Shown in pieces: positions 1 to 32,000 of a DNA stretch of 32,000 nt (within the stretch, counting starts at the first letter, position 1; the number at the start of each line of letters is the position of its first letter). The stretch comes from Thermus thalpophilus (GTDB taxonomy: Bacteria > Deinococcota > Deinococci > Deinococcales > Thermaceae). Both the position numbers and the translations under genes were made by a program. The stretch covers positions 317-32,316 of the forward strand of contig NZ_JAKTNS010000020.1 in assembly GCF_022760915.1 (NCBI RefSeq). The letters are read 5' to 3'. The notes beneath the pieces were generated by a model, which was given only the letters and a program-made list of their open reading frames with translations, searched no databases and had not been told where the DNA came from.

Positions 1-782
1 AGCTCCCGCACCGTTTTGATGTCCACAGGGCTATCCGTGGACTTGACCTGTACCGCAATCCGGGGCCGGTCAAACCCCAGCTCCCCGGAGCCCGCCAGGA
101 TGTCCACCCCTCCATCCGGCCCCTCGGGCGAAATCCATACCTTGTACCCCTGAACGGAAAGCACCGCGGCCACGAGCTCCGTGAGGCGATGCCCTTTAAA
201 ACGCCTGGAGAGGAAGCTCCGGATTTGGTCCAGGGCCACCGCCTCGAGGTCCATTGCCTCTCCACCCCCCTCTGGGATCTCAAGGGGAGATGCGCTCGGC
301 AGGGAAGGCTGTCCTTCCAGATAGGTCCGGAAACGCTCCTCGGCGTTGTTGCGTTGAATCCGGCAAACCGTCATGAAGGCACCCAAGGAATAGAGGAGGT
401 CCTGGTCTATGCGGGTGCGGGGGATTTCCTTGATCCACTCCACGGGCCGCGTGTGGCGACAAGGCGGGGGAAGCTCCCGCCGATACTGGTACGGGCCCTT
501 CACGCGGCCCAGCACCACCAGGGGTCGTTGCTTAAGGGGCAACGCCACCAAGTCTCCCGGCTGCATCTCCCGCAAGAAAGGCCAGATCTGGCCCAGCCAG
601 TTAAGGAGGGTGTTCTTCCCCTTATCGGGGTAAGCCTCTTCCAGCTCGGCCAAAAGGGCTTCGCGGCTCGGGACGCCCGAAAGATCTCCCAACCTTTCCC
701 AGCCCACGACCGCCACGCCCTCTTTCAGAACGAGATCCTCATATTCTCCTCTTTTCCCAGCGCGCACCAGCCAAAGGGCCAT
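1..782 (-). CDS. mrr: Mrr-family restriction endonuclease, N-terminal ~260 aa (the 3' end runs off the window)
   Basis: Absent from the ORF track because it is open at the window edge. My own translation from ATG at 782..780, with AAGGGGTG about 6 nt upstream, gives MALWLVRAGKRGEYEDLVLKEGVAVVGWERLGDL...QIWPFLREMQPGDLVALPLK (Mrr_N-like). It continues ...LSVQGYKVWISPEGPDGGVDILAGSGELGFDRPRIAVQVKS (D..D-x-K nuclease core of Mrr_cat). The 189..959 + ORF is its antisense shadow. Confidence 0.75.
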   Translation of the reverse strand, partial: MALWLVRAGKRGEYEDLVLKEGVAVVGWERLGDLSGVPSREALLAELEEAYPDKGKNTLLNWLGQIWPFLREMQPGDLVALPLKQRPLVVLGRVKGPYQYRRELPPPCRHTRPVEWIKEIPRTRIDQDLLYSLGAFMTVCRIQRNNAEERFRTYLEGQPSLPSASPLEIPEGGGEAMDLEAVALDQIRSFLSRRFKGHRLTELVAAVLSVQGYKVWISPEGPDGGVDILAGSGELGFDRPRIAVQVKSTDSPVDIKTVRE

Positions 783-926
783 CACGCACCCCTTTCCCCG
801 TCTCCAGAACGGCGCGGCCGCCGGGGCCCAGTCAGGACAGGCATGGAGGGCAGAATCCCTTCTGAGCCGTTGGGTACGGGTCCCATCCGCCCACCCCAGC
901 CTGGAAGGAAGCCCTTGCCCAGAGCC

Positions 927-1805
927 CTATTCGCCCAAGAGCGCCCAGAGTTCCCTTAGCTTCTCCTCCACCTGGCGGCGCTTATGGCGGGGGAGGGCCT
1001 CGAGGTCCAGACGCTTGAGCCTCTCCGCCACCTCGTGGTGCCAGGGCTTGGGGACCGCTTCCCGCTTGAGAAGCTCCCGCACCCTGGCCTTGAGCTCCCT
1101 CAGGGAAAGCCCCGCCTGGGCTTCCTCCAAGAGGGCCTTCCGGGCGGCCTCCTCCTTCACCTTCTTGAGCTCCAGGGCGGCGGTGTAGGGGATGGCGCCC
1201 CCTTCCAGGGCCTCCTTCAGGTCCTCGGGGAGGGTGAGGAGGGGGAGGCGAGCCTGCACGAAGGACTCCCAGGACATACGCCCGAGGAGGCGGAAGACCT
1301 CCTCCACCTTCTGGGCCTCGGGGCTACCCAAAACGTTTTGGGTAGCCTTACCCCCCTTCTCGTTCCGCATCCGGTGGAGGAGGCTCGCCACCTCTTCCCT
1401 GCCCTTCCCGAGCTCCAGGGCGAGGAGGTCCAGGACCCCCACCGTTTCCTCGTAGGGGTTCAGGTCCTCCCGCTGCAGGTTCTCCATGAGGGCGATGGCC
1501 TGGGCCGCCCGCTCGTCCACCTCCAGGACCACCACCGGGACCTCCGCGAGGCCCGCCAGCTGGGCCGCCCGGTAGCGCCTTTCCCCGGCGACGATCTCGT
1601 ACTTCCCGTCCCCCCTTGGGCGCACCAGGAGGGGCTCCAGGACCCCGTGGGCCCGGATGGACTCCGCCAGGGCCCTCAGGGATGCCTCCTCAAAGCGACG
1701 GCGGGGCTGGGGGCGGGGAACGAGCTCGCCTAAAAGCGCCGTGGAGGAAGCCGGGCGCTTCGCCTCCTCCACCAGTCCCTTTAGGTAAGCGCGGATGGCG
1801 CTCAC
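927..1805 (-). CDS. parB: ParB-family plasmid partition / centromere-binding protein
   Basis: 292 aa. Contains the ParB-box region LLVRPRGDGKYEIVAGERRYRAAQLAGLAEVPVVV and an HTH region. Overlaps the parA stop by 4 bp. GC3-rich codon usage. Confidence 0.9.
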   Translation of the reverse strand: MSAIRAYLKGLVEEAKRPASSTALLGELVPRPQPRRRFEEASLRALAESIRAHGVLEPLLVRPRGDGKYEIVAGERRYRAAQLAGLAEVPVVVLEVDERAAQAIALMENLQREDLNPYEETVGVLDLLALELGKGREEVASLLHRMRNEKGGKATQNVLGSPEAQKVEEVFRLLGRMSWESFVQARLPLLTLPEDLKEALEGGAIPYTAALELKKVKEEAARKALLEEAQAGLSLRELKARVRELLKREAVPKPWHHEVAERLKRLDLEALPRHKRRQVEEKLRELWALLGE

Positions 1806-2764
1806 GCCACCACCTCCTCGTAGCGGAAGACCTCTTTGAGCAGGAAGTCGGCCAGTTTGGCGATCTCCTCCGCCGCCTCCCTGTCCCCCGTGAGCTGGAT
1901 GGGCACCTGCTCCTCCGTGGCCCGGCGGTGCGGCCCCGGGCGGTAGGCGATGCGGGGGGCCACGGGGGCGATCTCCTCAAGCTCCTTGATGGTGTCCAAC
2001 ACCCGGTTGTCCCCGGCGGTGCGGGCGTCGTACTTGGTGGGGACGAAGGCCCGGATGATGTGCGGCCTCCCGGCCACCCGCTCGGGGTCCACCTTACGCA
2101 AGGCCTCCCGGTACTCCTTGGCCACCCCGATCACCGCCTTCAGGGCCTGCACCCCCTTGGCGCCCGTTTCCACGGGCACGATGAGCCCGTCCCCGGCCAA
2201 GGCGGCCATCACCGCCAAGGAGCCCAGGGAGGGCAGGGAGTCCACGAAGACCAGGTCATAGCCCGTGAGCTTCTCCAAGGCGGTGCGCAGGGCCAAGGCC
2301 CCCAAGGGCTTGCGGTCTAGCTCCAGCTCCCCCACCGCCAGGTCCACGGAGGCGGGCACCAGGTGGAGGTTCCGCCCCACCTCCCGGGGCCGGGGCAGAA
2401 CGTCTTGCCGGATGACCCTCAGGAGGGTTTCCCCGTCCTCCACGGTGCTCGGGTCCACGCCGAGCCAGGCGGTGAGGTTGGCCTGGGGGTCGGCGTCCAC
2501 CAAGAGGACCCGGTAGCCCCTCGAGGCCAGCTCAAACCCCAAGTCCCGGGCCAAGGAGGTCTTCCCCGCCCCCCCGGCGTGGGTGAAGAGGGTGTAGACC
2601 TGCCTGCCCCGCTCGGGGCCGTCAATCTCCTCGGGGATGTACCAGTAGTGGCCGAGGCGCACCGCCTCCACCCGGCCCTCCCGGATCCACTTTCGGGCCA
2701 AGCTTTCCGAGATCCCCTGCATGCGGGCCCACTCCGTGAGGGGCACCAGCCGCTCCCTTTTCAT
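1802..2764 (-). CDS. parA: ParA-family partition ATPase with an N-terminal MerR/excisionase-like HTH
   Basis: 320 aa. N-terminus LTEWARMQGISESLARKWIREGRVEAV (HTH). Deviant Walker A region FTHAGGAGKTSLARDLG and LLVDADPQANLT. Coupled to parB. Confidence 0.9.
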   Translation of the reverse strand: MKRERLVPLTEWARMQGISESLARKWIREGRVEAVRLGHYWYIPEEIDGPERGRQVYTLFTHAGGAGKTSLARDLGFELASRGYRVLLVDADPQANLTAWLGVDPSTVEDGETLLRVIRQDVLPRPREVGRNLHLVPASVDLAVGELELDRKPLGALALRTALEKLTGYDLVFVDSLPSLGSLAVMAALAGDGLIVPVETGAKGVQALKAVIGVAKEYREALRKVDPERVAGRPHIIRAFVPTKYDARTAGDNRVLDTIKELEEIAPVAPRIAYRPGPHRRATEEQVPIQLTGDREAAEEIAKLADFLLKEVFRYEEVVA

Positions 2765-2823
2765 GGCGGAAGCCTACCAAGGAAGTGCGCCCTGGCGCAA
2801 GAGCTCCGTGTCGGCTCCCGTAC

Positions 2824-3113
2824 CTACCGGACGGCGAAGCGGGCCGCCCAGACTATGGCGCAGGCTCCCGCCGCGGCGACCAACACCCGCCCCCAGCCCA
2901 AGGCGAAGCCCCAGGGGGCGATGGCGGCCCCCCGGTCGTAGGGGTAGCGGCCCTTGCTGAGGAGACGGGCCAGGGGCCCAAGCCGGTAAGGGCCCTTTGC
3001 GAGGGCCCGGGGAGCCTCCGGCCCCAAGGCCCCCTGCACCGGGGGCGGGGCTTGGGCCGCACCCAAGACCAGGCCAGCCCCAGGAGGGCCGGGGCCAGAA
3101 GGAGCCTACCCAT
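2824..3113 (-). CDS. Possible small hydrophobic (2-TM) protein coupled to the cas6 stop; apparently needs a frame change, so it may be a pseudogene
   Basis: ATG at 3113 overlaps the last cas6 codons (GATGGGTAG) and opens MGRLLLAPALLGLAWSWVRPKPRP (TM-like, good GC3). After the C-run near 3040 the well-coded frame switches to the 2824..3066 ORF (...LLSKGRYPYDRGAAIAPWGFALGWGRVLVAAAGACAIVWAARFAVR, GC3 about 88%). I recognise no family. Confidence 0.3.
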
Positions 3114-3840
3114 CCCCCTCCCGCAGGGCGAACACCTTGGCCCGCCCGTAGCCCAAGGCGGTCTTGGCCCCCACCCCGGCGAAGAAGGCGAAGCGCCCCA
3201 GGGCCCAAAGCCAGACCAGCTCCTCCTCCTTTGCCTTGGGCAGGTGGTAGACCACCCGGCCCACGAAGCCCACGGCGTCCACCTCCGTTTCCGCCTTCAG
3301 GGTGCGCCCCTCCAGCCAGCGCACCGTGGTCCGCTCCAAAAGGGCTTCCCGCACCCCATCCGGTGCCTGGAGAGGCCCGAAGGCCTCGAGGCGCCGAAGA
3401 AGGCTCTCCACGACCAGTTTGGGCTCGGGCATGGGGTAGTGCACCCCCTTGCGGCGGAAGAAGGTGGGGCTGTGGAAGCGCAGGGGAAGGTCGGGCCCCA
3501 AGGGGTTTTGGAAGAGGCGGGGGTAAGTGGTGACCCCCGCCCAGGGGTGGCCCTCCTGAAGCACCGCCCGCACGTGAAAGGGTTTGCCCAACCGCACCGC
3601 TTCCCCCTCCAGGGCGAAGAGCCTGGGGGAAAGCCTGGCGTAGAGCTCCTCCTTGAGGAAGCTCACCCTGGCCCAGTACGCCCCCTCCTTGCCGCCGAAA
3701 CCCAGGGCGAAGGGGTTTTCCCCCTGCTCGTGGACCTCGGGGGCCACCTCCCGCACGAGGCCGTAGAAGAATCCCCGAAGCCCCACGGGCTCGGGCGGGC
3801 CCTCCCCTCGCAACACCAAGACCACGGAGGCCAGCACCAC
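3106..3840 (-). CDS. cas6: Cas6 CRISPR repeat endoribonuclease
   Basis: 244 aa with a GTG start. C-terminal glycine-rich loop FAFFAGVGAKTALGYGRAKV is typical of Cas6. Divergent from cas10, separated by a 60-bp spacer. Confidence 0.85.
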   Translation of the reverse strand: MVLASVVLVLRGEGPPEPVGLRGFFYGLVREVAPEVHEQGENPFALGFGGKEGAYWARVSFLKEELYARLSPRLFALEGEAVRLGKPFHVRAVLQEGHPWAGVTTYPRLFQNPLGPDLPLRFHSPTFFRRKGVHYPMPEPKLVVESLLRRLEAFGPLQAPDGVREALLERTTVRWLEGRTLKAETEVDAVGFVGRVVYHLPKAKEEELVWLWALGRFAFFAGVGAKTALGYGRAKVFALREGDG

Positions 3841-3900
3841 GGGGGGATTTTACCCGCCTGTGCATCCTTCACGCGGCCAAGGCCGAAGAAGGGGTAATCT

Positions 3901-6321
3901 GTGCGCATCACAGACGGGCTTTCCGTGGCCCTGGCGGCCCTTCTCCACGATGTGGGCAAACTCCTCTCCCGCGCCCGCTGGAACGAGCGGGACGAGGAGA
4001 TGCCCGACCGCACCCACACCGCCTACACCGCCCGCTTCATCCTGTCCCAGGCGCCCCTCTTCCAACGAGCCGGCCTGGACCCCGAGTGGCTGGCCCGCAC
4101 CGCAAGCCGCCACCACGAGGGCTGGCACAACCGCCCCCAGTACCAGCCCGACACCCCCGAGGCCTGGTGCGTGGCCCTGGCGGACACCCACGCCTCCCAG
4201 GAGCGGGAAGGGGAGGGGGGAGGAAGCCCCCCGGAGGTGCCCCTCCAGCCCATCTTCGCCCGGCTCCGCCTTCAGGGGCGGGAAGGGGAGGGTGGGGTGG
4301 GCCTGAGCCCGGTGCACGCCCTGGGGGAGGGCCTGGTGCCGGGGGCGCCCTACCCGGAGACCCAGCCCAACGTGCGCAAAGAAGTTTACGCCCGCCTCCT
4401 GGAGCGCCTGGAGGGGCGGCTCGCCGCCTTCCACCCCCAAAACCCGCAGGGCCTCCTCATGGGCCTCCTTTCGGCCTTCCAGGAAACCCTCTCCCTGGTC
4501 CCCGCCGACACGCAAAGCGAGCCCGATGTTTCCCTCTACGATCACCTCCGCCTGACCGCCGCCATCGCCCACGCCCTCTGGCGCTATCACGGGGAGGCGC
4601 CTTCCGTGGAGGCCCTTCGGCAAGACGGGGAGAAGTTTCTCCTGGTGGTGGGGGACATGGGCGGGATCCAAGGCCACATCTACCGCATCGCCGGGGCGGA
4701 AACCGGGGTGGGGGGGATCGCCAAGCGCCTCCGGGCGCGGAGCCTCGAGGTGAGCCTGGCCTCCGAGGCCATGGCCTTGGGGATCCTGCGGGCGGTGGGC
4801 CTCACACCCCTAAACCGCATCCTGGGGGCGGGGGGAAAGTTCTACCTGCTGCTACCCAACACCGAGAACGCCCTGGAGGCCCTGAAGGAGGCCCAAGCCG
4901 CCTGGGGCTCCTGGGCCTTGGAGAACGGGGCAAGCCTCCTGCCCCACCTGGCCTGGGTGGCCTTCAGGGGAGAGGACTTCCGCCGCTTCCCCGACGTGCT
5001 GCAACGGGCTCACCAGGCCCTGGCCCTGGCCAAGCTGAGGCCCCTACCCTTCCTCCAGGCCACGGGGGAAGGCGTGCGGGAGGCCCTCCGCCCCTGCGCC
5101 GCCTGCGGCCTGCGCCCCGCCCAGAAGGACGAACCCGGAAGCCTCTGCCTGGGCTGCGAGCTGGAGCGGGAGGTGGGGGGGCTTCTGCCGAGGAGCGACC
5201 GGGTGGGCTTCTTCGCCGAGGAGGCCCCGAGGCCCTACCTGCGCTTTCCCTCCTTCCGGGTGGCCTTGGGGCAGGGGGGGTTTCCCAAAGCGCCCTTCCA
5301 CACCTACCGGGCCCAGGCCGACTTCGCCCCCGACGGCGCCTCCTTTGAGGTGAAGCCCCTTTTGGGCCACCTGCCCACGGTGGCCCAAGCCCTCAAGGCC
5401 AAGGGGGTTTCCCCGGAGGAGTACCTGGCGTGGGCGCAGGAGGAGGGGCTTTGGGAGGCGGAGGAGGGCTTGGCCTTGGATCGGCCCCTCACCTTCTCCG
5501 AGCTCGCCCACCTCTCCCAGGGGGCTTCCTACCTGGGGGGCCTCCTCCTGGACGCCGACCGCATGGGGGAGGCCTTCGCCACGGGGTTTAGGGGAGAGGA
5601 GCGGGACCTGGCCACCCCGAGCCGCATCGCCGCCCTATCCCGGGCCCTGGAGTGGTTTTTCAGCGTGGAGGTCTTGGAGCTCATGCGAAACCCCTCCCGC
5701 TACCAAAAGCGCCTGGGGTGGGATGACCTCGAGGCCCGCCGTAAGGGAGCGCGCTACCCCCTCCTCTACAGCGTCTACTCGGGCGGGGACGACCTCTTCC
5801 TCCTGGGGCCCTGGGACGCCCTCCTGGATTTCGCCCTGGACCTAGCGGAGCTTTACCGCCAGTACACCCGGCATCCCGCCCTCACCCTTTCCGGGGCCTT
5901 CCTCCTCTTCGCCCCCAAGTCCCCGGTGCCCCAGATGGCCCAGGCCCTGCAGGAGGCGGAGAAAAAGGCCAAGGGCGCGGGGCGGGGGAGGCTTTACCTC
6001 TTCGGCCAGGCGGTGCCGTGGGGGGAGCTAAAGGGGCTTCGCCCCTGGCAGGAGGGCCTGAGGCGGGACCTCGAGGCGGACCGGGTGAGCAAGGCCCAGG
6101 TCTACCGTTGGCTCTCCCTGTGGCGGCGCTTCGCGGCGGCGGAGGACGAGGGGGCGCGCATGGGGTACAAGCCCCTCCTGGCCTACGCCCTCAGGCGCCT
6201 GCGGGAGAGGGACGAGGCGGCTTGGAAGAGGTACCTCACGCTTCTAGACCATCAGGACCCGGCCTGGCTGCACCTGCCCGTCTGGGTCCAGTGGGCGCTA
6301 TACCAGGAAAGGAGGAGCTAA
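3901..6321 (+). CDS. cas10: Cas10/Csm1, type III-A large subunit (HD nuclease plus cyclase palm)
   Basis: 806 aa with a GTG start. N-terminal HD motif [10 protein letters not shown]. Zn finger CAACG...CLGCE. Cyclase motif [15 protein letters not shown]. Confidence 0.95.
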
Positions 6322-6726
6322 ATGGCCACCCTAGAGTTTTACCGCGATAAGGAGAAAGGACTCTTGGACCCCGTTCTTTTTGAGCGGGCCCGCCAGGTGG
6401 CGGAAGACTTGGTTCGGGAAGGCAAGGTCAAGTCCAGCCAGTTCCGCAACTACTTCGCCGAGCTTCGCGCCCTGGAAAACCGCTTCCAAAAGGAGCGCAA
6501 GGCGGACGAGGACCTGGCCTTCGCCCGGCTCGTGCCGGAGCTGGAGCTTTTGAAGGCCAAACTGGCCTACAACACGCGCGCGCAAGGCCCCTTACGGGGA
6601 GCCGGGAAGTTCGTGGCCTTCCTCAACGAGGCCTTAGACGCGGGCAAAAGAAGCCCCAAGGACTTTGAGGCCATGATGAAGTACGTGGAGGCGGTGCTGG
6701 CCTATTTCTACGCTTTAGGCAAGTGA
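6322..6726 (+). CDS. csm2: Csm2 small subunit (Cas11 family)
   Basis: 134 aa, helical. SSQFRNYFAELRALENRF is typical of Csm2. GGAGGAG lies upstream, and the junction with cas10 reads TAAATG. Confidence 0.85.
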   Translation: MATLEFYRDKEKGLLDPVLFERARQVAEDLVREGKVKSSQFRNYFAELRALENRFQKERKADEDLAFARLVPELELLKAKLAYNTRAQGPLRGAGKFVAFLNEALDAGKRSPKDFEAMMKYVEAVLAYFYALGK

Positions 6727-6737
6727 GGAGGCGTGGG

Positions 6738-7466
6738 ATGAAGCTCAGGAAGATCTTCCGTATCCAAGCCATTCTCCTGGCCAAGACCGGGCTCAGGATC
6801 GGCATGAGCCGCGACCAGATGGCCATCGGCGACCTGGACAACCCCGTGATCCGCAACCCGCTCACGGACGAGCCCTACATCCCGGGCTCCAGCCTCAAGG
6901 GGAAGCTCCGCTACCTCCTGGAGTGGAGCCTTGGCGGGGACTATATCCAGCCCACCAACAAGCACGTCTACGCCTCCCCGGACCCCGAGGACCCCGTGGC
7001 CCGCATCTTCGGCCTGGCCCCGGAAAACGATGGCGCCTCCCTCGAGGCGGCCAGAAAGCGGGGTCCCACGCGACTCCTGGTGCGGGACGCCTACCTCACC
7101 CCCGATTCCAAGGAGGAGCTGGAGCGCACCATCGCCCGGGGCGGCTACCTCACGGAGATCAAGCAGGAGGTCTTCATCCCCCGCCTGGGCGGCAACGCCA
7201 ACCCCCGCACCACGGAGCGGGTGCCCGCCGGGGCGCGGTTTCACGTGGAAATGGTCTACCGCATTCTGGACGAGCAGGACGAGGAGAACTTCCGCCGCTA
7301 CGTCCTCCGCGCCCTGGAGCTCTTGGAGCTGGACGGCCTGGGCGGCCACATCAGCCGGGGCTACGGCCAGGTCTACTTCCTGCATCCCGAGAAGCCCCTG
7401 GAGGCCCAGGAGGGTCTACCCCTCTCGGAGCGGCTCAAGATCGCCGAGGTCAACCTGGCGGGGTAG
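6738..7466 (+). CDS. csm3: Csm3 (Cas7-family RAMP, crRNA backbone and target RNase subunit)
   Basis: RIGMSRDQMAIGDLDNPVIRNPLTDEPYIPGSSLKGKLR and a C-terminal GLGGHISRGYG G-rich loop. I prefer ATG at 6738, which has GAGGAGG 6-7 nt upstream. The track start at 6723 (GTG) is the alternative. Confidence 0.9.
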   Translation: MKLRKIFRIQAILLAKTGLRIGMSRDQMAIGDLDNPVIRNPLTDEPYIPGSSLKGKLRYLLEWSLGGDYIQPTNKHVYASPDPEDPVARIFGLAPENDGASLEAARKRGPTRLLVRDAYLTPDSKEELERTIARGGYLTEIKQEVFIPRLGGNANPRTTERVPAGARFHVEMVYRILDEQDEENFRRYVLRALELLELDGLGGHISRGYGQVYFLHPEKPLEAQEGLPLSERLKIAEVNLAG

Positions 7467-7467
7467 C

Positions 7468-8331
7468 ATGCGGGTCAAGGCCTACTACCTCCGCTTCAGG
7501 GGGCCGGTGCGGAGCCTGCCCCGGGCCTCCACCCTCCTCGGGCACCTCCTTTGGTGGTACCGCTACACCCACGGCCGGGAGGCCCTGGAGGCGCTTTTGG
7601 AGCGGCTTCCCGGCATGGGCTTCCGCCTCTCCAGCGCCTTCCCCGAGGGCTTCCTGCCCCGGCCCAAGCTCCCCCCGCTCCAGGTGGAGGAGACGGGCTT
7701 GCGCAAAAGGCTCAAGGCCCTGGCCTTCCTCAGCTTTGACACCTTCCGCAAGGTGGCGGAAAGGGGAGAGGAGGCCCTCCTGGGAGCCCCGGAGGTGGAG
7801 GGCCTCGAGCCAAGGATGGGCCGCCCCTTGCGCCGCCTGCGGGTGGGGATAGACCGCCTCTCCGGCACCGCCCGGGCGGGCGTCCTCTTCGCCCAAGACC
7901 TCTTCGTCCCTGAGGGGCGCTTTGCCGTCTACGCCCTAGGCGAGCCCCCCTTTGACCTCCTGGAGGGGCTCCGCTTCGTGGGGGAGATGGGCTACGGGGG
8001 CCTAGCCAGCGTGGGGGCGGGGTGCTTCCGGGTGGAGGGGGAGGAGGCGCTGGAGCTTCCCGAGGCGCAAAACCCCAACGCCTACGCCACCCTGGCCCCC
8101 GGGCCCCTGGAAGGGGCCCTCTACTCCGAGCTGGAGCCCTACTGGGGGCGGCTCGGCGGCGGCTACGTGGGGGCCAAGCCCTTCAAGCGGCCCCACCTGC
8201 GGGCCAAGGAGGGAAGCATCTACCAAGAAAGCGCCCTTCGCCTCCTGGACGTGACTCCCTCCGAGCCCCCGGAGGAGGGGGTGCGGGTGTACGAGGTGCT
8301 GCAGGTGTTCCCCTTGGGGGTGCGGGTATGA
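7468..8331 (+). CDS. csm4: Csm4 (Cas5-family RAMP)
   Basis: Internal ATG of the 6931..8331 ORF, 2 nt after the csm3 stop. MRVKAYYLRFRGPVRSLPRASTLLGHLLWWY...GEMGYGGLASVGAGCF (G-rich loop). The upstream part of the track ORF is off-frame over csm3. Confidence 0.85.
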   Translation: MRVKAYYLRFRGPVRSLPRASTLLGHLLWWYRYTHGREALEALLERLPGMGFRLSSAFPEGFLPRPKLPPLQVEETGLRKRLKALAFLSFDTFRKVAERGEEALLGAPEVEGLEPRMGRPLRRLRVGIDRLSGTARAGVLFAQDLFVPEGRFAVYALGEPPFDLLEGLRFVGEMGYGGLASVGAGCFRVEGEEALELPEAQNPNAYATLAPGPLEGALYSELEPYWGRLGGGYVGAKPFKRPHLRAKEGSIYQESALRLLDVTPSEPPEEGVRVYEVLQVFPLGVRV

Positions 8332-9476
8332 GCTTCCTGGAGAGCTACGCCCTGGAGCTAGAGCTTCTCTCCCCGGTCCACGTGGGCACCGGGGAAAACT
8401 ACCCCGCCTACGCCTATATCCCCGACTTCGCCAAGCGGCAGGTCTACTTTTTGGACACCTCCGCCCTCCTCCTTGCCCTTTCCCCCGGGCGCCGGGAGGC
8501 CTTCTTGCGCAGGGTGGCGGAGGGCCCCAAGGGAGCCCAGGAGGTGTTGCGGAGCCTCTTCGCCGAGGGGCAGGTGCCCAAGGAGGCCATCCTGCGCACC
8601 CTTCCCGCCAGCAAGGCGTTTTTGGACAGCATACTGCAGGCCACGGAGGAAGCGGCCTTGGAGTTCCGCCCCTTGCCCTCTAGCCCCTTGGGCCCCTACC
8701 TCCCTGGCTCCAGCGTGAAGGGGGCGCTCCGCACCGCCTGGCTCTACTGGCGCCTGGTGCAGAGGGGGGAGGTGGTGGAGTGGCGGGGGGGAGGCTGGGC
8801 GTGGCGCAAGCCCACGCCAAAGGACAAAGACGCCCTCATCCAGCCCCCCCAGAAGCCCGATCGCTCCCACAACCAAACCTTTGAAGGCGCGGTCTTGGGC
8901 TACCTCGCCTCCAAGAACGGCCGCCCCGATCTGAATCTCTACCAAGACCCCTTCCGCGCCGTGCGCCTCACGGACTCGAGCCCGGGGGAAGGCTTCCTCA
9001 ACCGCATCGGGGTCTTCCACCCCAAAGGCGCCATGGACCGGACCGTTATCCTGGCGGAAACCTTCCGCAAGGGAAGCCGCTTCCGCTTCCTCTTCCGCTA
9101 CCAGGGGGGCCTCGCCCGGCACGGGGGCGTGGCGGGGCCGGTGCCCCCAAAGGAGCTCGTGCGGGCCCTTAGGGAGTACTACGGCAAGGTGGCCGAGTGG
9201 GAGCGGTCCTTCGCCGAGGACGAGGGGCTTGCGCGGGCCCTCGAGGTCTACCGGGAGCTTGAGGCTCGCCTGGCGCAGGACAAGGAGGCTTTCCCCCTCC
9301 GGGTGGGCTTCGGTTCGGGAAGGCTCACCCTCCGCCTCGCCCTCCTCCTGCCCGAGGACTACCCGGAGGCGCAGGAGCCCAAGACCCGCAAAACCGCAGG
9401 AGCGCAGAGCCCGAAGGATGGCTACCCCCTGGGGTGGGCCATCGGGCGCTTGGTTCCTTTAGGAAGTGGGCGGTGA
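8328..9476 (+). CDS. csm5: Csm5 (Cas7-like RAMP)
   Basis: ATGA overlap with the csm4 stop. MSFLESYALELELLSPVHVGTGE...PYLPGSSVKGALRTAW...RVGFGSG. Occupies the last position of the csm operon. Confidence 0.85.
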   Translation: MSFLESYALELELLSPVHVGTGENYPAYAYIPDFAKRQVYFLDTSALLLALSPGRREAFLRRVAEGPKGAQEVLRSLFAEGQVPKEAILRTLPASKAFLDSILQATEEAALEFRPLPSSPLGPYLPGSSVKGALRTAWLYWRLVQRGEVVEWRGGGWAWRKPTPKDKDALIQPPQKPDRSHNQTFEGAVLGYLASKNGRPDLNLYQDPFRAVRLTDSSPGEGFLNRIGVFHPKGAMDRTVILAETFRKGSRFRFLFRYQGGLARHGGVAGPVPPKELVRALREYYGKVAEWERSFAEDEGLARALEVYRELEARLAQDKEAFPLRVGFGSGRLTLRLALLLPEDYPEAQEPKTRKTAGAQSPKDGYPLGWAIGRLVPLGSGR

Positions 9477-9690
9477 AGCTCATCCTTGTCCTGGTCGGCA
9501 AGGGTAACAAGGGAAAAGTTCACTAAATCGTAGCTCACGCCGGTATGCGGCCCAACCCTACCCCCGCACATGGCCTGGAAGGTAACGTGCGGGGGGTTAT
9601 GGGGTTGGCTCGAGGCGCTTATTTTTGTCGGGGCGAGCGTCGGGGGAAATAAGGGCAGAAGACCGAAGGCGGCCCCTCCCCGACCCCGCG

Positions 9691-9962
9691 CTACACCACG
9701 GCGAAGGCCTCGAGGCGGGTGGGGGCGCCGAGGCCCAGAATGCGCACCTCCCCTTCCACCGGGTAAAGGCGCAAGCTGTCTTCGGTAAGGTCAACAATCT
9801 TCTTCGCTCGCGCTAGAAGGTCCTTCAGCATCCTTTCGTCCAAATAGCACTCAAACACCGACAACTGCACCCGCTCCCCGTAGCTTTTCAAGAGGTTGGC
9901 CAACTTAACCGACGGCTATCGTCGGGTATGTCGTACGCAATCGCATAAAGGCGCTTGAGCAT
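9691..9962 (-). pseudogene. cas2: cas2 carrying a 1-nt frameshift
   Basis: ATG at 9962 gives MLKRLYAIAYDIPDDSRRLSWPTS*. The remainder, (K)LANLLKSYGERVQLSVFECYLDERMLKDLL...RILGLGAPTRLEAFAVV, is in another frame (track ORF 9691..9903). Adding one A to TTAAG(T) near 9906-9909 restores a 91-aa Cas2. Confidence 0.8.
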
Positions 9963-9983
9963 AGGTACATTTTAGGGGTCGCA

Positions 9984-11185
9984 TGTATCTTCTCCACGTG
10001 AGGGAGGCGCCGCCGCTTTGGTTGCCGGGCCACCACGCCCGCGGGATGGATCGGCGGCCACCCGCCCCGGCCTCCCTGCCGCACCGTATCCCGGTCTTCC
10101 ACGACCGCATCCACATGGACGGCACACGGGGTCGGGTGGCCACCTCCCTCACTCTACCAAAGGAGGCAAGGCATGGTCTTCGCAGGCATTGATGTCAGCA
10201 AGCCCCACCTGGACCTGGCCCTGGCTTCCCCCTCCGCCAAGCCCACCCGTCTCCGCTTCCCCAACACCGAGGAAGGCCGCCAAGCCCTCCTCTCCGCCCT
10301 CGCCCACCACCGCCCCGCCTGGGTCGCCCTGGAGCCCAGCAGCGTCTACCACCTCCCCCTCCTCCACCTCCTGGTGCAAAAGGGCTTCCCAGTGGCCCTG
10401 GTCAACCCCTACCACCTCGCCGCCTTCCGCAAGGCCATGGGGGAGCGCAACAAGACCGACCGCCAAGACGCCTTCCTCCTGGCCCGCTATGCCCTGGTTT
10501 ACCAGGAGGAACTCCGAGCCTACACCCCTCCCCCCCAGGCCCTCCAGGAGCTCAAGGCCCTGGTGGGGTACCAAGAGGACCTGGCCGCCCGGGAGCGGGC
10601 CATCCTGAACCCGCTGGAGGCGGCGGAGTGGGCGGGGAGCGAAGGGGTTATGGCCCTCCTCCAGAGGGAGCTGGCCTTGGTGCGGGAGCTCCTTGAGGAG
10701 GTGGAGGGAAGGATCCGGGGACTCCTGGAAACCATCCCTGAGTCCCGGGTCCTCATGGCCCTTCCTGGGGTGGGGCCCCAGGTGGCGGCGGCGGTGCTGG
10801 CCTTCCTCCCGCCCCACCTCTGGGGCCGGGCCAAGGCCGCGGCCTCCTACGCCGGCCTCATCCCGGAGCGGGAGGTGTCGGGGAAGGCGGTGGAGCGGAG
10901 CCGGCTTTCCAAGAAGGGGCCGCCCCTTTTGCGAAGGAAGCTGTACATGGCTGCTTTGGTGGCGGTGCGGCATGACCCGGAGATGCGGGCTTTTTACCAC
11001 CGCTTGCTTTCCCGGGGGAAGCGGAAGAAGCAGGCCCTTTTGGCCGTGGCCCACAAGCTTTTGCGGCGGATGATGGGACGGCTCAAAGCCTACCACGCCA
11101 GTCAGCTGGACCAGGTGGCTTGACAAGGAAGACCGTATCAATCCCCCAGGAATACTAGGACTGGTAAGGAAAAGCTAATCCTGAA
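9984..11185 (+). mobile_element. IS110-family insertion sequence (IS1000-like); boundaries approximate, within about 10 bp on the left, and the right end could be about 11140
   Basis: A single DEDD-type transposase ORF. About 190 nt of 5' non-coding sequence lies between the cas2 start and the ORF, and 17-62 nt of 3' non-coding sequence. No terminal inverted repeats are visible, as expected for IS110. GTCGCA is present at 9978-9983 and at 11186-11191. Confidence 0.7.
10173..11123 (+). CDS. IS110-family DEDD transposase / recombinase
   Basis: 316 aa, with AAGGAGG 8 nt upstream. Motifs: VFAGIDVSKPHL, WVALEPSSVYH, NKTDRQDA (DEDD motifs); C-terminal LPGVGPQVAAAVLA and SYAGLIPEREVSGK (Tnp domain). 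The 10149..11141 minus ORF is its shadow. Confidence 0.9.
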   Translation: MVFAGIDVSKPHLDLALASPSAKPTRLRFPNTEEGRQALLSALAHHRPAWVALEPSSVYHLPLLHLLVQKGFPVALVNPYHLAAFRKAMGERNKTDRQDAFLLARYALVYQEELRAYTPPPQALQELKALVGYQEDLAARERAILNPLEAAEWAGSEGVMALLQRELALVRELLEEVEGRIRGLLETIPESRVLMALPGVGPQVAAAVLAFLPPHLWGRAKAAASYAGLIPEREVSGKAVERSRLSKKGPPLLRRKLYMAALVAVRHDPEMRAFYHRLLSRGKRKKQALLAVAHKLLRRMMGRLKAYHASQLDQVA

Positions 11186-11531
11186 GTCGCAATCCCCTTA
11201 CGGGGAAGCATCTCGTGCAACCTACAAGGCCATTGACTGGGCCTTGAAGCAGTTTGTTTAGTCGCAATCCCCTTACGGGGAAGCATCTCGTGCAACGCCC
11301 CGGGGTAGACCTTCCCCGCGGCACGCTCGCCGAAGCGCGCGTCGCAATCCCCTTACGGGGAAGCATCTCGTGCAACCAGAGGGTTGACGAGCGGTTCGCC
11401 GAGTTCTTGAGGGACATGTCGCAATCCCCTTACGGGGAAGCATCTCGTGCAACTCCATCCAGCAGATACTGGGGCGCATGGAGAGTACGGCCCAGGTCGC
11501 AATCCCCTTACGGGGAAGCATCTCGTGCAAC
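11186..11531 (-). CRISPR. CRISPR array 1: five identical 36-bp repeats and four spacers (39, 44, 41 and 42 bp)
   Basis: Plus-strand repeat GTCGCAATCCCCTTACGGGGAAGCATCTCGTGCAAC at 11186, 11261, 11341, 11418 and 11496. Read on the minus strand it is GTTGCACGAGATGCTTCCCCGTAAGGGGATTGCGAC, with a CCCC/GGGG hairpin and the ATTGCGAC handle at its 3' end. The leader lies on the right. Confidence 0.95.
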
Positions 11532-11886
11532 TGTACCCCTCTCATAATCCCGTCCTGGACATCGCTCTTAGAGGGGGGGTTTGTGAGAAAGATGAAGTTT
11601 GGAATATACATAGGCCGTATAAAGGCCTTTTTTGAGGGTTTAGCTCGTCCGCAAGCCACTTGCGAAAGGGGCGATGAGAAAGTGAAAGCGCATATTCGCC
11701 TTCCCCAAGGGCAAAACTGGCTTTCAAGATCCCCCGTCCGAGCTTCGGACAAGGCCATTATAGCAGATGAGCGCAACGATGCACTCAGTACATACTGGCG
11801 ACAGAAAGAACCTTGCGGAGCTCACTGCACTATGAGAAAGTGTTAAGTGGACCTTCGCCCCGTAAAAATGCGAATATATGAAGCCG
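11532..11886 (-). promoter_or_regulatory. Leader of CRISPR array 1 (lower GC; about 235 bp is about 90% identical to the array 2 leader)
   Basis: 11534-11768 aligns with 18293-18527. It lies between the cas1 stop and the first repeat, and no coding frame is conserved between the two copies. Confidence 0.6.
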
Positions 11887-12852
11887 CTATCGTCTCTTCA
11901 AGTAATATGGGGTGTACGGTTCCCTCCCCAAAATCGCCGCCTTGAGACGGTGGGCTTGGAGCTCAATAAGCTCGTCATAGGGCTTGCGGAACCCCAAGGG
12001 GTGCGCCGCCATCTCCGAAAAGCGCTCCTCCAAAAGGGTAATCAGGACCCTCCGCCCCTCCTCGTTCAGGTACACGCCCCCATCCCGCACCTCGCCGTGG
12101 CTCGGGGTAAGCTTTCCGCGGCGGAAGCCGGAGAGCACGACCTGGTCCACCACGGGAACCCGGAACTCCTCCATGAGGTCCAGGGCTAAGGCTGGGTTGC
12201 GCCGCCCCTCGGCGTGAAGGTAGCCCACTTCGGGGTGGAGGCCCGCCAGGCGGAGCGCCACCTGCACCCGGCCAAGGAGCACGGCGTAGCCGTAGGAGAG
12301 GGCGGCGTTCACAGGGTCCTGTGGGGGCCTGCGGGTTCTGCCCCTGAGCCCATATGGGCCAAGGAGCCGCTCCAGCCCGGCGAAGTAGGCGCGGCTTCCT
12401 TGGCCTTCCGCGCCCCTCAGGACCTCCAAGGTGCCCGCCCGCTCCGCGAGCTCCAAGGCTTCCGCCACCTGCTTCGCCTCGGGCAGGGAGTGACGCTCCA
12501 GCACAGCCAGGGCCGAACGGAGCTTTCCCAGGACGAAGGCCCGGGCCAAGGGAAGAGGGCTCGCGGCGAACTGCGCCCAGAGATGCTCGGGGTTCATCTC
12601 CGAAAAGGCCCCCGCCACCCCGTGCAGAAAGCCCTCCAAGCTGAAGAAGAAGACGGGTACTCCTTGGCGCAGGAGGAAAACCAAGGCGGGGGTGGAAAGG
12701 CGAACGTTGCCCCACACCGCCACCTGCCGCACCTTGCGGGCCGGGAAGTCCATCACCCGCTCGCCTTCTTCCTCCAACACGAGCCTTCCCCGTCGCAGGC
12801 GCAAGGTGGATCCTTGCCGGGTCAAGTGAAGGACCATCAGAAGCGGGGCCAA
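11887..12852 (-). CDS. cas1: Cas1 integrase
   Basis: 321 aa. LTRQGSTLRLRRGRLVL..., GAEGQGSRAYFAGL, DPVNAALSYGYAVL and LHAEGRRNPALALDLMEEFR are typical Cas1 motifs. Confidence 0.95.
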   Translation of the reverse strand: MAPLLMVLHLTRQGSTLRLRRGRLVLEEEGERVMDFPARKVRQVAVWGNVRLSTPALVFLLRQGVPVFFFSLEGFLHGVAGAFSEMNPEHLWAQFAASPLPLARAFVLGKLRSALAVLERHSLPEAKQVAEALELAERAGTLEVLRGAEGQGSRAYFAGLERLLGPYGLRGRTRRPPQDPVNAALSYGYAVLLGRVQVALRLAGLHPEVGYLHAEGRRNPALALDLMEEFRVPVVDQVVLSGFRRGKLTPSHGEVRDGGVYLNEEGRRVLITLLEERFSEMAAHPLGFRKPYDELIELQAHRLKAAILGREPYTPYYLKRR

Positions 12853-14042
12853 GGGGCGAGCGGGGAAAGCCTGGGGTCCAAAGCGGTAAGGAAGTCCAGC
12901 ACCCGCCGGTAGTCCTCCTCCTCCACAGGCCTCGTCCCGTGGGCCAAGATGCTCTCGTGCCGACGGCTCAGCAAGGCCTGGATGCGGTTCTTCTCCCCAT
13001 AGAGCTTTTGCGCCAGGGTGTTCTTCTGCGCAAACGCCAGGTCCAGGTCAAAGGCCGCATCTAGAAGCTCCATAAGCCCCCGGGGCCTCAGCACCCGCTC
13101 CCGCAGGGACTCCGGGAAGCCCTCGGGCCAGGTCCTGGGGTCCTTCAGGACAAAACCCAGGCGCTCGTGCACATCCGCTTCCACCGCCAACTCCAAGGCC
13201 CGGTAAAGCCGGGCAAGGGCGTCGTCAAAGCGGCCAAGCTCCGCCCGGCGCTCGGCGTTGGCCAAAAGGTCTTGCAGGAGGGCGAAGGTGGGCTTGCCCG
13301 CCGCCTCCACGATGGCCCGGAGGTGGGGCAAAAGGTCTTCCAACCCCTTCAGCACCCGCACCTTGGCCCCGTGTCCCCAGGCTTCCGCCACCGCCAAAGC
13401 CACGGGGAGGCTGGGGGCGACGAGCGCAAGGGCCCTTTCGTGCCGGAAGCGGTCCCACTCCATCAGCCCTTCCACCACGCCCTTCATGGCCCGATAGAAG
13501 CGCTCCTCGGAAGGGGAGAGGGGCCTTTGTAGGAGGCCGTCCAGCTCGGAAAGGGCCACGCCCAGGTTCAGGGCGTTCCAGGCTCGCGTGAAGGCGGTCC
13601 ACTCCTTCAGGCCCAGCCGGGCGGTGGGGTCTTCCAGAAGCCTGAGCCGCTCGGCCCCGCTTACCACCCGGCCCGTATCCGGGTCCCGCCGCTCCCCGCC
13701 CACGTAGCTGAACACCACCCCCCGCCCCGTGAGGGCCAGAACAAGGCCCGCCGCCATGGGCTTGGTGCCCCCGGTGAGGTCGGCCACGATGGCCGTGGCC
13801 TCCCACTCCAGGGCCTTCTTCAGGGCCCTGAGGGCGGTTTGGTAGCCCTCCAAAAGGCTTTCCGCATCTTCCAACAGGAGGGTGTAGTGGCGGAAGGAGC
13901 CGCCGTATTCCCTTACCAGCTCCGCCGCCACGGGGTGGCTTTCCTGGCTGGCCAGGAAGATGACCCCATCGGGGGCGTGCTGCGCCAGCGACTCCTCCAA
14001 GGGGGCGCGGGTGGTGCCCACGCTGAGGATGAGCACTTTCAT
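12837..14042 (-). CDS. csm6: CARF-HEPN ancillary RNase (Csm6/Csx1 family paralog)
   Basis: MKVLILSVGTTRAPL..., CARF motif ADLTGGTKPMAAGL, C-terminal HEPN R-x-H motif LLSRRHESILAHG. I prefer ATG at 14042; the track's TTG at 14066 is possible. The 3' end overlaps the cas1 start by 16 bp. Confidence 0.85.
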   Translation of the reverse strand: MKVLILSVGTTRAPLEESLAQHAPDGVIFLASQESHPVAAELVREYGGSFRHYTLLLEDAESLLEGYQTALRALKKALEWEATAIVADLTGGTKPMAAGLVLALTGRGVVFSYVGGERRDPDTGRVVSGAERLRLLEDPTARLGLKEWTAFTRAWNALNLGVALSELDGLLQRPLSPSEERFYRAMKGVVEGLMEWDRFRHERALALVAPSLPVALAVAEAWGHGAKVRVLKGLEDLLPHLRAIVEAAGKPTFALLQDLLANAERRAELGRFDDALARLYRALELAVEADVHERLGFVLKDPRTWPEGFPESLRERVLRPRGLMELLDAAFDLDLAFAQKNTLAQKLYGEKNRIQALLSRRHESILAHGTRPVEEEDYRRVLDFLTALDPRLSPLAPWPRF

Positions 14043-14226
14043 GGGTTCATTATGTCCCCTCCGCAAAAACGCTGCCCGAGAAAAAAGGGGTAAAGGATCT
14101 CCGCCTCCTCGGGCTTGGGGGAGGTGGCCTCTAGGTCCAGGGCGACCCAGGAAAGAGCTTGCCGCATACCTGAACCCAAGCTTAGTGCCGCGCGGGCTTT
14201 CTGGCTGCCAACTATGAACCTTCCCG

Positions 14227-14821
14227 ACTCCCCGAGTCTTCCGATACCCAAGTCTTTGGAGAAGTTCTTACCAGACGCGCGAAGACCAGGGCCATCGGCT
14301 TCTAGTCTGGACCATCTTCAATGTTGGCGCTGCTGTTGTTGATACCTTAAAAGTCTATAACCCCAAATACATTGATGATCAACAACAAGGAGCCCCCCCG
14401 CCCCGGCCGGGGTGCCGTCCAGGACGCAAGTGGGGGTGCGAAACTCCCCAAGTCTTCCGATAGAACTCCCCAAGTCTTCCGATACCAACTCCCCAAGTCT
14501 TCCGATACTTCGCTCCCAAAACTCCCCAAGTCTTCCGATAGCGATTCCCCAAGTCTTCCGATACCAACTCCCCAAGTCTTCCGATACTTCGCTCCCAAAA
14601 CTCCCCAAGTCTTCCGATAGCGATTCCCCAAGTCTTCCGATACCAACTCCCCAAGTCTTCCGATACTTCGCTCCCAAAACTCCCCAAGTCTTCCGATACT
14701 GGAGCGGGCCAACTCCCCAAGTCTTCCGATACCCGGGCCGAGGGGAAATGTTGCCTTCGTGAAGGGGAAAGGGCGGGGTTTTGCTCCCCGCCCCCGTTCA
14801 AACTCCCCAAGTCTTCCGATA
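14227..14821. repeat. Iteron field: 13 direct copies of the 20-bp motif A(C/T)TCCCC(A/G)AGTCTTCCGATA
   Basis: Copies start at 14227, 14443, 14465, 14488, 14521, 14544, 14567, 14600, 14623, 14646, 14679, 14712 and 14802. Spacings are 22/23 and 33 bp. 14521-14599 and 14600-14678 are identical 79-bp units. The last copy ends 3 nt from the rep stop codon. Confidence 0.85.
14320..14392. other. A+T-rich patch, a candidate DNA unwinding element of the plasmid origin
   Basis: The lowest-GC stretch in this region (...ttgataccttaaaagtctataaccccaaatacattgatgatcaacaac...). A 10-bp inverted repeat, TGTTGTTGAT (14334-14343) and ATCAACAACA (14378-14387), brackets it. Iterons lie on both sides. Confidence 0.55.
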
Positions 14822-14824
14822 GTC

Positions 14825-16207
14825 CTAGCCCTCCAGGCCGCGCCGGAAAGATTGGACCCATTCTTCTAAAGCTCCCTGGGCCGCGGCCTCCTTAAGCTCC
14901 TCCACCAGGCGCCTGGGTTCCAACACCCCTTCCTCCATGAGCCGGGTGAGGTCCTCGAGGTCGCCCACGGAAAGCCGGGAGCGGAGGAGGAGCTGCGCCA
15001 CCTGCACCGCCCGGCGCACCTGGGCCTCCTTGGGCATGTTCTGCCACTCCCTTTCCGCCTCCTCCTCAATGCGGCGGGCCTCCTCCTCCTCCACCTTGGC
15101 CTGGACCCGGCGGGCGCTGGTGGGGGGAAGGGCGCGGGCGTACTTGCCGCTTTCGTCCCGAATCACGTCCACCAGGAAGCCTAGCCTGTTCTTGGGCTTG
15201 TAGCCCGAGGCTAGGATGCTCCGGTAGCGCTCCAGGCGGTCTTTGATGTGGGCCAGGGGGTAGCGGCGGGCCAGGGAGTAGGCGCTCGTGAAGGAAAGGC
15301 CCTCGGCCATGAGGAGCTCCACCGCCTCCATGTCGGGCACGCCCCCCGCCTCCTCCCCGAAGACGTAGACAATGGTCTGGTTCTGGCCCCGGCCAATGTA
15401 CTCCACGGACTGGAGGTAGCGGCGTTCCATGAGCTCCTCGTGGGCGGGCTCGAGGGTCCGCCGCACCTTGTCGGGCCGCTTGTGGACGATCTTGCAGGCG
15501 GCGGCCCACTCCATGAGGTTCACCTCAAAGCGGGTGAGGGGGGCGGGGTTTTCAGGGGAGAAGCGCTGGGCGTCCAGAAGGCGGTAAAGCGCCCGGCTCA
15601 AGGGGCGGCGCAGGCTGGCCATGAACTCTATGTCAATGGGCTTGACGTAGTTTTGCTTCAAGGAGCGCACGATCTCCTTGGCCAGGGTGATGCGCAAGAC
15701 GCTGGCCCGGTCCAGCTTGCCCTCGGCGCTGGAGGTGTACTCAAGCTTTTCAATGTAGCGGAAGGTGACGCTCTGCCAGCGCCCGTCCGCCCGCCAGGCC
15801 TCGGAGAGGACGTAGGTGGCGGTGGTGAGGCGCATGAGGCTCTCCTTGAGCGCCTGGTAGTAGTAGCCCGAGGTGTCCAGGCCCATGAGTTTCAGGATCT
15901 GGTAGGGGGTAGCGGTGAAGGTCCCGTCCTCCGGGCTTCCGGCGTTGAAGTAGAGGGCGATGAGGGCCAGGGAAACCTCGTTGTCCAGCCCGTGGGGCAC
16001 ACCCCCCACCTTCTCGCTGGCGTAGCAGGCCAGCTTCACCGGCTTGCCCAAAAACTCAAACTCCTCCTCCCAGGAGGCGTAGCCCTCGGGGATCCGCTCC
16101 TGGATGGAGATGAGCCCAAGCCGGGCCACGTTGGCCTCGTCCAGGTGCTGCGCCCGGGCCAGGACGTCCTTCTTGGAAGGGCGGCTTGCGGCCATGTTCC
16201 GGTTCAT
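14825..16207 (-). CDS. Plasmid replication initiator (RepA / RPA family, RepT-like)
   Basis: Only the C-terminal 460 aa of the 901-aa track ORF is credible, starting MNRNMAASRPSKKDVLARAQHLDEANVARLGLISIQERIPE...GLDNEVSLALIALYF...TPYQILKLMGLDTSGYYYQALKESLMRL. This resembles replication initiator protein A. An iteron field lies directly downstream. The upstream 440 aa is the shadow of csm6. Confidence 0.85.
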   Translation of the reverse strand: MNRNMAASRPSKKDVLARAQHLDEANVARLGLISIQERIPEGYASWEEEFEFLGKPVKLACYASEKVGGVPHGLDNEVSLALIALYFNAGSPEDGTFTATPYQILKLMGLDTSGYYYQALKESLMRLTTATYVLSEAWRADGRWQSVTFRYIEKLEYTSSAEGKLDRASVLRITLAKEIVRSLKQNYVKPIDIEFMASLRRPLSRALYRLLDAQRFSPENPAPLTRFEVNLMEWAAACKIVHKRPDKVRRTLEPAHEELMERRYLQSVEYIGRGQNQTIVYVFGEEAGGVPDMEAVELLMAEGLSFTSAYSLARRYPLAHIKDRLERYRSILASGYKPKNRLGFLVDVIRDESGKYARALPPTSARRVQAKVEEEEARRIEEEAEREWQNMPKEAQVRRAVQVAQLLLRSRLSVGDLEDLTRLMEEGVLEPRRLVEELKEAAAQGALEEWVQSFRRGLEG

Positions 16208-16243
16208 TCTACCGGAGGAGGGAAGCTGTGGTATAAGACTTCC

Positions 16244-17656
16244 ATGCTCCAGGATCAGGAACGGTGGAACCAACTGCAGGAGGCGTGGGCCAGGTACAAG
16301 GAGGCGGTGGGGGCGGGCGGCAACCCCCAGGCCCTTTACCAGGAGATGGTCTGGCCCCACCTGTTGGAGCTTTGGCGGCACGCGCCCCCCGTGTCGCCCG
16401 AAAGGATGGTCTTTCGCGCCTCCCTCCACACCCTGGGCACGAGCCCCGAGGCCACGGCCTTGGCCATCCTGGGGACGGGGGCGCAGGAGGTCTACGTGCT
16501 GCACACGGAGGAAAGCCGCCGCTTCCTCGAGCGCCTGCGGCAGGACACGGGGGTAATGATCTACCCCATTGAGATCGGCAAGAGCGACGTGACCGCCATT
16601 TACCGCGAGGTGCGCAAGCTTTTGGAGCGTTACCCGGAGGAACCCGTGGCCCTGGACGTGACCAGCGGCACCAAGGCCATGAGCGCCGGGCTTGCGGCGG
16701 CGGGGTTCTTCTTCCGCCGCTTCTTTCCCAAGGTCAAGGTGGTCTACGTGGACAACGAGGACTACGACGTGGCCTTGCGACGGCCCCGGGCGGGATCGGA
16801 AAAGCTCATCGTCCTGCCCGACCCCCACGAGGTTGGGGGAGAGGTGGACTGGCTTTTCGCCTCCGAGCTCTACGGGAAGGAGGACTTCGCTGGAGCCGCC
16901 TCCTACTTCAACCGCCTGGTGGGGGCTACGGGCAACCAGGCCTACACCCTTTACCAAAACCTTGCCGAGATGTACCGGGCATGGCGAGCCCTGGATTTCA
17001 AGGAGGCGGCCAGAAAGGCGGAAAGCCTGCTGGAGGCCTTGAGGAAAAACGTCTGGCTCCAGCACCCCCTGAACCGCCACTTCCAGCGCCTGGAGGGGCA
17101 GGCCTCCCTCCTCAAGGGGGCGCGGGACCTCTTGACCACGGGGGACCTGGGCAACCGGCGGGGGGTGCTGGGGGTTGCGGCCACACTCCTGCACCAGAGC
17201 GGCAGGCTGGCCGACCGCGACCAGACCACCCTGGCGGCGCTCTACGCTTATCGGGCTTTGGAGCTCCTCCTGCAGGAGCGGCTTAGGCGGTATGGCCGCC
17301 TTGCGGAGGCGCCCGAGCTCTCCCCGGAGGAAAGGGAGGCGTTGCAGGGTGAGCTTGGGCGCATCCTGCCCGGGGAGGAGGTTCCGAGGGTGCGTGAGAA
17401 GCTCGGGCTTTTGGAGGTTTTGGCCTTCTTGCGGGTCCTGGGGGACCCCCTCCTGGCCTCCTGGAATGTCCGGGACCTTCAAGGGCTTGCTGGGGTGCTC
17501 AAGGCCAGGAACCAGGCGCTTTTGGTCCACGGCCTCCAGGTGCCCTCCGCAAGGCAGGTGGAGCAGGTGGCGGGGCTCGCCCGCAAGCTCCTGCAGGACC
17601 TGCAGCGGGAGGTGGGGCTACAACCCGACCTCGAGGCCATCCCCCTTCCCCGCTAG
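16244..17656 (+). CDS. csm6: Csm6, a CARF-HEPN cyclic-oligoadenylate-activated RNase
   Basis: 470 aa from the internal ATG of the 15248..17656 ORF. ...GGNPQALYQEMVWPHLLELW..., SLHTLGTSPEATALAILG, CARF motif DVTSGTKAMSAGLAAAGFFF, HEPN motif KARNQALLVHG. Closely resembles T. thermophilus Csm6 as I remember it. Confidence 0.9.
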   Translation: MLQDQERWNQLQEAWARYKEAVGAGGNPQALYQEMVWPHLLELWRHAPPVSPERMVFRASLHTLGTSPEATALAILGTGAQEVYVLHTEESRRFLERLRQDTGVMIYPIEIGKSDVTAIYREVRKLLERYPEEPVALDVTSGTKAMSAGLAAAGFFFRRFFPKVKVVYVDNEDYDVALRRPRAGSEKLIVLPDPHEVGGEVDWLFASELYGKEDFAGAASYFNRLVGATGNQAYTLYQNLAEMYRAWRALDFKEAARKAESLLEALRKNVWLQHPLNRHFQRLEGQASLLKGARDLLTTGDLGNRRGVLGVAATLLHQSGRLADRDQTTLAALYAYRALELLLQERLRRYGRLAEAPELSPEEREALQGELGRILPGEEVPRVREKLGLLEVLAFLRVLGDPLLASWNVRDLQGLAGVLKARNQALLVHGLQVPSARQVEQVAGLARKLLQDLQREVGLQPDLEAIPLPR

Positions 17657-17717
17657 GCCATGGTCCACTACGTTGCCCTCTTGGGCAACGAGCCCGCTCC
17701 CGCCTACATCGGCCTCG

Positions 17718-18290
17718 GTAGCAATCCCCCTGCGGGGAAGCATCTCGTGCAACTTCCCACATGCTCGGGCAGTTGCCAGTAAAGACTGGACTTGTAGCAA
17801 TCCCCTTACGGGGAAGCATCTCGTGCAACGTTTAATCCTACGCCCCCTTGGGGGGCTCAATTCAAGGCTATGTAGCAATCCCCTTACGGGGAAGCATCTC
17901 GTGCAACTTCCAAATAAGTGTGAGAATTGTCGTAATACCACTACTTGGGAGTAGCAATCCCCTTACGGGGAAGCATCTCGTGCAACTTGGAGGATATTCG
18001 GGCTGGTCGCGGTCTTCCATTTACGGAGTCGCAATCCCCTTACGGGGAAGCATCTCGTGCAACCCGTAACCCTCCTGACGGTAGAGGAGCTGGAGTCTGT
18101 GCGGGTAGCAATCCCCTTACGGGGAAGCATCTCGTGCAACTTTGTTGACCGGTTCCCGCATGCTCGTGTCTTGGCGGGGTAGCAATCCCCTTACGGGGAA
18201 GCATCTCGTGCAACCATCGTGGCGGGGCCCGATGGTGAGCCCCTCCGGCCCATCGTAGCAATCCCCTTACGGGGAAGCATCTCGTGCAAC
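17718..18290 (-). CRISPR. CRISPR array 2: eight 36-bp repeats and seven spacers (40, 42, 43, 41, 41, 38 and 40 bp)
   Basis: Repeats at 17718, 17794, 17872, 17951, 18028, 18105, 18179 and 18255. The consensus is GTAGCAATCCCCTTACGGGGAAGCATCTCGTGCAAC on the plus strand. The 17718 copy is degenerate (CCCCCTGCGGGG), marking the leader-distal end. The 18028 copy has GTCGC like array 1. Confidence 0.95.
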
Positions 18291-18690
18291 AGCACCCCTC
18301 TCATAATCTCGTCCTGGACGTTGGTCTTGGAGGGGGGGTTTGTGAGAAAGATGAAGTTTGGAATATGCATAAGCCGTATAAAGGCCGTTTTTGGGGGTTT
18401 AGCCCGATGAAAACTTACTTGCGGAAGGGGCGATGAGAAGGTGAAAGCGCATATTCGCCTTCCTCAAGGGCAAAACTGGCTTTCAAGATCCCCTGTCCGA
18501 CCCTCGGACAAGGCCATTATAGCAGATGACAGCAAGCATAATCTGAGTACAGGTTTAGCGCAACAGTGCCCTTGCAGACATCGCTTCACTATAAAAAAGT
18601 GATAAACGGGCCAGTTGCATCGCAAAAAGGCTAATAGTGGAAGCAACTACCGTGCCCGTAAGTAAAAGGGTGTGTAAGCCATCGCCCCGG
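18291..18690 (-). promoter_or_regulatory. Leader of CRISPR array 2
   Basis: Lower-GC non-coding stretch. 18293-18527 is about 90% identical to the array 1 leader, and weaker similarity continues (cactataaaaaagtgataaacgg versus cactatgagaaagtgttaagtgg). Confidence 0.6.
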
Positions 18691-18700
18691 GTTCGCCGCT

Positions 18701-19594
18701 TCAGGCGGTGGGCTTGGGCCCTGAAGCGCTCGCTTCTACTGGGTGAGCGCGAAGGTGGTGGGGTAGGCCCCTTTCCTTGCCCTTGGCCTCCACCATGATG
18801 TCGGCGGGCCCGGGGAGAGCGGCGAGGAGGCGCTCCCAGTCTTCCAGGGAAACCCGGAAGGCGTGGGCCCCAGGGCGGCGGCTGGGGTCCTGGCTCGCCA
18901 GGTGCACCTTGGGGCGGGTGCGCCAGGTGGCGAAGGCGAGCCGGAGGGCCTCTTCCAGGGAAAGCCGGCCCGGGTTTAGGGCGTGGTGAAGGGTGTCCAC
19001 CACCACGGGCACGCCTAGGGCCTCCGCCGCTTCCAGCACCTCCTCCACGTTCCAAAGGCGCTCGTCGTTTTCCAGGGCCAGGTAGCGGAGGGCCTCCCCC
19101 TCGCCCCGCAGGTTCTCTATAAAACGCCGCAGGGCCCGCTTCCGCTCCCCGTACACGCCGCCCAGGTGGAGGACCAAGACCCCGTCCTCCGCACCCAGGA
19201 GGGAAAGGGCCCGGGCGGAGTAGCGGAGCTCGGCCAGGGAGCGCTCCACCACCTTGGGGTCTGGGCTTCCTGGGTTCACGTACTGGCCCGGGTGGAAGGA
19301 AAGGCGCTGGCCCAAGGCCTTGGCCAAGGAGCCTAGGCGCTTAAGGTCCTCCCCGTGGGCCCGTTCCCAGTCGTAGGGGAAGGCGGGGTGGGAGGCGAAG
19401 GGGATGAGGTGCTGGCCGATGCGGAAAAGGCCGAAGCCGCGCGTGGCGTTCCAGCGGAGGATGCGCTCCAGGTCGGCCAGGTTCTGGCCTACCTTGGCCC
19501 GTACCCGCTCCTCGCCCAAGGAGCCCAGGCGCAGGGTGTGGTTGGTGCTGGCCTTAAGCGTCAGGTTCTCGCAGGGGTAGCCCAGGCGGATCAC
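18701..19594 (-). CDS. uvsE: UV damage endonuclease (UvsE/UVDE family)
   Basis: GTG at 19594 with GGAGGTG upstream. (M)[22 protein letters not shown]..., [28 protein letters not shown] and VVVDTLHH are TIM-barrel UVDE motifs. The rest of the 500-aa track ORF is off-frame over the upstream gene. Confidence 0.9.
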
Positions 19595-20100
19595 CGCTTC
19601 ACCTCCGCTTCCAGAAGCACCTCCACCTCGTCCCGCACCTCCAGGAAGAGGAAGCGGGGTCTTTCCAGGTTCCACGTGGAAAAGCGCGTGGAAAACCTTC
19701 CCTGGAAGCGGTAGCCCGAAGGAGTTTCCCGGAGTTCTCCCTCTATGCGCACGGGGCGGGTGAGGCCGGCGAAGCTGAGGTCGCCCTCCACCACGAAGCG
19801 GGCCCCTTCCCACCGGGCCCGCTTGGGGTAGAGGCAGGCCTCGGGGTGGTCCTTCGCCCGCAGGATCTCCAGGGCCTTCTTGTCCCGCTCGGCGTTGCCC
19901 GAGTCCCAGGCTTTCTGTTCCAAGCAGACCTTGCCCGAGGCCTTTTCCCCGTCCCAGGTGATCTCCCCCCGGGCGGTGGGGTTCACCCCCTCCCAACTGC
20001 CCAAGGGGTAGTAGCCGCGGTAGCGGGCAAGCCCCTCCACGGCGTGGGGAGCCTGGGCCAGGGAAAGGGCGAAGAGGAGAAGGGCGACAGCCCGCTTCAT
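19591..20100 (-). CDS. Secreted YceI-like domain protein
   Basis: ATG at 20100 with GGAGG upstream. Signal peptide [17 protein letters not shown], then a YceI-like beta-barrel region (...[14 protein letters not shown]...[14 protein letters not shown]...[15 protein letters not shown]). GTGA overlap with uvsE. Confidence 0.75.
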
Positions 20101-20591
20101 TTGCGGAACCTCCAGGTTTCTCCCAGGGTGGCGAAGTCCCGGAAGCCCAGGAAGAGGATGGGGCGGCGCTTGCCCTGTGGGCTCCCTTCTGCGTGGACCA
20201 CATCCCCTAGGAAGAGGGCGTGGTCCCCGTCCGTGGGCCACTCCGCCACCTTGAGCTCAAACACCGCCACCGCCTTTTCGGGGACGAGGGTGTGGGCCAG
20301 GGCCCGGGCGGGCCGCAGGGCCACCCCGAGCTTTTCCGCCTTGCGCACCCTCCTTCCCGAGAGGTACCCCGCCCGCACCACCCAGCCCCGCTCCTCCCAA
20401 GGCAGGAAGCAGAGGGCCCCCTCCCCCAGCTCCCGGAGGAGGCTCAGGGTGTGGTTCATCCGGTCCACCGCCAGGAGGAAGCGGAAGGGCGTCTTGGACA
20501 CGGGGGTCCACCAGGCCATGGGCATGAAGTTCTCCCCCACGGCGAGGAGGGCGAGGCGCATGGGGTAGAAGTGGGCGCGGTAGGGGCTCAC
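20097..20591 (-). CDS. Flavin reductase-like (FMN-binding split-barrel) protein
   Basis: 164 aa. [44 protein letters not shown] overlap with the downstream gene, and the start lies 1 nt after the SDR stop. Confidence 0.75.
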
Positions 20592-20592
20592 C

Positions 20593-20966
20593 TCAGACCT
20601 CCAGGGTCTCGGGCGGGGGCTCCGCCAGGACCCCCGAGAGGACCCGCCTTGCCGCCTCCTCCGGGGCGAGCGCCCCCTTGGGCGGGCCCCCTAAGGGGGC
20701 CCAGAGCCCCGTGGCCACGGCGGGAAGCCGCACCAGGACCAGGTGCACCCCCTCCCGCCGAAGCTCCCGCCTCGCCGCCCCCAGGTAGGCCTCCAGGGCC
20801 CCCTTGGCGGCGGCGTAAGCGGCGAAGCCCGGCACCTGGACGTACGGGGGGTACGCCCCGAAGAAGACGGCCCGCGCCCCGGGGCGGAAGCGGGCGTACT
20901 TTAGGGCTTGGTGGGCGGTGAGGAGGTGGGCGGCGAGCATCCCCTCCAGGAGGTGCAAACAGTTGA
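20593..20966 (-). pseudogene. Short-chain dehydrogenase/reductase, C-terminal fragment (gene split by the TnpB element)
   Basis: ...CLHLLEGMLAAHLLTAHQ...FAAYAAAKGALEAYL (YxxxK catalytic motif). It joins in frame to 22679..22951 when 20962-22678 is removed. Confidence 0.8.
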
Positions 20967-22678
20967 GCAATAACAGCTTTGGGCTACAATAGCCCTCAGA
21001 TGCCCCCGCTTCTCCTTACAGCCCATCAGGTCAGGGAGCGCCACGGCGTTCACCACGACACTCCGCGCGCCTGGGAAAGGCATAAGGTTTCCCGCTTCGC
21101 CGTGCGGACGCGCGCCAGGAGGCGGAAGGATGCCCAAGGACAAGACCGCTAGCTTCCGAGGCGTCCAGGCCAAGCTCCGTTTCTCCTCCCAGGAGGACCG
21201 GAAAGCCCTCCTGGACCTCATGCGGAGGTTCTCCTCCGCCACCAGGTTCGCCTACCAGAGACTCTTGGAGGGGTACAGTCGCAAGGAACTCAAACGGGAA
21301 GACGGCCCCCTCTGCCAGCTCTTCCGCCTCAACACCCGCTACGTTGACGACGTTATCCTCAAGGCGCAAGGAGTCCTGGACTCCGCCAGGGAGCGCGGTG
21401 TAGACCCCCGCAAGGTGGTCTTCGGGGGAAGGGGCCTCTTTGAGCAACTCAAACGCAAGCACCTCTCGGGTAAGCGCCTCCTCCAACTGAAGCGGGAATG
21501 GCGGGAGAAGCGCCAAGGTTTGCTCTACTCTAGGGGAGACCGGAGCAAGGGGGGCAACCTCAACCTGCGGCTGGAGGTGGAAAACGGAGCCTTGTGGCTC
21601 CGAATCAATCTAGGACACCGCACTTACATCAAAGCCTTCGTCCTCTCTTCCCACCCTCAGGTGGAAGCCCTGGTGGAGCGGGTGTACCTTTCCGAGCCCT
21701 ACAACGTGGAGCTCAATCTCCGGAACGGAGAAATCCACGCCCACTTCACGTGGCACGAGGCGCTACCCTTGGTGGTGGCCACCCAGGAAAATGGAGTCCT
21801 CGCCCTGGACGCCAACGCCCACCCCCACCACCTGGCCTTAGCGTTGGTCAGTCCTGATGGGGAACTCAAGCATCACTTCACCATCCCCTTGGACGAGGTG
21901 GACAGGGCCCCCAACCGTGGAGCCAAGGAAATCGTCCTCTGGAGGGTGGCCCACCAGGTGGTGGACTTCGCCCTCTCCCAGGGCGTAGCCATCGCCACCG
22001 AGAGGCTCAAACACCTCCGGAAGTCCAGGAGAGGAGATGGTTCGGGAAGGCGGTTCCGGAGGAAGCAACACCGCTTCGCCTACGCCTCCCTCCTCCGGAA
22101 GGTCCACACCCTGGCGAGGAAAAAGGGTGTCCAGGTGCTGGAGGTGAACCCCCAAGACACCTCCACCATCGGGATGCTCAAGTATGCCCCCCTGCTTTCC
22201 CTCTCCAAGGACACCGCCGCCGCTTACGTGATCGGGAGGAAAGCCTTAGGTTTCACCGAAAAGCTTCCCCAGGGTTACCAGCGCCTGTTGGAGGATCAGG
22301 CTTTCCAAATCGAGACCCAAGCCTTCTACGAGGAGTTGCAGACAGAGCTACAAAGACGAAAGGGAGGTGAGAACAATCCGTATCTGAAGAGGCGCATTGC
22401 AAGAGACATCGGTAAGGCGAAGCGAGCTTTAGGTCTTCTGTCAAGCCTTCGGAGCTCGTCAGGGAGCCAGCGGGGGTCAACCGAGGGAAGGAACCCTCCT
22501 GGCGCTAATCCCTGGCGGGTTCTGAGGGTAGGCCTCTTTCTTCCCCTCCTTGGGCGGGAGGTGCCGAGGGACCTCTCTCCCCTCAAGCCCATCCTCCTTG
22601 GGGGATCGTGGGAGGGGGGAAAGGTCAGGCTTAGGTCCTCATCCTGGTGGAGGGCCCAAAGCGCTAATGTGCGCTTTG
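20962..22678 (+). mobile_element. 1717-bp tnpA-less IS200/IS605-like (IS1341-type) element carrying a TnpB-like gene
   Basis: Bounded by GTTGA at 20962-20966 and 22679-22683. Subterminal hairpins GGGCT-acaat-AGCCC (20981-20995) and CCAAAGCGC-taatgt-GCGCTTTGG (22655-22679). Precise removal restores the SDR reading frame. Confidence 0.65.
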
Positions 22679-22683
22679 GTTGA
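21130..22683 (+). CDS. tnpB: TnpB-like RuvC-fold protein (a putative RNA-guided nuclease relative) lacking the zinc ribbon
   Basis: 517 aa, with AGGAGG upstream. Split RuvC motifs: NGVLALDANAHPHH (D), GVAIATERLKHLRK (E), VLEVNPQDTSTIG...SKDTAAAYVIGRKALG (D). No Cys pairs occur anywhere after RuvC-II. The 3' third has atypical codons, and its stop lies in the terminal GTTGA. Confidence 0.75.
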   Translation: MPKDKTASFRGVQAKLRFSSQEDRKALLDLMRRFSSATRFAYQRLLEGYSRKELKREDGPLCQLFRLNTRYVDDVILKAQGVLDSARERGVDPRKVVFGGRGLFEQLKRKHLSGKRLLQLKREWREKRQGLLYSRGDRSKGGNLNLRLEVENGALWLRINLGHRTYIKAFVLSSHPQVEALVERVYLSEPYNVELNLRNGEIHAHFTWHEALPLVVATQENGVLALDANAHPHHLALALVSPDGELKHHFTIPLDEVDRAPNRGAKEIVLWRVAHQVVDFALSQGVAIATERLKHLRKSRRGDGSGRRFRRKQHRFAYASLLRKVHTLARKKGVQVLEVNPQDTSTIGMLKYAPLLSLSKDTAAAYVIGRKALGFTEKLPQGYQRLLEDQAFQIETQAFYEELQTELQRRKGGENNPYLKRRIARDIGKAKRALGLLSSLRSSSGSQRGSTEGRNPPGANPWRVLRVGLFLPLLGREVPRDLSPLKPILLGGSWEGGKVRLRSSSWWRAQSANVRFG

Positions 22684-22951
22684 CCAGGTCTCGCCCCAGT
22701 TCCCGCACGGGGGCCCGCCCCGCCATCCCCACGGCGTGGAGGAGGAGGTCCAGGGGCCCAGCCTCCTCCAGGAGGGCTTGGGCCTCGAGGGGGTCTTCAA
22801 GGTCGGCGGGGAGGGCTTTGGCCCCAAGCTCCTCGGCGAGCTCCCGAAGCGCCCCCGCCCTCCGCCCGGAAAGGAGAAGCTCGTGGCCCTTCAGCGCACG
22901 CGCCAAAGCGCTTCCCAGGCCTCCCGTGGCGCCCAGCACCAAAACCCGCAT
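22679..22951 (-). pseudogene. Short-chain dehydrogenase/reductase, N-terminal fragment
   Basis: MRVLVLGATGGLGSALARAL (TGxxxGxG Rossmann motif)...LLLHAVGMAGRAPVRELGRDLVN. It then reads into the element end (QSAH*). Confidence 0.8.
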
Positions 22952-23049
22952 GCCCTAAGGCTAGGGGAGGGGCGGCAAGACCTCTGTAGCCTGGGCAAAG
23001 GCTAGGGGGACCTTTCCGCCTCCCGATAGATGGCCCGCGCCCGGTGGCT

Positions 23050-23117
23050 GAAGATGCGGGCGCGGCTTCCCCCACGTACCCCGTGGCGCCCGTGACCAGG
23101 ACCCGCACGCCCTTCAC
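23050..23117 (-). pseudogene. Stub of an NAD-dependent epimerase/dehydratase-type gene (N-terminal ~16-20 aa only)
   Basis: GTG at 23117 overlaps the MNT stop (GTGA). (M)KGVRVLVTGATGYVG, after which the frame degenerates; the rest of the 22797..23117 ORF is P/G/R-rich junk overlapping the SDR start. Confidence 0.3.
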
Positions 23118-23464
23118 CTTAGCCCCACCGGGCCGGGGGAAAGTAGCAGGGAAGGGTTTTCTAAGAGCACGATCCCCTCCCGCGCCGCCTCCCCCACCAC
23201 CCCGATCTCCTCACGGCGGAGGGCCCACTCCTCGGGGGTGAGGGCCACGTAGTCCACGTGGCGCAGGGGAAGGATGCGGTGCAGGAGAAGGAGCCGCTCC
23301 AAATAGGGCATCCCCCGGAAGGCGGGGGAGACGATGAGGAGGTCGTAGTCGCTCTCCTCCAGAGCTTCGCCCCGGGCGCGGGAGCCGAAGAGGAGGGCCA
23401 GGGCGATGGGCAGGGGAGCCCGGGCCAAGGTTTCCTTCAGGGGTTCAAGTTCGCTTCCACCCAT
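23114..23464 (-). CDS. Minimal nucleotidyltransferase (MNT / Pol-beta superfamily) with no adjacent HEPN partner
   Basis: Internal ATG at 23464 of the 23114..23677 ORF. MGGSELEPLKETLARAPLPIALALLFGSRARGEALEESDYDLLIVSP (GS...DxD motif). The upstream 71 aa of the track ORF is the shadow of the divergent oxidoreductase. Confidence 0.8.
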   Translation of the reverse strand: MGGSELEPLKETLARAPLPIALALLFGSRARGEALEESDYDLLIVSPAFRGMPYLERLLLLHRILPLRHVDYVALTPEEWALRREEIGVVGEAAREGIVLLENPSLLLSPGPVGLR

Positions 23465-23579
23465 CGCACCACCTGGTCCTCCTGCGCTTGGGCCAGGAGG
23501 TAGGCCGCCTCTTGCCGCACCCCTCCCAGTATAGCCGGGGCAAAGGTTGGGGGAGGGGGCGTCTTCTAGGCTAGGGGGC

Positions 23580-24950
23580 GTGCGGGCGGTGGTGGTGGGT
23601 GCGGGGATCGGCGGCTTGGTGGCGGCGAGGGCCCTGAGGCGGGCGGGCCTCGAGGTGGTGGTCCTGGAGGCCCACACCTACCCCGGGGGTCTTGCGGGGA
23701 GCTTCTTCCACAAGGGCTTCCATTTTGAGGCGGGGGCCACCCTCCTCACGGGTCTGAGGCCCGAGGCCCCCCTGGGGCGGGCCCTGGCCCTTTTGGGCCT
23801 ACGCTTGCCCTTTTCCCCCTTGCCCCCGGGCTTCCCCCTCCTGGAGGTCCTCCTGCCCCGGGGGCGCCTGGTGCGGCCCGTGGGGCGGGAGGCGGAGCGG
23901 GAGGCAGAGCGGGACTTCTTCGGGCCCCGGGTCCTCCCCTTTTGGGACTGGCAAGGGGAGCGGGCGGAGCGGCTTCTCGCCCTGGCCCCAAGCCTCCCCT
24001 GGCCCCCGGAGGGGGAGGAGTGGAGGGCGCTTTGGGGGCGCCTTCCCGCCCTCCTTCCCCTCCTCCCCGAGCTCTTCCTCCCCGTCCTGGCCCGATCCCC
24101 CGAGGACCCCCATTTCCGCCGCTTCCTGAGGGCGCAGCTCCTCATCACCGCCCAGACGGAAAACCCCTACGCCCTCTACGCCGCCCTCGCCTTGGACCTG
24201 CCCCACCTGGGGGCGGCCCTGCCCCCCCGCATGGGCCTCCTGGCCGAGGCCCTGGCGGAGGGCCTCAAGGTGCGCTACAAGGCGAGGGCGGTGCGCCTCC
24301 TCCACCGGGAGGGGCGGGCCCATGGGGTGGAGGTGGTTCACGGCGGGCGGAAGCGGGGGGAAAGGGAGGTGGTGGCGGGGGACGTCTTTCTCCTCAACGT
24401 CCCCCCTGAGCCCCTCCTGGGCCTACCCGGGCGGGCGCCCCGGGACGGCTGGGGGGCCTTTGTGGTCTACGGCGTCCTCCCGTGGGCCGAGCCGCCCCCC
24501 TACTACCGGCAAAACGCAAGGGAGCGGCCCTTCGCTTTCCTCTCCCTGCGCCCCGAGGGGGAAAGGACCCTCTTCACCCTTTCCTTCCACGTGCCCATAG
24601 CCCCTTGGCTCGCCCTTCCCCGGGAGGACTACCGGGAGGCCAAGGCCCGCTTCCTGGAAAAGGCCCTCGCTTTGGGCGAGGCCCTCCTCCCCGGCCTCCG
24701 GGAGGCCTCCCTCCTCTTCGCCGCCACCCCCAGGACCTACCTCCGCTTCGCCGGCCGGGCCTGGGTGGGGGGCATCCCCCAGACCCACCCCTTCCGCTTC
24801 CCCCGGGTGCGCCTTCTCCCGAACGTCTTCCGGGTGGGGGAGGGCGTCTTCCCGGGGCAGGGGATCCCCGCCGTTGCGCTTTCCGGCCTCAGGGGGGCCT
24901 GGCTGGCCCTGGCGTACCTGGGTCTAGGAGGCGTTCCAGATAGCCCCTGA
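23580..24950 (+). CDS. FAD-dependent oxidoreductase of the phytoene desaturase (CrtI/CrtD) family
   Basis: (V)RAVVVGAGIGGLVAARALRRAGLEVVVLEAHTYPGGLAGSF is a dinucleotide-binding motif. C-terminal ...VGEGVFPGQGIPAVALSG. I prefer GTG at 23580; TTG at 23547 is possible. Confidence 0.8.
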   Translation: MRAVVVGAGIGGLVAARALRRAGLEVVVLEAHTYPGGLAGSFFHKGFHFEAGATLLTGLRPEAPLGRALALLGLRLPFSPLPPGFPLLEVLLPRGRLVRPVGREAEREAERDFFGPRVLPFWDWQGERAERLLALAPSLPWPPEGEEWRALWGRLPALLPLLPELFLPVLARSPEDPHFRRFLRAQLLITAQTENPYALYAALALDLPHLGAALPPRMGLLAEALAEGLKVRYKARAVRLLHREGRAHGVEVVHGGRKRGEREVVAGDVFLLNVPPEPLLGLPGRAPRDGWGAFVVYGVLPWAEPPPYYRQNARERPFAFLSLRPEGERTLFTLSFHVPIAPWLALPREDYREAKARFLEKALALGEALLPGLREASLLFAATPRTYLRFAGRAWVGGIPQTHPFRFPRVRLLPNVFRVGEGVFPGQGIPAVALSGLRGAWLALAYLGLGGVPDSP

Positions 24951-26166
24951 TGGCCCGGGCGGTGCGCCCTTCCCGCTCCGTGAGGAGGTCCAGGTGGGTG
25001 AGGCCGGGGAGGATTTCCACCCACCCCGGCGTCCCGGGAAAGAGCTCGCCCAGGCGGAAGTCCTTCGGCTCGCGCACGAGCCCCCGGCCCGCCCCCAGGG
25101 CAAGGACGGGGTAGGGGAGGGGCCGGGGCCCGAGGTCGGGGCGCACGTGGGGATAGCCCCCCACCTCCAGGAGGAGGCGGTAGGGGAAGTACCACTCGGA
25201 AAACCCCGTCTCGGCCCGGGCGAAGGCGCGGAGGAAGGCCCTTGGGTCCGTCGCCTCCCCGGTGTCCCGCCAGGCGATGGGCCCCAGCCTCGGCCCCCGC
25301 ACGGTGAGGACGAGCCGCCCCTGGAGGAGGCCCCAAAGGCTCAGGCCCTCCCGGGCGAAGGCCCGCCCCACGCTCACGCTGAAGGGGGGGAAGAGGCTGT
25401 AGTGGTCGTCCACCCGGAGGAGGGCCTTGGCTTCCCGGGTGGCCCGGTGGGGCCCCAAGGGCACAAGTTCCTCGGGCCGCTTTGCCGCCAGGTAGGCCTC
25501 CGCCTCCGCCAGGGCGAGCTCCTTGGGCCCAAGCCCCGGAAGCTGGAAGACGGGGCTCGCCCGGCCCGCGAGGAGGTCCTCGAGGCCCGGGAGTCGGCCC
25601 AAGGGGGTGTCCTGCCCCTGGAGGAAGGCCTCCCGGGGGAGGCTTATGAGGCCCAAGGTCCCGTCCAGGAGGACGAGGCCCCGGAGCTTCTCCCCGTGGG
25701 CCCAAGCGTAGAGGGCGGCGAGGCTCGCCCCGAGGGAGTGGCCCGCCAGGACCACGGGGGCCCGCTTCCTGGCCTCCGCCACCGCCTGGTCCAGGTCCAG
25801 GAGGTGGACGTCCAGCCCGAAGTCCCTTAGGGGGGCTAGGTCGGGCTCGGGGAGGGTTTGGTAGTAGGCGAGGGGGTCCTCCGCCCGGAAGCCCCGGCGG
25901 TCCTCCAGGCCGTTGGCCCGCCGCTCCCAGGCCCAGACCTCGAGCCAAGGTGCCTCCCGACGAAGGTGTTCCGCTAGGAGAGCGAAGTTGGTGCTCCCCC
26001 CAAGGAGGCCGGGGACGAGGAGGAGCACCGCCCGCGGGTTTTCCGCCGGGTAGGCCAGGGCGTAGCTCCGGTCCAGCCCCGGCCGCCCGGTGTCGGCCCC
26101 GGGAACGGCCCGGTAGGTCTGGCCCAAGGCGAGGCCCAGAAGGAGCGTAAAGACAAGAAGCCGCAT
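24889..26166 (-). CDS. Secreted alpha/beta-fold hydrolase (lipase/esterase-like)
   Basis: Signal peptide MRLLVFTLLLGLALGQT. Nucleophile elbow VVLAGHSLGASLA. 425 aa. The 3' end overlaps the convergent oxidoreductase by 62 bp. Confidence 0.8.
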   Translation of the reverse strand: MRLLVFTLLLGLALGQTYRAVPGADTGRPGLDRSYALAYPAENPRAVLLLVPGLLGGSTNFALLAEHLRREAPWLEVWAWERRANGLEDRRGFRAEDPLAYYQTLPEPDLAPLRDFGLDVHLLDLDQAVAEARKRAPVVLAGHSLGASLAALYAWAHGEKLRGLVLLDGTLGLISLPREAFLQGQDTPLGRLPGLEDLLAGRASPVFQLPGLGPKELALAEAEAYLAAKRPEELVPLGPHRATREAKALLRVDDHYSLFPPFSVSVGRAFAREGLSLWGLLQGRLVLTVRGPRLGPIAWRDTGEATDPRAFLRAFARAETGFSEWYFPYRLLLEVGGYPHVRPDLGPRPLPYPVLALGAGRGLVREPKDFRLGELFPGTPGWVEILPGLTHLDLLTEREGRTARAIRGYLERLLDPGTPGPARPP

Positions 26167-26262
26167 GCCCTTAGGGTGGGCCTAGGGGGCTTGGGGTGCT
26201 AGGGGGAAGGCCACGGTTTCCCCAAAGCGTTTGGGGGAAGGGCCCCCGCCTAGAATGACCCT

Positions 26263-26817
26263 ATGGGGGAGGCCACCCAAAAACTTGTGCTTTTATCCGC
26301 CGAGGCGTATCTGGCCTGGGAGGAGGGCCAACCCGTGCGCCATGAGCTCCTCGAGGGCATCCCCTACGCCATGGCGGGGGCGATCCGGACGCACAACCTG
26401 CTGGTGGGAAACCTGTACGCCCTCCTGCGTCCCCGGGCCCGGGAGCGGGGTTGCCGGATCTACACCGAAACGGTCAAGCTACGGGTGGGAGAGCGCACCT
26501 TCTACTACCCCGACCTTATGGTGGTCTGCCAGGGGGAGCCCCCTCACAGCCACTACGAGGAGAATCCCTGCCTGGTGGTGGAGGTTCTCTCCGAGGCCAC
26601 CGAGGTCATAGATCGCAGGGAAAAGCTCTGGCGCTACCGGGAGATCCGTACCTTACAGGGCTATCTGATGGTGGAAAGCCGCGCCCGGCGGGTGGAGGCG
26701 TATGTCCGGGAGGGGGCGGATTGGCTTTACCGGGTGGTGGAGGAGGGAGAAGTGGAGGTACCCTGCCTGGACCTGAGGATTCCCTTGGAGGCGGTCTATG
26801 AGGGGGTAGAGGTGTAA
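26263..26817 (+). CDS. Uma2-family (DUF820) PD-(D/E)xK endonuclease
   Basis: 184 aa. YLAWEEGQPVRHELLEGIPYAMAGAIRTHNLLVGNL...YYPDLMVVC...PCLVVEVLSEATEVIDRREKLWRYREIRTLQGY is the typical Uma2 core. Confidence 0.85.
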   Translation: MGEATQKLVLLSAEAYLAWEEGQPVRHELLEGIPYAMAGAIRTHNLLVGNLYALLRPRARERGCRIYTETVKLRVGERTFYYPDLMVVCQGEPPHSHYEENPCLVVEVLSEATEVIDRREKLWRYREIRTLQGYLMVESRARRVEAYVREGADWLYRVVEEGEVEVPCLDLRIPLEAVYEGVEV

Positions 26818-27150
26818 CCTCTGGCGGGCGAAGAGGGTGAGGAGCGCGAGGGCGGCGGTCAGGGCGGTGAAGTAAAGCATGAGGCGGTTCAGGGCGGTGT
26901 TGATCTCTGCTTTCACCTCTTGGCGCAGGGTGTCTATTTTGGCATCCAGTCGGGCGATCTCCTCCCGCATCTCCTGCCGCAGGCCCTCGGTTTGCGACTT
27001 CATCTCCTGCCGCAGGCCTGTGATTTCCGCCTTGACCTCCTGCCTGAGGAGGTCCATGCGGTGCTCCAGGGAGGACACCCGGTCGGGGAGGGTGGCCATC
27101 ACCCCCTCCACGATGCCTTCCAGCTTGTAGAGGCGCTCCTCCGTGGTCAT
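26653..27150 (-). CDS. Coiled-coil protein with a C-terminal TM helix (DUF1640-like); the true 3' end is uncertain
   Basis: Repeated LRQE(V/M)K heptad-like units (LLRQEVKAEITGLRQEMKSQTEGLRQEMREEIARLDAKIDTLRQEVKAEI), then the TM helix LMLYFTALTAALALLTLFA. The last ~55 codons overlap the Uma2 3' end and look non-genuine. Confidence 0.6.
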   Translation of the reverse strand: MTTEERLYKLEGIVEGVMATLPDRVSSLEHRMDLLRQEVKAEITGLRQEMKSQTEGLRQEMREEIARLDAKIDTLRQEVKAEINTALNRLMLYFTALTAALALLTLFARQRLHLYPLIDRLQGNPQVQAGYLHFSLLHHPVKPIRPLPDIRLHPPGAAFHHQIAL

Positions 27151-27174
27151 TGCCCTTAGGGTAGCATAGCTTTT

Positions 27175-27888
27175 TTACCGAGGTACAACCGCTTCGGCAA
27201 AGACCAGCCCGAGCTTCCCATAGCGGTGCAGTTCGCTGCGAAAGCCCACTTCTTCCAGCAGGTTGAGGAGGGCTTCCTCGCCCGGCCGATAGAGGCCCAA
27301 GGAGGCCCCTGGCCCGAGGAGGAGCATCCCGAAAAGCCTTCCCCCTTCCCGAAGGACCCGGCGGGCCTCGAGGGCCGCCCTCCTGGGGTCCTGGAACTCA
27401 TTCCAGGTAGGGCCGATGGCCACCCCGCCGAAGCTGCCTTCCCGGAAGGGGAGGGCTTCCCCGTGGCCCAGGAGGTAGGGCCCGGGCCTGCGCCGGGCCG
27501 CCACCTTCAGGAAGGCGGGGGAGGGGTCCAAGCCCACCGCCCTTTCCCCCAGGGCCTCCCGGTGGACCCCGGTGCCCGTGCCCACGTCCAGGAAAGGCCC
27601 TCCCCTGGGGAGGAGCCAGGAGCGGAGGAGGGCCCGCTCCTCGGAGAAGGTGAGGGTCCCTCTGGAAAGGAGGGCGGTGGAGCGCACCCGCCAGGCGTCG
27701 TAGCCCCAGGCGGTGAAGGGGAAACGGTTGACGAGGGCGAGGTGGAGCCGCTCCTTGCCCGCCCGCAGGTCCAAAAAGGGCCCCCGGAAGGGGTAGCGCA
27801 CCCCACACCGGGGGCACGAAAACCCCTCCAGACCCGCCCCGCACCGCGGGCAGGCGAGGAGGGGAAGAAGCCAAGGGGGAAGCGCCAT
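27175..27888 (-). CDS. Class I SAM-dependent methyltransferase with an N-terminal Trm112-like zinc ribbon
   Basis: CPRCGAGLEGFSCPRCG, then the SAM motif I FLDVGTGTGVH and GGRLF. 237 aa. Confidence 0.8.
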   Translation of the reverse strand: MALPPWLLPLLACPRCGAGLEGFSCPRCGVRYPFRGPFLDLRAGKERLHLALVNRFPFTAWGYDAWRVRSTALLSRGTLTFSEERALLRSWLLPRGGPFLDVGTGTGVHREALGERAVGLDPSPAFLKVAARRRPGPYLLGHGEALPFREGSFGGVAIGPTWNEFQDPRRAALEARRVLREGGRLFGMLLLGPGASLGLYRPGEEALLNLLEEVGFRSELHRYGKLGLVFAEAVVPR

Positions 27889-27927
27889 AAAAAGGCCCCC
27901 CAGGGGGGCCTGGAGGGGTGGGCAGGC

Positions 27928-28596
27928 CTAGCGGTTCCCGCCCAAGGCGGCGGCGTCCACCACGGGCACCACGGTGAGGGTGCCCGCCCTCACGCTCCCC
28001 ACGGCGAAGACGGTGTAGGTCTTGCCGCTTTCCAGGACCACCCCGGGAAGCTCCAGGGCCACGGTGGTGGTGCCGGCCACCCGCACTTCCAGGTCATACC
28101 GCCCCGCAGCCACCACCAGGTACTGGCTCGCCCGAGGGAAGGGGAGGTTTTGGAAGAGCACCGGGCCTGCCTTCACCGCCACGTCCACCGCTGGGGCGTC
28201 GGGGGAAGCGTGCACCACCCGCACCCGGGCGTAGCCCGCCCGGGGGAAGAGGCCCGCCAGGGCGTCCGTGTACACCTGGGGCCGGATCTGGGCCAAAAAG
28301 CCCGTGGCGGCCACGGTGTAGTAGACCCCTTCCCGCAGGTCCAGCTCGGCGTCAATGACCACGGGGGCGTCCTGCCCCGCCGGCACCACCTGGACCCGCA
28401 CCTTGGCGGCGGGAAGGGGGATATAGGGGGTCACCTCCTTAAAGGCCAGGTTCCGAATGGCCCGCTCCCCGTTCACCAGGACGTCCACCGCTGGGGCGTC
28501 GGGGGAGAGGTGGGCCACCCGCACCATGGCCCCTTGGGCCCAGCTGAGCCCGGCCAATACCATCAACAGCAAGGGCAAAAGCTTACGCATACGCAC
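27928..28596 (-). CDS. Secreted DUF4397-like protein (internal duplication)
   Basis: Signal peptide MRMRKLLPLLLMVLAGLSWAQG. Two repeats: VRVAHLSPDAPAVDVLVNG and VRVVHASPDAPAVDVAVKAG. Confidence 0.7.
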   Translation of the reverse strand: MRMRKLLPLLLMVLAGLSWAQGAMVRVAHLSPDAPAVDVLVNGERAIRNLAFKEVTPYIPLPAAKVRVQVVPAGQDAPVVIDAELDLREGVYYTVAATGFLAQIRPQVYTDALAGLFPRAGYARVRVVHASPDAPAVDVAVKAGPVLFQNLPFPRASQYLVVAAGRYDLEVRVAGTTTVALELPGVVLESGKTYTVFAVGSVRAGTLTVVPVVDAAALGGNR

Positions 28597-28644
28597 CTCC
28601 TTGCCCTCATTGGGGCTTCTTAAAGCTAGCGCGAAACCTTTTGT

Positions 28645-30624
28645 CTAACCTTTGTCTAAGCTACCTTCCAGCGGGAGGGAGCCCCCTAGGTGTGGTTCGG
28701 GGTACAGGTTTTCCCCTTTGAGGCGGAGGCTCTGCCCCGCCACCAAGAGGTACACCTCCTCCGCCGCCTCGGCGAAGCGGGCGTTCACCTCCCCCAGAAG
28801 GTCGCGGTAGCGGCGGGCCAGGGGGTTGGCGGGGACGATGCCTAGGCCCACCTCGTTGGACACGGCGATGACCCGCTTGCCGCTTTCCTCCACCGCCCTT
28901 AGGAAGCGCTCCGCTTCCTCCAGGGGGTCCAGGCCGTGTTCCAGCAGGTTTGAGACCCAAAGGGTGAGGCAGTCCACCACCACCGTGGGGTGGCGGGCCT
29001 GTGTGAGCGCCTCCGCCAGGGCGAGGGGCTCCTCCAGGGTCTCCCAGGTGGGGGGACGCTCCTCTCGGTGGCGGCGGATCCTTTCCGCCATTTCCTCGTC
29101 CCGGGGCTCGGCGGTGGCGATCAAGGTGGCATAGGGCCCAGCGAGCCGTTGGGCGAAGCGGCTTTTGCCGCTTTTCGCCCCGCCCAAGAGGAGGACGAGG
29201 CCGGGGGGCGGGGGAGGGTCAGGGGGCTTGGCGCTTCCTGCGGGGAAGGCCTTTCCTGATAGCCCTAAGGCCCGGTGGAGGCGGTTTAAGTCCAGGTGTG
29301 CCTCGAGGGCGTCCGCCAGGGCGTCCAGGGCTTCCTCCAGGCCCTTGGCCTCCCGGCCGAAGAGGGCCCGTTGCACCCCGGGGTTTTCCAGGAGGCCGTG
29401 GAGCCAGGTGGCGAGGAGGCTTCCCTCCTGGTGGAAGAGGGGCAGGCCCTCCCCGTGGTGGATCTCGTAGCCCCGCACCTTTAGGCCGTTGAGCCGGGCC
29501 CAGTACCCCGTGAGCCCCAAAAGGGGCACCTCCTTGGCCTCCACCCGCTTCTCCCGGCGCATCCGCACCCGGTGGGGGAGGAGGCCAAGCCCGGGGAAGA
29601 CTCCCTTCTCCTCCACCCCCTCCTCGTCCAGGATGGCCTCGGCGAGCATCTCCGCCCCGCCGCAGACGGCGAGGAGGGGCTTGCCCGCCTCCAGGTGGCG
29701 CCTTAGGAGGGGCAGGAAGCGCCTGAGCCAGGGGAGGTCCCGGGCGGGGAGGCGGCTTCCGGGGAGGATCAGGAGCTCGGCCCCTTCCGCCTCCTCGGGG
29801 CTTTGGGCGTGTATGGGGCGGGCGAGCTCGGCGAGGGGCCAGAACTCATCCAGGTTGGCGGCGTGGGGGTAGCGGAGGATGGCCACCTTGGGGCCCTCCC
29901 CGGCCCTAGGGCGGTAGCGGAAGCCGTCCTCCTCGGGGAGCTCCAGGGGGAGCATGGGGAGGGTTCCCAGGACCGGCACCCCTGTCCAGCCCTCCAGGAG
30001 GCGGTAGGCGGGGGTGAGGAGGGAGAGGTCCCCCCGGAACTTGTTGAAGGCGAAGCCGAGGAGACGCTCCCGGTGCTCCCCCAGAAGGGCCCAGGTGCCG
30101 TAGAGGGCCGCCAAGGCCCCTCCCTGGTCCACGTCCGCCACCAGGAGGGCCTTGGCCCCGGCCCACTCCGCCACCTTGAGGTTGGGGAGGTCGGGCCAGA
30201 GGTTCCGCTCCACCGGGCTTCCCGCCCCCTCCAGCACCAAAAGCTCGTACTCCGCCAAAAGGCCCTCCAAGGCCTCCCGCACGGGCGCCTCCAGGTGGGG
30301 CTTCCGCTCCTGCCAGGGCAGGGAGGAGAGGAAGGGGTCCACCCGGCCCAGGACCACCACCTGGGCCCCCCGCTCCCCGAAGGGCTTCACCAGGATGGGG
30401 TTCATCCGCACCTCCGCCTCCACCCCGGCCGCCAGGGCCTGGAGCCACTGGGCGGTGGCCAGCTCCCCGCCCCGGGCCACCCGGGCGTGGTTGGCCATGT
30501 TCTGGGCCTTGAAGGGGGCGGCCTTGAGGCCCATCCGGCGGAAGTGGCGGAGAAGCCCCGCCACGAAGAGGCTTTTCCCCACCCCGCTCCCCGTGCCCCA
30601 GACCGCTAGGGCCTTAGCCCGCAA
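28645..30624 (-). CDS. cobQ: Cobyric acid synthase CobQ fused to adenosylcobinamide kinase/guanylyltransferase CobU
   Basis: 659 aa. N-terminal VWGTGSGVGKSLFVAGL (CobQ P-loop) and the GATase region LAVCGGAEMLAE...GYEIHHGE. After a Pro-rich linker, LVLLLGGAKSGKSRFAQRLA...VVVDCLTLWVSNLL...VIAVSNEVGLGIVP is CobU/CobP. Confidence 0.85.
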   Translation of the reverse strand: MRAKALAVWGTGSGVGKSLFVAGLLRHFRRMGLKAAPFKAQNMANHARVARGGELATAQWLQALAAGVEAEVRMNPILVKPFGERGAQVVVLGRVDPFLSSLPWQERKPHLEAPVREALEGLLAEYELLVLEGAGSPVERNLWPDLPNLKVAEWAGAKALLVADVDQGGALAALYGTWALLGEHRERLLGFAFNKFRGDLSLLTPAYRLLEGWTGVPVLGTLPMLPLELPEEDGFRYRPRAGEGPKVAILRYPHAANLDEFWPLAELARPIHAQSPEEAEGAELLILPGSRLPARDLPWLRRFLPLLRRHLEAGKPLLAVCGGAEMLAEAILDEEGVEEKGVFPGLGLLPHRVRMRREKRVEAKEVPLLGLTGYWARLNGLKVRGYEIHHGEGLPLFHQEGSLLATWLHGLLENPGVQRALFGREAKGLEEALDALADALEAHLDLNRLHRALGLSGKAFPAGSAKPPDPPPPPGLVLLLGGAKSGKSRFAQRLAGPYATLIATAEPRDEEMAERIRRHREERPPTWETLEEPLALAEALTQARHPTVVVDCLTLWVSNLLEHGLDPLEEAERFLRAVEESGKRVIAVSNEVGLGIVPANPLARRYRDLLGEVNARFAEAAEEVYLLVAGQSLRLKGENLYPEPHLGGSLPLEGSLDKG

Positions 30625-30677
30625 GCCGCACCTCCACCGCCCCCTCTAGGTAGGTCCGAAGCTCCACCCGCACCCCC

Positions 30678-31685
30678 TCAGTCTACCCGGACCGTGGCGA
30701 GGACCTTCCCTAACGCTTGGAGGAGCGCCGCGATGGCCTCCTCCTTCTGAGCGGAAAGGCGGAGCCACGCGGGAAGCCCGAAGCTGGTGCAGTCCCGGAC
30801 CCGGATGCCCCTTTCCCTCAGGGCCAGGGCCACCTCCGTGGCCCTCCCCACCCGGACCAGGAGGAAGTTGGCGGGGCTTTCCCGCACCTCTAGCCCAAGC
30901 CCCTTCAGGCCCTCCGCCAGGAGGCGCCGGAGGCGGAAGAGTTCCTTTTTGCTCTCCTCCAGCCAGGCCTGGGCCTCGGGGTCCAGGTGGCCGAGAAGAA
31001 GGGCCTCCCCGTAGACGGAAACGGGCCAAGAGGGGGCGAGGTTTTGGAAATGGGTGAGGTCCAGGGGGGCCACCAGGTAGCCCGCCCGCACCCCCGTGAG
31101 GCCGTGGGCCTTGTTGGGGCTGTAGAGCCGGAAGGCCCTCTGGGGTAGGGGAGGGGGGTTTTCCGCGAGGGGGTAATAGGCCAGGTCCAGGACCAAGGCC
31201 CCCTCGGCCCGCTGTGCCGCCTCCTCCAGGAAGGGGTAGACCTCCCCCGTGGGGTTGTTGGGCACACAGAGGAAGGCCAGGGAGCTTCTGGGGAGGAGGG
31301 CCAGGAACTCCTCGGGGCTCTTTGCCTCCCAGAGGGGAAGCTCCAGGGCCCTGGCCGCCCGGGCGTACTCGCTGAAGGTGGGGGGAAGGAGGAGCATGGG
31401 GCCCCTGAGGTAGCTCCAGCGGGCCAGGCGGTGGATGAGCTCGCTCGTCCCCGTGCCCACGGCCACGTTCTCGGGGGCCACCCCGTGGGCCTCCGCCAGG
31501 GCCTCCCGGAGCCTCCGGTAGAGGGGATCGGGGTAGCGGCTGGGGTCGGCCCGCCGGAGGTGGGCCTGGATCACGGGGTTGGGCCCCAGGGCGTTGGCGT
31601 TGGTGGAGAAGTCGTAAAGGGGCTCTGGGCCTCCATCTGGCCCACCGTGGATGGGCCTCAGCACGTCGTCCAACATGCCCTCCAT
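30678..31685 (-). CDS. cobD: PLP-dependent threonine-phosphate decarboxylase (CobD/CobC-like, class I/II aminotransferase fold)
   Basis: 335 aa. FSTNANALGPNP, CVPNNPTGEV, and the PLP-lysine motif YSPNKAHGLTGVRAGY. Adjacent to cobQ-cobU. Confidence 0.75.
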   Translation of the reverse strand: MEGMLDDVLRPIHGGPDGGPEPLYDFSTNANALGPNPVIQAHLRRADPSRYPDPLYRRLREALAEAHGVAPENVAVGTGTSELIHRLARWSYLRGPMLLLPPTFSEYARAARALELPLWEAKSPEEFLALLPRSSLAFLCVPNNPTGEVYPFLEEAAQRAEGALVLDLAYYPLAENPPPLPQRAFRLYSPNKAHGLTGVRAGYLVAPLDLTHFQNLAPSWPVSVYGEALLLGHLDPEAQAWLEESKKELFRLRRLLAEGLKGLGLEVRESPANFLLVRVGRATEVALALRERGIRVRDCTSFGLPAWLRLSAQKEEAIAALLQALGKVLATVRVD

Positions 31686-31721
31686 GGTAGGAAAGCGCCT
31701 CAGGTAAGAATGGGGCCTAGG

Positions 31722-32000
31722 CTAAGGGTAGAGGCGGAGGGCCCCTTGGCGCATGCGCTCCAGGACGGAGGCGAGGCGTGCCGCTTCCTCCTCCGCATAG
31801 GCGTGAAGCTCCACGGGAAGCCCGGGGAAAGCGCGGCGGGCGAGAAGATGGAGATCCTCACGGCGGGCCCCCCGGTAGATCACGAGGACGTCCACGTCGC
31901 TTCCCACTAGGGCCCTTCCCCGGGCCCAGGAGCCGAAGAGCCAGGCCTCGAGGAGGGGTATCTCCTCCCGCAGCGCCTCAACCCCCTCCTTCAGGCGGCG
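31722..32000 (-). CDS. MNT-type nucleotidyltransferase (the 5' end lies outside the window)
   Basis: Extending the 61-aa track ORF upstream in frame gives ...RRLKEGVEALREEIPLLEAWLFGSWARGRALVGSDVDVLVIYRG (GS...DVD motif). The frame stays open to the window edge. Confidence 0.75.
   Translation of the reverse strand, partial: RRLKEGVEALREEIPLLEAWLFGSWARGRALVGSDVDVLVIYRGARREDLHLLARRAFPGLPVELHAYAEEEAARLASVLERMRQGALRLYP

Follow-up and report, generated by a model that had tools for sequence, protein, structure and literature searches.

What is an IS110-family element doing between cas2 and a CRISPR array, and why do its borders look like the repeat of that array? The locus that raises these questions lies in the 32,000-nt stretch of Thermus thalpophilus DNA analysed here (the window). 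An initial annotation had placed an element at 9963-11221, pointed to short repeat-like motifs at its borders and inside it, and suggested that a bridge RNA encoded in its non-coding end directs insertion into CRISPR repeats. The evidence below makes it very probable that 9984-11140 is an IS1000-type element of the IS110 group that was inserted by bridge-RNA-guided recombination. Coordinates are collected in Table 1.

Table 1. Features of the locus, in window coordinates.
Feature	Position	Strand	Remarks
cas2, frameshifted near 9903-9909	9691-9962	-	Pfam CRISPR_Cas2; 18 residues in one frame, the rest in another
Left half of split CRISPR repeat, GTCGCA	9978-9983	+	Ends in CA (9982-9983), the left core copy
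IS1000-type IS110-family insertion sequence	9984-11140	+	1,157 bp with one CA counted; homology of about 30 copies starts and stops here
TATCTT, -10-like hexamer	9986-9991	+	Invariant in all copies; putative promoter role by analogy with IS621 (PMC11208160)
Predicted bridge RNA	9998-10152	+	RNAalifold and MFE folds
Left target guide, TTTGGTTGC	10017-10025	+	Sense of the target's left side, G-GTCGC; one U.G wobble
Right target guide	10043-10049	+	GGGATGG in the window copy; complementary to core plus right target (CAATCCC)
Left donor guide, ACCGTATCC	10083-10091	+	Sense of the element's right end, ACCGTATCA
Putative right donor guide, ACATG	10113-10117	+	Complementary to core plus left end (CATGT)
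Bridge recombinase (transposase)	10173-11123	+	316 aa, reading frame intact
TTGACA, -35-like hexamer in right end	11120-11125	+	Overlaps the stop codon; in almost all right ends; putative function
Right core CA (11139-11140) and ATCCCC (11141-11146)	11139-11146	+	Sole remnant of the split repeat's right half
39 nt of spacer length	11147-11185	+	Between repeat stub and repeat 1
CRISPR array 1, five identical 36-nt repeats and four spacers	11186-11531	-	Transcribed on the minus strand
Leader of array 1	11532-11886	-	Reaches the cas1 stop codon
cas1	11887-12852	-	Pfam Cas1

Results

An IS110-group element related to IS1000

The element does lie between cas2 and array 1 as first described, but its extent is 9984-11140 and not 9963-11221: in the copy alignment, the sequence common to about 30 copies is confined to TGTATC ... 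GTATCA. Inspection of both ends revealed no terminal inverted repeats. The core dinucleotide CA flanks the element on both sides (9982-9983 and 11139-11140), and empty sites have a single CA, as in each of the 11 empty target sites of the G005 lineage.

The recombinase combines the two domains that characterise the IS110 group, an N-terminal DEDD RuvC-like domain (Pfam DEDD_Tnp_IS110, PF01548; 2e-30, 105.8 bits against a cut-off of 29) and a C-terminal Tnp domain (Transposase_20, PF02371; 2e-22, 79.9 bits against a cut-off of 21.3). It aligns over nearly its full length, residues 3-306, with the recombinases of ISCro4 (9t56; 1e-35) and IS621 (8wt6; 1e-33). A non-coding stretch of 189 nt separates the left end from the ATG, and the right end comes just 17 nt after the stop codon. 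The IS1111 group, as summarised in PMC11187229, is defined by subterminal inverted repeats together with a guide RNA encoded 3' of the transposase gene; membership of that group was ruled out by the long upstream non-coding region and the 17 nt after the stop. Membership of the CRISPR-associated transposons (CASTs) was also ruled out, as the element carries a single ORF for an IS110-type recombinase.

Its recombinase is 81% identical in amino acid sequence, free of gaps, to that of IS1000B from T. thermophilus HB8, and the element as a whole is 83% identical in nucleotide sequence to the copies annotated as IS1000B on HB8 pTT27. The nearest copies, in genome G024 and on a T. brockianus plasmid, are 90% identical. 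By ISfinder custom, two copies count as the same IS above about 95% amino acid or 90% nucleotide identity. Because the identity to IS1000 lies far under this threshold, the window element is, by its sequence, a relative of IS1000A and IS1000B but a distinct element. It is the sole full copy in its genome, where 25 unoccupied target 11-mers are present, and it looks largely intact, with its ORF, all stems and three of the four guides as in its relatives.

The element splits a CRISPR repeat

Leader sequence lies to the right of array 1. Its first 100+ nt recur next to two other arrays of the same genome, on contig C112 (identical over 106 nt) and on contig C11 (a few differences), so the element sits at the leader-distal edge of the array, as had been proposed. 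The Rfam family CRISPR-DR36 matches the array 1 repeats on the minus strand. On the other side, the cas2 start codon (CAT on the plus strand, 9960-9962) is 21 nt from the left end of the element.

With the element taken out and CA counted once, the flanks read GTCGCA+ATCCCC and reproduce bases 1-12 of the repeat, a match with a chance of about 4^-12 at a fixed site. In other copies the GTCGCA left flank recurs with a spacer and an upstream repeat before it, and the right-flank bases run on into TTACGGGG...TGCAAC. At the window site only these 12 nt of repeat are recognisable, and the 39 nt after ATCCCC are unrelated to it. The right flank here shows ATCCCC alone, and we therefore only infer that the target was an entire repeat; orthologous loci have a full terminal repeat at about 25 nt from the start of cas2. 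The 39 nt were considered as a decayed remainder of the split repeat and rejected, their local alignment being no better than those of shuffles (p = 0.35). No other copy of them, whether spacer or transduced flank, was found in 32 Thermus genomes, and a phage search gave no match.

These limits recast the motifs from which the initial annotation had argued. All of them are in place: GTCGCA at 9978-9983 and 11186-11191, GTATC at 9985-9989 and 11135-11139, GTATCAATCCCCC at 11135-11147 with its 10 of 13 repeat bases, and GGGGTCG at 9975-9981 and 10128-10134. The borders resemble the repeat in the sense that they are the halves of a split repeat, but the likeness at the right border is an effect of the junction and not mimicry. 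The 13-mer taken for a repeat match internal to the element is a composite of IS (GTAT), shared core (CA) and target (ATCCCC) bases. GTCGCA is target DNA and therefore lies outside the element; both copies of GTATC lie within it. GGGGTCG at 10128-10134 falls in the basal stem of the donor loop, away from the target guides at 10017-10025 and 10043-10049; it was rejected as a guide, since this stem hardly varies among the copies and is also present in those inserted outside CRISPR repeats.

The same junction recurs in other Thermus arrays

Tabulating the flanks of other copies, which the initial annotation had called for, bore out its central suggestion. Across 32 Thermus genomes there are 31 distinct right ends, and after 21 of them the local CRISPR repeat continues for its other 30 nt (ATCCCC plus 24 nt). 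The occupied repeats represent at least six sequence variants, and the position and orientation of the insertion are constant. On the left, the CRISPR-inserted copies are preceded by an upstream repeat, a spacer of about 40 nt and then GTCGCA. HB8 has three full copies (L034, L062 and L064) at this same insertion point in CRISPR repeats, and the array on contig C112 ends in a 115-nt remnant of an IS right end, fused to the repeat at the same base. The target 11-mer GTCGCAATCCC occurs 25 times in the source genome, 24 of them within CRISPR arrays.

The last spacer base was G at 6 of 7 occupied sites, compared with about half of all repeats; because the numbers are too small, we do not claim a preference.

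A predicted two-loop RNA in the left non-coding end

The region 9984-10172, previously proposed to encode a bridge RNA, indeed contains a candidate. In the predicted fold, an outer stem (9998-10007 with 10143-10152) encloses a target-binding and a donor-binding loop, and the RNAalifold consensus has two loops with a 5-bp hairpin in each, a structured two-loop RNA in the left non-coding end as in the IS110 group. The stability of the MFE fold corresponds to z = -2.8, with 1 of 200 shuffles folding as well. Five helices are 93-100% paired, and compensatory changes occur in 4 pairs against 1.0 expected. Over the RNA region, the copies share 92% identity, so structural covariation is thin and most stems are invariant. 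A further helix of 3 bp (columns 95-97 with 139-141) failed the pair count and was dropped. A scan of 9000-12500 with Rfam 15 (E <= 1) returned the CRISPR repeats and two weak chance matches, and no bridge-RNA family.

Guide segments change with the flanks

As is characteristic of the IS110 group, the loops match, and covary with, the flanks and ends of the element. The clearest case is the right target guide. It reads GGGATTG in the CRISPR-homing copies, whose right flank is CAATCCC, and three retargeted lineages have other pairs: GACTTTG with CAAAGCC in G005, GGGGCTG with CAGCCCC in G014:C59, and TGGGGTG with CACCCCA in G117, which comes from another family of the order. The guide mirrors 7/7 flank changes in these three lineages. 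When each of the four right flanks is compared with its own 7-nt guide segment, three agree at 7/7 bases and one at 6/7, and the recombinases of the differently targeted lineages are 60-88% identical. In the window copy, the guide is mismatched to its own site at one base, the core A. The target loop of G014:C37 is very different, and this copy was excluded from the right-flank test because its right end is missing.

The fit of the left target guide to the CRISPR target is limited to 6 bases, one of them by wobble. In G005, the left guide CTATGTTGC matches the flank CTATGTTGCA at 9/9 bases, and in G014:C59 and the likewise retargeted G014:C37 the left flank fits the guide only with an indel allowed. 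For G117 we used the right target guide and the donor guide and left out the left target guide because its fit to the flank is poor. The second core base in both left guides is C, opposite A.

In the donor loop, the third base of the left guide covaries with the right end (ACC/ACA/ACG-GTATC) in three lineages. The right donor guide and the left end of the IS are both invariant in all copies, and we assign 10113-10117 to this guide provisionally, by position and complementarity.

Discussion

A proposed insertion cycle

The boundaries of the element, the split repeat, its recurrence at the same position, the fold and the covariation of guides with flanks are all established at the level of sequence. 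From them we infer that the RNA is produced and guides the enzyme, that a circle forms, and that its junction carries a promoter. Excision would produce a circle, in which a single CA links the right end (...ACCGTAT) to the left end (TGTATC...), and restore an unsplit GTCGCAATCCCC site. The circle junction would create a promoter, TTGACA and TATCTT, for which we count a spacing of 17 nt across the joined ends, and this could drive an RNA of about 155 nt and then the recombinase gene. One internal loop of the RNA would read the circle junction and the other about 12 bases of target DNA: one spacer base (G), GTCG, the core CA and ATCCC. On the window strand, the repeat bases among these are the first 11 of Thermus Cas6-type CRISPR repeats, which form the 3' end of the repeat in the crRNA sense. 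Strand exchange by the recombinase at CA would explain why the element lies between GTCGCA and ATCCCC in one orientation with CA on both sides; in this fixed orientation, the recombinase gene is antisense to the pre-crRNA. At the window locus, the repeat hit was the leader-distal terminal one of array 1, beside cas2, and very probably the element lies within it because its bridge RNA matches the conserved end of Thermus repeats.

Alternative explanations

It is scarcely credible that the element simply happened to insert between cas2 and the array and that its likeness to the repeat consists of chance short matches in GC-rich DNA. The window site holds just 12 nt of repeat, and the motifs first noted there are 5-7 nt long, but the 12-nt match rebuilt across the element is exact and adjoins an array built from this very repeat, 21 other places show the same junction, and orthologous loci retain the full terminal repeat. 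The direction of transfer could instead be reversed, the last ~32 bp truly belonging to IS1000 and having been recruited as Thermus CRISPR repeats or isolated copies of them (Blesa et al. 2019). PMC6352166 reports that the HB8 and HB27 CRISPR repeats recur without a difference at positions 1165-1196 of the database IS1000A/B and interprets this identity as CRISPR recruiting IS segments, and the right end of the IS does share GT..CA with the start of the repeat. We nevertheless consider this direction highly improbable. The 30 nt after GTATCA vary with the repeat variant of the local array and are missing from the G005, G014 and G117 copies, whose right ends are followed by other sequences; the repeat's missing first 6 nt sit on the other side of the element; and intact repeats have one CA where occupied ones have two. 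About 30 bp of the published 1,196-bp IS1000 appear to be CRISPR repeat. Insertion into repeats would explain this terminal repeat in the database sequence, as well as the dozens of partial IS1000 BLAST matches in Thermus genomes that were read in 2019 as CRISPR recruitment.

Two further explanations accept the site preference or the shared junctions and account for them differently. The recombinase protein might itself read the site, perhaps as a DNA structure such as the repeat hairpin, with the RNA complementarity incidental. The bridge RNA is known here from prediction, with most stems invariant, and the palindromic centre of the repeat could be recognised as a structure. However, the insertion point falls outside that palindrome, the right flanks of four lineages are matched by each copy's own 7-nt non-coding segment while their recombinases remain similar, and the solved relatives use exactly this RNA layout; we regard recognition without the RNA as very unlikely. 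It is also unlikely, although less so, that the element spread mainly by homologous recombination between the flanking repeats and spacers, or by array shuffling, and that independent insertions are overstated. Arrays within one genome have common repeats and leaders, and the mixed repeat order on the metagenome contig L120 suggests recombination or chimeric assembly. Against this, repeat homology on the left side amounts to only 6 nt, and the occupied repeats, of at least six variants, come from many species and have different spacers on both sides.

Relationship to known systems

IS1000A and IS1000B, which belong to the IS110 family (Ashby & Bergquist 1990, cited in PMC6352166), are from the same genus and share with the window element the size class, end sequences (TGTATCTT ... 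GTATCA), non-coding RNA architecture and insertion point in CRISPR repeats. They differ from it by compensated changes in the stem of the target loop and by one base in the right target guide.

The mechanism is of the known IS621 type, aimed at an unusual target. IS621 of E. coli (Durrant et al. 2024, PMC11208160) has the same two recombinase domains and a guide RNA in its left non-coding end with two internal loops, in which left guides read as the top strand does and right guides are complementary to it. In both elements, donor and target have a 2-nt core in common, the circle junction is predicted to form a promoter, and the natural target is a multicopy repeat, REP elements for IS621 and the CRISPR repeat here. 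The core is CA in the window element and CT in IS621, and the right target guide pairs 7 bases rather than 4, longer right guides having been reported for some IS621 orthologues. An outer stem is predicted around both loops here, whereas IS621 is described with a separate 5' stem-loop. ISPpu9 of Pseudomonas putida, an IS110-family element in REP (PMC12288879), is also found in a short, conserved, multicopy host repeat; the host repeat differs, and the likeness is one of description only.

With the Tn7-like CASTs, the common feature is only the link between a transposon, an RNA guide and a CRISPR locus. CASTs pick targets elsewhere by means of Cas effectors and crRNAs. The window element, unlike them, has its own RNA and its own recombinase, lacks Tn7-type genes and takes the array itself as target. 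A full-text literature search, with subscription-only papers outside its coverage, found no paper describing an IS110-family element that targets CRISPR repeats, and a term look-up in the two founding papers returned no statement of such targeting.

Consequences for CRISPR arrays

CRISPR repeats offer dozens of identical, probably harmless landing sites, they are often on megaplasmids in Thermus, and the targeted bases are common to many repeat variants; for these reasons the repeat would be a sensible target, as REP is for IS621. The outcome would be a bridge-RNA element programmed against its host's immune memory locus. Each insertion breaks one repeat and cuts off older spacers from the leader. 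The family may also supply bridge recombinases that are thermostable and whose natural guide/target pair is known.

Insertion into a leader-proximal repeat has a further possible consequence. On balance we favour the view that the IS then rewrites the repeat permanently, as acquisition copies its last four bases into later repeats. IS bases would be copied because the acquisition machinery measures 36 nt from the leader; GTAT would replace the repeat's own GTCG in all repeats made afterwards, and the crRNA 5' handle would change from AUUGCGAC to AUUGAUAC. Three arrays can, with some confidence, be read as stages of this process. On the metagenome contig L119, the IS is in place, with one newer GTATCA repeat between it and the leader. 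On contig C11 of the source genome, a 24-nt right-end remnant precedes two GTATCA repeats, and two TTATCA repeats come next. The third array, on a T. brockianus-type plasmid (G007), also occurs in hot-spring metagenomes, where it is longer; it has 7 GTATCA repeats and then a normal terminal repeat. The repeat bodies of the three arrays differ. If true, ruler-defined repeat duplication in Thermus would have left a natural record in these arrays, with a transposon driving repeat evolution.

As a separate observation, many Thermus arrays terminate at their leader-distal end in a right-end remnant of an IS1000-type element.

The element splits CRISPR repeats at a fixed position

Approximately 30 copies, full or partial, were recovered from 32 Thermus genomes by DNA search, and their ends were aligned. 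Homology among these copies begins at TGTATCTT (position 9984) and ends at ...GAC(C/A)GTATCA (position 11140). On the left, the copies are flanked by a CRISPR repeat, a spacer of ~40 nt and then GTCGCA, the first six bases of the repeat; on the right, by ATCCCC and then the last 24 nt of that array's own repeat variant, with at least six variants represented (e.g. ...AAGCATCTCGTGCAAC, ...CTCAATCCCTTGCAAC and ...CTATGTGGTTTGCAAC). The element therefore cuts the repeat between its sixth and seventh base, always in the same orientation. The initial annotation had called for such a tabulation of flanks, and it places 21 of the 31 distinct scorable right ends in CRISPR repeats, with up to 19 more repeats downstream. 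CA is present on both sides of the element, while the intact repeat has a single CA.

The junctions in the window are the same as in other copies (GTCGCA, then 9984-11140, then ATCCCC), which explains the repeat-like borders noted earlier. All the motifs quoted there are present as described. The borders resemble the repeat in that both GTCGCA and ATCCCC belong to it, with CA as a shared core; only GTAT comes from the IS. More than 100 nt to the right of array 1, whose repeats match Rfam CRISPR-DR36 on the minus strand, are found again, identical or nearly so, beside two further arrays of the same genome. This marks the right side as the leader and therefore puts the IS at the leader-distal edge, as first proposed.

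The sequence GTCGCAATCCC is intact 25 times in the genome, 24 of them in CRISPR arrays. On contig C112, the terminal repeat of the array is fused, at the usual split point, to a 115-nt remnant of the IS right end (96% identical); the remainder of the IS, plus whatever lay beyond it, is deleted.

Features of the element, its locus and related arrays (plain coordinates are window positions; G000, source genome; other G numbers, compared genomes; C, contigs; L, extracted loci)
Feature	Coordinates	Strand	Description
cas2	9691-9962	minus	start at 9962; left of IS
Outer stem (predicted)	9998-10007 with 10143-10152		consensus fold
First internal loop (predicted)	closed by 10011-10014 with 10053-10056		around hairpin 10026-10041
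Left target guide (putative)	10017-10025		TTTGGTTGC; reads G-GTCGC, one U.G wobble
Right target guide (putative)	10043-10049		GGGATGG here, GGGATTG in relatives; complement of CAATCCC
Second internal loop (predicted)	closed by 10057-10067 with 10129-10140		around hairpin 10092-10107
Left donor guide (putative)	10083-10091		ACCGTATCC; reads right end ACCGTATCA
Right donor guide (putative)	10113-10117		ACATG; complement of CATGT (core + left end)
Recombinase ORF	10173-11123	plus	316 aa; DEDD_Tnp_IS110 (2e-30), Transposase_20 (2e-22)
CRISPR array 1	11186-11531		right of IS; five 36-nt repeats, all identical
C112 remnant	L002:1495-1640 (G000 contig C112:7895-8040)		array of 19 repeats
C11 array	G000 contig C11:35135-35400 (L116:836-1100; L029)		four repeats; leader near-identical to that of array 1
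G007 plasmid array, T. brockianus type	L115 (G007:C2:32230-32800)		terminal repeat normal (AACGCA...), the seven others of GTATCA type; adjoins cas2, without IS

A predicted bridge RNA matches target and donor

The 189 nt from the left end to the ATG are predicted to fold stably (-91.5 kcal/mol, z = -2.8), an energy equalled by only one of 200 shuffles. Folding of this non-coding end, proposed in the initial annotation, yields two internal loops whose strands match target and donor. In the consensus computed from 11 distinct copies, the five helices are 93-100% paired. Compensatory changes appear in four pairs, against 1.0 expected; with 92% identity among the copies, the majority of pairs are invariant, and covariation offers modest support for the fold. 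In IS621-type bridge RNAs the left guides read as the top strand does and the right guides are complementary to it, core included (PMC11208160), and the loop strands predicted here appear to behave as guides of this type. GGGGTCG at 10128-10134, a recurrence of the left flank that had also attracted attention, was rejected as a guide because it sits in the basal stem of the donor loop and is kept in every lineage.

Several lineages are inserted in non-CRISPR sequences, and their guides are altered to match. Genome G005 (five right ends) pairs the right guide GACTTTG with the right flank CAAAGCC, and the left guide CTATGTTGC with the left flank CTATGTTGCA. The corresponding right guide and flank are GGGGCTG and CAGCCCC in G014:C59, where the left guide fits only given an indel, and TGGGGTG and CACCCCA in G117, a member of another family of the order (60% amino acid identity), where the left guide fits poorly. 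The right flanks of these three differ from the CRISPR-homing lineage at seven positions, and at each of the seven the guide changes correspondingly. Three forms of the left donor guide occur (ACC-, ACA- and ACG-GTATC), each matching its own right end exactly.

The sublineage in G005:C106 (L067-L070, L094-L099) occupies a dispersed chromosomal repeat, ATGTYGCA/AARCCAAMGTGCGGGCAC, in one Thermus species. Besides the five occupied right ends, the G005 chromosome holds 11 empty copies of the reconstructed target, each with a single CA.

When the right end, one CA and the left end are joined, TTGACA (11120-11125) and TATCTT (9986-9991), both conserved among copies, are separated by 17 nt, and the predicted RNA start lies ~7 nt past TATCTT. 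We infer that these hexamers could serve as a promoter, such as is re-formed in the IS621 circle (PMC11208160). Excision is also performed by recombinase-RNA complexes (PMC13626964).

Repeats carrying IS bases

The C11 array, the fourth of the genome, opens with approximately 24 nt from the right end of the IS, ahead of its terminal repeat. Its two leader-distal repeats start with GTATCA and the two next to the leader with TTATCA, in place of GTCGCA, which suggests that bases of the IS were copied when new repeats formed. The G007 array also occurs in two hot-spring metagenomes (L117, L118), where it is longer: both versions have an additional internal unit, and one of them has others at the leader end. 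Every added unit is of the GTATCA type, so this array is still acquiring spacers. In a third repeat family (GTTGCA...TTTGCGAC), metagenome contig L119 (Ga0116210_1011767) has a full IS in the repeat, one GTATCA repeat and then the leader. Metagenome contig L120 (OGCI01018830.1) has a full IS in the same family and a GTATCA repeat, followed by two normal repeats on the leader side.

The simplest account would begin with insertion of the IS in the first repeat of an array. Spacer acquisition would then duplicate the 36 nt beside the leader, four IS bases among them, and the IS would later decay, as in C11, or excise precisely, as in G007. The repeat order in L120 suggests recombination or a chimeric assembly, and for this reason we consider repeat copying probable by a moderate margin only. 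That an altered first repeat is propagated is already known; in the literature we found no description of an alteration that came from an IS.

Relation to known systems

Blesa et al. (2019) reported that IS1000A/B is identical to the HB8 and HB27 CRISPR repeats at positions 1165-1196; they took each repeat for a partial IS copy in their count, and suggested that CRISPR recruited IS segments (PMC6352166). The present data point to the reverse, that the IS1000 reference sequence contains target DNA. Term look-up in Durrant et al. (2024) and in the seekRNA paper returned no mention of IS1000, Thermus or CRISPR-repeat targets, and a full-text literature search returned nothing further on IS110-family elements targeting CRISPR repeats. 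The original interpretation, a repeat-directed IS110 element with a bridge RNA, was right in substance and its observation real. The system belongs to the known IS110-group bridge recombination; its natural target is what is notable. The consequence for the arrays is that many in Thermus terminate in IS right-end remnants.

The window copy and its locus

The window copy retains an intact reading frame, 81% identical to IS1000B without gaps, and residues 3-306 align to two bridge recombinases of known structure, ISCro4 (9t56, 1e-35) and IS621 (8wt6, 1e-33). At the nucleotide level the window copy shares 83% identity with the HB8 copies and 90% with the closest ones found. In its right target guide a G replaces the U seen in related copies and gives a mismatch at the core A, and the stem closing the target loop has two compensated changes. 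That this is the sole full copy in the genome, although free targets are numerous, is compatible with low activity but proves nothing.

At the window site the repeat stops after ATCCCC, leaving a 12-nt stub separated from repeat 1 by 39 nt (11147-11185), the length of a spacer. These 39 nt are unrelated to the repeat and have no other copy in the genus and no phage match. The 24 nt needed to complete the split repeat are missing, and in orthologous Thermus loci ~25 nt separate a full terminal repeat from the start of cas2. The window site has either lost 24 nt or had only a stub of a terminal repeat from the outset.

The cas2 gene is frameshifted near 9903-9909, with 18 residues in one frame and the remainder in another. 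The cause could be decay once the IS had come between cas2 and the array, or else misassembly of this 179-contig draft. A promoter-like TGGAGA - 16 nt - TAAAAT on the minus strand (9969-9996; one found, 0.1 expected) straddles the IS left end and its flank and faces cas2, a possible outward hybrid promoter.

The wider locus is type III-A and plasmid-like, with cas10/csm genes on the plus strand and, on the minus strand, csm6, cas1, leader, array 1, IS and cas2 in that order. Next come a RepA gene, its iterons and a second array. Array 1 is placed between cas1 and cas2 (9691-12852), and cas1, leader, array and cas2 share one direction. Positions 14219-14821 and 14825-17530 hold a RepA-family gene and, adjoining it, approximately 13 iteron-like direct repeats of ACTCCCCAAGTCTTCCGATA at intervals of 23 or 33 nt, a plasmid replicon within the CRISPR-Cas locus. 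In array 2 (17718-18290), eight of nine repeats are the variant GTAGCA... and one has GTCGCA; the changed base falls in the stretch read by the left target guide of the IS, where it would create a mismatch.

Follow-up and report, generated by a model that had tools for sequence, protein, structure and literature searches.

A likely non-autonomous IS607-family element with a zinc-finger-less TnpB-like protein interrupts an SDR gene of Thermus thalpophilus

In IS607 of H. pylori and in CboIStron, a MerR-HTH serine recombinase is encoded upstream of tnpB, GG cores are found at both junctions without duplication of the target, and a structured RNA that overlaps the 3' end of tnpB terminates at the right end. 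For CboIStron, the GG core and the difference between TAM and right end have been demonstrated experimentally, with TGGG in the left flank and TCGG at the right end (bioRxiv 10.1101/2023.11.20.567912). A major zinc-finger-less TnpB clade, RIIIr-4, has lost the C4 zinc finger (Altae-Tran et al. 2023, PMC10691335), and a 466-nt omegaRNA of its Nocardiopsis ortholog 39 was processed in vitro (Nety et al. 2023, PMC10278001). In the 32,000 nucleotides of Thermus thalpophilus DNA analysed here, referred to as the window, a 1,735-bp insertion sequence (positions 20954-22688, plus strand) is likely to be a non-autonomous IS607-family element with a zinc-finger-less TnpB, a conserved 3' RNA and an inferred omegaRNA function with GGAGG as the TAM. 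The above-mentioned features of IS607 and CboIStron recur in this family, the recombinase gene in full-length copies, whereas the TnpB belongs to a different, zinc-finger-less branch, a group I intron is absent, the target is the 5-nt GGAGG, tnpA is deleted in the window copy and the ORF extends to 5 nt or less from the element end.

Compared with three intact SDR alleles providing the empty site (L012-L014), the insertion corresponds to positions 20954-22688, and conservation among the aligned copies ends exactly at these two positions (69 left and 66 right ends). The 5' part (22689-22951, minus strand) and the 3' part (20593-20953, minus strand) of the interrupted gene, when rejoined, encode 207 aa (..GRDLLEGML..) and match the intact alleles P0121 and P0122 with 97-98% identity as computed on a 206-aa test construct. 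The SDR gene was apparently disrupted recently, by an element in antisense orientation at a 5'-GGAGG-3' site; for the annotation of the window, the outcome is the mundane one of an SDR gene knocked out by an IS element. With a slash marking the junction, the boundaries of the window copy read GGAGG/TGCAAACAGTTGA on the left and TTGACCAGG/ on the right, and a GG core dinucleotide is present on each side (20952-20953 and 22687-22688). The empty site of the intact alleles is ...CCTCCAGGAGG/TCyCGCC..., and a comparison of empty (..GGAGG/T..) with occupied sites (..GGAGG/TGCAAAC...ACCAGG/T..) revealed no target duplication. The host motif GGAGG (20949-20953, plus strand) abuts the left end and is also present in the uninterrupted alleles. 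Among 63 distinct insertion sites, flank positions -5 to -1 are G, G, A, G and G in 57-61, and GG is found at 59-61 of the 63 left junctions and at 57 of 57 right ones. The left flank and the right terminus differ internally both here (GGAGG versus CCAGG) and in CboIStron (TGGG versus TCGG).

Full-length relatives carry, upstream of the same tnpB, a tnpA gene whose product is a MerR-HTH serine recombinase (L002, L097, L098 and L103); in TnpA of L002, Resolvase (1.5e-23) and MerR/HTH_17 domains were identified, TnpA of an L002-type copy is 214 aa long, and the pair of tnpA and tnpB also occurs in Caldanaerobacter and Caldicellulosiruptor. The element therefore belongs to the IS607 rather than the IS605 family. 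A Y1 gene adjoined none of the copies examined, the partner being a resolvase-type gene. An intact tnpA was not found in the window, in agreement with the initial annotation, which had also recognized the split SDR gene, and a full-length copy of the element was not seen within the 32 kb. By alignment to the full-length copies L002 and L022, however, a tnpA remnant of ~50 codons was located at 21000-21152 (plus strand), in which the first ~28 codons (MPPLLLTAHQVRERHGV...) are joined in frame to the last ~15 (..SRFAVRTRARRRK) by a deletion of ~490 bp. Since the identical deletion is present in a Meiothermus copy (L001) at a different site and with 85% amino acid identity, the tnpA-deleted form has spread. 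A solo tnpB is the commonest arrangement, with 44 of 51 paired family copies lacking tnpA. IS1341-type elements likewise carry tnpB alone between functional-looking ends, but the ends and the target described here are those of a serine-recombinase element and not of a Y1 element, and a tnpA remnant has been kept.

The tnpB-like gene (21130-22683, plus strand) encodes a protein of 517 aa in which the split-RuvC motifs proposed earlier are indeed present in the order GVLALDAN, IATERL and SKDTAAAYVIG. The residues D227 of RuvC-I (21808-21810), E291 of RuvC-II (22000-22002) and D361 of RuvC-III (22210-22212), all encoded on the plus strand, are invariant across 41 relatives with 39-85% identity. 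In the profile searches suggested by the initial annotation, TIGR01765 (65.6 bits) and TIGR01766 ("TnpB-related", 45.8 bits) scored above cutoff and the guided_TnpB model NF040570 (37.9 bits) below its cutoff of 100, while a Pfam release older than PF27229 yielded no match to the protein, including OrfB_IS605, HTH_OrfB_IS605, Cas12f1-like_TNB and PF07282. PF27229 (SSO2105_N) is a precomputed database assignment for the protein's family. The profiles TIGR01766, Cas12f2 and guided_TnpB align over residues 266-351; phmmer against PDB sequences returned Cas12f1 alone, with a marginal E of 0.59, and hhalign of the family profile with one canonical TnpB aligned the RuvC-I strand alone (D227 strand with GIDLG, probability 5%). 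A BLASTP comparison with the canonical TnpB of plasmid pVV8 revealed no similarity. In the structure comparison that had likewise been suggested, the AlphaFold model (pLDDT 82) matched Cas12f, Cas12k and the TnpB proteins of ISDra2 and ISFba1 with a Foldseek probability of 1.0 and E down to 1e-10, the best 27 PDB matches all being Cas12f, Cas12k, Cas12g, TranC or TnpB, and TM values against canonical TnpB and Cas12f were 0.44-0.54 over about 460 columns. As judged from this model, the 517-aa product has a TnpB/Cas12f fold with an intact D-E-D triad, and its early classification as TnpB/Cas12-like is upheld by both profiles and fold. The overall WED-REC-RuvC fold and the order of RuvC-I, RuvC-II and RuvC-III are shared with canonical TnpB (ISDra2, ISFba1) and Cas12f, in contrast to which the protein has no TNB zinc ribbon and possesses an extra C-terminal helical hairpin (residues 381-442) and a W462/RDLSPLK module.

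The lack of a cysteine pair was also noted correctly at the outset. The protein contains a single cysteine (C62) and no CxxC pair, only 14 residues separate TSTIG from SKD, a zinc finger is absent between E291 and D361, and no relative has a cysteine between RuvC-II and RuvC-III, the zinc-ribbon/TNB module being absent from the whole family. Regarded initially as unusual, this trait is that of RIIIr-4, the major zinc-finger-less clade described in 2023 (PMC10691335), with which the protein also has in common a length of ~520 aa and a long omegaRNA, predicted in the present case. Pairwise homology to one named member (BLASTP, 27% identity over 245 aa, E 2e-4) suggests that the window family is related to, or corresponds to, RIIIr-4. 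In that clade, the RuvC-III Asp is replaced by His, whereas the window protein (K360-D361) and its close relatives from Thermus, Aquificota and Thermoanaerobacterales retain Asp; His was found only in distant family members (P0252, P0257, P0298 and others) and in Nocardiopsis ortholog 39. The family occurs across thermophiles and is already catalogued, and the window element is a typical representative of this little-studied group.

In TnpB and Cas12f, it is the TNB/zinc-finger domain that delivers the substrate to the RuvC site. Given the absence of this domain, DNA cleavage by the predicted zinc-finger-less nuclease may be weak, altered or lost. TldR proteins are nuclease-dead TnpB-like repressors and, like the protein described here, TnpB derivatives without part of the nuclease lobe. 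By analogy with TldR or Cas12k, the protein might be an RNA-guided DNA binder or regulator, or cut only RNA or single-stranded DNA after loss of TNB, an alternative that we regard as improbable but worth keeping in mind. It is favoured by the absence of the zinc finger and TNB in every member, by the exchange of the RuvC-III Asp for His in distant ones (PMC10691335) and by the nuclease-inactive Cas12k scoring about as well as TnpB among the fold matches. However, D227, E291 and D361 are invariant in the 41 relatives, the gene is multicopy, mobile and enclosed by transposon ends, with a sharp guide boundary as is typical of homing TnpBs, and the RIIIr-4 authors argued that the conserved substitutions imply retained activity (PMC10691335). 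In contrast to TldR, the triad is intact, the multicopy gene still lies between transposon ends and there is no link to a regulated host gene.

If this branch of TnpB is active, a Cas12/TnpB-type nuclease can function without the zinc-ribbon TNB domain, and the branch would be a source of naturally thermostable RNA-guided enzymes that contain few cysteines and use a G-rich TAM of 5 nt. We can only speculate, and consider it somewhat doubtful, that the thermophile-wide family represents an active thermostable RNA-guided DNA endonuclease without TNB, in which the conserved C-terminal module (W462...RDLSPLK...GxW), the ~285-nt omegaRNA or both would assume substrate loading, and in which a GGAGG TAM, equivalent to the Shine-Dalgarno core, would direct homing preferentially to sites between ribosome-binding sites and start codons of host genes. 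The many copies constitute a comparative set with precise ends, a TAM logo of 63 sites and a covariation-supported RNA structure whose conservation spans Thermus, Firmicutes and an archaeal MAG.

The 3' part of the element was examined for a structured RNA with RNAalifold using 57 copies, which predicted an omegaRNA scaffold at 22404-22688 (plus strand). Its predicted helices, all on the plus strand, are H1-H2 (22404-22441), the long hairpin H3-H6 (22445-22529), H7-H11 (22531-22631), H12 (22634-22656) and H13 (22657-22677), followed by an 11-nt tail (22678-22688) as the 3' end. A subterminal hairpin near the scaffold end has been reported for nearly all omegaRNAs; here it lies 11 nt from the end. 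Within the last ~285 nt, 83 pairs were counted, with 97% of the cells paired; compensatory changes support 25 of the pairs, compared to 9-16 in slid controls, and none of 500 shuffles equalled the observed values. These pairs were counted on the alignment that had yielded the structure, and the overlap with coding sequence inflates the apparent conservation. The window copy retains 77 of the 83 pairs, and its single-sequence fold has a z of -4.4. A covariance model across copies, as recommended by the initial annotation but built for H3-H6, recovered this hairpin in other phyla, namely at the corresponding position in Caldanaerobacter (E 7e-7), where 28 of 30 pairs persist although the sequence is AT-rich, and also in Caldicellulosiruptor (E 1e-3). 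The model had no match in the canonical IS607 element, and a search of Rfam gave no match to the scaffold, with chance miRNA-like matches elsewhere only. Judging from these patterns, the final ~285 nt constitute a conserved multi-hairpin RNA with its 3' end at the element end, and a role as omega/reRNA is probable. At ~285 nt, the predicted omegaRNA is unusually long and lies almost wholly inside the ORF.

This segment also encodes protein. The reported fall in GC3 was confirmed: values of ~0.8 give way to 0.54-0.72 over the final ~120 codons. The assumption that the last ~110 codons serve chiefly as an omega/reRNA scaffold holds only insofar as a conserved structured RNA terminates at the right end, since residues 461-495 have a clear coding signature, with W462 and RDLSPLK kept down to 25-30% identity. 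Third codon positions vary strongly as far as residue ~375 and once more within residues 461-480, protein selection is detectable to about residue 495, and just the last ~25 codons look non-coding. One might attribute the 3' conservation to DNA sites of the transposase combined with constraint on the C-terminus of the protein, the helices being incidental and no guide scaffold existing. This explanation, which accommodates the selection on residues 461-495, the high-confidence AlphaFold helices at 381-442 and 461-474 and the sharing of the last ~45 nt with a canonical IS607 element with an unrelated TnpB, appears very unlikely to us: paired covariation well above the slid controls extends over ~285 nt, while the right-end requirement of TnpA_S was only about 60 bp in the one IS607 element tested, H3-H6 covers segment 443-457, which is disordered in the model and where third codon positions show almost the conservation of the other two, and its pairs are kept through compensatory changes in Firmicutes.

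The right-end terminal module (22657-22688, plus strand) comprises the subterminal hairpin and ..TTGACCAGG and includes the stop codon TGA (22681-22683). All 57 right ends carry ACCAGG without variation, and conservation drops sharply in all copies directly after CCAGG, the invariant pentanucleotide that terminates the element. The terminus is kept in Aquificota, Firmicutes and one Thermofilum MAG, and its last ~45 nt are common to the canonical IS607 element of plasmid pVV8, which carries tnpA and tnpB and whose TnpB is unrelated in sequence; their function may thus relate to TnpA instead of TnpB. The module is probably the recognition site of TnpA as well as the 3' hairpin of the omegaRNA. 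Right-end-like matches in the window at 11685 and 18444 are located in CRISPR leader repeats and were taken as chance.

Transcription could start at the left end, where an inward-reading promoter (TTGAGC, 16-nt spacer, TACAAT; 20963-20990, plus strand) is the sole sigma-70-like site within 20900-22800, with 0.1 expected; Caldanaerobacter copies have an equivalent promoter (TTGAAA...TATAAT). A transcript passing through the right end would yield an omegaRNA composed of the scaffold 22404-22688 and a guide read from the flank. On the basis of the drop in conservation after CCAGG and the analogy with IS607 and IS605 TnpB, we infer that the guide starts at 22689, if transcription passes the right end, and would correspond to TCTCGCCCCAGTTCCCGCAC (22689-22708, plus strand), with TCTCGCCCCAGTTCCCGC as the candidate target. 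The earlier placement of the guide start at 22684 does not hold, as CCAGG at this position belongs to the element. The TnpB-omegaRNA complex would recognise GGAGG, the putative TAM, although this motif could reflect the target choice of TnpA only. Excision would leave the empty donor joint GGAGG/TCTCGCC..., which the complex would cut, and recombination would then restore the element; its own right end, CCAGG/, would be spared, as its positions -4 and -5 do not agree with the TAM. The window copy would move only with TnpA_S supplied in trans.

The original reading of the locus as a 1,717-bp IS200/IS605-type (IS1341-like) element bounded by GTTGA, which would be both target and TAM and be followed by a guide from CCAGG, deserves practically no credence: GTTGA is present at 20962-20966 and 22679-22683, deletion between the two leaves the SDR frame intact and most family copies lack tnpA, but the joint of the intact alleles is GGAGG/T, the conserved sequence of ~65 copies extends beyond the two motifs, by 8 nt outside the left GTTGA and by 5 nt outside the right one, and the transposase partner is a serine recombinase rather than Y1. 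By chance alone, a 5-mer would be expected to recur at a distance of 1.7 kb. The pair does not define the limits; both copies lie inside the conserved ends. Deletion of 20962-22678 joins the SDR frame because it falls 18 bp short of the true 1,735 bp, but the resulting 213 aa contain six extra residues (VNCLHL) that the 207-aa intact alleles lack, and the predicted single-GTTGA junction is not what the empty-site alleles show, an outcome that the initial annotation itself had named as refuting. Neither the peel-and-paste type nor a GTTGA TAM fits a serine recombinase, GG cores and a GGAGG left flank in related copies. The left-end motif TGCAAACAGTTGA (20954-20966, plus strand), which includes the left GTTGA, is conserved in Thermus and Meiothermus copies and, as TCAAAACAGTTGA, in Caldanaerobacter. 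The GCTTTGG said to be shared by both ends and the left-end hairpin are confined to the lineage of the window copy and L001 and are not family features. Of the terminal hairpins proposed, the left GGGCT/AGCCC is not conserved and overlaps the -10 box TACAAT, whereas the 9-bp stem at 22655-22679 stands.

The element that splits the SDR gene occupies 20954-22688 (1,735 bp), limits that rest on empty-site alleles and on end conservation. Alleles with an uninterrupted SDR gene (207 aa, 97-98% identical) have the protein sequence ..GRDLLEGML.., and their empty-site DNA reads ...CCTCCAGGAGG|TCCCGCC.... Genomic and metagenomic copies supplied 69 left ends and 66 right ends for comparison: every copy began GG|(T/C)GCAAACAG(C/T)TGA and closed with ...T(G/A)ACCAGG|, and the flanks outside both termini were unrelated between copies. 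Broadly right in its ideas on the protein and the RNA, the initial annotation was wrong on boundaries, transposon family, TAM (the target motif flanking the left end) and guide start. The GTTGA motifs with which it bounded 20962-22683 are present, but conservation among other copies extends past both, and the SDR junction drawn from them contains six added residues that occur in no allele. One GG lies in the empty site and one at each junction of the occupied site. Instead of a GTTGA-type TAM, the left-flank logo reads G-G-A-G-G, each position being kept at 57-61 of 63 distinct sites. The right end is ACCAGG without exception, and with the boundary after this motif the guide, formerly begun past 22683, would start at 22689. 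The tnpB ribosome-binding region has its own GGAGG at 21113-21117 (CAGGAGGCGGAAGGATG) and could therefore receive a nested insertion from the same family.

Longer copies of 2.2 kb (L002, L003, L022 and others) carry upstream of tnpB, and overlapping its start, a gene for a 214-aa product with Resolvase and MerR/HTH_17 domains; a tnpA-type gene is paired with tnpB also in Caldanaerobacter and Caldicellulosiruptor. Such a tnpA-tnpB arrangement, with a GG core and no duplication, is the hallmark of IS607 and corrects the earlier family assignment. In the CboIStron, TGGG serves the transposase as target and TnpB as TAM, and the right end terminates in TCGG; the direct analogue of TGGG versus TCGG is here GGAGG versus CCAGG. 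A tnpA remnant at 21000-21152 fuses ~28 codons from the start of the gene in frame to ~15 codons from its end. A Meiothermus luteus copy inserted elsewhere has the same ~490-bp deletion, so the shortened form has spread, presumably through mobilisation in trans; tnpA is absent in 44 of the 51 copies having both ends. A promoter motif in the left end (20963-20990, TTGAGC-16-TACAAT) includes part of the left GTTGA, and the right GTTGA contains the tnpB stop codon. The element is an ordinary, apparently recently inserted, non-autonomous IS607-family member.

GGAGG, the target, is identical to the Shine-Dalgarno core. Of 47 distinct insertions, 10 (right flanks of L002, L017, L025, L031, L032, L038, L042, L043, L057 and L077) have an ATG or GTG opening a long ORF 3-11 nt past the right end; the rate for control positions is 5.6%. 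The element therefore frequently separates the ribosome-binding site of a host gene from the start codon and points the same way as that gene. Such insertions leave ..CCAGG as a partial substitute for the ribosome-binding site.

The tnpB-like ORF (21130..22683, + strand) encodes 517 aa with a single cysteine. Its product had no match in a local Pfam copy; among NCBIfam models, TIGR01765 (N-terminal domain, 65.6 bits) and TIGR01766 ('TnpB-related', 45.8 bits) scored above cutoff, and Cas12f2 and guided_TnpB matched residues 266-351 below threshold. Thermus and Meiothermus hold more than 1,000 homologues of 517-528 aa, labelled by NCBI 'IS200/IS605 family accessory protein TnpB-related protein', and exhaustive and profile searches showed that the family, PF27229 (SSO2105_N), reaches Aquificota, Thermoanaerobacterales, Caldicellulosiruptor and a Thermofilum MAG. 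No relative examined has a cysteine between RuvC-II and RuvC-III, and the TS...KD spacer is ~14 residues long. The RuvC residues D227, E291 and D361 are invariant in 41 relatives (39-85% identity), and His replaces D361 in more distant members. An AlphaFold model built from the 41-relative alignment (mean pLDDT 82) found as best PDB matches exclusively Cas12f, Cas12k, Cas12g or TnpB (E down to 1e-10, TM 0.44-0.54). Profile matches, Cys-free spacer, triad and model matches together confirm the proposed zinc-ribbon-less, TnpB-like protein.

Such a TnpB is not new, given the precedent of RIIIr-4, a major clade without the C4 zinc finger and with His at RuvC-III (Altae-Tran et al. 2023, PMC10691335). 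A Nocardiopsis protein (529 aa), the only RIIIr-4 ortholog that Nety et al. 2023 sampled, processed a 466-nt omegaRNA in vitro. Its homology to the window protein is detectable (27% identity across 245 aa, E 2e-4), and the same RuvC-II/III spacer is without Cys. The window TnpB belongs to a catalogued zinc-finger-less branch related to RIIIr-4, with a predicted nuclease function.

For the last 300 nt, RNAalifold gave 83 pairs in 13 helices, with 97% of cells paired. Compensatory changes occur at 25 pairs (9-16 with slid partners) and the covariation score is 0.254 (0.07-0.11 with slid partners), values that none of 500 shuffles matched. The window copy retains 77 of the 83 pairs, and its single-sequence fold has z = -4.4. 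A covariance model for H3-H6, a long hairpin at 22445-22529, matched the homologous place in Caldanaerobacter (E 7e-7 to 8e-6), where one copy keeps 28 of 30 pairs despite a very different base composition; it also matched Caldicellulosiruptor (E 1e-3) and, more weakly, Sulfurihydrogenibium and Thermofilum, and gave no match to the canonical IS607 element of pVV8. H3-H6 overlaps residues 443-457, which the structure model leaves disordered, and this argues that the hairpin is conserved at the RNA level. The 9-bp hairpin noted earlier at 22655-22679 is present, and the final hairpin lies 11 nt from the element end, a placement like that reported for nearly all omegaRNAs. Subsets of copies have alternative first hairpins (A4 alignment columns 19-56, about 22404-22441), one a perfect 14-bp stem, GCTTTCCTGGCCCC-CAAA-GGGGCCAGAAAGC, with compensatory variants, and some carry a 27-30 nt insertion (columns 230-247, about 22597; AAACCTAGCTTCGCTGACA..). 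All of these lie inside the ORF and preserve its frame.

The reported loss of GC3 bias is real (~0.8 to 0.54-0.72 across the last ~120 codons), and codon-position entropy over 57 copies showed a mosaic along the ORF. A strong coding signature up to residue ~375 is followed by a variable linker (381-410) and a stretch with all three codon positions conserved (431-460). A clear coding signature returns at 461-480, where W462 and RDLSPLK are kept in relatives at 25-30% identity, and is gone at 491-517. The view that the 3' end is mainly RNA thus holds for the last ~25 codons but not for residues 461-495. The ORF ends 141 nt before the element end in Caldanaerobacter, 43 nt before it in Sulfurihydrogenibium, and within TTGACCAGG in Thermus, Caldicellulosiruptor and Thermofilum; the last ~25 codons are best interpreted as read-through of the right end that is tolerated.

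The last ~45 nt (..GGAGGGCCGGGGTGCGCTAATGTGCACTTTGGTTGACCAGG; L015 863-907, L096) are common to the window family and the pVV8 IS607 element. The latter encodes a TnpA of 47% identity and a TnpB with no sequence relationship, so one right-end module occurs with two unrelated types of TnpB; this module probably serves the transposase too. This element of Thermus thermophilus HB8 plasmid pVV8 is a canonical IS607 (186-aa tnpA, 421-aa TnpB with OrfB_IS605 and TNB domains) with a different left end. In the distant lineages (L097-L104; three bacterial phyla and one archaeal MAG), proteins are just 39-47% identical to the window protein. Caldanaerobacter copies retain the left terminus and GGAGG flank (GGAGG|TCAAAACAGTTGA), and the right terminus, ..GTTTGGTTGACCAGG| or a close variant, is nearly unchanged in Caldanaerobacter, Sulfurihydrogenibium, Caldicellulosiruptor and the Thermofilum MAG.

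We propose that the tnpB transcript would yield an omegaRNA with its scaffold at 22404-22688 and its guide from 22689. The ribonucleoprotein would recognise the empty donor joint by GGAGG together with a guide match and cut there, recombination at the cut joint would restore the element, and CCAGG would shield the occupied site. The main doubt concerns double-stranded DNA cutting by a TnpB without TNB, the zinc-ribbon domain; our literature search found no report of DNA cleavage by the RIIIr-4 clade.

Two CRISPR arrays (repeat GT(C/A)GCAATCCCCTTACGGGGAAGCATCTCGTGCAAC, spacing 74-80 nt) lie at 11169-11531 (at least 5 repeats) and 17701-18290 (at least 8), and the end of the nearer one is some 2.7 kb away from the insertion sequence; no functional link between arrays and element was seen. 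Each adjoins a 297-nt sequence (11496-11792 and 18255-18551, 88% identical to each other) that is probably a leader. A tandem array at 14467-14736 comprises at least 8 copies of 23/33-nt units with TCCCCAAGTCTTCCGATA.
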